Shown here: positions 1 through 64,000 of the stretch, one piece after another | Layout: the number at the start of each line of letters is the position of its first letter | Numbering within the stretch: position 1 is the stretch's first letter | Source: an uncultured Clostridia bacterium | GTDB lineage: Bacteria > Bacillota > Clostridia > TANB77 > CAG-508 | DNA: 64,000 bases | Assembly: GCA_944389655.1 (NCBI GenBank) | Contig: CALXND010000001.1 | Span: forward strand, 954 to 64,953 | Reading direction: 5' to 3' | Made by a program: the position numbers and the translations under genes | The notes under the pieces: model-generated | What the model was told of the DNA's origin: nothing | The model's input: the letters and a program-made list of their open reading frames with translations, nothing else | The model's database searches: none

Positions 1-96
1 TGCATTTTTCGTCATATTGCCTTCTCCTCTCTTAATATAAGAATATTATAATGTTATGTTAATTATAGCATTTGATGTGACAAAAAGTCAAATTAA

Positions 97-2052
97 TTAT
101 AAGTTCCCCTCAAGTTCTTTTATTTTATCTCTTAATTCTGCTGCCTTTTCAAATTCCATATTTGCTGCATATTTAAGCATTTCATCAGTTAATTTGTTTA
201 TTACATCTTCAATAGTTTCATCTTTACCAATATTGTATTTAGTTTCCGCTTCTTCTATAATACTTGCCTTAATAGAATCTCTAACAGATTTCTGAATAGT
301 TTTTGGTGTAATTCCATGTGCTTCATTATATTCCTGCTGAATTCGTCTTCTTCTATTCGTCTCAGAAATTGCTTTTTCCATAGATTCTGTCAGTTCATCT
401 GCATACATTATAACTTTTCCATCAGTATTTCTTGCTGCACGTCCAATTGTTTGTATTAATGAACGTTCTGAACGAAGAAATCCTTCCTTATCAGCATCCA
501 AAATTGCAACCAAAGAAACTTCTGGAATATCCAGACCTTCTCTTAAAAGATTAATTCCAACCAGCACGTCAAATTCTCCTAGCCTTAAAGAACGAATTAT
601 TTCCATTCTTTCCAAAGCTTTAATATCTGAATGCATATATCTTACCTTTATATCAATTCCAGCTAAGTAGGCAGTTAAATCTTCTGCCATTTTTTTAGTT
701 AGAGTAGTAACTAAAACTCTTTCGTTCTTTTCTACTCTTTGTCTTATTTGTTCTATTAAATCATCTATTTGATTTTCAACAGGTTTAACATCTATTTTAG
801 GATCTAGTAATCCTGTAGGTCTTATAATTTGTTCTACAACATTTTCTTTTGAGTGTTCCTTCTCATAATCTGCTGGTGTTGCACTTACAAAAATAACTTG
901 ATTAATTCTTTCCTCAAACTCATTAAATTTTAGCGGTCTATTATCAAAAGCAGACGGCAACCTAAATCCATATTTTACCAAAGATTCTTTTCTTGCTCTA
1001 TCTCCATTATACATTGCTCTTACCTGTGGAATAGTAGCATGTGATTCATCTATTAATAGTAGAAAGTCTTTTGGGAAATAATCAAAAAGAGTAAATGGCG
1101 CACTTCCTGGCTCTCTACCACTAATATGTCTAGAATAGTTTTCTATTCCTTGGCAAAAACCTGTTTCCTTCATCATTTCTATATCAAAGTTTGTCCTCTC
1201 CTCTATTCTTTGTGCTTCAATTAATTTTCCGTTATCTTTAAAATATTTTATTCGTTCTTGCAACTCTTCTTCTATAGTGTGTATTGCTCTTTCCATTTTA
1301 TCTTGAGTTGTAACATAATGAGAATTTGGGAATATCATAACATGATTTCTTGTAGCAATTACTTTGCCTGTCAATGGATTTATTTCAGAAATTTTTTCTA
1401 TCTCATCTCCCCAGAATTCTACTCTTATTGCACTTTCACTCTCATCAGATGGATATATTTCCAAAATATCTCCCTTTGCTCTAAAAGTACCTCTTTTGAA
1501 GTCTAGCTCATTTCTGCTATACTGCATTGTAACTAGCTTTTTCATTATTTCGTTTCTTTCTTTTTGCATACCAGGTCTTAATGAAACAATCATGTGTTCG
1601 TAATCAATTGGATCACCTAGTCCATATATGCATGACACAGATGCAACAATTATTACATCTTTTGTCTCAAACAAAGCAGCTGTAGCAGAGTGACGTAATT
1701 TATCTATTTCGTCATTAATAGAAGCATCTTTTTCTATGTATGTGTCCGATGATGCTATATATGCTTCTGGCTGATAATAATCGTAGTATGACACAAAATA
1801 CTCAACATTGTTTTCTGGGAAAAACTCTTTGAATTCACTATATAATTGCCCTGCTAATGTCTTATTATGGGCTAAAACAAGTGTTGGTTTTTGTACTTTT
1901 TGTATTATATTTGCCATCGTAAATGTTTTTCCAGAACCTGTAACACCAAGTAATGTCTGATATTTCTTACCTTCCATAACTCCTTTTGATAAATATTCAA
2001 TTGCCTGTGGCTGGTCGCCTGTTGGTTTATATTCTGAATGTAATTTAAACAT
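97..2052 (-). CDS. uvrB: Excinuclease ABC subunit B (UvrB), full length, 651 aa
   Basis: Translation begins [21 protein letters not shown], has the P-loop GVTGSGKT and helicase-like motifs, and is of UvrB length. Stop codon is TAA. Confidence 0.95.
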
Positions 2053-2410
2053 TTCTACCTATACTCCTTAAATTATAATCTCTATTAACCTAAAATTAGT
2101 GTAATTGCTTTAAAAACTTATCATTTTTTCGTGTAATTTATATGCAAAACCTCCGATTTTTTCATGATTTTTAGTAGCTTTTAGTAACATAATATACCTT
2201 TACGCGAATTGGGTCACAAACTTTATTTTTTTAAACTATTTAACACTAAATAAAATTATTTAATATTAAATAATTTAAACATATTATTTATATCATATTT
2301 TGGGTAAAAATACAATAAATTCCACATCTTATTACCATAAGATATATTAAATTTTTTCTAAAGCAAAAAAGAATGATAATCAATATTATATCATTCTTCT
2401 TGTATTTTCT

Positions 2411-2446
2411 GTAATTTCTTGGTCGTTTTTTCGACCAAGAAATTAC
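2411..2446. terminator. Perfect 15-bp stem hairpin (gtaatttcttggtcg / loop tttttt / cgaccaagaaattac) downstream of the minus-strand HAD-fusion gene pair
   Basis: Perfect palindrome read from the sequence. Its position fits a bidirectional terminator after the minus-strand operon ending near 2700. Confidence 0.6.
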
Positions 2447-2699
2447 TTTAATATTTTCCAATTTCCCTTTTTAGTAGATCCCTCTCTTGTTATTATATTA
2501 TTTTCTTTCAAAACCGCTATATGATATTTTACTTTTTCATTTATTACTTGGCTATTATTAATATCTAATTTTGTGCTGTCTAAAATAAAATCTACTTTAT
2601 GCTTTTCTAATATATTTAATAAATTTTCTCCAGTTTCTAAATTGTCTCTTTGTAATAAAGTTTTCTACCATTTTTCAATTAATTCCGTGCTCTTTTCTA

Positions 2700-3335
2700 A
2701 ATAAAATTATTAATAATATTTAATAGCTCATCAAAATTCTTGCACGATTTACAATTTTTAAAACTATTATGCATGCTAATAAATTCAAAATTACAATTTT
2801 TAGCAAATTCATAATCAGTATATGAATCTCCAATAACAATTGAATCATTTGATATTTCATCATTTATATCTTTTTCTATTATATCAACAACTTTAGAATT
2901 GGGTTTCTTTATATCATTTAGTGAATAATCCCTATAAAATATATATTCAAACTTTTCTGTTAGGTTATATTCTTTTAATATAAACTCTATCTACTTAGGA
3001 CTTGAATTAGAAATCATAATTAAAGGTATCTTACAATTTTCAATAAAAGAAATGGCATCATCTTCTATTACAATTTGTTTATTTTTATATTTTTTGTAAT
3101 ATTCTATAAATTCTACTTCACTAAAATTCTCGTACCATTTCTCATACTCTTTTTCATTAATTCCTAAAAGTTTTAATCTTGTATTTCTACTTTTAAAATC
3201 ATTATTATTATAAATTTCATCTGGATTAGCTACATTATTATACTCTAGCCATTTTAACATAACAGATTTTAATCTATTATCATACTTGTGAATAGTGATG
3301 GTATCTTCTAAATCTATTAAAATATACTTACTCAA
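2700..3335 (-). pseudogene. HAD-superfamily hydrolase (phosphatase-like) interrupted by an in-frame TAG at 2991-2993
   Basis: The 2991..3335 ORF (MSKYILIDLEDTI, HAD motif I D-x-D-x-T, then ISNSS) continues in the same frame after the amber codon as IEFILKEYNLTEKFEYIF...SIVIGDSYTD (HAD motif IV) ending DELLNIINNFI*, by manual translation. There is no Met near the downstream part, so it is not a separate gene. Confidence 0.55.
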
Positions 3336-5532
3336 AATATCCCTCTTGAAGCTTTCTACCTATAGTACATCCCACATTATGTTTTTTTAATTTTTCCATT
3401 TCTTCTTTTGTACTAATACCACCAACACAATTAAATATTTTCTTAGTTAATTTTGAGTATTTTATAGCATTATCCAGATCTCCACCTGAAGCCTTACCAT
3501 CATGTTCTACTGAAACATAGTTAAATTCAGAACAATAGGGTTCAAATAGTTTTATTTTCTCTGGAATATTAACAACAGTATTTGTTCTTCTATCAATACT
3601 ATCTAATCCTACAATGATTTTTTCAGGTTCAAAATCTTTAAGCAACTCTGGAGTTGCATGAGTACCTATAATTACTTTTTCAGCCCCCATATCTAATAGC
3701 TTTTGTATTTCTTCTTTTTTTCTAATACCTCCACCAACACGAACCTTTTTTATTTTCATAATCTCTCTAATAATTTCTAAACTTTGACTCTCTCCATAAA
3801 ATCTATCTAAATCAATTATATTTACTTTTGGATAATCTCTAATAATACTTATCGCCTTTTGTATTGGATATTTTTCTAAATATCTAATTTTTTTATTCAT
3901 TATATCCATGCTTAAAACAAAATTAGAATCATACTTTACTAATGAATCAAATGAAATATTATTCATTTCACAAATACTTTTTCCTCTATTATAAAGTAAT
4001 TCTATATCATCTAAAAATTGATTTTGAAATCCATAACTTCTGAGTTTTTTAATATAATCTTTATGATTATTACAAAGTGTACATACTAAATCATCAGTTG
4101 TAGTATGATGGCGAGTAGATACATAAGTTTTATAATCTATATTCTCTAAAATCGAAAAATCTTTATTTTTATCCATATATTCATAGCTGATTTCTAGTGT
4201 TCCTGTTTTAACGTTTATATTTTTTTTAGTAAATATTTCTTTTAATATAATTAACGTTTGACCTGTACCTATATTACCGTCAAATATTTCAATATTGCTT
4301 GGAAAGCTATTATTTATGCTAATATTATTAAGAGTTATTTTTCCTTCATCATATAATTGTTTCATATTTTGATCATGTACACCAAATTTTACATATGAAT
4401 AATCTGTACCATGCAAAATTTTAAAAAATGGGCCAATTAAAATCGCAGAATATAAAGGACAAACAATATGATTAGCATCATGAATATTAGATATTGTCTT
4501 ATAAAGTAACATTTTATGGTCACCCTCAATTAATCTATTCTCAACATAAACATCATTATCAGTTTTTTGTAATGAAAAACGTGGAGTATCAATTACTTTA
4601 TTTCTTAAACACTCTATGATATTTTTAACATCTTCTTCCATACATTTTTGAGAAACATCAATATTATTAATTTCTCTATTTAATGCTCTTTTATAATCTT
4701 CATAAAAAATTCGGTAACTAGCATTTAACATATATTCACAAACGATAAATGCCTTTTTAATTTCTAATGGAAATAATTTTTTCAAATTTTCTCTAAAATC
4801 AACTAATTCATTATAAGTTTTTTTTGCATAATATTCATTTGATCTACTTACAAATAAACCATCATTAATTTTACTAACTAAATTTTCTATATTTTCTGAA
4901 TTATTTAATTTAATTAATCCTAGATAATCAAAATCATTTTCTTTTAATAAATCATCATTTTCTTCAATAATTTTCTTAGATTTCGTATTAATACTCTTAA
5001 ACTTATCAGTAGTAGCCCATGCTAGATGACTTAAACAATGCTTAACTTTTTCTTTTCTTAACAACTCCTTGTCTGGATTAACTCCTAATATGTTATAAAA
5101 TAATTCTATTTTTTCTTTTGTATCTAACACATGAATTTCCAAAGCACTATAATCAACTTCTGGAATATCATATCTTGAACAACAAAAGTCTATAAAATAA
5201 ATTTCATCATTATAATATAAAATATTTTCTTTATGAAGATCTCCATGTACGAATACTTTCCCATCTCTAATATGACTATGAATTTTTTTTATGGCATTGG
5301 CTAATTTTTCAACAATTTCATCAGTAATCTCTATTTCATTTAAAGTTTTCCCCTTGATTTTTTCTATTATAATTGTGTTTGTATTATCATCACACTCAAT
5401 AAATTTGGGAATATTTTCTTTTAAAAGGCTATATGCATATTTTTCATTTTCATACATACCGTTGCTTTCTTTAACAATTTTAATTATATTATTATTATCT
5501 TCATCAATGTAATTAATTCTTCTTATCCCCAT
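3328..5532 (-). CDS. Multidomain protein: N-terminal small kinase-like domain (HGDLHKENIL...YFIDF), central PRTase-like domain (IEIFDGNIGTGQTLIIL), C-terminal HisA/HisF-like (beta-alpha)8 barrel (VRVGGGIRKKEEIQKLLDMGAEKVIIGT and CVGGISTKEEMEKLKKHNVGCTIG)
   Basis: Motifs read directly from the translation. The start is placed at MGIRRINY because GGAGGT lies 5 nt upstream; the longer track ORF starts at MALCAKRSDGMEV. Overlaps the HAD gene by 8 nt, so they are probably co-transcribed. Confidence 0.65.
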   Translation of the reverse strand: MGIRRINYIDEDNNNIIKIVKESNGMYENEKYAYSLLKENIPKFIECDDNTNTIIIEKIKGKTLNEIEITDEIVEKLANAIKKIHSHIRDGKVFVHGDLHKENILYYNDEIYFIDFCCSRYDIPEVDYSALEIHVLDTKEKIELFYNILGVNPDKELLRKEKVKHCLSHLAWATTDKFKSINTKSKKIIEENDDLLKENDFDYLGLIKLNNSENIENLVSKINDGLFVSRSNEYYAKKTYNELVDFRENLKKLFPLEIKKAFIVCEYMLNASYRIFYEDYKRALNREINNIDVSQKCMEEDVKNIIECLRNKVIDTPRFSLQKTDNDVYVENRLIEGDHKMLLYKTISNIHDANHIVCPLYSAILIGPFFKILHGTDYSYVKFGVHDQNMKQLYDEGKITLNNISINNSFPSNIEIFDGNIGTGQTLIILKEIFTKKNINVKTGTLEISYEYMDKNKDFSILENIDYKTYVSTRHHTTTDDLVCTLCNNHKDYIKKLRSYGFQNQFLDDIELLYNRGKSICEMNNISFDSLVKYDSNFVLSMDIMNKKIRYLEKYPIQKAISIIRDYPKVNIIDLDRFYGESQSLEIIREIMKIKKVRVGGGIRKKEEIQKLLDMGAEKVIIGTHATPELLKDFEPEKIIVGLDSIDRRTNTVVNIPEKIKLFEPYCSEFNYVSVEHDGKASGGDLDNAIKYSKLTKKIFNCVGGISTKEEMEKLKKHNVGCTIGRKLQEGYFE

Positions 5533-5649
5533 AATAACCTCCATTCCGTCGCTACGCTTGGCACAAAGTGCCATGAAAAATCTTTATTTTCTGGGTTAAC
5601 GACTATTTTTATTTATTAAGTTTCCATAACATGATATAATATCTCCCAG

Positions 5650-7190
5650 AATATATAAATTAACTACAGAGCACGGGGAGGTGAGTAGAATATTATCTCA
5701 ACCTCATTTGGGTAAAAATCCGCATAATAACAGGTGTCGAATATCTTTTCAAGTACAAATAAGTGGCGCTTCTAAGCCTGCACACTAATCATTGTTAAAC
5801 AAATTCTCTGTTTAGTGCTAGATATTCAGTCAATGTTTATATATTCTAAAATTCATTTTTAGGAAGTATATACCAATGTTAAAAATTGTATATCCTATTT
5901 GTTGTGGCGTCGATGTCCACAAGAGGTTTATTGTTGCAACCATTGCATTTACCAATGATAAAAATATCACTTCTTATATTACAAAAAGATTTGATACTTA
6001 CAACGAAGACCTTGAAATATTTAAAGATTGGCTTCTTGAACACAACTGTAAAGATGTTTGCATGGAATCTACCGGCAAGTACTATATTCCTATTTACAAC
6101 GTTTTAGAAGATTATGTTCATGTTATCGTAGCTAATCCTAAATATGTCAAGGCCATTCGTGGTAAAAAAACTGATAAGAAAGACTCTGTTTGGATTGCTG
6201 ACTTATTCAAGCATGACTTAGTTCCTGGAAGTTATATTCCACCTAAGCCTATCAGAAAATTACGTGAATTGTTTCGTTATCGTTTTAAATTAGTGAACAA
6301 CCGTACTTCTGAAAGAAACCGTTTACAAAATTGTTTAACTGTTTCAAATATCCAATTAGCTTCTGTTCTTACCGACATGGCAGGTAAATCTGCTCAAGCT
6401 ATTATTAATTATATCACAACTTGTGACACTTTTGATATAGATTATTGCAAATCTTTATTAAAAGGTTCTGCTAAATCAAAAGCTGATGATGTAATAAAAG
6501 CCATTGTTGGATATTCTATTAGTGATGAACAATCTACTAAAATTGATGTATGCACAAAACATCAGAAGAATTTGGATGAACATATTCAAGATGTTCAAGA
6601 TAAAATTTATGAGTTAGCAAAACCTTATCAAAAACAAATTGATCACATTTGTACTTGCCCTGGTTTCAGTAAAGACTCAGCTATTTATACTATAGATGAA
6701 ATTGGTGTTTATATGACAGCTTTTAAATCAGCTAAACATCTTTGCTCTTGGGCTGGTCTTACACCTCAAAATAATGAAAGTGCTGGTAAGAAAAAGTCTG
6801 TACATATCAGTAGAGCAGGTGTTTATCTTAAACCACTTCTCATAGAATGTGTAAACAATGCCATTAAGAAAAAGGATAATCCATATTTTAAAAATAAATA
6901 TGATAGAATTAAAAAACATCGAGGTCACAAAAGAGCTATTGTTGCTATATCAAGAATGATGCTTACTTGTGTCTATCACATGCTTTTAAAAGATGAAGAT
7001 TTCAATCCTTGTGATTTAGATTACACCGAAATACCAGAAGAAGTTTTTGAAAATCGCAAACAAAAATACATCGACAGTGCAATTTTCTTACTTCAAAAAC
7101 AAGGCTTTACAATTACCAAAGATGATGTTATTTATGCAACTAAATAAACCTATTTATTAAATTAATTTAATATTTTTTTACACAGTAGTA
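5650..7190 (+). mobile_element. IS110-family insertion sequence (boundaries approximate)
   Basis: Carries an IS110-type transposase gene preceded by ~250 bp of leader with GC-rich structured segments typical of this family. IS110 elements lack clear terminal inverted repeats, so the ends cannot be fixed by eye. Confidence 0.5.
5876..7147 (+). CDS. IS110-family transposase (DEDD-type), 423 aa
   Basis: N-terminus MLKIVYPICCGVDVHKRFIVATI and the C-terminal region with AGLTPQNNESAGKKKS...HRGHKRAIVAISRMML are characteristic of IS110/IS1111-family transposases. Confidence 0.9.
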   Translation: MLKIVYPICCGVDVHKRFIVATIAFTNDKNITSYITKRFDTYNEDLEIFKDWLLEHNCKDVCMESTGKYYIPIYNVLEDYVHVIVANPKYVKAIRGKKTDKKDSVWIADLFKHDLVPGSYIPPKPIRKLRELFRYRFKLVNNRTSERNRLQNCLTVSNIQLASVLTDMAGKSAQAIINYITTCDTFDIDYCKSLLKGSAKSKADDVIKAIVGYSISDEQSTKIDVCTKHQKNLDEHIQDVQDKIYELAKPYQKQIDHICTCPGFSKDSAIYTIDEIGVYMTAFKSAKHLCSWAGLTPQNNESAGKKKSVHISRAGVYLKPLLIECVNNAIKKKDNPYFKNKYDRIKKHRGHKRAIVAISRMMLTCVYHMLLKDEDFNPCDLDYTEIPEEVFENRKQKYIDSAIFLLQKQGFTITKDDVIYATK

Positions 7191-7717
7191 AATTTTTAAA
7201 ATTTTAACCGCTACTGTTATTAATCATGCTCTTTTTTAATTTTTCTTTTTTCACACTAACCTCCTCTTTTTTAAAATTAATCATAATATTCACTTGTTTC
7301 ATTTGTAAAATCATTTACTACAAATAATACTAGATTGATTTTTTGTATTACGTTTCATCTGTTAGTGTTAATAATAATTTTAGAAAAACAATTGCTAGTT
7401 TTTTTAGAACCATATATTACAACGAATTTTTGCTCAGATGGAGAAGCAGCAATATTAATGGAAAACTTAGTGCTGTGCGTTTCTTGATTGTTTATTATTT
7501 CAGTATTTCTTTTTCAGTAAGCAATCTAGGTGATTTTATAATTTTGTATTCCGCTTTATTATCCTCAAGTGGATTTACACAAATTTGGTCACAAACTTTT
7601 TTGTTCATTTAGGTTTATTTAGTTTTTTTAGGGTTATTTCGTCATTTTTTCTCAAACTAATTAAAACTAAAAGAGTCTAAAAGTGCCTATTTAAAGCCAT
7701 TCTTGAGAGTGGTCATA

Positions 7718-7984
7718 CTAACTAACAAAATACTCCACGTTGTTCTCTGGGAAGAATTCTTTGAACTCTGAATAGAGTTGTCCAGCTAGTGTTTTATTGT
7801 GTGCAAGCACCAATGTTGGCTTCTGTACTTGCTGTATTATGTTAGCCATTGTAAAGGTCTTTCCAGAGCCTGTAACACCTAGAAGTGTCTGGTACTTCTT
7901 TCCTTCTTTTATTCCATTTGATAAATATTCTATCGCTTTAGGTTGGTCTCCTGTTGGCTTATAATCTGAATGTAATTTAAACAT
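7718..7984 (-). pseudogene. uvrB: Truncated 5' fragment (88 codons) of a second, diverged uvrB copy
   Basis: [88 protein letters not shown] is colinear with UvrB residues 1-88 of the 97..2052 gene. DNA identity is about 80%, with a 19-bp identical block across the start codon. The sequence beyond 7718 is unrelated to uvrB. Confidence 0.85.
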
Positions 7985-8030
7985 ATCAACTATCCTTTCA
8001 TAAAACTAAATCTTATTTTATCACTTTTAT

Positions 8031-8065
8031 ATAAAAAGTACAAGGCTAATTTAAAACCTTGTACT
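8031..8065 (-). terminator. Rho-independent terminator of the SASP gene (stem agtacaagg/ccttgtact followed by a T-run on the minus strand)
   Basis: A 9-bp stem with an 11-nt loop sits immediately downstream of the SASP stop, followed by TTTTTAT on the minus strand. Confidence 0.6.
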
Positions 8066-8072
8066 TGCATTA

Positions 8073-8249
8073 CTAGCTATTTTCGGTGCTTCTATTTGCT
8101 ATTTCTATAGCTTTTGTAACTATATTACCACATGTTTTTGATGGTACATTTCCCCATCCTCCGTCTTGTTTTACTTGATCAAAAACACCTAGTTCCTTAG
8201 CAATTTCCTCTCTCAATTTATCAGAAATAATAGTTTTATGATTAGACAT
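8073..8249 (-). CDS. Alpha/beta-type small acid-soluble spore protein (SASP), 58 aa
   Basis: MSNHKTIISDKLREEIAKELGVFDQVKQDGGWGNVPSKTCGNIVTKAIEIA matches the two conserved SASP blocks (EIA.ElGV... and G.vGGeiTKrlv-like). Start is set at MSN with AGGGAGGT 6 nt upstream; the track ORF is longer. Confidence 0.85.
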   Translation of the reverse strand: MSNHKTIISDKLREEIAKELGVFDQVKQDGGWGNVPSKTCGNIVTKAIEIANRSTENS

Positions 8250-8562
8250 AACTGTTACCTCCCTAAAATCAATCTTTAAGATTATACAATTTTTCAATTC
8301 TTATTTATGAGTAATAATTTTAAATAAAGTTAATTATTCTTAAATTTACAAATTAAAACTTCTATTTTTTTGATTTATCCACACATAAATTCTATAAAAA
8401 TGAAAAATCGCTTTTAATCGGATATTCTAATTAAAATTATTTTGTGTACAATAATTTATAATATTTATTATAATATCCGTCATTATTATTTTAACCTTTT
8501 ATAGAAAAAATATTTTTTTATTTTATAGAAAATTTAACAATTTTTTCCACGCAAAAATTTTA

Positions 8563-8583
8563 GACGCCTCTAGGTGAGGCTTC
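8563..8583 (-). terminator. Putative terminator hairpin (gacgcctc-taggt-gaggcttc) after the 8637..9002 gene
   Basis: An imperfect GC hairpin followed by a T-rich tract on the minus strand. Confidence 0.4.
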
Positions 8584-8636
8584 TATTTTTCTTGCAAGAT
8601 ACTTCTTGCAGTTTACTTATTTTCTGATGTCACTCC

Positions 8637-9002
8637 TCATTCTTCTCCTTTTGTTAATAATTCATGTTTTGGTACATAAATAATTGCAATTAGTGTATTG
8701 CTATTATGCTTAACGGTTTGGATGTATTTTTCCTTTGCATGCATTATTGAGATTTTAACACAGTTGCAATCTCTTGATTTAGATTCGTCAGCTATTACTT
8801 CAAGATACTCTATTTCTTGATTTTCTAATAACGTTTTAACATCCTGCTTTGAAGGTAAATATACTTGAAAAGCTTCCCAATCAATATCTTCGCAGCATAT
8901 TGATTTCATGCACTCATCGATTAATATCTCCAAATTATTCCGTTCTTCTTTTTCCAGCTCCTCTAAGATTTCTTCAATCCTAATAGTCTTGCTTTCCTTC
9001 AT
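8637..9002 (-). CDS. Hypothetical Cys-containing protein, 121 aa
   Basis: Uninterrupted ORF in the dominant orientation. No motif recognised. Confidence 0.45.
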   Translation of the reverse strand: MKESKTIRIEEILEELEKEERNNLEILIDECMKSICCEDIDWEAFQVYLPSKQDVKTLLENQEIEYLEVIADESKSRDCNCVKISIMHAKEKYIQTVKHNSNTLIAIIYVPKHELLTKGEE

Positions 9003-9122
9003 AGTGTTTTCCTCCTTAGAAAATAAGTTTTATAAAATATACAACTTAGTATATAATTAATTTTATCATTTTAAATGAGTTATGTCAATCTTGTGCAACT
9101 TTCTATTTATTCATTATATAAT

Positions 9123-9680
9123 TTACCCTATCTTTTCAATATCAATCCTTGCATTTTCATATTCTACATCTTCAAGAGATAAACCTCCAAGTTGTAATAC
9201 ATCGCCTGCATTTAGTCTTAATATAACAGTAGCAGTTAAAGTATATCTATTATTTACTATTTCCTCCGAAAGAACTGCTCCTTCATTTAAAGTATCTGTT
9301 TGAGGAACATTATTAACCAATAATATTGCATTAAAATTAAATCTTCCATCCACTGCTTGGTCTACCCCTGTAAGACTATAAGAAATTTGATAAATTCCAT
9401 CTTCATTTATATTAATTTGACTTGTTCCAGGAGTATGAGTTAGTGCTGTTCCTTCTTCTATTTGATTTTCACTAAAATTTATAATAACATTGCCTTCTGA
9501 TGTATTGTCACCAGGCCTTGCAACTGCCACTAAAATATCTTTTTGCACATTTGGATTATTCATACTAATAAATATTATAATCGCAATTACCAAAAATATA
9601 AGAGTAAAAATTGAAATAACCTTTACCATATTACAAATATTGCACTTATTGTACTTATCACACTTCATATCACACTTCAT
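9123..9680 (-). CDS. Membrane-anchored protein with Cys-rich N-terminus (MKCDMKCDKYNKCNICN), one TM helix and a C1q/TNF-like, BclA C-terminal-domain-like, beta-sandwich domain
   Basis: The C-terminal segment (IYQISYSLTG...FNFNAILLVNNVPQ...TLTATVILRLNAGDVLQL) resembles the globular C-terminal domain of exosporium BclA-type proteins, but there are no collagen-like GXX repeats. The hydrophobic stretch VISIFTLIFLVIAIIIFI is the anchor. Confidence 0.5.
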   Translation of the reverse strand: MKCDMKCDKYNKCNICNMVKVISIFTLIFLVIAIIIFISMNNPNVQKDILVAVARPGDNTSEGNVIINFSENQIEEGTALTHTPGTSQININEDGIYQISYSLTGVDQAVDGRFNFNAILLVNNVPQTDTLNEGAVLSEEIVNNRYTLTATVILRLNAGDVLQLGGLSLEDVEYENARIDIEKIG

Positions 9681-9725
9681 AAAAAACCTCCTCTTTACAT
9701 ATTTTATGAGGTTTTTAAATAAAAA

Positions 9726-9829
9726 GTGAGCAAAAGGGGTCAGACCCTAATTGCGCAAAAAAGCTTGTATCTCTTGCTATTACTGTATTATAGCATTTGC
9801 GCAATTAGGGTCTGACCCCTTTTGCTCAC
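9726..9829. repeat. Extended copy of the GC-rich palindrome family: two 34-bp perfect inverted arms (gtgagcaaaaggggtcagaccctaattgcgcaaa / tttgcgcaattagggtctgaccccttttgctcac) flanking a 36-bp spacer
   Basis: Read directly from the sequence. Each arm is itself related to the TTGCGCAAATGGGGTCAGACCCCATTTGCGCAA unit found elsewhere in the window. Confidence 0.85.
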
Positions 9830-9830
9830 T

Positions 9831-10493
9831 TTAAAAGATTATTCCACTTCCATAATCGTGAATTTCTAACCCTTTAAAGTCTATTAAATTCAAATTGTAT
9901 TTTTTTAAGTGCTCACAAATTTTTTCTCTATTGTTTAATTTTGAACCATCTCCAAATAATACAAAGTTATTGTCAAATACTAATGTTGCGCCACCTATAA
10001 AGCCATGCATTTTTGATTCTTCTCCACTTTTTTGAAGCAATTTTATATTGTTCTCTTCTACATATAAAGCATCAATGCCATTGGCTCTTAATACTTTTTC
10101 TATTCCCTTATCTGATGTTATACATGAGTTACTACTTGTTATTGCTATTGAACATTTTACATAGCCTTGTTTTACTAAAATATTAGGTTTTATGCTTTTA
10201 TCTGTATAATCGCTTCCTATTATATTATTTCCTATTTGGCAACAATTATATTTAACATCTTTTGGATATTCTTTTCCTACATTTTCTTGCCCCATTTTAA
10301 AAGAACTATTTTTATATGGAGCATTTGGTGCTGATATAATTTTATTATTTATTTTGCAATAAAATATATCACTATGGCCAGATATTTCTTCGTACACATC
10401 ATCTGATAATGGTAATTTTACTATATTAAAGTGTTTACTTAAATAATTATATTCTTTTTCTCTTATTCGTGTGTCTATTATTAAATTATTCAC
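9831..10493 (-). CDS. Hypothetical protein, 220 aa
   Basis: Uninterrupted ORF ending 2 bp from the palindromic element. No confident family assignment. Confidence 0.5.
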   Translation of the reverse strand: MNNLIIDTRIREKEYNYLSKHFNIVKLPLSDDVYEEISGHSDIFYCKINNKIISAPNAPYKNSSFKMGQENVGKEYPKDVKYNCCQIGNNIIGSDYTDKSIKPNILVKQGYVKCSIAITSSNSCITSDKGIEKVLRANGIDALYVEENNIKLLQKSGEESKMHGFIGGATLVFDNNFVLFGDGSKLNNREKICEHLKKYNLNLIDFKGLEIHDYGSGIIF

Positions 10494-10565
10494 TTTTATC
10501 GTTCCTTTTCAAAGTATTAAATTCTTTTATCTTAAAAAATCCAGATACAAGTAAATTAAACAACA

Positions 10566-11240
10566 TTAAACTCCTGCATTTCCACTTAGCATAAGTCCAG
10601 CATACGCTGTTGAATATTCTGCTGTTATTTCTTTTACAATTTGTTTTTCTTCTTCCATTAAGTTTCGACCTAGATGAGACATTCTCTTATCTAATTTATG
10701 TGTCATTTTAGCACATTCTTTAAGTTCTTTTTTTACACCTTTTGGAATTTGTTTATTATATTTATAATTAATTTTGTGTTCTAAGCTTGCCCAAAAATCC
10801 ATCGCCATTGTTCTTATTTGAATTTCTACCTTTACCTCAATTGTTCCTACTGATAAACTTACAGGAACAGATAATATTAAGTGGTAACTAGAGTATCCAC
10901 TTTCCTTTGGTGTTGTAACATAATCTTTCTTTTTTAGTATGGTAAGATCTGGCATGTTTTCTAGCATTTCTACTATTTTAAATATATCTGGTATAAATGA
11001 GCATATTATCCTTATACCTGCAACATCATTAATAGTTTTTACTAAGTTTTCGTATGTTGGGTCTAAACCTTTCTTTTTTAGCTTTTTGTTAATACTTTCT
11101 TTGCTCTTAATTCTACTACTTACATGTTCTATTGGATTGTATTTATGTAGTGTTTTAAATTCGTTATTTATAATATCTATTTTTGTTTCCATTTGTTTTA
11201 ACGCAGCTGTATACATAAGTGTAAGTCTCTTATATTCCAT
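10566..11240 (-). CDS. relQ: Small alarmone synthetase (RelA/SpoT-domain GTP pyrophosphokinase, RelQ/YjbM-like), 224 aa
   Basis: Synthetase-domain motifs GIRIICSF, EIQIRTMAMDFWASLEHKINYKY and a C-terminal helix, at the size of single-domain SAS proteins. Confidence 0.8.
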   Translation of the reverse strand: MEYKRLTLMYTAALKQMETKIDIINNEFKTLHKYNPIEHVSSRIKSKESINKKLKKKGLDPTYENLVKTINDVAGIRIICSFIPDIFKIVEMLENMPDLTILKKKDYVTTPKESGYSSYHLILSVPVSLSVGTIEVKVEIQIRTMAMDFWASLEHKINYKYNKQIPKGVKKELKECAKMTHKLDKRMSHLGRNLMEEEKQIVKEITAEYSTAYAGLMLSGNAGV

Positions 11241-11403
11241 ATCTTCTTGCAGTTTATCTTCCTTTTTAACTACTATATCTTCTATGGCTAATCAACTCCC
11301 TTCGTATATATTTATACACCACTTTTATGTCCATTATGTGTAAATTTGCTGTTTATTTAAAGTTTTTATATTTTTTAATTCATGACTTATAAAGTTTTAT
11401 ACT

Positions 11404-11594
11404 AGTCATAGTTAATATATTTAAAATTTGTTTCAAATATGTCGGTCAAGATGATTTTCAAACTAATTCTAAAGAAATTTTTGCAGCGCCCTCAACAAAC
11501 TTGAGATTCCCTACAAAAATTTCTCAAGAATTAGTATTTTCAAATCACATTCCATTCCATATTCTCACAAATTTTAAATATATTAACTATGACT
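11404..11594. mobile_element. MITE-like element, copy 1 (191 bp, 27-bp perfect TIRs agtcatagttaatatatttaaaatttg / caaattttaaatatattaactatgact)
   Basis: Same element found at 28274..28469 (inverted orientation) and 60433..60622. It has a conserved GC-rich core, ttgcagcgccctca...gattccctacaaaaatttctcaagaattagta. Confidence 0.75.
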
Positions 11595-11631
11595 TTAGCT
11601 AAAGGAACTTTGTAAGTCGTGGATTTTAGTA

Positions 11632-12816
11632 TTAAAACGTATCTTCTAAATTTTTCTCTTTTAATTTATTGTTTGTGTTTTCTTCAATTATCGCATACAA
11701 AATTGAAACTACTGGAAGTCCTACAATCATACCCATTATGCCAAATAAGCTTCCTCCAATTGTAATTGCAACCAGCACCCAAATGCTTGGAAGACCAATA
11801 TTTTTTCCTACAACATGTGGATAAATTAGGTTTCCTTCTACTTGTTGAAGTACTATTATAAATAAAATAAATATTAATGCTTTAATTGGGTCGATTGCTA
11901 CTATTAGTACTGCACCAATAAATCCAGATATAAATGCTCCAACTATTGGAATAAATGCTGTTATTGCAGTAAGTGCTCCTATTGGCCCTGCATATGGAAT
12001 TCCTAAAATAAACATACCTATAGCACATAGTGAGCCTAGTATTACTGCTTCTTTTGCTTGCCCTGTTAAAAAGCTTCTAAATGAATCTCTAGCAAGTCTG
12101 CTAACTTTTATAATATAGTCTGCTTTTTCTTTTGTGCAACGCGCATATATAAATTTCTTTGCTTGCAATTTTAGATTTTCCTTATTTGCTAAAATATATA
12201 CTGCAAATATTATTGATATAAAGAAGTTTACAATATTTGATAATAGGCTAGATACTTGGTTTATTGTGATATTTAATACATCTTTAGATAAATTCATTAT
12301 TCCATTTTTTAATGCTTCTGTATCTATATGTATATTTTGTATAAAATTATTTATATCTGGAAATCTTTGCGTAATATCAATTGCAAAATTTTTGGCATCT
12401 TCTAAAAAATTTGGTATATTGCTTATTAAGTTTTTTATAACCTCTACAAATTGTGGAATTATTAATACTAAAATTATAGTTATTACAGCTATTATTGTAA
12501 TTATTGAAAGTGCTATAGAAAATGGTCTTTTTATTTTGTTTGTTCTTGTTACATTACTTTTTCCATCTGGTTTTACAGTTTTAGAGCTTTTATCGGCGTT
12601 TTTCTTTCTTGACTTGAATATTTTGTTTTCATATATGCTCATAAATATATTTAAAATAAATGCTATTGCTAATCCCCATATAAACGGAGAAATAATGTTT
12701 AGGAACTCTTTTACGCCTCCCCATACTGGACCAATGTTTAAAAGTGCTACTAATAAAACTATAGCTATTACAACAATTTTTATAATTTGCTTTGTATTTT
12801 CTTTATCTAGCTTCAT
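11632..12816 (-). CDS. AI-2E family transporter (PerM/UPF0118-type permease), 394 aa
   Basis: Polytopic membrane protein with the family's large cytoplasmic loop (KENLKLQAKKFIYARCTKEKADYIIKVSRLARDSFRSFLTGQAKEAVILG). Confidence 0.8.
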   Translation of the reverse strand: MKLDKENTKQIIKIVVIAIVLLVALLNIGPVWGGVKEFLNIISPFIWGLAIAFILNIFMSIYENKIFKSRKKNADKSSKTVKPDGKSNVTRTNKIKRPFSIALSIITIIAVITIILVLIIPQFVEVIKNLISNIPNFLEDAKNFAIDITQRFPDINNFIQNIHIDTEALKNGIMNLSKDVLNITINQVSSLLSNIVNFFISIIFAVYILANKENLKLQAKKFIYARCTKEKADYIIKVSRLARDSFRSFLTGQAKEAVILGSLCAIGMFILGIPYAGPIGALTAITAFIPIVGAFISGFIGAVLIVAIDPIKALIFILFIIVLQQVEGNLIYPHVVGKNIGLPSIWVLVAITIGGSLFGIMGMIVGLPVVSILYAIIEENTNNKLKEKNLEDTF

Positions 12817-12833
12817 AATCTACATACTCCTTT

Positions 12834-14276
12834 TTAATATATTCCTATTTTTTTCATATAATTAATATATGCATTATCTATATTTTTCCATGTTTCTATC
12901 TCATTTTCCAAGGCTTCTATGTTAAGATGTTGACCACTAACATCTTCGTAGTAATTAATAATACTTTTCTTAAATTCTATTGGGGTTCTACCAATAATTC
13001 TTGCAATATCATCATATTTATTACCAACGCCACCAAAACCAAAGTCTATAAACGCTGTTACTTTATTATTATCATCAATTAATATGTTACTGGAATTCAA
13101 GTCTCCGTGAACTAAACAAGTAGAATTCTCATTTTTTACATTATTTTTAAATTTCCAAAATTTCATATCTTCTTCACTAACATGACGTTTTAATAATTCA
13201 TCTAAGAAGTTTTTTAATTCTAAGTTCATATCATTTAGTGATATTTCATTTTTGGATATAATATTTTCGTATGCTGTTTTTAAATCTTTTTCACTAAAGT
13301 CTAATTTATGTAATTGATACATGAATTTAGCTACATCTTCTGATACATTATTAATTTCATTTTCAGTCAATTCATTCATTTTTTCAGCAAGTGTAACTCC
13401 TTCTATTTTCTTATGCATACTAAAAGGTCTGCCTTGCTTATCAAATTTAAGTTCTAGTTTTACCGTATTGTAATTTGTCTTTTCATAAATGTAATTTGAA
13501 AATATGTAATCTTTTATTATTGTTTTTGACCAAAATTCATCACGTGGAAATCTAAAAAAATATTCTCCATCAGGCGTTTTAGCATTATATACTATATTTG
13601 TCCAACCAGTAGATATTTTAGTAAGTCTATTAATTGTTTTTCTCACTAATACTTCTTTTATTATTTTTTCAAAATCGTCATTTTCTTCAAAATATATTTT
13701 TTTATCTATAGGAAACACGCTCCTTCTTTTTTCTTCTATCAGGATTTTTTTAACTAAATCTAAAATTTTATCTTCTGAATTCTTATCATAATTGTTGTAT
13801 ATTATATAGTCAAATTTATTTTTAAGTTTTTCGTTGCTTATTACATTGTTGTAATGTTCTTCCATTTCTAATAATCGTTCTTTTTCTTTTGACTTTTCCA
13901 AATTTCTTTCAGTAATTTTGGATTTTGCAATATCTATATCTTGTGGAAAAATATATATTGTCTTAATATCTGGTCGTACTTTTTTCCAATCATCTATTGT
14001 AGTATAGTGCATTTCAAAAACCATATTTTCTTTTGAATATATATCTTCACTAAGATATGCATATGTACCCCCAAAAACATCAAAAGAATATGCAATTTTA
14101 TTTTCGGCTTTTAATTTTTCTATTTCTTCTTTTGTCATAAATAAACCGTTTTTTTCTCCTGGTCTCTTTTTCCTGGTTCGTATTGTTCTTACTTTTTTAA
14201 ATCCTAATTTTTCTGATATTTTTTCTACATAGTATGATTTACCTACACATGTAATTCCAACTAGAGCAAGTAACAT
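12834..14276 (-). CDS. Fusion protein: N-terminal guanylate-kinase-like P-loop domain (GITCVGKS...RTIRTRKKRPGEKNG) plus C-terminal aminoglycoside/choline-kinase-type phosphotransferase domain (VHGDLNSSNILIDDNNKVTAFIDFGFGG)
   Basis: Motifs seen in the translation. Start is placed at MLLALVG with AAAGGAGG 5 nt upstream and a ggtataat -10 element; the track ORF starts 18 codons earlier. Confidence 0.65.
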   Translation of the reverse strand: MLLALVGITCVGKSYYVEKISEKLGFKKVRTIRTRKKRPGEKNGLFMTKEEIEKLKAENKIAYSFDVFGGTYAYLSEDIYSKENMVFEMHYTTIDDWKKVRPDIKTIYIFPQDIDIAKSKITERNLEKSKEKERLLEMEEHYNNVISNEKLKNKFDYIIYNNYDKNSEDKILDLVKKILIEEKRRSVFPIDKKIYFEENDDFEKIIKEVLVRKTINRLTKISTGWTNIVYNAKTPDGEYFFRFPRDEFWSKTIIKDYIFSNYIYEKTNYNTVKLELKFDKQGRPFSMHKKIEGVTLAEKMNELTENEINNVSEDVAKFMYQLHKLDFSEKDLKTAYENIISKNEISLNDMNLELKNFLDELLKRHVSEEDMKFWKFKNNVKNENSTCLVHGDLNSSNILIDDNNKVTAFIDFGFGGVGNKYDDIARIIGRTPIEFKKSIINYYEDVSGQHLNIEALENEIETWKNIDNAYINYMKKIGIY

Positions 14277-14394
14277 ATTTGCCTCCTTTGCTATATTTGC
14301 GATTATACCATATTGTATGTTAAATGGCAAATGTGTTCAAAATGCAATAAAAATCGCCAAAATTAGCTAATAAATAGTTTTATATTCTTCTGTA

Positions 14395-14631
14395 GACCAA
14401 AGCTGTATGGTTTTTATAAAATGTAGTAATTTTCATTTAAGCCAAATATTATATGATTTTTATTTTTGATTGGAGTGCTTAAGGTGGGGACCGACAAGTT
14501 TACAAACTGTTATACGAGGATATTTCCGAGTATTTACAGTTTGTACGCAGTTGGGGGCCGGAAATCAAAAATCAAAATTATATAATATTTGGCTTAATAA
14601 ACATATTTAATAGAACCATACAGCTTTGGTC
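14395..14631. repeat. Large nested palindromic element: 18-bp perfect outer IRs (gaccaaagctgtatggtt / aaccatacagctttggtc), ~70-bp near-perfect inner arms, ~90-bp GC-rich core (ggagtgcttaaggtggggacc...cagtttgtacgcagttgggggcc)
   Basis: Read from the sequence. The core is about 85% identical to the reverse complement of 30480..30575, and a partial arm copy occurs at 18499..18560. Confidence 0.8.
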
Positions 14632-14651
14632 GGCTTTTAAAGTTTTAACCA

Positions 14652-16952
14652 TTAAATAGCATCTCTTGTTAATCTCAAACTATTCAAAGTTACAGTAATG
14701 CTACTTAATGTCATTGCAATTGATGCAAGCATTGGGTTCATTGTTATTCCAGCAAAGTGAAATACTCCCATTGCAATTGGTATCATACAAACATTATAAA
14801 AGAATGCCCAAAATAGATTTTGTTTTATGTTTCTAACTGTTCTTTTGCTAATATTGATTAATTTATCTATTTTTTCCAAATTATCACTCATCAAAACCAC
14901 ATCACTGCTATCCATTGCTATATCTGTCCCACTGCCTACTGCTACTCCAATATCGGCAGTTACTAAACTTACACTATCATTAATTCCATCACCGCACATC
15001 ATAACCATTCCTTGTTCTTTTAGGTGCTTTACTTGATTGGCTTTTTCTTTTGGTAATACATTTGCTATAACTTTATGTATTCCTACTTCATGTGCTATTA
15101 CATCTGCTGTTCTTTCATTATCTCCTGTAAGCATTACTACTTCTATATTTTTTGTTTGTAGTTTTTTTATTGCTTCTTTTGAATTTTCCTTTATTGTATC
15201 TTTAAGGCCAATTAGTGCTATTAATTTCTCGTTTTCTGCAACAAATATAATGCTATTGCCATTTGTCTCCAGTTCTTTTTCGTCTTCTAATGCAAAATCT
15301 ATTGCAATATTGTTTTGATTCATTAATTTATTGTTTCCTACCAAATAACTATTTCCATTATATTTTGCTTTAATTCCATAGCCTGCTATATTCTTAAATT
15401 CTTCTACATTTTCTGGCTCTATATTTTTTTCTTTAGCATAGTTTACTACACCTCTTGCTATTGGATGTTCTGATTTGTTCTCTATGCTTGCTACTATTTT
15501 TATTATTTTTGCATTTTCTACACTTAATACTCCATTTTCTGTGTTTTGTTCTACCTCTGCTTCCTCGACTTGCTTTCTTTCTGCTTCTGTGTCTATTTTT
15601 GCTTTATTTTCGTCTTCTAAATAATTGTATATCTTACTTACACTTAATTTACCTTGTGTAATTGTTCCTGTTTTATCAAAGACTACTATTTTAGCCTTGT
15701 GCGCATTTTCTAGGCTTTCACTATTTTTTATTAGTATTCCGTTTTTACTTGCTAAACCAGATGATGCAACTATTGCAAGTGGCGTGGCCAATCCCAAACT
15801 GCATGGGCAAGCAACTACAAGTACTGTTATTAAAACATTAATTGAAAACGCAATATCTCTTCCAATTATTAACCATACACATGCAGCAAGAATTGCTAAA
15901 ATAATTATTGCCGGAACAAAATATCCGCTTATCTTATCTGCTATTTTGGCGATAGGAGCTTTTGTATTTGTAGCTTCCACTACCATCTTTACAATTTCTG
16001 ATACTGTAGAATCTCTTCCTATTTTTTCTGCTTTATACTTTATCCATCCCTCATAATTAATACTTCCTGCAATTACTTTGTTTCCTACTTCCTTTTTGGC
16101 AGGGATACTTTCCCCTGTGATAAATGCTTCATTTATGTGTGTTACGCCTTCTATTACTTCGCCATCTACTGCTATTTTTTCTCCTGGTTTACAAACCACA
16201 ATATCTCCTTTTGATATTTCGTCTAGTGTTACTTGCTTTTCTTTTCCATCTTTTATTACTGTAGCTTTATTAGGTGTTATAAGCATTAGGCTTTGTATTG
16301 CTTCTTTGGTTTTATCTTTATTTCTATTTTCTACATATCTTCCAATATTTATAAAGAATAGTATAATTACAACAGATTCATAATACAGTCTTTCTACATA
16401 TTCATGGCTTCCTCTTATTATCATATATGTACCATATACGCTATATAAAAAGCTACTTAATACTCCAAGCATAACTAGTGTGTCCATGTTGGCGGTTTTG
16501 TGTATAAGATTTTTATATCCATTTTTTAGAATATCTCTTCCAAGATACATAGCAAAAGCGCTAAACAATGCTAGTATAACCGTATAATTAATTGGGTTTG
16601 TGTGCATACTGAATACAGGTATTTCTGGAAGACCTATCATATGAGCCATAGCAATATATAATGTTAAAATTGCTATTGCCGTAAAAATCCACAATTTGTA
16701 TTTTCCTCTAGATTTTTTCTTTTCTTCTTTTTCTAATTTATCAATTCCTAAACTTTCAAATCCAGCTTTTGCAACAAACTTTTCTATTTGCCCTACATCT
16801 AGTTTGTTTTCGTCATATTCTATACTAGCATTATTCATAACTAAATTCACACTGGCATTTAGTATTCCGTCTTGTTTGTTTAAGTATTTTTCTAAACCAC
16901 TTGAACAAGCACTGCATGTCATTCCATCTATTTTTAATAATACTTTTTTCAT
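14652..16952 (-). CDS. copA: Copper-translocating P1B-type ATPase (CopA), 766 aa
   Basis: N-terminal HMA domain GMTCSACS, membrane CPC motif (ACPCSLGLATP), DKTGT phosphorylation site and the GDGINDS hinge. Confidence 0.9.
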   Translation of the reverse strand: MKKVLLKIDGMTCSACSSGLEKYLNKQDGILNASVNLVMNNASIEYDENKLDVGQIEKFVAKAGFESLGIDKLEKEEKKKSRGKYKLWIFTAIAILTLYIAMAHMIGLPEIPVFSMHTNPINYTVILALFSAFAMYLGRDILKNGYKNLIHKTANMDTLVMLGVLSSFLYSVYGTYMIIRGSHEYVERLYYESVVIILFFINIGRYVENRNKDKTKEAIQSLMLITPNKATVIKDGKEKQVTLDEISKGDIVVCKPGEKIAVDGEVIEGVTHINEAFITGESIPAKKEVGNKVIAGSINYEGWIKYKAEKIGRDSTVSEIVKMVVEATNTKAPIAKIADKISGYFVPAIIILAILAACVWLIIGRDIAFSINVLITVLVVACPCSLGLATPLAIVASSGLASKNGILIKNSESLENAHKAKIVVFDKTGTITQGKLSVSKIYNYLEDENKAKIDTEAERKQVEEAEVEQNTENGVLSVENAKIIKIVASIENKSEHPIARGVVNYAKEKNIEPENVEEFKNIAGYGIKAKYNGNSYLVGNNKLMNQNNIAIDFALEDEKELETNGNSIIFVAENEKLIALIGLKDTIKENSKEAIKKLQTKNIEVVMLTGDNERTADVIAHEVGIHKVIANVLPKEKANQVKHLKEQGMVMMCGDGINDSVSLVTADIGVAVGSGTDIAMDSSDVVLMSDNLEKIDKLINISKRTVRNIKQNLFWAFFYNVCMIPIAMGVFHFAGITMNPMLASIAMTLSSITVTLNSLRLTRDAI

Positions 16953-17060
16953 TTATATTTAGCCTCCTTTCGTGTTAATTAAATTTATATGTTTACTTAA
17001 CATTATCCTTTCAGCATAGAGATTTACAACTGACTTATGTAATTATTAAAAGTAATTTTC

Positions 17061-17267
17061 TTATTCTGCTTCAAAGCCTGCATCTTCTACTGCTTCTTTT
17101 ATTTCGTCTATGCTTATTTGTTCTTCATTATACTTTATTTCTGCATTTGCACTTTCTAAACTTACATGTGCTTCTTCTATTCCATCTTGATTATTTAGCA
17201 CCTTTTCTAATCTTGTACTACAGCTTGTACAATGCATTCCTTTTATTTTTAAAACTATATTTTCCAT
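17061..17267 (-). CDS. copZ: Copper chaperone CopZ (HMA domain), 68 aa
   Basis: MENIVLKIKGMHCTSCSTRLEKVL with GGAGG 6 nt upstream. The longer track ORF (MRKWGQTPFAQ...) is a read-through of the palindromic repeat. Confidence 0.85.
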   Translation of the reverse strand: MENIVLKIKGMHCTSCSTRLEKVLNNQDGIEEAHVSLESANAEIKYNEEQISIDEIKEAVEDAGFEAE

Positions 17268-17311
17268 TTTTACCTCCATTCGAGCTGATTTAGCTCCTTT
17301 ACCTAATAACC

Positions 17312-17346
17312 TTTGCGCAAATGGGGTCTGACCCCATTTGCGCAAA
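17312..17346. repeat. GC-rich palindrome copy (tttgcgcaaatggggtctgaccccatttgcgcaaa)
   Basis: Perfect 35-bp palindrome between the flavodoxin-like gene end and the copZ start. Likely terminator hairpin on either strand. Confidence 0.9.
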
Positions 17347-17348
17347 TA

Positions 17349-17984
17349 CTATCTAATGAAATTTGTTAAATTTACTTTTTCTTGTTCTGGTGGATTTATT
17401 CCTTTTTCTTTTCCTGCTTCAATACATTTTAAATAGTATGCCATATTTTTTCCAAGTATTCTCATTATTTGCATTCCTTCTTCATCTTTTCTTACATCTT
17501 CTGGAGTTGCTCCATGTACCATATTCCAGTATCTTGAAGATATAATTGGCATTTGAGTTATTCCAAAGTATTTGTTTAATTGGTCATATGTAGCAGTTGT
17601 TCCAGCTCTTCTTGCAGATATAACTGTAGCAGCTGGTTTAAACAAAAACCTATCAATTTTTCCACCATTTGAAGCGGAATAAAACACTCTGTCCATAAAA
17701 GATGTAATTGCTCCTGTTGCTCCTGCATAATGTACTGGACTTCCAAATATAAATCCATCTGCTTCTTTAGCTTTTTCTACAAATTCATTTACTACATCGT
17801 CGAATACACATTTTCCTGTTTTGCTACATGTTTTACAGGCAATGCAACCTGCAATTGGTTTATTTCCTACCCAGAAAATTTCTGTATCTATACCCTCTTC
17901 ATTTAAAGCTTTAGATACTTCTTTCAAAGCTGTGTATGTACATCCTTCCTTATGTGGTCCCCCATTGACTAATAAAACTTTCAT
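17349..17984 (-). CDS. Flavodoxin-like fold iron-sulfur flavoprotein (NADPH-dependent FMN reductase-like), 211 aa
   Basis: MKVLLVNGGPHKEGCTYT N-terminus, a CIACKTCSKTGKC cysteine cluster and a GSPVHYAG FMN-binding-like motif. Confidence 0.7.
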   Translation of the reverse strand: MKVLLVNGGPHKEGCTYTALKEVSKALNEEGIDTEIFWVGNKPIAGCIACKTCSKTGKCVFDDVVNEFVEKAKEADGFIFGSPVHYAGATGAITSFMDRVFYSASNGGKIDRFLFKPAATVISARRAGTTATYDQLNKYFGITQMPIISSRYWNMVHGATPEDVRKDEEGMQIMRILGKNMAYYLKCIEAGKEKGINPPEQEKVNLTNFIR

Positions 17985-18614
17985 TTTGACTCCTTTCTTT
18001 AATCATTGATTACTTTTTTAGATTTTAATTTGCAATTCATTTTCTAGTATTAAATGAATTGCAATTGGTTACAGTATAATGGTTTTAGGACCAGCAAAGT
18101 ACAAAAAACTTGAAAAATATACATATACTTTGCTTTAATTTTGTTATTAAATACCACTATCCTGTAACTGCAATTATTTTTACCTTTTTAATTATATTTA
18201 TTAACCCTTGTATTAATGTTACAATTTATTGTTGAATTTTTCCTTTACAGTTATTATTTTAATGATTTAATTGCTTTTACAGTATTATATCAAATACAAT
18301 CAAATAACAACTTACAGTTACTATTTGCTACTGATGCGCTTAATTCAGATTTTCTTTCGCAACTTGATTTATCATATTAGCATAGTCTTTTAATTTTTCA
18401 TCTAACCTCGTTTGGCACTTTACAAATACTTTAACTAATTTGCTTACATCATCTGTAGTCTGTGCATAATATAATGCTTCTTTATATTCTTTATTGTACT
18501 CATTATCTTATTTGGCTTAATAAACATATTTATTAAAACCATACAGCTTTGGTCTATAGAAGAATATAAAACCATTATATTGTAACTGTTTTTCTATTAA
18601 AACTTTAATTCGTA

Positions 18615-19724
18615 TTATAATTTAATTACTTTCTCCCAAGATAAGTTTGGCTTTCCAAAATGACCATAATTTGTTGTTTTTGTATAAATCGGTTCTTTTA
18701 AATTTAAATACTCTATAATGCCACTTGGAGTTAAATTAAAGTTTTCTTTAATTAGTATTACTAATTCTTCCTCTGTCTTTGTTCCTGTTCCAAATGTATT
18801 TATATAAATAGACAAAGGTTCTTCCATTCCTATAGCATATGATACTTGTATTTCACATTTTTTTGCATAACCATTTGCAACTATATTTTTTGCTATATGA
18901 CGAAGCATATATGTCGCACTACGATCAACTTTGCTAGCATCTTTTCCAGAAAAAGCCCCTCCTCCATGCCTAGCGTATCCACCATATGTATCTACTATTA
19001 TTTTTCTACCAGTAAGCCCAGTGTCTCCAAGTGGTCCACCAATTACAAACCTACCTGTTGGATTTATATAGATTTTTGTATTTTCGTCCATCATTTCTTT
19101 TGGTACAATAATGTCTATTATGTTTGTAATAACATCTTTCTTTAATACTTCTTGACTTACTTCTGCATTATGCTGTGTGGAAATTAATATTGTTTCTATT
19201 CTTTTTGGAATTTCGTTTTCGTATTCTACTGTTACTTGAACTTTTCCATCTGGCCTTAAATATGGTATTATTCCTTCTTTACGCACATCTGACAGCCTTT
19301 TAGATAGTTTATGTGCCATATCTATTGCATATGGCATATAGTTTTCTGTTTCGTCTGAAGCATAACCAAACATAATACCTTGGTCTCCTGCTCCACCAAT
19401 ATCTACCCCCATTGCAATGTCTGCACTTTGCTTTGTGATATTTACATCTATTTTACATGTTCTATAGTCCATATCTAATTTAGCATTATCATATCCGATT
19501 TGTTTAATTGTTCTTCTTACTAGTTCTTCTACATTTATTTGTGCATTAGCACTTACTTGTCCTGCAATTGTAACAGTATTGCCTGAGACAAAGGTCTCCA
19601 CTGCTACTCTAGCATTTTTATCTTGTTTTAAGTATTCATCCAGTATGCTATCTGAAATTAGGTCTGCTAATTTGTCTGGATGTCCTTCCGTTACACTCTC
19701 TGATGTAAAAAAATATTTATTCAT
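18615..19724 (-). CDS. metK: S-adenosylmethionine synthetase (MetK), 369 aa
   Basis: N-terminal [18 protein letters not shown] and the C-terminal GGGAFSGKD and [17 protein letters not shown] motifs. Confidence 0.95.
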
Positions 19725-19804
19725 TTATTTGTCCTCCTATGTTTTTATTTTCTGTGTGACTTTTTATCAAACTTTTCATCAAGATGTTCAAGTAAAAATA
19801 TATT

Positions 19805-22800
19805 TTATTCACTTCTAAGTGCTAATACTGGATCTTCCTTTGCAGCTTTTCTAGATGGAATTATTCCTCCAATTAAAGTAAGTACAATGCTTAGAATAAC
19901 TAAAATAATTCCTGCCATAATTGGTAGTGAAGCTTTAACATCTACTCCATTTGATATTACGGCTATAATTTGATTTATCGGAATTAGTAAAATTAAAGTA
20001 AGTCCTACTCCAATTATTCCCGCTAATGCACCGATAATGATAGTTTCCGCATTAAATACTTGTGATACATTATGTTTAGATGCTCCCATTGCTCTTAGTA
20101 TACCAATTTCCTTCTTACGTTCTAATACACTAATATATGTTATTACTCCTATCATAATAGAAGATACTACTAACGATATTGCCACAAACGCAATTAAAAC
20201 ATAACTTATTGTATCAACAATGGTTGTAACTGAGCTCATTAATGTCCCTACCATATCCGAAAATGAAATTATTTTATCTTCGTCTCCATTTTCCTCCATA
20301 CGAGAATTATATTCATTAAGTATATTCGTAATTGCTTTATTCCCTTCAAAATCTCTTGGATAAATATCAATTCCGCTAGGTTCGTCCATACTTGTATAAT
20401 TTAGTTTTTTTAAGTTACTATCATAGGTTACACTTTCTTTTGACATTAAGGTATTAAACAATTCTGATAATTCTTCCTCATTCATTTTTATTTTAAAAGC
20501 ATTTATAAAAGTATTCTCATCTATACTAATAGCTCCTGCTATAGAGGTGCTTAATTCTTTAACACTTGCCTCCATCTGCTTCTGTAAGCCTTTGCTAACA
20601 CTTCCTATTACATTTTGCATGTATTCTTCCATTATTGTAGATATTTGTTTATCTAAGCTTTGTGATTTTACTATTTGTGATATATTTTTTAATATAATAT
20701 TTTTTGCTTCGTCTGAGTCTAAGTATTCCATAAGATACTGATTTAATTCTTTTATACTTACTAGTTCATTTTCTTTTACATATTTTTCGTAACCCGCTAA
20801 AACTTCGGTCATAATATCTTGTAATTGCTCTTGTGAAATAGTCAAACTACCATTTTCCTTTATTATTTCTTCTAATTTGTTGTTTAATAAGTCATTTGCT
20901 TCTTTTGATTGTAGATATTCTGATAATTGTTTTCCTATTTGCGCTATATTAGCCTCTGGTTTATTTTTTACATATTCTTCATATCCGTTTAAAAAGTCAC
21001 TTATTATTAATTGTATGTCTTTACTTGATATAGAGATTTTTATATTATTTAGTACATCATCTATATCTAATGCTGGTAATGAATTTTGTGTTAATACATT
21101 ATTTAGGTTTCCAAAATTCACTTTTATTTTTGACTCATCTATTTTAAAAGCTGAACCAATTGCATTTGTGTCCACATCAATTAAAGAATTCATGTCAAAA
21201 GATTCATCTTCTTCGGTATCATCGAATCTTTTTCCTGTAAATACATTAATTTCTGGATTAGCTAATTGTTCTTGTACTATTTTGCTATTCTGTGCATTAT
21301 TAATAGTATATTCCGTTAATTCTGCTGGATAATAAATTCCACTAGATAGCATGATGCTTGTAGCTCCTTCTTTTGGTTGAACTATACCAACTATTTCTAA
21401 GTCTTCTCCATTTTTCACAATATTTTCCATGTATTTTGTATTATCTGTCTTATCACGCCAAATTTTATATTCTTTATCGTATTCGTAACAATCACTAATA
21501 TCAATTAATTTAAACTTTGTTCCTAAAATATCTTCATATGAGTATGAGCCTAAATTATCAGGTGTGGTCACCTCTTCACCATTAGAAAATTGCTTGACTA
21601 ATTCTTCTAGCTCACTATAATCTCTTAAATTAAGAGCATATAATAGGAAATCACTAATATCTCCTTGAGATGAAAGTACTAAAATGCATTCATTATAATT
21701 TGTAGGCCAATGTCCTGCTTTTACATCATATTGGCTCTCATACAGGCTTTTATCCTTAGGCATTTGAAAAAATACATCTGTACTCATCATACTAGACATC
21801 ATACTATTACTAGATGCCTCTGATCCCATTCCTAAACTAGAAAAAGTAATGTCTGGATTTATCTGTCTTATATTTTCAGTATCTGAACTATAAATTATTG
21901 GAGTAACATCATATGTATATTCAATAGCTTTAGCATAATCGTATATCTTACTTGCATCACTTTCTAAATACTGTTTTAGTGACTTTAGGTCATTAGAACC
22001 TATACTAGAAAACATACTTGTTATGCTTTTACTTACATTAATACCTTTATTTTCTTCGTCTTCCTCATCATTCTTTACCCCCATTATTAAAGAGCTTATA
22101 TCTATTCCTGAACTTTGTATTTGAAGCGGATATTCAGATAGTGTGTCTTCTTCTACAGATTTAATATATCGATTAACTCCATTCGATAACGATAATATTA
22201 ATGCTATTCCAATAATTCCAATTGAGCCAGCAAAAGATGTTAGAATTGTTCTTCCTTTTTTAGTTCTTAGATTGTTAAAACTCAAAGATAAAGATGTTAA
22301 GAATGACATTGTAGTTTTTCCTAATTTTTTATGTATTGGCTCTTTAGTTTTTCCAGCTTCTACTATATATGGATTTGTATCTGAAAGGATTTTTCCATCT
22401 TTAATATTTACAATTCTTGTTGCATAATCTCTGGCTAAATCGGGATTATGTGTTACCATGACCACTAAACGATCTTTTGCTACTTCTTTTAATAAGTCCA
22501 TAACCTGAATACTGGTATCACTATCCAATGCTCCTGTTGGTTCATCTGCTAGAACTATATCAGGGTCATTTACTAAAGCTCTTGCAATGGCCACTCTTTG
22601 CATTTGACCTCCTGATAACTGATTTGGCTTTTTATGAATTTGGTTTGCGAGTCCTACTTTTTCCAGTGCTTTTATTGCTTTTTGTCTACGACCTTTTTTT
22701 GATACTCCTGATATAGTCAATGCTAACTCTACATTAGCTAAAATAGTTTGATGTGGTATTAGATTGTAACTTTGAAATACAAATCCTATTGTATGATTAC

Positions 22801-23041
22801 GATATGAGTCCCAATCTCTATCTCTATATTTTTTAGTAGATATACCATTAATTATTAAATCTCCTTTGTCGTATCGGTCTAAGCCACCAATAATATTTAG
22901 GAGTGTTGTTTTTCCAGACCCACTTGGGCCAAGAATTGCAACAAATTCATTATCTCTTAAGTTAAGACTTACATCATCTAATGCCTTTTGAATTAAGTCT
23001 CCGGTTTTATATTGTTTATGGATATTTTTTATTTGTAACAT
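19805..23041 (-). CDS. Fused ABC transporter ATP-binding domain plus FtsX-type permease (MacB-like) with very large extracytoplasmic region, 1078 aa
   Basis: N-terminal Walker A GPSGSGKTT, LSGGQ signature and Walker B DEPTGALD. C-terminal FtsX 4-TM module. The middle region contains an internal tandem duplication (DFLNGYEEYVKNK...LQSKEANDLLNNKLEEII versus EVLAGYEKYVKEN...LDSDEAKNIILKNISQIV). Confidence 0.8.
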   Translation of the reverse strand: MLQIKNIHKQYKTGDLIQKALDDVSLNLRDNEFVAILGPSGSGKTTLLNIIGGLDRYDKGDLIINGISTKKYRDRDWDSYRNHTIGFVFQSYNLIPHQTILANVELALTISGVSKKGRRQKAIKALEKVGLANQIHKKPNQLSGGQMQRVAIARALVNDPDIVLADEPTGALDSDTSIQVMDLLKEVAKDRLVVMVTHNPDLARDYATRIVNIKDGKILSDTNPYIVEAGKTKEPIHKKLGKTTMSFLTSLSLSFNNLRTKKGRTILTSFAGSIGIIGIALILSLSNGVNRYIKSVEEDTLSEYPLQIQSSGIDISSLIMGVKNDEEDEENKGINVSKSITSMFSSIGSNDLKSLKQYLESDASKIYDYAKAIEYTYDVTPIIYSSDTENIRQINPDITFSSLGMGSEASSNSMMSSMMSTDVFFQMPKDKSLYESQYDVKAGHWPTNYNECILVLSSQGDISDFLLYALNLRDYSELEELVKQFSNGEEVTTPDNLGSYSYEDILGTKFKLIDISDCYEYDKEYKIWRDKTDNTKYMENIVKNGEDLEIVGIVQPKEGATSIMLSSGIYYPAELTEYTINNAQNSKIVQEQLANPEINVFTGKRFDDTEEDESFDMNSLIDVDTNAIGSAFKIDESKIKVNFGNLNNVLTQNSLPALDIDDVLNNIKISISSKDIQLIISDFLNGYEEYVKNKPEANIAQIGKQLSEYLQSKEANDLLNNKLEEIIKENGSLTISQEQLQDIMTEVLAGYEKYVKENELVSIKELNQYLMEYLDSDEAKNIILKNISQIVKSQSLDKQISTIMEEYMQNVIGSVSKGLQKQMEASVKELSTSIAGAISIDENTFINAFKIKMNEEELSELFNTLMSKESVTYDSNLKKLNYTSMDEPSGIDIYPRDFEGNKAITNILNEYNSRMEENGDEDKIISFSDMVGTLMSSVTTIVDTISYVLIAFVAISLVVSSIMIGVITYISVLERKKEIGILRAMGASKHNVSQVFNAETIIIGALAGIIGVGLTLILLIPINQIIAVISNGVDVKASLPIMAGIILVILSIVLTLIGGIIPSRKAAKEDPVLALRSE

Positions 23042-23056
23042 AGTTGGTCTCCTCTT

Positions 23057-25577
23057 CTAAGTTTGATTTGTTTCTACCTCGTCTGAGATTTCATCTTCAA
23101 GTCCAGCATCATTTTCTGCTTCGTCTGGCTCTTCTGGTTCCTCAATGATAGTAGTATTTTCCTCTGGTTCTACTTCATTGACTGAGCTAGATTGATTATC
23201 TTCTGTTGTTGTATTTTCTGTTACTATATTTTCTGGCTCTGAAACTTGTTCTTCATCTTCTATATCGTTAACTTCTTCGTCTTCATATGTTGTTACATTC
23301 TCATCTACTTTTGGAGCTTCTTCATCATCATTTGGGTTAAGTTTTAAATCCTCATTTTTATATACATATACTTTATCGTCGTCGTCTTCCTTTTCTGTAG
23401 TGTTATTTTGTGATGTAAGTTTGCTTCCAGAGTGCTTTGTGCATAAATCTGGCACAGTTCCCCATAAGAAATATTCTTGATATACATTTTTGCATCCTGT
23501 TTTTGCTACCATTCCAGTATCTTTACATATATTAACTATTTCTACTCTATTTGGTATTTCAAATCTTTCACTTGCTAATCCATTATGCACTCTTCTCATT
23601 ACATTTGCCCATATTATACCTGCTGGATTTTGATTGTTGTAATAAATTGTTTCATTTTGGTCAAATCCAAACCAAGTTACTGCTGTATAATATGGCGTAA
23701 AACCGCATAACCATTTGTCGTAGTTTTCGTCTGTTGTTCCTGTTTTTGTTGCAACATCAATTCCAGATATAGAGCAGTATGTTGCTGTTCCATATGTTCC
23801 TTCTACTGGTTGTTTTAATAGTTGTTTTACTACATATGCAACTTCTTTAGAAAATACTCTTTTTGTTTTTTGTTTTGCTTCTATTATGTTTCTTCCCTTT
23901 GCATTAGTAATTGCAGTATAAAATGTAGGTTCTATATATACTCCATCATTTGCAATAGTCGCATATGCTGCTGCCATTTCCAAAGGTGTAATTCCATTTT
24001 CTATTCCTCCTAATGCAAGTGCTAAATTTTCGTCTCCTGAGGTTAACGATGTAATTCCCATGTTTTCTAAATAGGTTATTGCTCTTTTGGGTGTAACTTG
24101 CTCCATCATTTCCACAAACGGAATATTTTGAGAAGATTCCAATGCTCTCCTTACAGTTATTTTTCCTAAATAACCTCCATCGCTGTTTTTAGGATTATAA
24201 TTTCCTGGGAAAGTTGTTTTTTTATCATTATACATTGTTGAAGCTGTAAATACTTTTTTATCTATTCCTGGAACTAAAACTGCAAGTGGTTTTATACTTG
24301 ACCCAGTTTGTCTCAAACTTTGTGTTGCTCTATTTAATCCTCTAAAAGTTTCTTTTTCCCCAAGTCCTCCTGTACATGCTAACACCTCTCCTGTTTTATG
24401 GTCTATTATTACCATTGCTGCTTGAGATGTGGTTTCTCCATCTTGTGAGTCTAACACATATTGGCTTTTTAAAAATTCTTTTTCTGTTTCTTTTTGTATA
24501 TCTGCATCTTGTGTACTATGTATAGTTAATCCTGACAAATACAAAAAGTTCTTTGCGCCTTCCTCCGAAAGATGTTTTTCTTCTGATATATCTTCTATTA
24601 CATCTGCTATTAATGCATCTGTATGATATGAGTAAATGGAACTTTCCCTTTTTATCTCTCCTTGCTTAAAGTTTAAGCCTTCATCTACTTCTTCTATTGC
24701 ATCATCATATTCATCTTGCGTTATTTTTTCCAATTCTAGCATCTTTTGTAAAACTGTTGATGTTCTTTTGTTTATTAATTCTTTATTATCATCGTCTCCA
24801 AATGGGTTATATGAATTAGGCGAATTATTTATTCCTGCTAGATATGCACATTCTGCAAGTGATAAGTCAGATACATCTTTATCAAAATAGTACTTGCTAC
24901 CTGCCTGAACCCCATAAACATTTGGTCCAACATATATAACATTTAAGTACATCTCCAAAATTTCTTCTTTTGAAAAATATCTTTCTAGTAAAAATGCTTT
25001 CCACCATTCTTTCACTTTACGAGTAATTGAATCTGTATTGTCTCCTGTTAAGTTTTTAACCAATTGTTGAGTTATTGTACTACCTCCATATGAAGAATTT
25101 CCAAAATGTGTAACATATGAGAGTATAGCTCCTGCCGTTCTTTTAATATCAATTCCCCAATGAGAATAATATCTTTCATCTTCTATTGATACATATGCAT
25201 CTGTTAAATATTGTGGCATTTCTTCAATATCTACTGTTAGCTTCTTTTGCTCTGAACCGAAGTGTTGCTAGTACATTACCATCTATATCTACAACAACTG
25301 AATTTTTGTTTGTAAACATGTTTTCTGTTAAGTCTTTCCATGTATATGCTGATACTCCTAATGTAATTCCTAGTATTACAAGCATTATTAATATGATTAT
25401 AAAAATAAATTTTTTTATTTTTTTCTTTCTATTTTTTGTAATATCTTTATTGTGCTTTGATTTATTTTGATTATTTATTTTTTTTGTTTCTTGTCTTTCA
25501 CGTTTTTCTTTTTCTTGTTTCATTTTTAATACTGATTTTGGAATTTCGTCTTCGTTTGATTTTAGTCTTTTAGCCAT
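23057..25577 (-). pseudogene. Class A penicillin-binding protein (GT51 transglycosylase plus transpeptidase, PBP1A-type) split by a frameshift near 25254-25262
   Basis: The 117-aa ORF (TM anchor ...DIDGNVLATL) and the 720-aa ORF (EDERYYSHWGID GT51 motif, transpeptidase, acidic C-terminal tail) belong to one gene. Manual translation shows the downstream frame reads FGSEQKKLTVDIEEMPQYL (conserved GT51 N-terminus) before its ATG, while the upstream frame ends RFRAKEANSRY*. The shift lies in gaaccgaa at about 25254-25261. Confidence 0.7.
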
Positions 25578-25697
25578 ATATTATTATCGCCTCCTTGCTA
25601 GCTTATATTTTATCTCGAATATGCAATTTTTTCAATAGGAATAAATTAAGATTATCTTAAATTAGTTAGCGGATAATAGTTTTAAAGGAGTCTAAAT

Positions 25698-25958
25698 TCA
25701 ATTAGACTCCTTTAATGCAACTATAAGCTCATTTACTTGAACCTCTGTCTTTACACCTTTATATGTATATTTAGCCCCTGTAAAATATACACGATATCCT
25801 ATATCTTCTAGACGTGTCCTACACAATTTCAAAAATTCATCAGTTTCGTCCTCGGATAAATTTTGTTTCACTCTTATTTCATAAAATGTTATTACTATTT
25901 TATCTGGATTATTTTTTATTTTTTCATCTAAATAATTTATTATCTCTTGTGTTGTCAT
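25698..25958 (-). CDS. Hypothetical small protein (about 86 aa from MTTQEIINYL)
   Basis: ORF in the dominant orientation. The track N-terminal extension runs into the palindromic repeat at 25981..26012. Confidence 0.4.
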   Translation of the reverse strand: MTTQEIINYLDEKIKNNPDKIVITFYEIRVKQNLSEDETDEFLKLCRTRLEDIGYRVYFTGAKYTYKGVKTEVQVNELIVALKESN

Positions 25959-25980
25959 ATGCTCTCTCTCCTTTGTTCTT

Positions 25981-26012
25981 TTGCGCAAATGGGGTCAGAC
26001 CCCATTTGCGCA
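25981..26012. repeat. GC-rich palindrome copy (ttgcgcaaatggggtcagaccccatttgcgca)
   Basis: Perfect palindrome read from the sequence, lying between two minus-strand genes. Confidence 0.9.
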
Positions 26013-26014
26013 TT

Positions 26015-27166
26015 TTATCTAATTTTCCTTACTAACTCAGTCATTTGAGCCATGTTTTCTTCTTTTAATCTTGATTTAATTGTTACCATTGGCTCTATTA
26101 TTCCTATATCTTTCATTTCGCCTAATATGTTTTTCATCGTTCGTCCAGCTGATGGCGCCCACGAACCGTTTTCTATTATTCCTACTTTTCTTTTTTGGTA
26201 ATTTCTTTCTTTTAATCTATTTAAAAATTGTTCCATAGGCGGAAATACTCCTGCATTATAACTTGAGGCTGCAAGTATTAGTTTTGGAAATCTAAATGCA
26301 TTTGCAACTGCTTCTGCCCAGTCATCTTTTGTAAGGTCACATACTATTACATTTTTTTCGCCTTTTTCTTTTAACATTTCCGCTAATACATTTGCTGCAT
26401 CTAATGTATTACCATATATTGAACTGACTGCTATTAATGTTCCTTCTTCTTCTGGCTCATAGCTACTCCATTTATTGTATTTATCTATGTAATATGCTGA
26501 ATTTTCTTTTAATATTGGCCCATGAAGCGGACATATCATTTTTATATCAAGTGTTTTTGCTTTATTTAGTAAAGCTTGTACTTGCATTCCATATTTTCCT
26601 ACAATTCCTATATAGTATCTTCTTGCTTCTGTTATCCAATCATCTTCTATTTCTAATGAGCCAAATTTTCCAAATGCATCTGCCGTAAATAATATTTTTT
26701 CTGTTTGCTCATATGTTACCATTACTTCTGGCCAATGAACCATAGGTGCCATAAAGAACTGCAAAGTATGTGTTCCAAGGTTTAAAGTATCACCTTCTTG
26801 TACAACGATTTTTCTTGCTTCAATATCTATATCAAAAAAGTTTGACAATATATTAAATGTAAATTGATTTCCTACAATTTTCATGTTTGGATATTTTTTA
26901 GCAAGCAATCCTATATTATATGCATGGTCTGGCTCCATGTGTGATACTATAAGATAATCTAGTTCTTCTCCATTTAGCGTTTCATCTAATTTTTTTAACC
27001 ACAATTCCGTTACTCCCTCATCAACTGTGTCTAAAATAGCATTTTTTTCATCTTTTATAACATATGAGTTATAGCTCATCCCATTTTTTATATTATATTG
27101 GCTCTCGAATATTTTTTGCTTATTATTACTCGCACCAATCCAGATTATATCATTAGAAATTTCCAT
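26015..27166 (-). CDS. Flavodiiron protein (metallo-beta-lactamase-like diiron domain plus flavodoxin domain; FprA/rubredoxin-oxygen oxidoreductase type), 383 aa
   Basis: Contains the SHMEPDH diiron ligand motif and a C-terminal flavodoxin-like domain, at typical FDP length. Confidence 0.85.
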   Translation of the reverse strand: MEISNDIIWIGASNNKQKIFESQYNIKNGMSYNSYVIKDEKNAILDTVDEGVTELWLKKLDETLNGEELDYLIVSHMEPDHAYNIGLLAKKYPNMKIVGNQFTFNILSNFFDIDIEARKIVVQEGDTLNLGTHTLQFFMAPMVHWPEVMVTYEQTEKILFTADAFGKFGSLEIEDDWITEARRYYIGIVGKYGMQVQALLNKAKTLDIKMICPLHGPILKENSAYYIDKYNKWSSYEPEEEGTLIAVSSIYGNTLDAANVLAEMLKEKGEKNVIVCDLTKDDWAEAVANAFRFPKLILAASSYNAGVFPPMEQFLNRLKERNYQKRKVGIIENGSWAPSAGRTMKNILGEMKDIGIIEPMVTIKSRLKEENMAQMTELVRKIR

Positions 27167-27429
27167 ATTTTTTCTCCTTCCTTAGTATATTTTTTGCTCA
27201 ATATATGATAGCACATTTTTATAATTTTTGCCATATTAATTTAATAATATTTTTTCTATAACTTCTATACAACAAAAAGAACATCTACATTGTTTATAAA
27301 TGTTCTTCTTTTAATTAGTTATATTAATTGTAAATTTGTTGCTTTGATTTATATTTTATTAGAATTTTAAACTGCTTCAAACTTAAAACAGTTTAACAGT
27401 ACCAATTATCCCAAAGTTATTATCTACAC

Positions 27430-28134
27430 TTAATTACCACCTTGTTCTAAAATCTTTTCGGCTTCTTCCTCTGTTAAAAAACCATTATCTATCATTTTTT
27501 CTGCCACTTGTCTTTGACGCTGTTTAGCTAAATCTGGATTAGCAGTAGGTGCATATGCACTTGGGGCATTTGGTATTCCTGCAAGCATTATACATTCATA
27601 ATCCGTCATATCTTCTGGTTCTTTTCCCCAATAACCTCTTGTTGCTTCTTTGACTGTATAGTATCCGTCCCCAAAATAACTAGTATTTAAGTATAACTCT
27701 AAAATTTCATTTTTATTATATGCTTTTTCTATATCAAATGCCATAAATACTTCTGCAACTTTTCTAGTTATCTTCTTTTCTTGAGTAAAATACATATTTT
27801 TAGAAAGTTGTTGTGTTATTGTGCTACCTCCTTCTACAAAAGACATGGCTTTTATGTCGTTTATCGCTGCACGTCCTATTGCAAATATATCTATTCCGTT
27901 ATGAGAAAAGAAACGTTTATCTTCTACACTAATTACTGCGTTTATATACATCTGTGGTAACTCATCTATAGTAGTATAATCTTCTTTTTCTCGTATTTCT
28001 GCTACTTTTTCTTCTAATGGAACCGCTTCTATAGCTTCCTTATACATTCCATATCCAGCTCCCACATAAACTAAACAAATGCTTAAACCTATAAGAAGAA
28101 TGATTAATAAAACTTTCAATATTTTTTTGAACAT
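27430..28134 (-). CDS. Monofunctional peptidoglycan transglycosylase (GT51, MtgA-like) with N-terminal TM anchor, 234 aa
   Basis: GT51 motifs (ISVEDKRFFSHNGID, GGSTITQQLSKN) with no transpeptidase domain. Confidence 0.8.
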   Translation of the reverse strand: MFKKILKVLLIILLIGLSICLVYVGAGYGMYKEAIEAVPLEEKVAEIREKEDYTTIDELPQMYINAVISVEDKRFFSHNGIDIFAIGRAAINDIKAMSFVEGGSTITQQLSKNMYFTQEKKITRKVAEVFMAFDIEKAYNKNEILELYLNTSYFGDGYYTVKEATRGYWGKEPEDMTDYECIMLAGIPNAPSAYAPTANPDLAKQRQRQVAEKMIDNGFLTEEEAEKILEQGGN

Positions 28135-28273
28135 ATGTTATCACCTCAATTTCTGCGAATTGTACTCTTTATTTAATAATACTACTATTTCTTGCTTTTT
28201 TCCATCATTTATTCTAAATTAAATCTTACATTTTGGTAAGATGTTACAATTCACGGTCATTTCTATTTAGCAT

Positions 28274-28469
28274 AGTCAGAATTAATTTATTCAAAATTTG
28301 TGAAAATATGGAATAGAATATGATTTGAGAATACTAATTCTTTAAAAATTCTTGTAGGGAATCTCGTGCTTTGCCGTGAGGGGCGCCACAAAAATTTCTT
28401 TAGAATTAGTACGAAAATCAGCTTGACCGACATATTTGAAACAATATTTTTAATATATTAATTCTGACT
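28274..28469. mobile_element. MITE-like element, copy 2 (inverted orientation relative to copy 1)
   Basis: TIRs agtcagaattaatttattcaaaatttg ... tatttttaatatattaattctgact. The core is the reverse complement of the 11404..11594 core. Confidence 0.7.
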
Positions 28470-28516
28470 TTATACCAAAACTTTATTGGGCGGTAAATTG
28501 TAACAGTAAGACTTTT

Positions 28517-29737
28517 CTACTTCAAATACCTCACATTAAACCTAGTACCTTTTCCTATTTCTGATTCAACTGTTATATAGCCGTTATCATTTTCTATTAT
28601 CGTTTTGGCAAGTGCTAAACCTATTCCTATACTATCTTTATTTGAGTTTTTAGCTTTATAAAATCTTTCAAATATATGCTTTAAATCCTTTTTATCCATT
28701 CCGCAGCCATTATCTTGAATTGTTATTCCACAATACACATTATTTTCTTCGTAGTTAATATATATTTTACTTTTTTCCTTTGAATATTCCACGCAATTTT
28801 TTATTATATTAGTTATTGCTTCTACTTGCCATTTAGCATCACAATTCACATGAGGTTCTATATTTGTTTTATTTTCTATTACTATCTCAATATTTTTTAA
28901 ATCGCATATAGGCATAACATTTTGCACAGCTGTATTTATAATGTATTGTAATTCTGTATCGTTTTTGTTAAACTTTATAGTATTTGCATCAAACTTTGAT
29001 AGTTTAAGAAGAGCTTGAATAAAAAAGTTTATATTTGCAGTTTCCCTGTATATGCTTTTAATAAAATCATTTCGTGTTTCTTTATTCATGTCTTGATTGT
29101 CCAAAAGATTATCAAGCATTATCATAATAGATGTTAATGGAGTTTTTAATTGATGTGATATATCTTCCAATGACTTTTTTAGAGTCATTTTATCTCTTTT
29201 AGAATTTTCGCTTTGTTCTTTAAGCATCACTGTTATTTTGTATAGTTCATTTTTCAAAATTGATAATTCATCCTCATCATTCTCTTGTATGTTTAAATTA
29301 TATATGCCCCTATTTATTTCTTTTATATATTCAGTTATTTCTTGCACCTTTTTGTTTTGGCTTTTATCATACATTATAAAAACGAAAAGTAATGACAGCA
29401 ATAATATAATTAATATGCCAATATTTAAACTTAAAAATAGTTTATGTTCATGGTTATTTATTAATATAGAGGATTCTTTTTCTATATCTATTCCATATTG
29501 CCTTAGCATGTCCCTCTCATTTGCATTGTTATTTAAGATTTCTATAATTTCGTTAACGTCTACATCTGGATACTTTTCTTTTATATTTACAATTATCCTA
29601 TTTATTGCTATATTTGTATTTTTGTTATACTCGATATATTGCACAATATTTAATATGGTCAAAATAACTGCAAAAATTATAAATACTATACTTGTTATAA
29701 TAATATATTTTTTTAGATTAATCTTATTCTTCATCAA
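28517..29737 (-). CDS. Sensor histidine kinase (2 TM, ~65-aa extracytoplasmic loop, HisKA plus HATPase_c), 406 aa
   Basis: H-box ISHQLKTPLTSI and the G-box region GIGLALAKTIIENDNGYITVESEIGKGTRF. Confidence 0.85.
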   Translation of the reverse strand: MMKNKINLKKYIIITSIVFIIFAVILTILNIVQYIEYNKNTNIAINRIIVNIKEKYPDVDVNEIIEILNNNANERDMLRQYGIDIEKESSILINNHEHKLFLSLNIGILIILLLSLLFVFIMYDKSQNKKVQEITEYIKEINRGIYNLNIQENDEDELSILKNELYKITVMLKEQSENSKRDKMTLKKSLEDISHQLKTPLTSIMIMLDNLLDNQDMNKETRNDFIKSIYRETANINFFIQALLKLSKFDANTIKFNKNDTELQYIINTAVQNVMPICDLKNIEIVIENKTNIEPHVNCDAKWQVEAITNIIKNCVEYSKEKSKIYINYEENNVYCGITIQDNGCGMDKKDLKHIFERFYKAKNSNKDSIGIGLALAKTIIENDNGYITVESEIGKGTRFNVRYLK

Positions 29738-30377
29738 TTCTATACCCCACGCCTTTTATTGTTGTAATTATTGGAGTCTCAAGTTTCTGCCTAATTCTTT
29801 TCATGTATACAGTAACAGTGTTATCATACACATCGTTACCTGTCCAATCCCATATTTTTTCTATTATATATTCTCGTGAAACTACTTTATTTAGATTAGT
29901 AAATAATAACATTAATATCTTTAATTCTAAAGCTGAAAATGAAATTTCTTTTTCAGCTTTGTATATACACATTTTATCTAAATCACATTTTATATTTTTA
30001 ATTTTTACAATATTGTTTTTCTTCTCTCTCATACATATCTTATTTATTCTTGCAATTAACTCTCTGGTTGAAAATGGCTTTGTTATATAATCTTCTGCCC
30101 CCAGTTCTAATCCCATTACGACATCATCTTCATCGTCTCTAGCTGTTAAAAATATTGTTTTTATATTGTACTTTTCTTTTATTTTTTTATACAGTTCAAA
30201 GCCATTTCCATCAGGTAATGACACGTCGAGTATTATTAATCCTATTTTTTCTTTTTGCAATATCTGTATTGTTTCTTTTACATCTTCTGCTATTATAACC
30301 TCGTAACTTTTTTGCTCCAGGCTATATTTTAAGGCTGTTGATATAGATTTATTGTCTTCTACTAATAAGATCTGCAT
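29724..30377 (-). CDS. OmpR-family response regulator, 217 aa
   Basis: Receiver domain MQILLVEDN...LDVSLPDGNGFEL and a winged-helix C-terminus (TVYMKRIRQKLE...IKGVGYRI). Confidence 0.9.
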   Translation of the reverse strand: MQILLVEDNKSISTALKYSLEQKSYEVIIAEDVKETIQILQKEKIGLIILDVSLPDGNGFELYKKIKEKYNIKTIFLTARDDEDDVVMGLELGAEDYITKPFSTRELIARINKICMREKKNNIVKIKNIKCDLDKMCIYKAEKEISFSALELKILMLLFTNLNKVVSREYIIEKIWDWTGNDVYDNTVTVYMKRIRQKLETPIITTIKGVGYRIDEE

Positions 30378-30393
30378 TTATGTTTCCTCCATT

Positions 30394-30646
30394 TTGCGCT
30401 GGTTGGGGGACTTAGCTTATTTTGCGCAATCTTCATCATATTTTAAATGTTAATTTATATATTTTTTCTTTTTAGTCTTCGGCCCCCAGCATCGTACAAA
30501 CTGTAAAATTCCACTAACGTGTATTTAACAGTTTGTAAACTTGCTGGTCCCCACCTTAAGCACTCCGACTAAAAATAAAAAATATATAAATTAACTAAAA
30601 ATTCAAATAATATTTGCGCAAAATAAGCCCGTCGCCAACCAGCGCA
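30394..30646. repeat. Composite palindromic element inside the ABC/TCS operon: outer IRs ttgcgctggttggggg.../...ccaaccagcgca enclosing a copy of the GC-rich core shared with 14395..14631
   Basis: Left arm ttgcgctggttgggggacttagcttattttgcgcaa, right arm ttgcgcaaaataagcccgtcgccaaccagcgca. The internal segment cttcggcccccagcatcgtacaaactgtaaaa...cttgctggtccccaccttaagcactcc is the reverse complement of the 14470..14560 core. Confidence 0.8.
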
Positions 30647-33268
30647 TTAAATATTTTCTTTTCTAATGGTTTCTATAATATTTTGTTTATTTATTTTGCT
30701 TATCGCAAATTTCATTATTATAAATATTATAGCAAGTACAAATACCGAAGCGGCAATGATCGCACCAATTGGCCATATGAAGCCAAAGTCCAAAGATTTG
30801 GCAAATGCTTTATATATTGCAAATGAAGCAATTAGTCCTAAAACAATTCCATATAGTAAGGCTTTAAATGAGTAAAATACTGTTTCTAGATTTATCATTT
30901 TATTAAATTCTTTCCTTGTCATTCCAATACTTTTTAGCATTGCAAATTCTTTTTGTCTTAGCTCTATATTGGACGTTAATGTATTAAATATGTTTGTTAC
31001 TCCTATTAAAGTAATAACTACAATAAATCCATATGCAAATATTGATGTTAATAACCTTACTGCCTGATAAAACTTCACTTGTTTATCAATGTTTTGAACG
31101 GTACAATCATGATATGTTTCAGAAAGATTTCTTTCTACCTCTGTTGGATTTTCCACATTTATTGCTATGTCTGTAGGTTCAAAGTCTATTCTATCTTTAT
31201 ATCCATCTACATTTATTATGATAGCACCATTTCCATATGTTGCACCTTCTAATCCACTTGGCATTTTGTCTGTAATTTCCGCTATTTCTAGGTCGAATTT
31301 TTCTCCGTTTAATTCACCTTTTAGCGTATCTCCTTTTTTGTAATTATAGGTCCTTCCTCTAATTGTTGTCCCATCTTCCTGGTAAATATTTGAATAATCA
31401 TTAAATATTATTTTATCTTTTACAGTATTATAATTTAAATTAAGCTCTTTTGCAAACTTTTTAAAATCTTTATTATCTAAACCTATAACAGTAGCTTGTG
31501 GTGCATATTCATCAGTTTCATTATATCCCATTTTTTCTATAGCAAAATCAGATACAATATTTTCATCTTGTAGTGTCATGAAAGCAGACTCTTCTCTATG
31601 TGATACACCATAAATTAGAGTATAATCTTCAAACTTCTCGTTATGCAATATATCTAGTAACTCTTCCCCTCCTGTTTTGGTTGAAATTACTTTAATATTG
31701 TAGTCATAATCTTCATAATATCCCCCCATAGCTTCAAATGCATATGTAATTAACGTAGATGTTGCAATAAATATAAATACGCTAATAGCAATTGATACTA
31801 CAGTGGTTCTATATTTCTTTTTACTTCTTTTTAAGTTTTTATATGCTATTACTCCACCAATTCCAAATATCTTTTTAATTATTTTTGGTGATTTTACTTT
31901 TTTACTATTTACTTTTATCTCTTTAGTGCTTCTTATTGCTTCTAAAGGTGTTACCTTTCTTGCTTTTCTTGCAGCGGACAAACAAGATAAGTAGACCGTT
32001 ACTATTCCTAACATAGCAGCTATAATAATTGGTAAAATAGATATACTAAACACAACTTCTACATCTACAACTCCATTTAGAATTTTCCTTACAATTATTA
32101 CTAAAATGTATACAGCTAATATCCCTGCTAATATTCCAACTGGTATACCAATTAGACTTAAAAGCATTCCTTCCTCTATTACGCTTTTTTTAATTTGTTT
32201 CTTAGTTGCACCAACACTAGATAACATTCCATACATTTTTATTTTTTCTGTTAATGATATCGAAAACGCATTTTTAATACAATACACACTTGTTATCATT
32301 ATAATTACAATTGCTACGATTGCAACTGCAAAAATCATTGCTATAGTAGAATCGCTTGCACTTAAAGCTTCCCAATTTAACAAATCATAATTTATAGAAT
32401 AAACATAATCGGTATCAGCAAAATTTCCAGAGTTTAGTTCTAAGCCTATCATCTCTTTAAAATCTTCCTCACAGTTTCGTGGATTACTAAGAGCAATATA
32501 AATATCCTTTTTTCCTTCTTCTAATCCATTTGTAATGCATGCAAAACCTGCATCTTGTATGAAAGATATTCTCCTTATAGGCATATCATTGTTTGATACA
32601 AAACCTACTATAGTAAACTCTCTGCTAAAATTTACTTTTAAATTTTCCTCTGTTATTCTTTGTGGCTCACTAATATTTTCTCCTATAACAAGTTCGTTAC
32701 TTGTAGTTTTTTGACTCCCATCTGGTTTATATGCATATTCATAAGGTAAATAGTCCCATCCTGAATTAATATATTCCTCTCCTGCATATCTGTCACCTAA
32801 ATTTAATGTGACTTTATCTCCTATTTTATATTCCTTTGTAGAATATTTTAATATATCTTCATTAATTAATATTTCATTACTATTCTCTGGATATCTACCA
32901 TCTATTAACTCAAGATGCATATTATCAAAACTATTCATATCCATTGAATATAAATGAATATACGGTCTATCACTATTAGTGTTGCCCTCAAGATTAGAAT
33001 ATCCAACATCTTTTACTACATTTACATCTTTTACATCACGATTATTTCTGAATTTTTCTGCATCCTCATTAGTCACATTAGACAATTTCAAATGATAATA
33101 TCCAGTATCTTTAACAATAGTCTCAACCATACTTCTTTGAAGGCTCGTAGCCATTCCTGCCACAGCACAAATAAGAGCTGTTGATAATACTATTCCAATA
33201 ATTGTGCCTATAGTTCTTTTTTTGTTTAGCTTAAAGCTTCTCACAGTAAGCTTTTTAAAAATATTCAT
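30647..33268 (-). CDS. ABC transporter permease with two FtsX-type modules, each carrying a large extracytoplasmic domain (YbbP/MacB-duplicated type), about 873 aa
   Basis: Hydropathy by eye shows TM1, ECD1 (~250 aa), 3 TM, TM5, ECD2 (~220 aa), 3 TM. Start is set at MNIFKK with GGAAGGAG upstream; the track start MRRGRSKG reads into the repeat. Confidence 0.8.
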   Translation of the reverse strand: MNIFKKLTVRSFKLNKKRTIGTIIGIVLSTALICAVAGMATSLQRSMVETIVKDTGYYHLKLSNVTNEDAEKFRNNRDVKDVNVVKDVGYSNLEGNTNSDRPYIHLYSMDMNSFDNMHLELIDGRYPENSNEILINEDILKYSTKEYKIGDKVTLNLGDRYAGEEYINSGWDYLPYEYAYKPDGSQKTTSNELVIGENISEPQRITEENLKVNFSREFTIVGFVSNNDMPIRRISFIQDAGFACITNGLEEGKKDIYIALSNPRNCEEDFKEMIGLELNSGNFADTDYVYSINYDLLNWEALSASDSTIAMIFAVAIVAIVIIMITSVYCIKNAFSISLTEKIKMYGMLSSVGATKKQIKKSVIEEGMLLSLIGIPVGILAGILAVYILVIIVRKILNGVVDVEVVFSISILPIIIAAMLGIVTVYLSCLSAARKARKVTPLEAIRSTKEIKVNSKKVKSPKIIKKIFGIGGVIAYKNLKRSKKKYRTTVVSIAISVFIFIATSTLITYAFEAMGGYYEDYDYNIKVISTKTGGEELLDILHNEKFEDYTLIYGVSHREESAFMTLQDENIVSDFAIEKMGYNETDEYAPQATVIGLDNKDFKKFAKELNLNYNTVKDKIIFNDYSNIYQEDGTTIRGRTYNYKKGDTLKGELNGEKFDLEIAEITDKMPSGLEGATYGNGAIIINVDGYKDRIDFEPTDIAINVENPTEVERNLSETYHDCTVQNIDKQVKFYQAVRLLTSIFAYGFIVVITLIGVTNIFNTLTSNIELRQKEFAMLKSIGMTRKEFNKMINLETVFYSFKALLYGIVLGLIASFAIYKAFAKSLDFGFIWPIGAIIAASVFVLAIIFIIMKFAISKINKQNIIETIRKENI

Positions 33269-33284
33269 ACCTTTACTCCTTCCT

Positions 33285-33397
33285 CTGCGCAATTGGGGAC
33301 GGGCTTGTTTTGCGCAAGTTTAGTTATGTTTATAATTATAAATTTACTATAAAATAATAATATTTGCGCAAAACAAGCCCGTCCCCAATTGCGCAAA
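33285..33397. repeat. Palindrome-family variant pair (ctgcgcaattggggacgggcttgttttgcgcaa ... ttgcgcaaaacaagcccgtccccaattgcgcaaa) flanking a 46-bp AT-rich spacer
   Basis: Perfect 33-bp inverted arms read from the sequence. Confidence 0.85.
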
Positions 33398-33435
33398 ATG
33401 GTATTGTAATCATTCGTTCTACTGCGTTTTGGAGA

Positions 33436-33467
33436 TTGCGCAAATAGGGTCTGACCCTATTTGCGCA
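33436..33467. repeat. GC-rich palindrome copy (ttgcgcaaatagggtctgaccctatttgcgca)
   Basis: Perfect palindrome, a variant of the family consensus (tagggtctgaccctat). Confidence 0.9.
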
Positions 33468-34122
33468 TTTTTCCGTCCTCTATTTCTATGACTCTATCTG
33501 CTATTTTTGCAATTTCTATATTATGTGTAATCATAATAATAGTTTGCTTATATTCTTTGTTAGATTTTTTTAATAAATTTATTATTTCGTCACTTGATTT
33601 TGAATCTAAATTTCCTGTTGGTTCATCGGCTAGTATTATGCTTGGGTTTGTAATTATTGCTCTTCCAATTGATGTTCGTTGTTGTTGTCCACCAGAAAGT
33701 TCATTTGGTAAATGCTTCCTCCTTGTTTCTAATCCAAGTGTTTTTAATAAATTATTTAATTCTTGTTTATCCACTTTTCTATTATCTAAATCACAAGGAA
33801 GAGTTATATTTTCCTCTACATTTAATATTGGAATTAAATTATAGAATTGATATATTAACCCCACTTGTCTTCTCCTAAAAATTGCTAAATTATCGTCATT
33901 CATTTTGTATATATCTTTGCCATCTATAAATACTTTTCCACTGGTTGGCCTATCTACACCTCCAATTAAATGTAGTAGTGTGGACTTTCCACTTCCACTT
34001 GCTCCAACTATCGCAACAAACTCTCCTTTGTCTACTGTAAATGAGATGTTGTCTATTGCAACTACTTTAGATTCGTCTTTTCCATATACTTTAGTTAAAT
34101 TCTCTACTCTTAGTATTTCCAT
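33457..34122 (-). CDS. ABC transporter ATP-binding protein (partner of the 30647..33268 permease), about 221 aa
   Basis: Walker A GASGSGKST, LSGGQQQR signature and Walker B ILADEPTGNLD. The track start is a GTG; ATG MEILRV with AAAGGGTG upstream is preferred. Confidence 0.9.
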   Translation of the reverse strand: MEILRVENLTKVYGKDESKVVAIDNISFTVDKGEFVAIVGASGSGKSTLLHLIGGVDRPTSGKVFIDGKDIYKMNDDNLAIFRRRQVGLIYQFYNLIPILNVEENITLPCDLDNRKVDKQELNNLLKTLGLETRRKHLPNELSGGQQQRTSIGRAIITNPSIILADEPTGNLDSKSSDEIINLLKKSNKEYKQTIIMITHNIEIAKIADRVIEIEDGKMRK

Positions 34123-34140
34123 ACGTTTCACCCTTTCTTA

Positions 34141-34170
34141 GTGCAATTGGGGACTGTCCCCAATTGCACT
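34141..34170. repeat. 30-bp perfect palindrome gtgcaattggggactgtccccaattgcac (palindrome-family variant)
   Basis: Read from the sequence, immediately upstream of the ABC ATPase start. Confidence 0.85.
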
Positions 34171-34474
34171 CTTATTTTTCTTAATTATACAATTTCTAAA
34201 GTGACAGGTAAGTGACAAAGAAAAAATTATAAGAATTTTTTATTGTATAGAAACAATTGTCTCTTCAATTGATATTTTAGTGCTTTTAATGATTTTTTTC
34301 CTATATAACAAAATTAGGTTTCCTTGGGCTGTGCATATTTGCGAAGCAAAATGCACATGTATGCGTCGAAAGCTCTGCTTTCGCTAACGCACACCTTTCT
34401 TATAAATAAAAAGAACAGTACGTATGAAATTTAATTAATACTTACTGTTCTTTTTATTTTAAGCAAATTCTTGC

Positions 34475-34969
34475 TTAGTCTTTTTCATCAACTACTATTT
34501 CTTGTATAGCAATTACAATTGAGCCTGTATTAGGACTATATACACTCTCAAAATATGGTATATTTTTCAAAAGTTCTGCCATATACTCTAATGTAAGTGT
34601 GGGCTCTATTGTTAATATTTCAAAGTTTTCCATAATTTCTACCATGTACTGTAAATCCTGATAAAAAACGGAGTTTTTTATATCATTGGTAGTACTCCAA
34701 GTTACATTTTCTTTCTGTTTTGAAAACATGACTTCACAATAAAAATGACTATCTTCTTCAAATAATCGCACTTCTTTAACCCATAAGTCTAGATTGTCTG
34801 TGGAATTTGTAGAAGAGGCAAAAATTTGTATACACATGGATGCATAATTTTCTGCATCTTCCCTTATTTTTTTCTTTTTTTCTTCTTCTTTTTTTCTAAT
34901 TTCATTTAACTTATCTTGCCGAGCCTTATAAACAGCTTCCGCAAAACTTCCTAATTTTGTCTGTTCCAT
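34475..34969 (-). CDS. Hypothetical protein, 164 aa
   Basis: ORF in the dominant orientation with a lysine/glutamate-rich N-terminus. No motif recognised. Confidence 0.4.
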   Translation of the reverse strand: MEQTKLGSFAEAVYKARQDKLNEIRKKEEEKKKKIREDAENYASMCIQIFASSTNSTDNLDLWVKEVRLFEEDSHFYCEVMFSKQKENVTWSTTNDIKNSVFYQDLQYMVEIMENFEILTIEPTLTLEYMAELLKNIPYFESVYSPNTGSIVIAIQEIVVDEKD

Positions 34970-35296
34970 ATTTTTTCCTCCTATATAATAGTTGACTACT
35001 TTTAATAAGTTACATAACTATTTTATCATATCTTACATGAATTTTCAAGATTTACCTCATTAAACCATTGCATAATGATTTATGAATAAAGTTTTTAAAA
35101 TTTATTTTAGAATAAAATAGTAGATATACTTCTTTGTCTTTTGTTAATTCAGTTTCTCTTCTACAATTTCTATGCCTACTTAATATTTTTGTGTGACCAA
35201 TATGAATTCGTATTTTAATAAATTTCTTAGTAACATTATATTTTCTTTCTTATTGAATATAATATTAAAAGTGTATTTTATTTAAAGGAGGTTATA

Positions 35297-36199
35297 ATGT
35301 TTGATAATTATCCATGTATCCCATATATAGGATACAAAGACGAAAATGTAAGAACCCCAATTACTTTTCCTGCTCAACATCAAGCTTTTCAGCCAGGTTT
35401 AGAATATGAGATGAAGCCACAACCAATTTTTGATAATCCCAATTATATTCCGGGCCAAAAATTGCAAGATAAGGTAGTTGTCATTTCTGGTGGAGATAGT
35501 GGCATTGGCCGTGCTATTAGCTTACTTTTTGCTAAAGAAGGTGCCGATATCGTAATAAGCTATCTTAATGAACACGAAGATGCTAATTATACTAAAAGTC
35601 TAGTAGAAAGTTGTGGTAGAAGGTGCATATTAATACCAGGTGATTTACGTGATGAAAATTTGTCAACTTATATTGCAGATACTACCATGAATTGTTTTGG
35701 AAAAATTGATGTTTTAATAAATAATTGTGGTGTTCAATTTCCTCAAAATAGTATTTTAGATATTACAAGTCAACAATTACGAGACACTTTTGAAACAAAT
35801 ATCTTTACTTTTTTCTATTTAACTAAAGCTATTCTTCCTCACATGCAAGCAAATAGTAGCATTATAAATACTACATCCATTACTGCTTTTGATGGCAAAA
35901 AAAATTTAATTGACTATTCTGCTACAAAAGGTGCTATTACAGTGTTTACAAAGTCTCTTTCTTTATCTTTAGCCGATCAAAAGATAAGAGTAAATGCAGT
36001 TGCTCCCGGACCTATATGGACACCTCTTATTCCTTCTTCTTTTAATGAGCAGGAAGTAGAAATATTTGGTACCGAAACTCCATTAAAAAGAGCTGGTCAA
36101 CCTTTTGAACTAGCGCCAGCTTATTTATATTTAGCAAGTGATGACTCAAGATATGTTACAGGCCAGATTATTCACGTAAATGGTGGAACTATTGTATAA
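35297..36199 (+). CDS. Short-chain dehydrogenase/reductase (YhdF/YghA-like SDR), 300 aa
   Basis: Rossmann motif VISGGDSGIGRA, the NNCG motif and the catalytic Y-x-x-x-K (YSATKGA). GGAGG lies 6 nt upstream. One of the few plus-strand genes. Confidence 0.85.
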   Translation: MFDNYPCIPYIGYKDENVRTPITFPAQHQAFQPGLEYEMKPQPIFDNPNYIPGQKLQDKVVVISGGDSGIGRAISLLFAKEGADIVISYLNEHEDANYTKSLVESCGRRCILIPGDLRDENLSTYIADTTMNCFGKIDVLINNCGVQFPQNSILDITSQQLRDTFETNIFTFFYLTKAILPHMQANSSIINTTSITAFDGKKNLIDYSATKGAITVFTKSLSLSLADQKIRVNAVAPGPIWTPLIPSSFNEQEVEIFGTETPLKRAGQPFELAPAYLYLASDDSRYVTGQIIHVNGGTIV

Positions 36200-36282
36200 A
36201 TTGCTAAAATTAAGCAGCTTCGAGCAGCTTTGTTTTATGTATACATAAAGATAAATTGGGATCTGTCCCCAATTTATCATCT

Positions 36283-37059
36283 TTAACCTAGTGCTACATC
36301 CAAAATCATCATTATAACAAACCCTATTGCCACTCCTATTGTGCCAATATCTGTATGTTCTCCTTCTTGAGCCTCTGGTATTAACTCTTCTACTACAACA
36401 TAAATCATTGCGCCTGCTGCAAATGACAATATATATGGTAGTATTGGCAAAATAGTACTTGTAATTAGTATAGTAATAATTGCCCCTATTGGCTCTACTA
36501 TTCCAGATAGCATTCCATATATAAATGCTTTTGGTTTAGATACACCCTCTGCTCGTAAAGGCATTGAAATAATTGCTCCTTCTGGAAAGTTTTGTATTGC
36601 TATACCTATTGATAATGCCAATGCCCCTGCAAATGTTATACTGGTGCTTCCTGTCATCATTCCTGCCAAAACTACTCCCACTGCCATTCCCTCTGGAATG
36701 TTATGTAGTGTTACTGCAAAAACCATCATTGTAGAGTTTTTTAGTTTTGCTTTTAGTCCCTCTGGCTTAGTTGTTTTCATATGTAAGTGCGGTATAATAT
36801 GGTCCAGCATGAGCAAAAATAATATTCCTATAGAGAAACCTAATGCAGATGGAATCCACGCTACATGTCCTTGTTCTTCCGCCATGTCCATGGCTGGTAT
36901 TAAAAGTGACCATATTGATGCTGCCATCATTACTCCTGCTGCAAATCCTAATAGTAACTTTTCTATTTTTTTATTTATTTCCTTTTTCATAAAAAATACC
37001 ATTGCGGAACCAAGTGTGGTTCCTAAAAAAGGAATTAGTAGACCTAGTGCTATGTTCAT
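36283..37059 (-). CDS. zupT: ZIP-family divalent metal transporter (ZupT-like), 258 aa
   Basis: Eight-TM profile with the conserved HNIPEG (LHNIPEGMAVG) and NFPEGA motifs. Confidence 0.85.
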   Translation of the reverse strand: MNIALGLLIPFLGTTLGSAMVFFMKKEINKKIEKLLLGFAAGVMMAASIWSLLIPAMDMAEEQGHVAWIPSALGFSIGILFLLMLDHIIPHLHMKTTKPEGLKAKLKNSTMMVFAVTLHNIPEGMAVGVVLAGMMTGSTSITFAGALALSIGIAIQNFPEGAIISMPLRAEGVSKPKAFIYGMLSGIVEPIGAIITILITSTILPILPYILSFAAGAMIYVVVEELIPEAQEGEHTDIGTIGVAIGFVIMMILDVALG

Positions 37060-37175
37060 TTTTAAATCTCCTCTCTTACAGATTTTTCAATTCTTTTCTA
37101 ATTGTATAAAAAAATCTTCTCTTTATTGGGTATTTTAGTACTTCTAACAATTTTTTCTGTACAACAAGGTTAATT

Positions 37176-39101
37176 TTATAATAAGTTATTATTTAGTTCT
37201 TCCCATTTTATCATTTTGCTTTCTATTTCTTCATTCATCTCCTGAATTTTGTCTTGTAATTCTTTTAATTTTACATAGTCTGTACTAATTTCTTCTTGTA
37301 TCATTTCTTGCTTTGTTTTTTTAATTTTTTCCTCAATTTCTTCTATTTCTTTTTCTAATTTAGTGATTTTATTTTTTGTTCTGTTTTTTTCTTTATTAAT
37401 AAAATATGTATTTTCTTTTTTGTTTGAAGTGGTTTTAGTATTTTCTTCCTTCAATTCATTATTGCCTAAGTTTAATTTCACATCTTGCCTATCAAGGTCT
37501 TCCTTCTTGTGCATATATTCTTCATATGTACCTTTAAAATAAGTCACCTTGCCCGGCTTAAATATTAGCAAGCTATCTGCAATTTTATTTACAAAATATC
37601 TATCATGAGAAACGAAAATCATAGTCCCTTTATACTCACTTAATATATTTTCTAAACTTTCCTTACCTACAATGTCCATATGATTAGTAGGTTCATCAAG
37701 TAAAAGTAAATTTGGACCCTTTTTAAAGATTTTGCATAATTGTAAGCGTCCTTTTTCTCCTCCTGAAAGCACTTTTATTTTTTTGAAAACATCTTCTCCC
37801 GAGAATAGAAATGTTCCTAAAATAGTACGTATTTGCGTTGTAGTAAGGTTTGGAAAACTTTCGTAAAATTCATCAAATACAGTATTTCCTTCATTTGAAA
37901 ATTCCATTTGTTGATCAAAATATCCTTTTTTTACATGATACCCATACTCGAATTCACCACCAAGTTTTGGTATGTCTCCATTAAGTGTTTTTAGTAAAGT
38001 AGATTTACCAATTCCATTCTCTCCTATTACAGCAAGTTTCTGCCCTTTATATAGTTCAAATGATATTTTTTGAATAGGCTTATTATACCCAATTTGTAGC
38101 TCTTTAGCCGTTAGTACCATTTTTCCACTTTCTATCTCTATATTAAAATTAGTATGAAATGTTTTTAAATCGTATTTGTTCGGTTCATCTATAATATTCA
38201 TTCTTTCTATCTGCTTTAGTTTAGATAGTGCCATTTTTGCCTTCGTGGGCTTGTACCTAAACCTATCTGCTATAGCTTGTAATCTTTTTATTTCTTCTTG
38301 CTGATATTCATAGTCTTTTAATTGTTTTTCATAATTTATTCTTTTTTGCTTTTCAAATTCTGTATAATTTCCTGTATATTCTTTTATATTTCCATATTCT
38401 ATTTCATAAACTTTATTTACGATTTTATTTAAGAACATTCTATCATGAGATACTATTACCACTGCATTTGGATAGGTTTTTAAGTAATTTTCTAGCCATT
38501 CTATTGCTGTAATATCTAAATGATTTGTTGGTTCGTCTAAAAGTAATATATCTGGTTTGCTAAGTAATAACTTTAAAAATGCTATTTTAGTTTTTTGCCC
38601 TCCTGAGAACTCATTTATTTTTTTGTATTTGTCCTCTTCTGAAAAACCAAATTTCTTTATTGCAATTTCATATTCTTTCTTATAAGTATATCCGCCAATC
38701 TGCTCTAATCTGTCTACACTATTTGTGTAGTCTTTAATTAGTTCGTCGCTTTGATTAGTCTCAAGCTCTTTTTGAAGTCTTTTTAGTTTTTCCTCCAATT
38801 CAGTTATAGGTTTATATACTTTTAAAATTTCTTCAATCATACTACAATTTGAATTTTCAAATTCGATTTGCTTTAAATATCCAATTTGTGGTGTCCCTTG
38901 TTTATATACTCCAAATTTTTCTGTTCCTATGCCCTCTTCTAACATAGAATTATCTACAATTGCCTTTAATAGAGTGGTCTTTCCGCTTCCATTTCTCCCA
39001 ACAATTGCAATTTTATCTTTTTCCTTTATTTCAAAATTTATTTCTTCTATTATTGTCTCTGCTCCTAATGTAATCATGCCATTTACTATTTTGTAGTTCA
39101 T
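37176..39101 (-). CDS. ABC-F family ATPase (two tandem ABC domains plus C-terminal coiled-coil), 641 aa
   Basis: Two Walker A sites (GRNGSGKTT, GENGIGKST), two LSGG signatures, no TM segments, and a K/E-rich C-terminal tail. Confidence 0.85.
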   Translation of the reverse strand: MNYKIVNGMITLGAETIIEEINFEIKEKDKIAIVGRNGSGKTTLLKAIVDNSMLEEGIGTEKFGVYKQGTPQIGYLKQIEFENSNCSMIEEILKVYKPITELEEKLKRLQKELETNQSDELIKDYTNSVDRLEQIGGYTYKKEYEIAIKKFGFSEEDKYKKINEFSGGQKTKIAFLKLLLSKPDILLLDEPTNHLDITAIEWLENYLKTYPNAVVIVSHDRMFLNKIVNKVYEIEYGNIKEYTGNYTEFEKQKRINYEKQLKDYEYQQEEIKRLQAIADRFRYKPTKAKMALSKLKQIERMNIIDEPNKYDLKTFHTNFNIEIESGKMVLTAKELQIGYNKPIQKISFELYKGQKLAVIGENGIGKSTLLKTLNGDIPKLGGEFEYGYHVKKGYFDQQMEFSNEGNTVFDEFYESFPNLTTTQIRTILGTFLFSGEDVFKKIKVLSGGEKGRLQLCKIFKKGPNLLLLDEPTNHMDIVGKESLENILSEYKGTMIFVSHDRYFVNKIADSLLIFKPGKVTYFKGTYEEYMHKKEDLDRQDVKLNLGNNELKEENTKTTSNKKENTYFINKEKNRTKNKITKLEKEIEEIEEKIKKTKQEMIQEEISTDYVKLKELQDKIQEMNEEIESKMIKWEELNNNLL

Positions 39102-39124
39102 TTTTATGTACTTTCCTTTCTGCG

Positions 39125-39622
39125 TTATACAAAGTTTATTTCTTTTACATTATCTTCTATTAAAAACTCTATTTCTTCATGAGTCCCTTTTGCTTCTATT
39201 ATTTGGTCTGTAGGTAGTTTTAAATATGTACCTTCTGCATTTGCTAATACATTTCCATGAATGTCTAATATTTTTGCTTCTGCCTTTAGAAACTTTGGTG
39301 TGGATTTAATAACACTGCCTACACCAATTAAATCCTCTCCATATGGTACTGGTTTCCTATATTCTGTATTTAGCTTCATGGTTACTGCGAATTGACTCTC
39401 GTCTTCTACCCAGTAAGCTCTTAAACCTAGCTCATCTAACATTGCAGTAATTAAACCTCCATGAACTCTCCCTGGATAGCTTTGGTGAATGTCTTGAAAT
39501 TTAAACTTGGTCATTACTGTATTGTCCTCCATGCTATAAAAAGCTGCTTGCACTCCAAATTTATTTTCTACACCACATATTGCACACATTTTACTATTTT
39601 TTTGTTTATTTACTACTTTCAT
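39125..39622 (-). CDS. Hotdog-fold thioesterase (PaaI/YbgC-like), 165 aa
   Basis: VHGGLITAMLDE motif in the central helix. Confidence 0.7.
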   Translation of the reverse strand: MKVVNKQKNSKMCAICGVENKFGVQAAFYSMEDNTVMTKFKFQDIHQSYPGRVHGGLITAMLDELGLRAYWVEDESQFAVTMKLNTEYRKPVPYGEDLIGVGSVIKSTPKFLKAEAKILDIHGNVLANAEGTYLKLPTDQIIEAKGTHEEIEFLIEDNVKEINFV

Positions 39623-39821
39623 TTTCTAATCCCAATCCTTTCCTAAATTGTATGTTACGATTCACAGCCTATTTCTTAAAGCTACTCCAAATATTATATT
39701 TCTCTTAAGTAGTTCCACGTGTATTCATCTAACAGCAAGGGAAAGCGGATTTTGTATAGATTATTTTTAATTAGATGTGAATTGTAACCGTTCCTTTTTT
39801 AGCCTAGATAATATATGTTTT

Positions 39822-40728
39822 TTATTCTCGTATTACTTTTATTGCCTCTGGTAAGCATCTTACTGTGTCCGATGCTATCATACTTATATCTGTATATTTT
39901 TTCTCAGCTATTTCTCCTGCTAGTCCATTAATATATGCTCCTGCTGATATAGTAAGTAAGTCCGCCTCATCAAAGCCAAGAAGCCCCACCAAAATACCTG
40001 ATAGTACATCTCCGCTTCCTGCTGTTGCCATTCCACTACAACCGTCTCTTTACTAAATATACTGTTTTGCCATCTGTTATAACCGTTGTAGGACCTTTTA
40101 AAAGCAATATGATATTATATTCTTTTGCAAATCCCCTTGCTATATTTATTTCATTTCCTTTAATACCTTCTATTTTTATTTTGCTTAGTCTCTCAAATTC
40201 TTTTAAGTGCGGAGTAAGAATTACTTTGCATTTGGTACTTTTAAGAATATTCATATTCATTCTAGCCAAAGTATTTAAACCATCGGCATCTATTACAACT
40301 GGCAGATTATAGTTTGTTAAAATATATTGTAATATCTTTTCATATTCTTTGCTTTCTCCCCAGCCCATTCCTATTGCAAGTGCCTTTAACTTATTTAGTG
40401 CCTTATCTATTTGTTTATCTACAAATTGCATTTTGCCATCTTTATCATCGATGGTAAACATGGTTTGTTCTAGCAAATATGGTGCTACTATATTTGAAAT
40501 TTCTTTTGGTACAATAAGTCTTGTTACTCCACAACCTGCTCTCATTGATGCTGCACTTAAATTTGCAAGTTTTACTGCTCCTGAATATTCTAAAGAGCCT
40601 CCCATTATGCCAATGTACCCATAATCTCCCTTGTTAGTATCACTTAATCTTTGTTTAAATTTACTTTTTAAGTCTTTTGCTTCTATTTCGTATACGCCAT
40701 CACTTATAGTCTTCATTATAAAATTCAT
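39822..40728 (-). pseudogene. nnr: NAD(P)H-hydrate dehydratase (YjeF C-terminal/Nnr2 carbohydrate-kinase family) split by a +/-1 frameshift at 40031-40040
   Basis: The upstream ORF (GDYGYIGIMGGSLEYSGAVKLA ... VITDGKTVYLVKRRL*) and the downstream 69-aa ORF (MATAGSGDVLSGILVGLL, the conserved C-terminal motif) are one gene. The two frames join if one A is removed from the run in gtaaagagacgg, giving ...VYLVRDGCSGMATAGSGD. The N-terminal start is uncertain; it is set after the overlap with the upstream gene. Confidence 0.65.
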
Positions 40729-40822
40729 TCCTTTCTCGCTTTGCTCAAAGGCACACATAGTTATAAAAGAATGTTCTTTCAAACTAAAGCCCCTTTCGTT
40801 TGACCTAGTTTTATTCTTATTA

Positions 40823-43054
40823 CTAATTTTCATCTTTGCTACTGTCTTGTTTTGTTTTCTTTTGAATAAATTTTTCAAATTCTTCTTTTTTTATTGGTTT
40901 TGAGTAATAATACCCTTGTATTATATCACATTCTCTTTCTAGTAAATAATCTCGTTGTTCTTTTGTTTCAACTCCTTCTGCGATTGTAGTTAATTTTAAT
41001 TCTTTTGCAATTGTTAATATATAGTCTACAATGTTTTTATCATTTTTTCCAATTTTATCTATAAAAGATTTATCTATTTTTAAAATGTCAGCAGGCATGT
41101 CTTGAATTGTGCTTAGTGAAGAATAGCCTGTTCCAAAATCGTCTATTGAAATTTTAAACCCTAATTTTTTCATCTTATTCATTATTCCAATTATATCGAT
41201 TCCATCTTCTATAGTAGCACTTTCGGTAATCTCTAAATCTATATTATTTGGATTAATATTATATTTAGCTGCAATCATTCTATATTTTTCCAAAAAATGT
41301 TCATCTAAAAAGTGTTCTCTGGATACATTTACAGATATAGTTATTTCATCTCCATATTTTTCTTTCCATATTTTCATATCACTGCATACCTGCTCAAAAA
41401 TATACACATCTAATTTTAATATAAACTTATTCTTCTCGAATATTGGAATAAATTCATTTGGAGGAATCATTTTTCCATTATGCTTCCATCTTACTAATGC
41501 CTCGGCACCATATAAGGTCTCATCATTAGTATAAATTTGGGGCTGGTAGTATACTATAAACTCCTTTTTCATTAAAGCTTGATACATTTCATTTTCTATT
41601 TCGCTTTCTTTTTCTAATTTCTGCTCCATTTTTTTGTCATATATATGAAATTTATCATACACATCGCCTTTTGATGCCGAATGTGCAATAATTGCCTTAT
41701 CCATTATTTCTGAAATATTAGCATCGCTTTCTGTTAGTTGGTATACCCCCATATTTACTGAAAGATTATATACATTGTTTTCAATTCTAAGATTTTCGAT
41801 ATTTTTAACTATCTTTTTTAAAATTTCTCTTATTTTCTCATCATACTCAAATAAGCTGGCAAAATAATCATTTGAATATCTGCATATTAGGCTGTTTTCT
41901 CCTAATATTTCTTGAAGCTTTTCTGCTATTCCTTTTAGAATGTCGTCTCCCACTTTATATCCATATGCTTTATTTATCATTTTAAATTTGTTTATGTCTA
42001 GTACCAAAATGTATTGATTGCTCTTCACACCCTTTTCTAGAATTTCCTGACCTGTTTTTCTAAAGTAATAAATATTGCCTTTGCCTGTTACTGGGTCTAT
42101 ATACGCATATTCAAAGAGTTTTTTCTGCTTTTTGTTATTTTCAATTACTATATAAATGCAAATTGCTAAAATGATAAATATTACAATTACAGCTGCAATA
42201 AAAGTTGTAAGAAGCGCTTTGTTTGCTTCCCCTGCTATGGCTTTAGCAGGAATAAATGTAACTATTGTCCAATCGTTTGCTCCAATTGGTTCATACACCA
42301 TATAATAATTTCCATTTGTAGTTTGAAGTGTTCTTGTCCCTGATACACCGTTTTTTATATTCTCTTCTACAACATTTTTATTTGTTATAAATCTTTCCTT
42401 TGAGCCACCAGCAAGCATTCGCTCTATATTATTTATTAAATTTCCAGTACCTTTATTGGTATTTGCTGATACAACTATATTTCCGGCTGTATCTACAATA
42501 TAACTAAATCCTTTCCCCTCAAATATCTTATTTGAAAATATATTTTTGTATGAATCTGTCTTAACAATTAAAAGAATTGCTATTTTTTGTTTTTTTAGTT
42601 CTATAGCTTGTGAATATATATTAATTTCTTGTCCATCTATTTTACTTATTTTATTCTCTGAAATATGAATTTCATTATTTGAAAAAAAGTTGTCCTTTTC
42701 ATCTAAGTAATTTACTTCGTGCCCATCATTTGTTATTGTTCGTCCATCCTCATACATTATTGCCATTCTTATAAAATGGCTTGTGATATCGCTTCTTTCG
42801 TACATATCAAATATTTTTTCAGGATTTACAATATTGTCCATTATAATTTCATTTGTAACAGATTGTAAAATTGCTTTCTGCTCTGTTATCTCTGTCTTTA
42901 AATTACTTGCATCGTTTTTGACAATAGTTTCTATACTATTGTTACTATTTGCTTCTATTTTCTCTAGCATGTATGTCATATACGCTATACCTATAGCTAC
43001 TAAAATAAGAAATATAATAATTATTAAAATAATTTGTTTCTTGTTATCCTTCAT
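40823..43054 (-). CDS. Signalling protein with N-terminal TM, Cache-like periplasmic sensor, degenerate GGDEF domain (RYSNDYF in place of GGDEF) and EAL phosphodiesterase domain, 743 aa
   Basis: EAL motifs (YGAEALVRW, DDFGTGYSSL, KIDKSFI) are present. The GGDEF signature is replaced by SNDYF, so the protein is predicted to be a c-di-GMP phosphodiesterase. Confidence 0.85.
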   Translation of the reverse strand: MKDNKKQIILIIIIFLILVAIGIAYMTYMLEKIEANSNNSIETIVKNDASNLKTEITEQKAILQSVTNEIIMDNIVNPEKIFDMYERSDITSHFIRMAIMYEDGRTITNDGHEVNYLDEKDNFFSNNEIHISENKISKIDGQEINIYSQAIELKKQKIAILLIVKTDSYKNIFSNKIFEGKGFSYIVDTAGNIVVSANTNKGTGNLINNIERMLAGGSKERFITNKNVVEENIKNGVSGTRTLQTTNGNYYMVYEPIGANDWTIVTFIPAKAIAGEANKALLTTFIAAVIVIFIILAICIYIVIENNKKQKKLFEYAYIDPVTGKGNIYYFRKTGQEILEKGVKSNQYILVLDINKFKMINKAYGYKVGDDILKGIAEKLQEILGENSLICRYSNDYFASLFEYDEKIREILKKIVKNIENLRIENNVYNLSVNMGVYQLTESDANISEIMDKAIIAHSASKGDVYDKFHIYDKKMEQKLEKESEIENEMYQALMKKEFIVYYQPQIYTNDETLYGAEALVRWKHNGKMIPPNEFIPIFEKNKFILKLDVYIFEQVCSDMKIWKEKYGDEITISVNVSREHFLDEHFLEKYRMIAAKYNINPNNIDLEITESATIEDGIDIIGIMNKMKKLGFKISIDDFGTGYSSLSTIQDMPADILKIDKSFIDKIGKNDKNIVDYILTIAKELKLTTIAEGVETKEQRDYLLERECDIIQGYYYSKPIKKEEFEKFIQKKTKQDSSKDEN

Positions 43055-43066
43055 AATCTCTCCATG

Positions 43067-43097
43067 ATGCGCAATTGGGGACGGGTTTATTTTGCGC
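43067..43097. repeat. Palindrome-family variant (tgcgcaattggggacgggtttattttgcgca)
   Basis: Related to the 33285..33317 arm, upstream of the GGDEF-EAL gene. Confidence 0.8.
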
Positions 43098-43217
43098 AGT
43101 TTTATTCAAATATTTTTAATTAATTCGTAATATTTTTAATAATGTAATTTTTAATTTAAAGAGAAGTTAGTTTAGCTTATAATTTTATATTGAATCAGGT
43201 AATGCAGTAATATCTAA

Positions 43218-44087
43218 CTAAACGCGAGTTTTTGCGCAAAAGGGGGCTGACCCCATTTGCGCAAATTTTTCCATGTCTCTTCTTCCTTCTTCATATAACT
43301 TTCTTAGTTTCTCTTTATCTTTTTCAAGCCTTGATACAGTTACAGGTACTTCTGGTGCCACAACAAATATTCTACCTTGTTTTTCTAGCTCATTTATGTG
43401 TTCTTTTAGTGCGTTATATCTTTCTGGCATGGTACATAATTTTTCTACTAGTTTTGGGTATTTATGGTAGACTCTTTTATATACTCTTTTCATTGTATTT
43501 GATATTTCTGGCTTTCTATAGTTTCTATCTCGTGTAAGTACTACTAAAATGTTCTTATGACCTTGCTTTATTGCCCAATCTACTGGTATTGGCATTGTTA
43601 TTGCTCCATCTAGATAGTGGTTGTTCCCTATTTTTACCATTTTTGAGCAAAGTGGCATGCTTGATGATGCTTGCACTACTTTGAATATATCTCCTCTACA
43701 TTCATTTTTTTCTACGTATTCTGTAGTTCCTTTTTCACAATTTGTTATTACTGAAATGAATTTTTGCTTTGATTCTTTAAATGTATCATAGTTAAACGGA
43801 TTATCTTCTTTTGAGATTTTATTAAATAGATAATCATAGCCTATTAATCCGCCTTCTTTTCTAAGGGCTTTTAGCCCTATATATCTAGGATTGTCACAGT
43901 ATTCTATGTTTATATCTTTACTTCTGCTTTGTTGTTTTGATATGTAATTCATCCCTGTGAGCGCTCCTGCTGATACTCCTAGTACATAATTGGCCTCTAT
44001 TTTATATTTCATTAATACGTCTAATACTCCTGAGGTGTATACGCTTCTTAATGCTCCACCTTCTAATATTAATGTTAGTTCTTGCAT
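43218..44087 (-). CDS. Patatin-like phospholipase, 289 aa (C-terminal ~15 codons encoded by a palindromic repeat)
   Basis: Oxyanion hole GGALRS and nucleophile elbow GVSAGA (G-x-S-x-G). The stop codon lies inside the palindrome at 43231..43265. Confidence 0.8.
   Translation of the reverse strand: MQELTLILEGGALRSVYTSGVLDVLMKYKIEANYVLGVSAGALTGMNYISKQQSRSKDINIEYCDNPRYIGLKALRKEGGLIGYDYLFNKISKEDNPFNYDTFKESKQKFISVITNCEKGTTEYVEKNECRGDIFKVVQASSSMPLCSKMVKIGNNHYLDGAITMPIPVDWAIKQGHKNILVVLTRDRNYRKPEISNTMKRVYKRVYHKYPKLVEKLCTMPERYNALKEHINELEKQGRIFVVAPEVPVTVSRLEKDKEKLRKLYEEGRRDMEKFAQMGSAPFCAKTRV
43231..43265. repeat. GC-rich palindrome copy (tttgcgcaaaagggggctgaccccatttgcgcaaa)
   Basis: Near-perfect palindrome read from the sequence. 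Confidence 0.9.
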
Positions 44088-44436
44088 GAGTTTATCACCT
44101 TCTTAAGTTTTATTTATTAATTATTATAACATTTATTTTCATTTTTACTAGTATTTTTTTGCATTTTTTATTTAGTATTGTTACATGAGAATGGTGTTGC
44201 ATCTTATAAAGAGCGAAAGCATAGTAATTATAATATTTTTATTGCTATGCTTTCGCTTAAACGCTTATTATAAAGCCATTATCTTGTAACATAACTTGTA
44301 ACATAAAATTTAATGAATTTTATCAATTTTGTAGACAAAAGAGAAAGAATATTGTAGAATAATTAACATAGGAAATGAGAATAAGCAGATGTGGTTTTGC
44401 CACCAATTTTTACGATTCTTCGTAGGAGGGGTGGTG

Positions 44437-44556
44437 ATGTTTATGGTTAAAGTGATACTATTTTTAATATTATCGTTAATGTTATCTTTAACATCAAACG
44501 TTGCCTTGACAGCAGTTCTTTACAAGAGCTGGGTTGATAAGCCACTACATAAATAA
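44437..44556 (+). CDS. Small hydrophobic ORF, 39 aa (MFMVKVILFLILSLMLSLTSNVALTAVLYKSWVDKPLHK)
   Basis: AGGAGG lies 8 nt upstream of the ATG. A hairpin (ctcacatc...ggtgtgag) plus T-run follows immediately after the stop, and the ORF sits between ggttttgcc...ggcaaaacc inverted motifs. Not in the six-frame track because it is under 60 aa. Confidence 0.45.
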   Translation: MFMVKVILFLILSLMLSLTSNVALTAVLYKSWVDKPLHK

Positions 44557-44759
44557 AAAAAGCTCACATCTGTAACTTTGGCGAGTTAGGTGTGAGTTTT
44601 TACAACTAATTTCGGCAAAACCACGTTTGTGGTTTCTCCATTTCCTATATTTATTATAATCTATTTATAAGTAAGAAGTCAAGAAATATGGTAAAGTTTT
44701 AAAAAATAATAATCTTCCCTACAAATTACAATAAATAGATTAAGAAGATAGGAGTAAAA

Positions 44760-44942
44760 ATGGCAGTTATTTCAATTTTAGGAATAATTTTAATATTAGT
44801 TATACCATATATAACGGCAGGCATAATAATATGTGTAATAAGATCCAAATCGATAAAGAGTAAAGGACTTAAAATTCTAATTATTCTAATTATTTTGCTC
44901 TGTGCATGTGCAATATTATGCAAAGTAGCAAAAATTTCATAA
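44760..44942 (+). CDS. Small membrane protein, 60 aa (two hydrophobic helices, K-rich loop)
   Basis: AGGAG lies 7 nt upstream of the ATG. It overlaps an antisense 65-aa track ORF that is taken to be spurious. Confidence 0.4.
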   Translation: MAVISILGIILILVIPYITAGIIICVIRSKSIKSKGLKILIILIILLCACAILCKVAKIS

Positions 44943-44951
44943 TAGGTAATA

Positions 44952-45503
44952 TTACAAAGTCCTAGCTACCTTGCATGGATTTCCATAAGCAATAGAATTA
45001 GCTGGTATGCTTTTGGTTACTACACTGCCTGCCCCTATTGTGCAATTGTCACCTATTGCAACTCCTGGAAGGATTGTTACATTTCCACCAATCCATACAT
45101 TATTGCCAATTTTTACTGGGCTTGCATATTCTAATCCTTTATTTCTTTGGACTACATCTATAGGATGATGTGCTGTATAAATTCCGCAATTTGGAGCTAT
45201 AAATACATTGTTTCCTATTATTACTTTAGCAGCATCAAGAATAATAAGATTATGATTAGAATAAAAATTCTCCCCTATTTCTATATTATATCCATAGTCA
45301 CACATGAATGGCTGTTCTATTAAAAAATTTTTTCCTATTTTTCCTACTATTCCTCTTATTAAAGCTGCCCTTTCTTCCATCTTAGATGGTCGTATATTAT
45401 TATAATCAAAGCATAAATCTTGTGCCTTAATCATTTCTGCCCTTAACTCTTCATCATAATTTGGATTGTATATTTCCCCATTTTCTCTTTTTTGCTTTTC
45501 TGT
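44952..45503 (-). CDS. maa: Sugar O-acetyltransferase (maltose/galactoside acetyltransferase family, hexapeptide-repeat), 183 aa
   Basis: Left-handed beta-helix hexapeptide repeats (IGNNVFIAPNCGIY...IGNNVWIGGNVTILPGVAIGDNCTIGAGSVV). Start is set at MTEKQK with GGAGG 6 nt upstream. Confidence 0.85.
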   Translation of the reverse strand, partial: TEKQKRENGEIYNPNYDEELRAEMIKAQDLCFDYNNIRPSKMEERAALIRGIVGKIGKNFLIEQPFMCDYGYNIEIGENFYSNHNLIILDAAKVIIGNNVFIAPNCGIYTAHHPIDVVQRNKGLEYASPVKIGNNVWIGGNVTILPGVAIGDNCTIGAGSVVTKSIPANSIAYGNPCKVARTL

Positions 45504-45547
45504 CATATTAACCTCCATTTGTAAAAATTTATCCTCTAACAAATATT

Positions 45548-47266
45548 TTACTTTACAAACTCTATATCGTTTATTCTCATAAAGTGTTCTCCACCAATAA
45601 TGTTTTTTACATTATAACCATTTTGCTTTAATATCATACAGGCAATATAACTCCTTAGGCCTGTATAGCAGTGTACATATATTTCTCTTGTCTTATCAAC
45701 TTTTTCTAAGTTTTCTCTTAGCACATCTAATGGAATATGTACAGCTTCTTTTAAATGCCCTCTTCTATATTCTAAATCTGTTCTAACATCAAGAATATAT
45801 GGCTTATCTCCATTTTCTATTTTTTCTTTTATTTTTTCCACATAAATATTAGATACCAAACCATCGATTTCGTTTTCTATACTATTTCCTAAAATATTTA
45901 TAGGACTTTTAGCAGAAGAAAATGGTGGAGCATAGCATAATTCTAGTTCTGATAAATCGTGTGCAGTTAAATCCATTCTAATTGCTGTTGCTAAGATGTC
46001 TGTTATCTTATCTACTCCTTCTTTGCCCCATACCGCAGCTCCTAAAATTTTTCCAGTTTCTGGTTTATAAATAGCTTTAATTGTTATCTGTGTTGCCCCA
46101 GGGTAATACGTAGCATGAGAATATGGAGTTATAATCATTTTTTTATATGGTATTTTATTTGCAATGCAAGTAGCTTCATTAATTCCTGTCATAGCTAAAT
46201 TATTATTAAATATTTTTATTATGCTACTTCCAACCGTTCCTTCATAACTAGCTTCTTTTCCGCAAATATCATTGGCCACCACTCTTGCCTGTTTATTAGC
46301 CGGACCTGCTAATGGAATGTATGCCGGTAATTTTGTAACATAATTTGTAACTTGAATTGCATCACCTAAAGCATATATATCTTTGTCTGATGTCTTCATC
46401 TTGCTATTTACAATAATACTTTTTTTATTATTTAATTCAAGACCAGCTTCTTCTGCTAGTTTACTTTCTGGTCTAACTCCCATACATAAAATTACCAAGT
46501 CTGCTAATACTTCCTTTTGACTTTGATTCTCTTCTAATGTAATAGTTAAATTTTCATCTGTTTTTTCTATTTTATTTACACTTGTCTTTAGCATAATATT
46601 AATTCCATTTTTTATTAGTGTGTGATGTACAAAGCCTGACATATCCTTATCTAATGGTGGAATTAGATGATTTTCTCTTTCTATAATAGATATTGTTGGT
46701 TGGTAGTTTTTCGTATTATTTTCTCTGTTTAAAGATTTTTTTAATTCCTCTCCAAAGCTTTTTATATTTTCTGCTACTTCTACTCCAATATATCCTCCAC
46801 CTATAATGTATATATTTTCTGGTCTTATTTGCTTCAAATATTCTTTTATTTTTACAGAATCATCTACATTTCTTAGTGTAAAAATTTTGTTATCATCAAC
46901 TCCACTAAATGGGTTGATTGGCTCAGCTCCTGGAGACAATACTAATTTATCAAATGTTTCTTCATATTGCTTATTATTTCTTAAGTCTTTCACTAATACT
47001 TTTTTATTTTTTCTATCTATTTTTATTACTTCGGATTTTATTTTTACATCAATATTAAATCTTTCCTTAAAACTTTCTGGTGTTTGTAGTAATAAATCCT
47101 GTTTTTCTTTTATAACATCTCCTACGTAATATGGAAGGCCACAATTTGCAAATGAAACAAATGAGCCTCTTTCAAAGATTATAATTTCTGCGTTTTCATT
47201 AAGTCTTCTTAATCTTGTGGCAGTTGTTGCTCCGCCAGCTACTCCTCCAACAATAACAACTTTCAT
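45548..47266 (-). CDS. CoA-disulfide reductase / NADH oxidase family flavoprotein with C-terminal rhodanese domain, 572 aa
   Basis: FAD-binding GGVAGGATTA, redox Cys in SFANCGLPY, and a C-terminal rhodanese module with active-site CYTGLRS. Confidence 0.85.
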   Translation of the reverse strand: MKVVIVGGVAGGATTATRLRRLNENAEIIIFERGSFVSFANCGLPYYVGDVIKEKQDLLLQTPESFKERFNIDVKIKSEVIKIDRKNKKVLVKDLRNNKQYEETFDKLVLSPGAEPINPFSGVDDNKIFTLRNVDDSVKIKEYLKQIRPENIYIIGGGYIGVEVAENIKSFGEELKKSLNRENNTKNYQPTISIIERENHLIPPLDKDMSGFVHHTLIKNGINIMLKTSVNKIEKTDENLTITLEENQSQKEVLADLVILCMGVRPESKLAEEAGLELNNKKSIIVNSKMKTSDKDIYALGDAIQVTNYVTKLPAYIPLAGPANKQARVVANDICGKEASYEGTVGSSIIKIFNNNLAMTGINEATCIANKIPYKKMIITPYSHATYYPGATQITIKAIYKPETGKILGAAVWGKEGVDKITDILATAIRMDLTAHDLSELELCYAPPFSSAKSPINILGNSIENEIDGLVSNIYVEKIKEKIENGDKPYILDVRTDLEYRRGHLKEAVHIPLDVLRENLEKVDKTREIYVHCYTGLRSYIACMILKQNGYNVKNIIGGEHFMRINDIEFVK

Positions 47267-47351
47267 AATTTTTCTCCTTAATATTAAATTTTATAAAAAT
47301 TTAGCTACACGATTATTTTAATATATTTCTTTACTTTTTTCAATAATTCTT

Positions 47352-48185
47352 TTAATCTGTTTCTCCAGCAATTACTACAAATCTGCCATCATCTACATGA
47401 TATGCACAGGTAATAAGTGTAATTAGTTCATCTCCATACTTGGCTGTATTTTTTGTGTCATATAATGAAGCTTCTTTTGCTTGCTTAACAAAATTATTAT
47501 ATTCTTTCTCACTTTTTGAATTTATAAAGTCATAATATCTAAATGCATTTTTCTCTTTCTGATTATACACTTTTGATTTAAATGCAGATATTATTTCGTA
47601 CTCTTTATCTTCTTTTTCTGTAGTAAATCTAATGGCTTTATGTTTTTTATAAAAATCTTCTTTTGCATATTTAAGCAAATCTTTAAACATCTGTCCATTT
47701 ACCAAGTTATGACCATATATAATTAAATTATTGCTTTTAATATCCCAGTCATATGATTTATCTAAGAATATAGACCCCTTTTCTGTTTTTTGTTTTTTAT
47801 AATTATGGTCTAAATAATAATTATTATCTTTACCCTGCAAAACTGGATAATTTATATTCGTTCCTTCTATTTCAATCCAGCCAACAATATCTGAATTTAT
47901 TTCTTGTAATTTCCCTACTTTAAGCATTCTTTCCTTTTTCTCTTGCTCCTTTTCCTTCTTTGCTTCTTCTTCCTTCCTAATAATATTCTCCTTTTCTTGT
48001 TCTTCTTCTTGCGCTCTAATCTCATTTAGTTCTGCATCTGTAAGGATAATTTCATTTAGCAACCTACTTTCTTCTATGGCTTCTTGTCCTAACAAAAAAA
48101 TCCTTATAATATATGTAAAAGCCACTACAATTATTATTATAAGAATAAAACAAATAATTATTTTAACTTTACTTCTTTTTTTCAT
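47352..48185 (-). CDS. srtB: Class B sortase, 277 aa
   Basis: N-terminal membrane anchor, catalytic TLITCAYHV (TLXTC) motif and conserved His in the IIYGHNL region. Confidence 0.8.
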   Translation of the reverse strand: MKKRSKVKIIICFILIIIIVVAFTYIIRIFLLGQEAIEESRLLNEIILTDAELNEIRAQEEEQEKENIIRKEEEAKKEKEQEKKERMLKVGKLQEINSDIVGWIEIEGTNINYPVLQGKDNNYYLDHNYKKQKTEKGSIFLDKSYDWDIKSNNLIIYGHNLVNGQMFKDLLKYAKEDFYKKHKAIRFTTEKEDKEYEIISAFKSKVYNQKEKNAFRYYDFINSKSEKEYNNFVKQAKEASLYDTKNTAKYGDELITLITCAYHVDDGRFVVIAGETD

Positions 48186-48509
48186 TTCCGCTCCTATATT
48201 TATGTAGATTTAAGTCATACATTTCTTTTATGTGTCTATTCTTAATTTAGCAACATTCTTTAATAGAATCATTCTAGTATATGAAGAATCAAATTTTTAT
48301 TTACACGAACAATAGCGAGCTTTTTAAATTTTTTCTTTATTTTTAGTATTTTAAAGTCCGCATTATTGTTCGTGTGCCAAATTTTACATTGTAAAATTTG
48401 CGTGCATTTGGCATATCCGTTCTAGCAAACGTAAAATCTTCAGTTTTTCCGTTTGCTAGAACAAATTTTGGCAATTAATTTCTAAATAAGTTATTATCCT
48501 ATAAACGCA

Positions 48510-49643
48510 TTATCTTCTTTTCATATATACTAAACCTGCTGTTGCTCCAATTATTGCTATAACTGCTATTCCCAAATAATTATCTACTCCTGTTTTAGGC
48601 ACATCATCTTTTTCTGGTTCTTCTACTACTGGTTTTTCCTCTTCTGGTTCTTTTTGTGTCTCGTCTATTTTAGCAATTCTTGCATAAATTGTTGTATCAT
48701 TTGTTAATTTTGTGCTAAAATCAAATTTGTTTTTATATTCTTGTTCTGTATAAAAGCCTTCTATTTCATATCCTTCTTCTATGCTTACGCCTTCCTTCAA
48801 TTGTCCTTCGGTAACTGTGCTTCCCTCATCTACTATAATTTGTTTTTTTACTTCTCCACCTATCATTAATGTTACAATAACTTTTTTTGCTTCGTTTGTA
48901 TTAGGTGTTGCATTTTCTGGTATGGCACTTTCAGATATAACATTATTATCTTTATCTGTTAAAACAACCTTATCATCAGTAATTACTATTTTATTTGTTG
49001 TAGAATCTGTATTTGTTATAGTAAAGTCTGTAAGATTTCCATTATCTGCTGGTCTTACTACATTTTCATTTGAATCAGATGTTAATGTTCCATTCATAAC
49101 TAGTGTTGGGTTATTTGTAGCTGATGCTCCTTTGTCTATTTCTATACCATTATTAGCTCCAGTACCATTCGTACCTAAATGAAGGTCTATTATCTCTAAA
49201 TAACCTCCATTTACTAATACTCCACCATATTTAAATCCAGTTATTGAAACGTTATTTAATATTACAGTTGCACCGTCATAAGATTGTACACCATATTTAG
49301 GTCCATTATTTAGATTTATATCTTTTAATGTAAGATTTCCATCTGCTAATTGTGCTGTAAACATAGTTTGATTTCCAGATGTAGATGTCCAATCAGTAGA
49401 ACCAGCTATTGTATAGCCATTGCCGTCAATTGTTAGTTTCTTTTGAATTACAATTGGTTTTGTAACAGTAATATTATTTTGAATTTCTACTGTTCCACCA
49501 TCATCTACATTTTGTATTGCAGTTATTAAAGATTCTTCATCTGTCGCATTTTCTACACTTGCGGCATTACTTATGTTAGAAAAAATAACTAATGCTGATA
49601 TTATTGTAAATAAAATGAGCATTAATTTTGTCCAAGTTTTCAT
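48510..49643 (-). CDS. Cell-wall-anchored surface protein with right-handed beta-helix-like region and C-terminal sorting signal (PKTG plus hydrophobic segment plus KRR), 377 aa
   Basis: Signal peptide at the N-terminus. C-terminus is DVPKTGVDNYLGIAVIAIIGATAGLVYMKRR, the classic sortase substrate architecture. Lies adjacent to the sortase B gene. Confidence 0.75.
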   Translation of the reverse strand: MKTWTKLMLILFTIISALVIFSNISNAASVENATDEESLITAIQNVDDGGTVEIQNNITVTKPIVIQKKLTIDGNGYTIAGSTDWTSTSGNQTMFTAQLADGNLTLKDINLNNGPKYGVQSYDGATVILNNVSITGFKYGGVLVNGGYLEIIDLHLGTNGTGANNGIEIDKGASATNNPTLVMNGTLTSDSNENVVRPADNGNLTDFTITNTDSTTNKIVITDDKVVLTDKDNNVISESAIPENATPNTNEAKKVIVTLMIGGEVKKQIIVDEGSTVTEGQLKEGVSIEEGYEIEGFYTEQEYKNKFDFSTKLTNDTTIYARIAKIDETQKEPEEEKPVVEEPEKDDVPKTGVDNYLGIAVIAIIGATAGLVYMKRR

Positions 49644-50168
49644 ATTTAATCCCTTTCCTTTCTTAAGGTACTAACTTGGGTTTGAAAAAAAAATTAAACT
49701 TTGAGCATTCAAAATAAATTTAAAATTTATGAGGCGTACTTTGTGTACGTTGTTTAAATTTTAAATAAAGTTTGTGGGCGCCAAAATTATAATTATTTTT
49801 CAACCTTTACCTCATAAAATTTATTAATAGAAAAATATCTATTCTCATTTTTATTGTTGCTCATTTTTCTTTTTTTATTTACGAAACAAAAATTTTTCGT
49901 TTATTAATTTTTTCCAAATTTTTTTGTTTTCTTATTGTATAAAAAAGAGACTATTGAAACTTAAGCTAGATTTTAATTCCACTTTAAAGTTTAATAGCCT
50001 TTTTAAGTGTATAGGGAAAATCGACTTTTACTTTGATATTTGAATATTTCTAACGATTTTTCCGCATACAACAAGGTTAGGCTACCTTGGGCCGTCCGAG
50101 CAAAGCGAGGACATATATTTCGCCGTTGCTCCAGAGACTAGCCCTGCGAAATGCCTTTCTTACAATTT

Positions 50169-51854
50169 TTAATTGATTACTGCCCAAGTCTTTCCGCTAT
50201 CTGTTGTTTTATATGTTGTTTTAGAGCCATCATACGAAATATTTTCAATGGTTCCTTCATTCATACTTGTAAATTCTATCTCTGCTCCTCTATTTATTCT
50301 TATTCTACTTTTTTCTTCTTTCTGTGTTGTCCATGTTTTACCTCCATCAGTTGTCCTTGATGCTCGTATATGTTCTCTTTGACCTAACTCTGTTCCAGTA
50401 CATATCATTGCTATTCCATTTTCTTTATCAAAAAATTTTAAATAAACTATATATCCTCCTGTATCTTTAATTTGTCCAATTTGCCATGTTTTGCCATCAT
50501 CGTCAGAGTAAATCAGACCAATTAAGTCATTGGTACTTACATTTTCAAAAATCATTTTGTTATTGTCCATATAATAACTATTGCTAGGAAATTCTTCATC
50601 AGTCTGATATATATTGGCAAAATCATATGGTATTTCTGACCAGCTTTCTCCATAATTAGATGTTACATAAACTTTTTGTTCCACTAATCTATATCCATAC
50701 TGCTCATCTAATCTTTTTGAGTAATTTTGCAAATTTGTTTCAACATAATTACTAGGATTTAAAATAAAATAAGTTATAGTTAATATTGCAATTATCAAAG
50801 CAAGGATTATTACAATATGTAGAATTGACTTATTATTTTTTACTTCGTCGCTATCTTTATCTTCTAATTTCTTATCTGTTGCCTCATTGTTAATATTTTT
50901 ACTTTTAACTTCTTTTACTTTTTTAATAATAATATATGTAAAATAGAAAATTGCACTAAATACAATTCCCAAAAGTCCAATTTTACAGCAATCGCTAATC
51001 ATACTTGTTGCTGTTCGTGGATTTATTTTTTGTGCATAACTACCAATAAATAGTAACACAGTTATAACTGCATAAAATATAAAGTGCTTTCTTTTCATAC
51101 CTTTGTTTTTATTTAATATTCTACCAGTAAGACTACCTATAAAATTTAAAAATATGTATCCACAAATATCATCTAACCATAACAATCCATGACGATAATT
51201 AAACCATTTTGCAACAAGTAAAATAGGTATCATAAAAATTGTAGGAACGAAAAATGCTTTATTATTTAATCCATATACAGCGCCTATTAAATATGTTCCA
51301 ATAATTATTGTGTAATAATAAATATCACCTCCACGATTTTTTGAAAGCATAGGTACTACACATAATAAGAATGCAAGCACAACTATTGAAAGTATAAAGT
51401 AACCTATTTTTATAAGAGCTTTTATTGGATTTTTTGAGATAAGTAGATATGTTGTTAAAGCTATAAATAAAGTAGCTGTTACTATAATAATTCCCCAATA
51501 TATATTTTTGCCATTTATTGAGTTTTCAGAAATTTCCTGGTTAGCACTTATTCCCAAATTATGTTTTGTTATTTCATAATTACTAATTTTTCCTTCATAC
51601 ATATAATAAATATTTATTTTGCTTTCTTCCCTTGTAACTATTTTCACAGAGTATGTTCCTATATTTGGAAGTGCATTTGTTACTTTAGAAAGTCCTTCTT
51701 TAATGTCAATGCTCTGGTTACTATTACAAAATAATATTTCTTTTTGTTTTAAATTTTGTAAACTAAATATTTCTAAACACATTAATGTTATAAATATTAT
51801 AATTAAAACAATTAATTTTATTTTTGTTTTTCTGTTCATTTTTTCACCTTCCAT
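50169..51854 (-). CDS. Polytopic membrane protein with C-terminal BNR/Asp-box repeat (beta-propeller-like) domain, 561 aa
   Basis: Several S-x-D-x-G-x-T-W-type repeats (SDDDGKTW, TTDGGKTW, TDSGKTW) in the C-terminal 200 aa, after a block of 6-8 TM helices. Confidence 0.6.
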   Translation of the reverse strand: MEGEKMNRKTKIKLIVLIIIFITLMCLEIFSLQNLKQKEILFCNSNQSIDIKEGLSKVTNALPNIGTYSVKIVTREESKINIYYMYEGKISNYEITKHNLGISANQEISENSINGKNIYWGIIIVTATLFIALTTYLLISKNPIKALIKIGYFILSIVVLAFLLCVVPMLSKNRGGDIYYYTIIIGTYLIGAVYGLNNKAFFVPTIFMIPILLVAKWFNYRHGLLWLDDICGYIFLNFIGSLTGRILNKNKGMKRKHFIFYAVITVLLFIGSYAQKINPRTATSMISDCCKIGLLGIVFSAIFYFTYIIIKKVKEVKSKNINNEATDKKLEDKDSDEVKNNKSILHIVIILALIIAILTITYFILNPSNYVETNLQNYSKRLDEQYGYRLVEQKVYVTSNYGESWSEIPYDFANIYQTDEEFPSNSYYMDNNKMIFENVSTNDLIGLIYSDDDGKTWQIGQIKDTGGYIVYLKFFDKENGIAMICTGTELGQREHIRASRTTDGGKTWTTQKEEKSRIRINRGAEIEFTSMNEGTIENISYDGSKTTYKTTDSGKTWAVIN

Positions 51855-52008
51855 TGATATTTTTATCTATTATATCAAATGTAGTAAAGTCTATCTATAT
51901 TTTGGGCAAAAACTTAATATAATGTAATATATTTATTATAATTTTAAACTCTAAAACGTAAAAAGCAGAACTTTATTGTGTTCTGCCTCTTTACTTATAT
52001 ATTTTGCT

Positions 52009-54630
52009 CTATCTTGGATTTTTAATTGCTGCTTGTGCTGCTGCAAGGCGTGCTATTGGAACTCTAAATGGTGAACAAGATACATATGTTAGACCAATTC
52101 TATGGCAATATTCCACAGTTGGTGGATTTCCTCCATGTTCTCCGCAAATTCCAAGCTCTATGTCTGGTCTTGTTTGCCTTCCTAATTTTACAGCATGTTC
52201 TACTAACTTACCAACTCCATCTTCATCTATTCTTGCAAACGGATCAAAATCGTAAATATTTTTTGAATAATATTCTCCTAAGAATTTACCTGCGTCATCA
52301 CGGCTAAATCCAAATGTCATTTGTGTTAAATCGTTTGTTCCAAATGAGAAAAATTCTGCTTCTTTTGCAATTTTGTCTGCTATTAATGTAGCTCTTGGAA
52401 TTTCTATCATTGTTCCAACCATGTATTTAATATTCATTCCTGCTTCTTCTAACATTTCGTTTGCAGTTTTCGTAATTATATTTTTTACATATACCAGCTC
52501 TTTATAGTCACCAACTAGAGGTATCATTATTTCAGGTTTTACTTCTATTCCTTCTTTTTTAACATTTATTGCTGCACCTATTATAGCTTTTGTTTGCATT
52601 ACTCCAATTTCTGGGTATGTTACATCTAGCCTACAGCCTCTATGTCCCATCATTGGGTTAAATTCATGCAATCCTGTTACAATGTTTTTTAGTTCTTCAA
52701 AAGTCATTCCCATGTCTTTTGCTAAAGCTTCTATTTCGTCATCCGTATGTGGAAGAAATTCATGTAGTGGAGGATCTAATAATCTTATTGTTACTGGAAG
52801 ACCTTTCATCTCTCTAAATAATCCTTCAAAATCTCCTCTTTGCATTGGAAGTATTTTATCTAATGCCTTTTCTCTTTGTTCCTTTGTCTTAGATACAATC
52901 ATTTCTCTAATTGCAGCTATTCTTTCTGGAGCAAAAAACATATGCTCTGTTCTACATAAGCCTATACCTTCAGCACCAAATTCATAAGCTTGTTTTGCAT
53001 CCTTTGGTGTATCTGCATTTGTTCTTACTTCCATTTGTCTATATCTATCTGCCCATTCCATAAATTTAGCAAAATTTCCTGTTACCTGCGCACTAACTGT
53101 ATCTATTTTTTCTCCATACACATTTCCTGTGCTTCCATCTAGTGAAATCCAATCTCCCTCATGATAAGTATTGCCGTTTACAGAAAATGTTCCTTCTTCT
53201 TCATTTACAGTTATCTCTGAGCAACCAGATACACAACAAGTTCCCATTCCTCTTGCTACAACTGCTGCATGTGATGTCATACCTCCTCTTACAGTAAGTA
53301 TTCCATGGCACACATGCATACCATCTATATCTTCTGGAGATGTTTCAAGTCTTACTAATATTAAGTCTTTTTCTCCTGCTTCATGCTTTTTTAGTGCCTC
53401 TTCTGCTGTAAATACAACTTTTCCTGTTGCTGCTCCTGGTGATGCTGCAAGTCCCTTTGCAATATGTTTAGCTTTTTTTAATTTTTCCTCATCAAAATTT
53501 GGGTGCAACAATTGATCTAGTTGGTTTGGCTCAACTCTTAGAACAGCTTCTTTTTCTGTTATCATTCCCTCATTTACTAAATCTACTGCTATTTGTAGTG
53601 CTGCTGTTGCTGTTCTTTTTCCATTTCTTGTTTGAAGGAAATATAACTTTCCATTTTCTATTGTAAATTCCATATCTTGCATATCTTTGTAATGTTTTTC
53701 TAGCTTATTTGCATACATTACAAAATCTTGATATGCTTCCATGTCTGTTTCTTTTAATGTTTCAATTGGAAGTGGTGTACGAATTCCTGCAACAACATCT
53801 TCACCTTGCGCATTCATTAAGTATTCACCAAATATCTTATTTTCTCCTGTAGCTGGGTTACGAGAAAATGCAACGCCAGTACCACAGTCTTCTCCCATAT
53901 TTCCAAATACCATTTCTTGAACATTAACAGCTGTTCCCCAACTACTTGGTATATCATTTAAACGTCTATATGTTATTGCCCTTGGGTTGTTCCATGAACG
54001 AAATACTGCTGTTACAGCTTCAATTAGTTGTTCTTCTGGATTACTTGGAAATTCTTCTCCGTGCTCTTTTTTATATATTCCCTTAAATATTTTTACTAAT
54101 TCTTTTAGAGCATCTGCATTAAGCTCTGTATCAAGCTTTACGCCTTTTAATTTTTTTACTTTATCTATTTCTTCTTCAAATAGCGATTTTGGTATTTCCA
54201 TTACAACATCACTAAACATTTGAATAAACCTTCTGTAGCTATCATATGCAAATCTTTCGTTCTTTTTTGCCATTGCTTCCACTACTCTTTCATTAAGCCC
54301 AAGATTTAATATTGTATCCATCATTCCTGGCATTGAAGCTCTTGCGCCAGAACGCACAGACACAAGAAGTGGATTTTCTGGATTTCCAAATGTTTTGCCT
54401 GTCATTCTTTCTAGTTCTCTTAAACTATTAAATATTTGTGTTTTTACAGTCTCTGATACTGTCTCCCCATTATTATAATATTCAATACATGCTTCTGTAG
54501 TTATTGTAAATCCTTGTGGAATTGGAAGTCCTAAATTTGTCATTTCTGCTAAGTTTGCTCCCTTTCCACCAAGCAGTTCTCTCATTGAAGCATTTCCCTC
54601 TCTAAATAAGTATACATACTTTTTATCCAT
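52009..54630 (-). CDS. ppdK: Pyruvate, phosphate dikinase, 873 aa
   Basis: N-terminal ATP-grasp, central phosphohistidine swivel (GGMTSHAAVVARGMG) and C-terminal PEP-utilising TIM barrel (RTNDLTQ region). Full PPDK length. Confidence 0.95.
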   Translation of the reverse strand: MDKKYVYLFREGNASMRELLGGKGANLAEMTNLGLPIPQGFTITTEACIEYYNNGETVSETVKTQIFNSLRELERMTGKTFGNPENPLLVSVRSGARASMPGMMDTILNLGLNERVVEAMAKKNERFAYDSYRRFIQMFSDVVMEIPKSLFEEEIDKVKKLKGVKLDTELNADALKELVKIFKGIYKKEHGEEFPSNPEEQLIEAVTAVFRSWNNPRAITYRRLNDIPSSWGTAVNVQEMVFGNMGEDCGTGVAFSRNPATGENKIFGEYLMNAQGEDVVAGIRTPLPIETLKETDMEAYQDFVMYANKLEKHYKDMQDMEFTIENGKLYFLQTRNGKRTATAALQIAVDLVNEGMITEKEAVLRVEPNQLDQLLHPNFDEEKLKKAKHIAKGLAASPGAATGKVVFTAEEALKKHEAGEKDLILVRLETSPEDIDGMHVCHGILTVRGGMTSHAAVVARGMGTCCVSGCSEITVNEEEGTFSVNGNTYHEGDWISLDGSTGNVYGEKIDTVSAQVTGNFAKFMEWADRYRQMEVRTNADTPKDAKQAYEFGAEGIGLCRTEHMFFAPERIAAIREMIVSKTKEQREKALDKILPMQRGDFEGLFREMKGLPVTIRLLDPPLHEFLPHTDDEIEALAKDMGMTFEELKNIVTGLHEFNPMMGHRGCRLDVTYPEIGVMQTKAIIGAAINVKKEGIEVKPEIMIPLVGDYKELVYVKNIITKTANEMLEEAGMNIKYMVGTMIEIPRATLIADKIAKEAEFFSFGTNDLTQMTFGFSRDDAGKFLGEYYSKNIYDFDPFARIDEDGVGKLVEHAVKLGRQTRPDIELGICGEHGGNPPTVEYCHRIGLTYVSCSPFRVPIARLAAAQAAIKNPR

Positions 54631-54827
54631 ATTTACATCGTTCCTTTCTCTAGGCTTGAATTTGCTTAATTCTTCCTATTATATCTTTTGCATTTTTTAA
54701 CATTTTATACTGCTTTTGTAAATTTTTTCTATAATTATTATATATGTAAGTCTTCAAATTGTAAATAAAAAATGTTAAGAAATTTTATATTTTAAGTATA
54801 TAAAATTAATTTTTCGAATCATTAAAG

Positions 54828-55017
54828 TTATCCACAGACAAAATTCTCATTTTTTGTATAATTTTATATAAAACTTCTCTTTATAAGTTACTTTTTGACA
54901 TTATGTTACATTATTATTCGATTTTTTTAAATAAAATTTATCCACATATATGTGGATAATGTGGATAACTCTGTGAATAACTATAAACAGTGGGTTTGGT
55001 TTTCAAAGTTATCCACA
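54828..55017. promoter_or_regulatory. Cluster of six DnaA boxes (five perfect TTATCCACA/TGTGGATAA, one TGTGAATAA) upstream of ppdK and downstream of polC
   Basis: Boxes at 54828-54836, 54938-54946, 54951-54959, 54960-54968, 54972-54980 (one mismatch) and 55009-55017. An AT-rich tract lies at 54900-54937. Read directly from the sequence. Confidence 0.65.
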
Positions 55018-55102
55018 TTAATATTTGCAATTTTTTATGAAAACTGCTTATTTTGTTACTTTTTGTTTTGTTAAAGGCATTATGTAATTTTCTGTCGAAA
55101 AC

Positions 55103-55135
55103 TGCGCAAAAGGGGTCTGACCCCATTTGCGCAAA
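55103..55135. repeat. GC-rich palindrome copy (tgcgcaaaaggggtctgaccccatttgcgcaaa) immediately downstream of polC
   Basis: Near-perfect palindrome read from the sequence. Confidence 0.9.
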
Positions 55136-58100
55136 TTATCCAAATAAACTCATTTGATTGCTTTGGCTCATTCCCTTTAAACAGCCAACTCTATCTAATA
55201 GTTCTATAACTGATTTTCCTATTTTTGAACGTATTTTCATATCGTCTATTGACATGAATTTGCCATCTTGCTTTGCTGTGTCTATTCCTTCTGCTGCTAC
55301 TGTTCCAAGTCCTGGTATACTGTTTAATGGTGGACGAATTCCTTCCTCTTCTACTAGGAATTTTGTTGCATGTGATTTATATAAATCTATTGGCAAGAAT
55401 TTTATTCCTCTTTCATACATTTCTAGTACTAGTTCTAATATTGCATACATGTTTTTGTCTTTTGTGGTTGCACTATTACCTGCTAAGTCTATTTCTTTCA
55501 TTTTGTTTATAACTTTTTCTTTGCCGTAGCACATGATGTCGCTATCAAATTCGTCTGCTCTAATTGTAAAATATGCTGCATAATACGCTTCCGGCTTATG
55601 TACTTTAAACCACGCTATCCTGAATGCATTTGTTACATAGGCTGCTGCATGGGCCTTTGGGAACATGTATTTTATTTTTTCACATGATTTTATATACCAT
55701 TCTGGTACGTCATGTTCCTTCATTATGCCTACAAATTCTGCCCATTTTTCTGGATCTTTTAATGCTTTTCCTTTACGTACTGTTTCCATTATTTTAAATG
55801 CTTTGTTTGGAGGAACTCCTTTTTTTATTAGGTATATCATTATATCATCACGGCAACAGATTGCCTCATTTAAGGTTACTGTTCCTTCTTCTATTAAGCT
55901 TTGTGCATTATTTAACCATACGTCTGTACCATGTGATAAACCTGAAATACGTATTAGCTCATCAAATGTGGTTGGTTTTGTATCCACAAGCATTCCTCTT
56001 ACAAATTTTGTTCCGAACTCTGGTATGCCATAGCTTCCTACCTTAGATTTTATTTGTTCCGGTGTTACTCCAAGCGCATCTGTTGAACTAAAGATTGACA
56101 TTGTTTCTTTATCATCAAGTGGAACTTTGGTTGGGTCTATTCCTGTTATATCATATAGCATTCTTATCATTGTAGGATCATCATGACCAAGTATATCAAG
56201 TTTTAATAAGTTTTGGTCGATTGAGTGGTAATCAAAGTGTGTTGTGATTATATCCGAGTTTGGATCATCTGCCGGATGTTGTACTGGGCAGAATTCATAA
56301 ATTTCTCTTCCTTTTGGTACAACTATAATTCCACCAGGGTGCTGTCCTGTTGTTCTTTTTATTCCAGTGCATCCTTGTGCTATTCTTAGTACCTCGGCAT
56401 TGTTTACTGGTATTCCTCTTTCTTCGTAATATTTCTTTACATATCCATATGCAGTTTTATCTGCAACCGTACCAACTGTCCCAGCTTTAAATGTTGTTCC
56501 CTTTCCAAATATTACCTCTGTATATCTATGTGCTTTTGCTTGATACTCTCCTGAAAAGTTTAAGTCTATATCTGGCTCTTTGTCACCGTTAAATCCAAGG
56601 AATGTTTCAAAAGGTATATCTATTCCGTCCTTAACCATCTTAGTTCCACATTTTGGGCAATTCTTATCAGGCAAGTCAAATCCACACGCATAGCTATAAT
56701 CTGTAAAATCAGAATATTTACATTGAGGGCACCTATAATGTGGAGGTAATGAGTTTACTTCTGTTATACCTGTTGCATATGCTGCAAATGATGAACCAAC
56801 AGAACCTCTAGAACCAACAATATATCCATCCTCATTTGATTTCCACACCAGCTTTTGAGCTATTATATACATTACTGAGAATCCATTTTTTATAATTGAA
56901 TCTAATTCTTTGCTTAGTCTTTCTTCAACCAAGTCAGGTAATGGATCTCCATAAAGCTCATGAGCCTTTTTATATGCAATATCTTTTATTGTTTGCTCGC
57001 AACCATCAATATGTGGTGGACATTTCTCTGGTGAGATTGGACTTATTTTCTCACACATATCTGATATTTTGTTTGTATTTGTTACAACTACTTCATATGC
57101 CTTTTCTTCTCCTAAGTATTCAAATTCTTTTAGCATTTCCTCTGTAGTACGAAGGTATAATGGTGCTTGTTCGTCTGCATCATCATACCCTTGTCCAGCC
57201 ATTAAAATACGTCTATATATTTCGTCTTGTGGGTCCATAAAGTGAACATCGCAAGTTGCTACTACTGGTTTGCCTAGCTTGTCTCCTATCTCTACTATTT
57301 TCTTATTTATATCTTCTAAACCTTTTACGTCTGCTACTGTTCCATTTCTAACCATAAACATATTATTTCCAAGTGGTTGTATTTCTAAATAATCATAATC
57401 TGATGCAATTGCATCTATTTCTTCGTCTGTTTTTCCTGCAACAATTGCTCTATACAATTCCCCTGCTTCGCATGCACTCCCTAGAATTAAACCTTCTGAG
57501 TATTTTTTGTATAATGATTTTAATATTCTAGGTTTTTTATAGAAATAATCTAAATGTGAGTATGATATTAACTTATATAGATTTTTTAATCCTACATAGT
57601 TTTGTGCTAAGATAATTGCATGATATGTTGGGAGTCTTCTAAAATCTGTTTTCCCTGCACATAATTTATCTATGTCCTCTATTTTTTTAGCACCTTTTTC
57701 TTTAAGCATATTTATCATAACATTAAATACTTTTACTGTCGTGTCCACATCATCTAATGCTCTATGAGCCACTTCTACCTTAATTCCTAAGTTTTCGGCA
57801 ATTATTCCTAATTTATATTTCTTATAATCTGGAAATAGCTCTTTTGATAGTCTTAATGTATCTAAATATGTATTATCCAAGTTATACCCAAGTTGTTTAG
57901 CGTTATATTTTAAAAAACCTATATCAAAATCCGCGTTATGCGCTACTAAAACACTATCTCCCAAGAAATCCATAAGCTTTGGAAATACCGTTTCTATTGT
58001 TTCCGCATCTTTTACCATATCATCTGTAATGTTTGTAACTTCTACAACTCTTTGAGGAATAGGTTTCTCAGGGTTTACAAAACATGAAAACTCCTCCAAA

Positions 58101-59524
58101 ACCTCTCCATTTTTTATTTTCATTACTCCAATTTCAGTTATTTTTTCTGTTCTAAATGAAAAACCTGTTGTCTCCAAATCAAGTACACAATATGTAGTAT
58201 CTATTTCCTGTCCTTTTGGGAATGATACAACTGGAGTTCTATCTGGTGCTAAATATGCTTCAACTCCATAAATAACTTTTAAATCTGGATGGTCTTTTTC
58301 CAAATATTTATGCGCTTCTGGAAAAGCTTGTACAACTCCATGGTCAGTTATTGCAATTGATTTCATTCCCCATTTTACCGCTCTTTTTAATAGGTCTGTA
58401 GCAGATGTCATTCCATCCATTTGGCTCATCTGTGTGTGCATATGAAGCTCTACTCTCTTTTCTTTCGCATTATCCATTCTAATTTGCTTCTTTAATCCTG
58501 TACTTTCAATTATTACATTTGCTATTACGCCTAACTCTTTAGCAAATGGGTCAAATTGCGCTGTACCTTCTAGTTTTATTCCTTTTGCGCCCTTTAACCT
58601 TTTTATTAAATCCTTTGATTTGTCTCCTTCCGAAAATGCCTTACAGGTAATTGTACTTGAACCATCATACAAATCAAACATTACAAGTACTTTTCCACTT
58701 TTTAACTCTCGCGAATCTATATTCAATATTTCTCCATCAAGTTGAACTTTTCCACTATCCACACTTAAATCTGCAATTTTTACTAATTGTTCTTTTAATT
58801 TTAAGCTTCTGCCAAAAATTAAAGGAGAGGCTTCTTGCTCTTTTTCATTTGTAGGCATTTCTATCGAAACACTTACTTCTCCAGAATTATTTACCTGAAC
58901 CTTACTCTTGTCGCCAGATTGTTCTTTTGATTCTACATCTCTGTTTGCTATTTCGGCTACTTCACCTGCTTGCTCTGCTTCTCTTTGTGCTTGCATAATT
59001 GCTTCTCTTTCAAGGTTAATTGCATGTTCCATATATTGTTTTACAGCTTCTTCTGTAATATTTTCAATAAAAATAATTTTGTATTTTAGGCCATATATAT
59101 CCTCTATAATTTTAGATAGTATTTTATCAAAGCCCTTTGCTTCTATAACCATCTTACCTTTCATAGCCATATTTACAATTATTTTATCACCTTCTATTTC
59201 AATATTACTATTCTTTAAAAAAGCTTTACTAAGAGGGTGTTTATGCGCCATATAGCAAATTACAAGATTCCATTCTTTTTTTATGTCTACATCAATTGGT
59301 TTTGAATACTCTACTTTTATATTTACTTCAAATATATTAAACCTATTTTTTAAATACTGCTCAAATTTGTATATATCTTCTATTTTTATAAAATCATCTG
59401 CTGTTATAATTAATTCTAGTTTATTCGTTTTTTTAAACAAATTTATTGATTTTATCTTACTTGCATTCAAAGAAAAACTATTTGAATCATAGTCTTTAAA
59501 AATTTCTTTTATTGTTTTATCCAT
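55136..59524 (-). CDS. polC: DNA polymerase III PolC-type (Gram-positive replicative polymerase), 1462 aa
   Basis: Length and domain order fit PolC: OB domain, PHP domain, inserted DEDDh 3'-5' exonuclease (YCVLDLETTG, HNADFD) and polymerase core. Confidence 0.95.
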   Translation of the reverse strand: MDKTIKEIFKDYDSNSFSLNASKIKSINLFKKTNKLELIITADDFIKIEDIYKFEQYLKNRFNIFEVNIKVEYSKPIDVDIKKEWNLVICYMAHKHPLSKAFLKNSNIEIEGDKIIVNMAMKGKMVIEAKGFDKILSKIIEDIYGLKYKIIFIENITEEAVKQYMEHAINLEREAIMQAQREAEQAGEVAEIANRDVESKEQSGDKSKVQVNNSGEVSVSIEMPTNEKEQEASPLIFGRSLKLKEQLVKIADLSVDSGKVQLDGEILNIDSRELKSGKVLVMFDLYDGSSTITCKAFSEGDKSKDLIKRLKGAKGIKLEGTAQFDPFAKELGVIANVIIESTGLKKQIRMDNAKEKRVELHMHTQMSQMDGMTSATDLLKRAVKWGMKSIAITDHGVVQAFPEAHKYLEKDHPDLKVIYGVEAYLAPDRTPVVSFPKGQEIDTTYCVLDLETTGFSFRTEKITEIGVMKIKNGEVLEEFSCFVNPEKPIPQRVVEVTNITDDMVKDAETIETVFPKLMDFLGDSVLVAHNADFDIGFLKYNAKQLGYNLDNTYLDTLRLSKELFPDYKKYKLGIIAENLGIKVEVAHRALDDVDTTVKVFNVMINMLKEKGAKKIEDIDKLCAGKTDFRRLPTYHAIILAQNYVGLKNLYKLISYSHLDYFYKKPRILKSLYKKYSEGLILGSACEAGELYRAIVAGKTDEEIDAIASDYDYLEIQPLGNNMFMVRNGTVADVKGLEDINKKIVEIGDKLGKPVVATCDVHFMDPQDEIYRRILMAGQGYDDADEQAPLYLRTTEEMLKEFEYLGEEKAYEVVVTNTNKISDMCEKISPISPEKCPPHIDGCEQTIKDIAYKKAHELYGDPLPDLVEERLSKELDSIIKNGFSVMYIIAQKLVWKSNEDGYIVGSRGSVGSSFAAYATGITEVNSLPPHYRCPQCKYSDFTDYSYACGFDLPDKNCPKCGTKMVKDGIDIPFETFLGFNGDKEPDIDLNFSGEYQAKAHRYTEVIFGKGTTFKAGTVGTVADKTAYGYVKKYYEERGIPVNNAEVLRIAQGCTGIKRTTGQHPGGIIVVPKGREIYEFCPVQHPADDPNSDIITTHFDYHSIDQNLLKLDILGHDDPTMIRMLYDITGIDPTKVPLDDKETMSIFSSTDALGVTPEQIKSKVGSYGIPEFGTKFVRGMLVDTKPTTFDELIRISGLSHGTDVWLNNAQSLIEEGTVTLNEAICCRDDIMIYLIKKGVPPNKAFKIMETVRKGKALKDPEKWAEFVGIMKEHDVPEWYIKSCEKIKYMFPKAHAAAYVTNAFRIAWFKVHKPEAYYAAYFTIRADEFDSDIMCYGKEKVINKMKEIDLAGNSATTKDKNMYAILELVLEMYERGIKFLPIDLYKSHATKFLVEEEGIRPPLNSIPGLGTVAAEGIDTAKQDGKFMSIDDMKIRSKIGKSVIELLDRVGCLKGMSQSNQMSLFG

Positions 59525-59544
59525 TTGTTAATTTGCCCCCTTAT

Positions 59545-59643
59545 TTGCGCTGGTTGAGGGCAGACTTATTTTGCATAACCTTCATCATGTTTTTAATTGT
59601 TAATTTATATATGAGCAAAACAAGCACATCCTCAACCAGCGCA
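59545..59643. repeat. Palindromic element between polC and rseP (ttgcgctggttgagggcagacttattttgca ... gagcaaaacaagcacatcctcaaccagcgca), same architecture as 30394..30646 without the large core
   Basis: Outer inverted repeats tgcgctggttgagg / cctcaaccagcgca read from the sequence. Confidence 0.75.
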
Positions 59644-59645
59644 TT

Positions 59646-60380
59646 TTATTGTAGTATTCTTCCTACATCATTGAATGCCACATAAACTGATAATGTTATA
59701 AGTACTAAAAAGCCTAGTAATTGAAGCTTTAGCTCAAAGTTTTCTTTTAGTGGTTTTCTTCTAATTAATTCTATAATATATATTAATATTTTTCCCCCAT
59801 CAAGTGGTGGAAATGGCAATAAATTTGTAACTCCTAATGACATTGACACCAAAGCCATTATATAAAAGAAATCCAATAAGCCATTTGTTTGTGCCACTAC
59901 TTGAGAAATTCCTATTGGACCCATAAAGTCATTTACAGTCACTCCTCCAGTAAATATTAATTTTATACTCTCTACCATTGCCATTACAAAATTACCTGTT
60001 GATGTAATTGCTTTTGCTATATTTCCTGTTAATATTGTTGCTATTATAATATATAAGATTAACGCAAAAATTATATTTACTAAGCCTCCTGCTGCAACTA
60101 TAGCTATTTTTTTAGGTATACTTGCTTTACTAAAAGAGCCTTCCTCTTCTGAACGCTCTTCTTCTCCTAGCATACTTACATATCCTCCAAGCGGAATAAG
60201 TCTAACCATATATTTAGTTTTTTCTGTCTCTTTTTTCCATAAAATTGGCCCAAACCCTATAGAGAATTCTTTTACTTTAACCCTACATAATCGTGCAACT
60301 AAGAAATGTCCTGTTTCATGAATTAATACTAGAAATCCTAGTATTATAATTATTTTTAAAGCTGCTATAATAAAACCCAT
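59646..60380 (-). CDS. rseP: Site-2 protease of the M50 family (RseP/RasP position) lacking a PDZ domain, about 244 aa
   Basis: HETGH zincin motif in TM1 and a C-terminal NLLPFPPLDGG motif. Only ~245 aa, against ~420 aa for PDZ-containing RseP. ATG start MGFIIA is preferred over the track's GTG. Confidence 0.75.
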   Translation of the reverse strand: MGFIIAALKIIIILGFLVLIHETGHFLVARLCRVKVKEFSIGFGPILWKKETEKTKYMVRLIPLGGYVSMLGEEERSEEEGSFSKASIPKKIAIVAAGGLVNIIFALILYIIIATILTGNIAKAITSTGNFVMAMVESIKLIFTGGVTVNDFMGPIGISQVVAQTNGLLDFFYIMALVSMSLGVTNLLPFPPLDGGKILIYIIELIRRKPLKENFELKLQLLGFLVLITLSVYVAFNDVGRILQ

Positions 60381-60432
60381 ACACACGTCCTTTTATGTTA
60401 CTTATCACAGTATAATAACGTTTTTGCCTGAT

Positions 60433-60622
60433 GTCAGAGTTAATATATTAAAAATATGCAAACGAATATGTCGGTCAAGCTGATTTTCGAACTAATTCTA
60501 AAGAAATTTTTGCAGCGCCCTCAGCCAGCAGAGATTCCCTACAAAAATTTCTCAAGAATTAGTAACTTCAAATCACATTCCATTCCATATTCTCACATAT
60601 TTTGAATATATTAACTCTGACT
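60433..60622. mobile_element. MITE-like element, copy 3, between cdsA and rseP
   Basis: TIRs gtcagagttaatatattaaaaatatg ... catattttgaatatattaactctgac. About 90% identical to copy 1 over the core. Confidence 0.7.
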
Positions 60623-60730
60623 ATAGTAAAAGGGGTTATACTGTGATAAGTACCATCTTTATTATTGACTTTCAATCGTATATAAACTTAATTGTAGTCA
60701 TTTATTAATTTAAGAAATCCATTTAATAAA

Positions 60731-61537
60731 TTATATTATACATAGTAAAAAATATGCAAAAGGCAAGATAAATATTACACTGTCTATTCTGTCTAGAAGA
60801 CCACCATGCCCTGGTATTAAATTACTATAATCTTTTATACCGCAGTGTCTTTTAACACTTGATGCTGCTAAATCTCCAATTTGGCTAATTATGCTTAAGA
60901 ATACAGCAATTCCAAATGCATATATATAGCTAATTCCTAAATTCCAAATTGCATTTATTGCTAATGTATACGTCATGCAAAAGAATATTGAGCCTAAAAT
61001 TCCTCCTACACATCCTTCCACAGATTTCTTTGGGCTGATTTCTGTAAATTTGTGTTTTCCTAAATTTTTTCCAATAAAATATGCAAAAATATCAGTTCCC
61101 CATGCAGCAAAAAACACATACCAAATTAGTATTCTACCATTGTTTAGGCTGTCTCTAATAAGTGGTGCAAACATTAGAAAAAATACAACATAGCATAATC
61201 CTAATAATGATATTGCAATATCCGTAATATTTCTTTTTAATGATGTTACAACTACTTGTGTAAATAAAGCTAATACATTCATAAGTATTAATAATGTTAT
61301 AGATGGTAAAACATATTCATTTGGAATAAGATGTATACAGCAAATGAGTCCTGCTGTTATGTATCCCGGCCATTGAATTGGATTTGCTTTTTCTCTAAAT
61401 GCTTTATAAAATTCATGCAGGCTCATTATTGCTACAATTGCTATAAATACATCAAATACATATTTATTTCCAAATATTAATATAACTGCAAATATTGGAA
61501 AAAGTGTTAATCCTGATATAATTCTCTTTATGTTCAT
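60731..61537 (-). CDS. cdsA: Phosphatidate cytidylyltransferase (CdsA), 268 aa
   Basis: Polytopic membrane protein with the C-terminal CTP-transferase signature (SxxKRxxGxKDxSxxIPGHGGxxDRxDS). Confidence 0.9.
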   Translation of the reverse strand: MNIKRIISGLTLFPIFAVILIFGNKYVFDVFIAIVAIMSLHEFYKAFREKANPIQWPGYITAGLICCIHLIPNEYVLPSITLLILMNVLALFTQVVVTSLKRNITDIAISLLGLCYVVFFLMFAPLIRDSLNNGRILIWYVFFAAWGTDIFAYFIGKNLGKHKFTEISPKKSVEGCVGGILGSIFFCMTYTLAINAIWNLGISYIYAFGIAVFLSIISQIGDLAASSVKRHCGIKDYSNLIPGHGGLLDRIDSVIFILPFAYFLLCII

Positions 61538-61559
61538 TTTTTATCCCTTTCATGTTGGT

Positions 61560-62282
61560 TTATTTGCCACCAAATTTTCTATTTCTTTTTTCAAATGTAG
61601 AAATCGCTTTCAATAAATCTTCTTCTGTAAAATCTGGCCAATACTTATCTAAAAATAAGAATTCTGTATATGCAAGTTGCCACAATAGAAAGTTACTTAT
61701 TCTTAATTCTCCTCCAGTTCTTATTAGAAGATCTGGATCTGGCTCTCCTTTTGTATATAAATTTTGTGAAACCATTTCTTCGTTTATTTGTTCTATATTT
61801 ATTTCTTCATTTTTGACTGCTTTTGAAATATTTTGTACAGCCCTTACAATTTCACTTCTTCCTCCATAATTAAATGCAATATTTAAAGTAAGCCCTGTAT
61901 TATTTTTTGATTTTTCTACTATTTTTTTTATACTATTTTTTAAGCCACTATCTAGCTCTTCTATGTTTCCTAAAACTCTTATTTTAATATTTCTTAGACT
62001 TTCTCTGTTTAAAAATTTATCTAAATAATTATTAAGAAGAATCATTAATGCTCCAATTTCTTCTCTTGTTCTCTTCCAATTCTCTGTCGAAAATGCATAT
62101 ACTGTTAAATATTTTAGTCTTATTTCATTTGCATATGATGCAATTTTTTCCAAAGTCTCTGCTCCCGCTTTATGGCCAAGTTTTGTTTCAATTTTCTTTT
62201 CTTTTGCCCATCTTCTATTTCCATCCATTATTATACCTATATGTTTAGGCATAAGACTTTTATCTATATCATTTATTGTCAT
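61560..62282 (-). CDS. uppS: Isoprenyl transferase / undecaprenyl diphosphate synthase (UppS), 240 aa
   Basis: HIGIIMDGNRRWA N-terminal motif and the FSTENWKR and RTGGELRISNFLLWQ motifs. Confidence 0.9.
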   Translation of the reverse strand: MTINDIDKSLMPKHIGIIMDGNRRWAKEKKIETKLGHKAGAETLEKIASYANEIRLKYLTVYAFSTENWKRTREEIGALMILLNNYLDKFLNRESLRNIKIRVLGNIEELDSGLKNSIKKIVEKSKNNTGLTLNIAFNYGGRSEIVRAVQNISKAVKNEEINIEQINEEMVSQNLYTKGEPDPDLLIRTGGELRISNFLLWQLAYTEFLFLDKYWPDFTEEDLLKAISTFEKRNRKFGGK

Positions 62283-62326
62283 TTAAATCTCCTTACTTAT
62301 CAATTTGTCTGTTATCTTTATGTCCT

Positions 62327-62875
62327 TTATATACTCATAACTTCCTTTTCTTTTTTCTCTAAAATTTTGCCTACTTCTTCAACATATTTGTCTGTTAATT
62401 TTTGAATATCATCTTCTGCAACTTTTAGCTCATCCTCTGACATTTCAGAGTTTTTTTGCATTGATTTAGCTTCATCTATTGCTTCTCTTCTTATACTTCT
62501 TACTGCAACTTTTGCCTCTTCTGCCATTTTTCTAATATCTTTTACTATCTCTTTCCTTCTTTCTTCATTTAACTCTGGGAAAGTAAGTCTTATTACTTTT
62601 CCGTCATTATTTGGATTAATTCCTATATCTGATTTTAAAATTTCTTTTTCTATTTCTTTTAATACGCTAGCATCCCAAGGTTGAATTACAATCATTCTTG
62701 CTTCTGGAACTGATATACCAGCAACTTGATTAATTGGTGTTTGTGTTCCATAATAATCAATTGAAATTTTATTTAATATTGCTGGATTTGCTCTTCCAGC
62801 TCTTATTTCTGATAAATTTTCCTCATATACACTAATTGTTTTTTTCATTTTTTCTTCAAATTTGTTATAATCCAT
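62327..62875 (-). CDS. frr: Ribosome recycling factor, 182 aa
   Basis: Typical length and conserved blocks (RAGRANP..., IRRDANDE-like region). Confidence 0.95.
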   Translation of the reverse strand: MDYNKFEEKMKKTISVYEENLSEIRAGRANPAILNKISIDYYGTQTPINQVAGISVPEARMIVIQPWDASVLKEIEKEILKSDIGINPNNDGKVIRLTFPELNEERRKEIVKDIRKMAEEAKVAVRSIRREAIDEAKSMQKNSEMSEDELKVAEDDIQKLTDKYVEEVGKILEKKEKEVMSI

Positions 62876-63013
62876 AATTCTATTTGTACAAGCTTTTTTC
62901 TTGTACTCTCCTTTCCTTATTTATATTTAATTCTATTTCATTAATCTTAGGCCTATTTGGCAGTTTCTTATGTTTATTATTTCTGCCAAAGTGGTCTGTT
63001 TCCGATGGCATTA

Positions 63014-63727
63014 TTATTGTATTAAAGTGCCCACTTTTTCGCCTTTTACAATTTTTATAATATTATCTGGCTTTGCAATTTCAAATACTATTAGTTTTAT
63101 ATTATTATCTCTACATAAAGATATTGCAGTAGCATCCATTACCTTTAGGTTACCTGCTAATATATCCGTATAAGATATTTCGTCATATTTTACGGCGTCT
63201 TTATCATTTTTAGGATCTGCTGAATATACTCCATCTATTGTTTTTCCAACTAATATTACTTCTGCATCTATTTCTGCTGCTCTTAATGCTGCTGCTGTGT
63301 CTGTAGTAAAATATGGATTGCCTGTTCCACATCCAAAAATTACTACTCTTCCTTTTTCTAAGTGTCTTACTGCTCTTCTTTTTATATATGGTTCTGCTAT
63401 TTCTCGCATTTCTATCGCTGTTTGAAGCCTAGTAAATACTCCTTTTTCTTCTAATGCATTTTGAAGTGCTAATCCATTCATTGTTGTTGCAAGCATTCCC
63501 ATATAATCTGATGTGGTTCTTTCCATTTTTTTGTTTGCACCTCTCCAAAAATTTCCTCCACCAACAACTACTGCCACTTCTGTTTTCATTTTTACAAGTT
63601 CTTTTATTTGTTCACAAATTTTATCCACTGTTTCTGTGTCAATCCCCATTTTGCTATTTCCTGCTAATGCTTCTCCACTTAGCTTTAGCAAAATTCTCTT
63701 GTATTTGTTTTCTGGCACTTTTAACAC
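63014..63727 (-). CDS. pyrH: UMP kinase, 237 aa
   Basis: [13 protein letters not shown]-terminal motif and the GGGNFWRG and [17 protein letters not shown] motifs. Confidence 0.95.
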
Positions 63728-64000
63728 TCTCCTTACAATTTATTTTAACTGCCATATATTCTATCATAGTTTTGTTGTTTTTGGTATAATTTTATTAAAT
63801 TTTTTTAATTCTTTTGTTACATTCTGTATTCGCTAATATTTTTTTCATTTTGAGAAATAATATAAACTAAGGGAGAATAACTTATGAACCAAATATTAAT
63901 TTGTAAAAATGATAGAAAAAACTATATTAAATATCAAATTTTATTTTTTATATTTGTATTAATTATCTGTGCCTCTATTATATTTTTATTTGTTAATATT

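Follow-up and report, generated by a model that had tools for sequence, protein, structure and literature searches.

In an uncultured Clostridia bacterium, six DnaA boxes are found close together between the genes polC and ppdK, and the question raised by this locus is what such a group of boxes does away from any dnaA gene. Five perfect boxes (TTATCCACA) and one box with a single mismatch (TTATTCACA) lie inside 190 bp at positions 54828–55017 of the window, i.e., the whole 64-kb stretch of DNA that was analysed. The perfect boxes start at 54828, 54938 and 55009 on the plus strand and at 54951 and 54960 on the minus strand, and the one-mismatch box occupies 54972–54980 on the minus strand. The existence of this six-box cluster between the two genes, as stated in the original prediction, was confirmed by a sequence scan and by enrichment over shuffled sequences.

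The gene polC (55136–59524, minus strand) encodes a PolC-type DNA polymerase III of 1462 amino acids (aa) (NCBIfam NF001688, 1813 bits) and ppdK (52009–54630, minus strand) a pyruvate, phosphate dikinase of 873 aa (NCBIfam TIGR01828, 1404 bits). An exact look-up of this PolC sequence gave no match. All boxes are located in the 505-bp spacer between both genes, 198–387 bp upstream of the ppdK ATG and at least 119 bp downstream of the polC stop codon. They come after the intrinsic terminator of polC, a hairpin at 55103–55133 (minus strand) with 15-nt arms of 93 % complementarity which is followed by AGTTTTCGACAG on the minus strand. Read in the direction of polC, the arrangement begins with a perfect box at 55009–55017 (plus strand), called box 0, which has the opposite orientation to the tandem boxes and begins 37 bp before them. 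The tandem boxes form the conserved core GTTATTCACAGAGTTATCCACATTATCCACA (54951–54981, minus strand). It comprises a double DnaA box, consisting of TTATTCACA, a 3-bp gag spacer and TTATCCACA at 54960–54980 (minus strand), and a third, directly abutting perfect box, all of them head to tail. Together with the last tandem box, the perfect box at 54938–54946 (plus strand) builds the palindrome TTATCCACA-tata-TGTGGATAA.

An AT-rich spacer (54837–54937, 84 % AT) extends from this main group to the promoter-proximal sixth box, a perfect one at 54828–54836 (plus strand), which is specific to the sub-lineage of the window, comprising the window, L085 and L093 (L numbers designate related metagenomic lineages and their contigs). 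Among the non-coding 100-bp windows of the whole stretch the AT tract belongs to the top 4 % and is only moderately unusual. Downstream of the sixth box, at a distance of 63 bp, comes the −35 element of a sigma-70-type promoter-like site, TTTACA-17-TATAAT (54737–54765, minus strand; 11 of 12 matches), which is the likely promoter of ppdK. Other kinds of element in the spacer were considered as well. A non-coding RNA or riboswitch was ruled out, as no Rfam family matched at gathering thresholds and only chance-level matches to miRNA families, caused by the box palindromes, were obtained. Likewise, a small gene, e.g., for a Sda-like protein, was rejected: only low-complexity open reading frames (ORFs) of up to 62 aa are present, and none of them is conserved in relatives.

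Some peculiarities of the neighbouring polC region may be mentioned here. Of the block cdsA-dxr-rseP-ispG-polC, which is usual in Firmicutes, dxr and ispG are missing in the window (59646–61537), and RseP has only about 245 aa, matching the N- and C-terminal parts of a 421-aa model whose unmatched middle is presumably the PDZ region. A 1-nt frameshift divides the polC of a sister species (PolC C-terminus 96 % identical) into two ORFs, one of 1165 and one of 285 aa (L173, 19960–20030). The split is seen in at least four independent assemblies (L173; also L174, L175, L129 and L130); the gene may be genuinely split, recoding may be involved, or a sequencing error may recur systematically.

The group of boxes is genuine and not a random one. 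Seven perfect boxes in the full 64-kb window compare with 0.71 ± 0.92 expected from 100 dinucleotide-preserving shuffles, none of which reached seven, and the chance of five or more boxes within 190 bp is about 3e-16 per position by a Poisson estimate. Boxes with one mismatch show no enrichment across the window (32 vs 22 expected), so that the signal is the cluster itself. Box density elsewhere, which the original prediction had named as a check on the cluster, turned out to be background only, as perfect boxes occur at a rate of 0.6 per 64 kb in the 0.84 Mb of related DNA of low GC content that was scanned. The remaining two perfect boxes of the window (8375–8383 and 11816–11824), one of them intergenic and the other within an AI-2E transporter gene, are isolated and fit this background density. 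Two further sites were left out of the count: the weak box TTATACAAA in the AT-rich spacer (54853–54861) is a poor match and was excluded from the evidence, and the one-mismatch box TTATCCAAA at 55136–55144 consists of the final polC codons (..LFG-stop) and is conserved in all relatives for coding reasons, so it was not counted within the cluster. Five independent metagenome assemblies of this species carry the cluster in identical or almost identical form, so that an artefact of assembly is excluded. Within-species SNPs miss the boxes or, in one case, fall on the free fifth (N) position of TTATNCACA.

A quantitative description of such sites is available from Bacillus subtilis, where stable DnaA-binding regions were characterised by an index A, defined as the summed affinities of four successive boxes divided by their mean spacing (Ishikawa 2007; PMC2533591). 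The eight B. subtilis sites detected by ChAP-chip are exclusively those with A above 0.3, ranging from 0.36 to 1.64 (PMC2533591). A DnaA-box cluster (DBC) is accordingly defined by at least four successive boxes with not more than one mismatch to TTATNCACA and A >0.3 (PMC2533591). Calculated with a re-implementation of this index, the cluster reaches a peak of A = 3.90 at 54938–54980 and qualifies as a DBC on this index, while the rest of the window outside the spacer, including the surroundings of the two isolated boxes, does not exceed 0.06. In 2.3 Mb of loci from diverse Firmicutes, values above 0.3 were found only in homologues of the module downstream of polC, where module denotes the arrangement of boxes that recurs in relatives. 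The location is intergenic and outside oriC, judged from the region between −55 kb and +19 kb, and conservation in relatives, the other property of DBCs, is found as well.

Relatives were collected by a metagenome scan with the PolC C-terminus, which yielded a graded identity series. The module lies downstream of polC, at a distance of 119–3013 bp, in about 18 related metagenomic lineages with a PolC C-terminus 77–96 % identical (L083–86, L090–94, L099, L100, L102–105, L107, L129, L130 and L001). Within 6 kb of polC it is absent in other lineages and at all loci with a PolC identity of 76 % or less. In a neighbour-joining tree of the PolC C-terminus the carriers fall into two subclades, and lineages devoid of the module within 6 kb (L087, L097/98, L106, L110–124) are interleaved with them. 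These interleaved absences argue that the module is old, has been lost repeatedly and is dispensable.

What the relatives share is the core gTTATTCACAgagTTATCCACATTATCCACA, i.e., the double DnaA box and the third abutting box, together with the inverted box 37 bp upstream. In the direction of polC, the architecture consists of the inverted box TGTG[G/A/C]ATAA, a non-conserved spacer of 28 bp and the tandem boxes GTTATTCACA-GAG-TTATCCACA-TTATCCACA, often followed after a gap of 3–4 bp by TGTGGATAA. Among these relatives, the double DnaA box (TTATTCACA-gag-TTATCCACA in the window) does not vary in form. Most of them keep box 0, as TGTG[G/A/C]ATAA, in its place and orientation; L091 and L001 differ in that their upstream box points in the same direction as the tandem boxes instead of being inverted. 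The inverted partner box at the other end (54938 in the window) is found in about 11 of the 18 relatives and is degenerate or absent in L084, L086, L099, L107, L130, L104 and L001. In an ungapped comparison of the 18 lineages, the majority fraction has a mean of 0.94 in the tandem boxes vs 0.55–0.63 in the flanks, which indicates purifying selection on the boxes. The module as such is conserved under selection. A chance accumulation or a neutral relic without function would agree with the loss of the module in several lineages, but this explanation has to face the minute probability of the cluster given above, the 94 % conservation of boxes embedded in randomised intergenic DNA and the presence of the module in two divergent subclades; contradicted by the conservation pattern, it is effectively refuted.

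Two short motifs accompany the module in part of the lineages. A conserved TGTAAAC heptamer is found behind the boxes, at +38 from the anchor box in L084, L086, L091 and L001 and at +47/48 in L099, L100, L102, L105 and L107; both distances are clade-specific and differ by about one helical turn, and the sub-lineage of the window does not possess the heptamer. A sigma-70 promoter built from the conserved TGTAAAC...ACATAAT motifs was ruled out on either strand by their inconsistent spacings. Furthermore, a TGTCGAA heptamer matching the Spo0A-box consensus stands beside the polC terminator (55093–55099, plus strand) and may or may not be part of the module. Across relatives, TGTCGAA/TTCGACA shows a roughly 38-fold enrichment in the ±300 bp around the module (5 in 10.7 kb vs 3 in 245 kb), the carriers being the window, L085, L093, L092 and L001, which represent only about three evolutionarily independent cases.

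Several perfect DnaA boxes beside an 84 % AT tract might also be expected of an origin of replication, whether chromosomal, second or cryptic, or derived from an integrated plasmid or phage. The origins of low-GC Firmicutes indeed resemble the module in carrying the TTATCCACA consensus in clusters beside AT-rich DNA (Clostridium origins, PMC5749712). They consist of bipartite clusters flanking dnaA, with a DNA unwinding element (DUE) and DnaA-trios, whereas the module differs from them in lacking dnaA and dnaN, a skew switch, a divergence of gene orientation and a trio array. Each 2-kb bin between 1 and 64000 has a negative GC skew, without a switch at the cluster, and almost all genes on both sides of it are encoded on the minus strand, without a change of orientation. 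Moreover, in the window and in every relative the genes flanking the module lie on one strand on both sides. A search by annotation revealed neither dnaA nor dnaN in the window or 10 kb further upstream, corresponding to about 55 kb downstream and about 19 kb upstream of the cluster, and within the annotated window and these additional 10 kb there is no gene for a replication protein or an integrase. Upstream of the cluster, the window contains pyrH-frr-uppS-cdsA-rseP-polC, and downstream of it ppdK, surface proteins, sortase B, CoA-disulfide reductase, transporters, metK, penicillin-binding proteins (PBPs) and uvrB; in the 10 kb beyond the window upstream (contig L163), YkuD, ychF, a sortase and two IS66 copies follow. 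These neighbours differ from the conserved neighbours of origins. DnaA-trio arrays are absent as well, as no run of at least three TA[G/A] trinucleotides occurs on either strand of 54631–55135, and neither iterons nor any repeats besides the boxes are present. Neither the combination of GC-skew switch, gene divergence and dnaA/dnaN nor a tandem pair of boxes with DnaA-trios and a DUE behind it is found here.

A plasmid or phage origin, or a mobile element, was rejected as well: iterons are missing, the core has no exact match among viral contigs, the region gave no match to 72,556 plasmids in a distant blastn search, and the sole transposase of the window, of the IS110 family, is 48 kb away. 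The cluster does not lie at the origin, and an origin function of any of these kinds is very improbable; the expectation of the original prediction that oriC is not located here holds, with uniform skew and gene orientation. As to the insertion elements themselves, only two genes of any size lie on the plus strand of the window; one encodes the IS110-family transposase (5876–7147), and the GC skew flattens locally around it. The IS66 family is represented by two tandem copies (TnpB and a DDE transposase) at 838–5878 of L163, upstream of YkuD-ychF, and all contigs of the window species break off at these copies, some 9 kb beyond the window on its upstream side.

The genes around the module have been exchanged repeatedly. 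On its upstream side, polC is usually followed by a gene for a DUF1294-type membrane protein of about 100 aa. This gene has been lost in the window, so that polC itself adjoins the module, and in L085, L129, L107 and L001 extra genes are inserted. On the downstream side, ppdK is the neighbour in the window species only. The commonest downstream gene is glyQS in seven lineages (L083, L084, L086, L092, L093, L129 and L001); a gene for a single-domain rhodanese is found in L090, L105 and L107, a TetR/FadR-like regulator with an acyl-CoA ligase in L099–L103, uvrA in L091 and a patatin-like gene in L130. A strong sigma-70-like promoter comes next, its distance from the module varying between 115 and 291 bp. 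L104 carries the module in inverted orientation, flanked by the 3′ ends of two genes that converge on it. This turnover of neighbours, the variable promoter distance and the inversion in L104 argue against an operator of one particular gene; the module is independent of the gene downstream of it. The pattern fits an autonomous DNA element that happens to occupy the gap between a terminator and the next promoter.

The same conclusion emerges from ppdK. In a PpdK scan with one genome per species, comprising 80 loci, a box cluster directly upstream of ppdK was found in none of the 80 other Firmicutes loci, and a conserved regulatory element of ppdK was therefore rejected. The closest relative by ppdK is an uncultured Clostridium MAG (L001) with a PpdK 81 % identical, in which the order is polC, the DUF1294 gene, a 778-aa ORF, the box cluster, glyQS, a spoVB-like gene and ppdK. 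As a conserved function, the suggested response of ppdK or polC transcription to DnaA through the cluster finds no support, given these 80 loci, at least five different following genes and the variable distances. Control of ppdK by the cluster is possible, at most as a local side effect of where ppdK landed.

Some further observations concern the DNA next to the module. In a strain of the window species (L166, 13634–13960), the start of an ORF resembling a helix-turn-helix (HTH) protein directly follows the polC terminator and replaces the box cluster, and the 3′ flank of polC seems to be an insertion hot spot within the species as between species. A conserved palindrome-like site TGAATG-N-TATTC occurs about 90–110 bp past the module in L099, L100, L102 and L103, just upstream of the genes for the TetR/FadR-like regulator and the acyl-CoA ligase, and is probably the regulator's own operator, unrelated to DnaA. 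The gene pair glyQS is regulated by a T-box in many Firmicutes. Upstream of glyQS in L001 (5146–5818), neither a T-box leader nor any other Rfam family was detected.

In a more general form, the module could be primarily a DnaA-dependent operator of whichever strong promoter follows, ppdK here and glyQS ancestrally, by which expression would be coupled to the replication status, as at sda, ywlC and yydA of B. subtilis. Of the six B. subtilis DBCs, three indeed control genes next to them. In 16 of the 18 lineages the module is upstream of a co-directional gene with the strong sigma-70-like promoter described above, and everywhere except in L104 it is upstream of some promoter; glyQS recurs as the commonest downstream gene, and in the window an extra perfect box is placed near the −35 element of ppdK. 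However, the target of such an operator would differ among close relatives, the distance to the promoter is not fixed, the module of L104 is placed between two convergent 3′ ends, and the ppdK loci, including that of L001, do not carry the cluster directly upstream. A promoter regulated by DnaA would be recognised by a fixed relation between boxes and promoter and by a conserved target gene, and here both target and distance vary. Altogether, a primary role as an operator is rather unlikely, if considerably less so than an origin.

A different alternative is a catalytic locus for the control of DnaA as known from Escherichia coli, either datA-like, promoting the hydrolysis of DnaA-ATP, or DARS-like, with oppositely oriented boxes and release of ADP; its chromosomal address would matter for the timing in the cell cycle. 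The loci datA, DARS1 and DARS2 of E. coli are, like the module, non-coding clusters of DnaA boxes off oriC with a conserved chromosomal position. The DARS core consists of three boxes, of which I and II are arranged head to head about 5 bp apart (PMC6868365). In the window, the head-to-head pair TTATCCACA-4 bp-TGTGGATAA has a same-direction neighbour, and the same combination of a consensus box, an opposite partner 3–4 bp away and a same-direction neighbour, recalling the DARS core, exists in about 11 relatives. In addition, the position on the chromosome, directly past the gene of the replicative polymerase, is kept despite gene turnover on both sides, and the conserved TGTAAAC resembles TTGTAAACA, the weak half-site of the double box at datA. 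From lineage to lineage the architecture remains fixed, with the inverted box, the 28-bp spacer and three head-to-tail boxes, to which some lineages add the head-to-head box and a phased weak box. On the other hand, 7 of 18 lineages have no inverted fourth box, so that the head-to-head arrangement is not universal, the module shows no sign of IHF or Fis sites and has no sequence homology to datA or DARS. Catalytic loci of the datA/DARS type are not known from Firmicutes. Homologues of Hda, DiaA and IHF are absent from B. subtilis (2026 review). That the module is a Firmicute analogue of these position-dependent loci, actively changing the state or timing of DnaA instead of titrating it passively, appears improbable from this comparison; if true, Clostridia would possess a replication-control element of a new class.

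Compared with these alternatives, the module is best regarded as a self-contained, high-affinity candidate DnaA-binding element outside the origin, the Clostridial counterpart of the B. subtilis DBCs, which would hold DnaA away from oriC; on the evidence assembled here, we assign this reading a probability of about 55 %. The original prediction of a non-origin cluster similar to B. subtilis DBCs or to a titration site gains support in its DBC-type version from the index (A = 3.9 vs 0.3), from the lack of a skew switch and of dnaA/dnaN, and from the conservation of the module in relatives. The DBCs of B. subtilis (gcp-ydiF, yqeG-sda, ywlC-ywlB, ywcI-vpr, yydA-yycS and thdF-jag) are, like the module, intergenic and contain at least four close boxes including perfect TTATCCACA ones (PMC2533591, PMC3245932). 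They pass the same criterion of the A index, are conserved in relatives and are individually dispensable. The gcp-ydiF DBC, which is located between convergent genes and has no known transcriptional role, is not tied to one regulated gene either. In contrast to them, the module belongs to uncultured low-GC gut Clostridia and follows polC or the DUF1294 gene, where no DBC is known; it is denser (A = 3.9 vs at most 1.64), and its internal architecture is rigid. Most DBCs of Bacillus are close to oriC.

The double DnaA box in the core points in the same direction. By ChIP-seq and mutagenesis, the double DnaA box, defined as two boxes of the same orientation 2–3 bp apart with one of them near the consensus, was identified as the preferred in vivo DnaA site in E. 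coli, e.g., at oriC, datA, purH, polA and nrdA (Stringer, Fitzgerald and Wade 2024; PMC11317965). The module contains this arrangement, and the invariant core gTTATTCACAgagTTATCCACA has the same form as in E. coli, namely a weaker box, a 3-bp spacer (gag/aag) and a consensus box in the same orientation. It differs by the addition of a third abutting consensus box and of inverted flanking boxes, and the host is a Firmicute in which binding is predicted from the sequence. Several DnaA molecules would bind to the TTATTCACA-gag-TTATCCACA double box and the abutting third consensus box between their inverted flanking boxes, cooperatively and stably, and a complex of several protomers may be nucleated. 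The occupied module would then withhold some of the cellular DnaA, and possibly proteins associated with DnaA, from oriC, so that initiation could be damped or timed. Between the terminator of polC (or polC-DUF1294) and the next promoter, the element would persist while the genes on both sides are exchanged.

Most likely, the module acts as a sink or modulator of DnaA. Both the occupancy by DnaA in vivo and the role in titration or modulation are inferred, the role by analogy with B. subtilis. In B. subtilis, deletion of six DBCs leads to early initiation, and titration by a single DBC is weak and depends on the proximity to oriC. Two features speak against titration in its simple form: the fixed spacing of 37/12/9 bp is more constrained than simple titration requires, and only one cluster is present in the 64-kb window.

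The locus adds a new example to a known kind of DnaA-binding site. Searches of the literature brought up neither a DnaA-box cluster at polC or glyQS nor clusters away from the origin in Clostridia, an absence that is no proof of novelty. The control of initiation is poorly known outside E. coli and B. subtilis, and in Clostridia only oriC has been looked at. For a clade of uncultured gut Clostridia, the module provides a well-delimited candidate regulatory DnaA site of about 100–190 bp with comparative support, and its conserved 31-mer is a simple handle for the search for such sites in metagenomes. Its rigid architecture and its persistence amid changing genes argue that non-origin DnaA clusters are selected beyond Bacillus.
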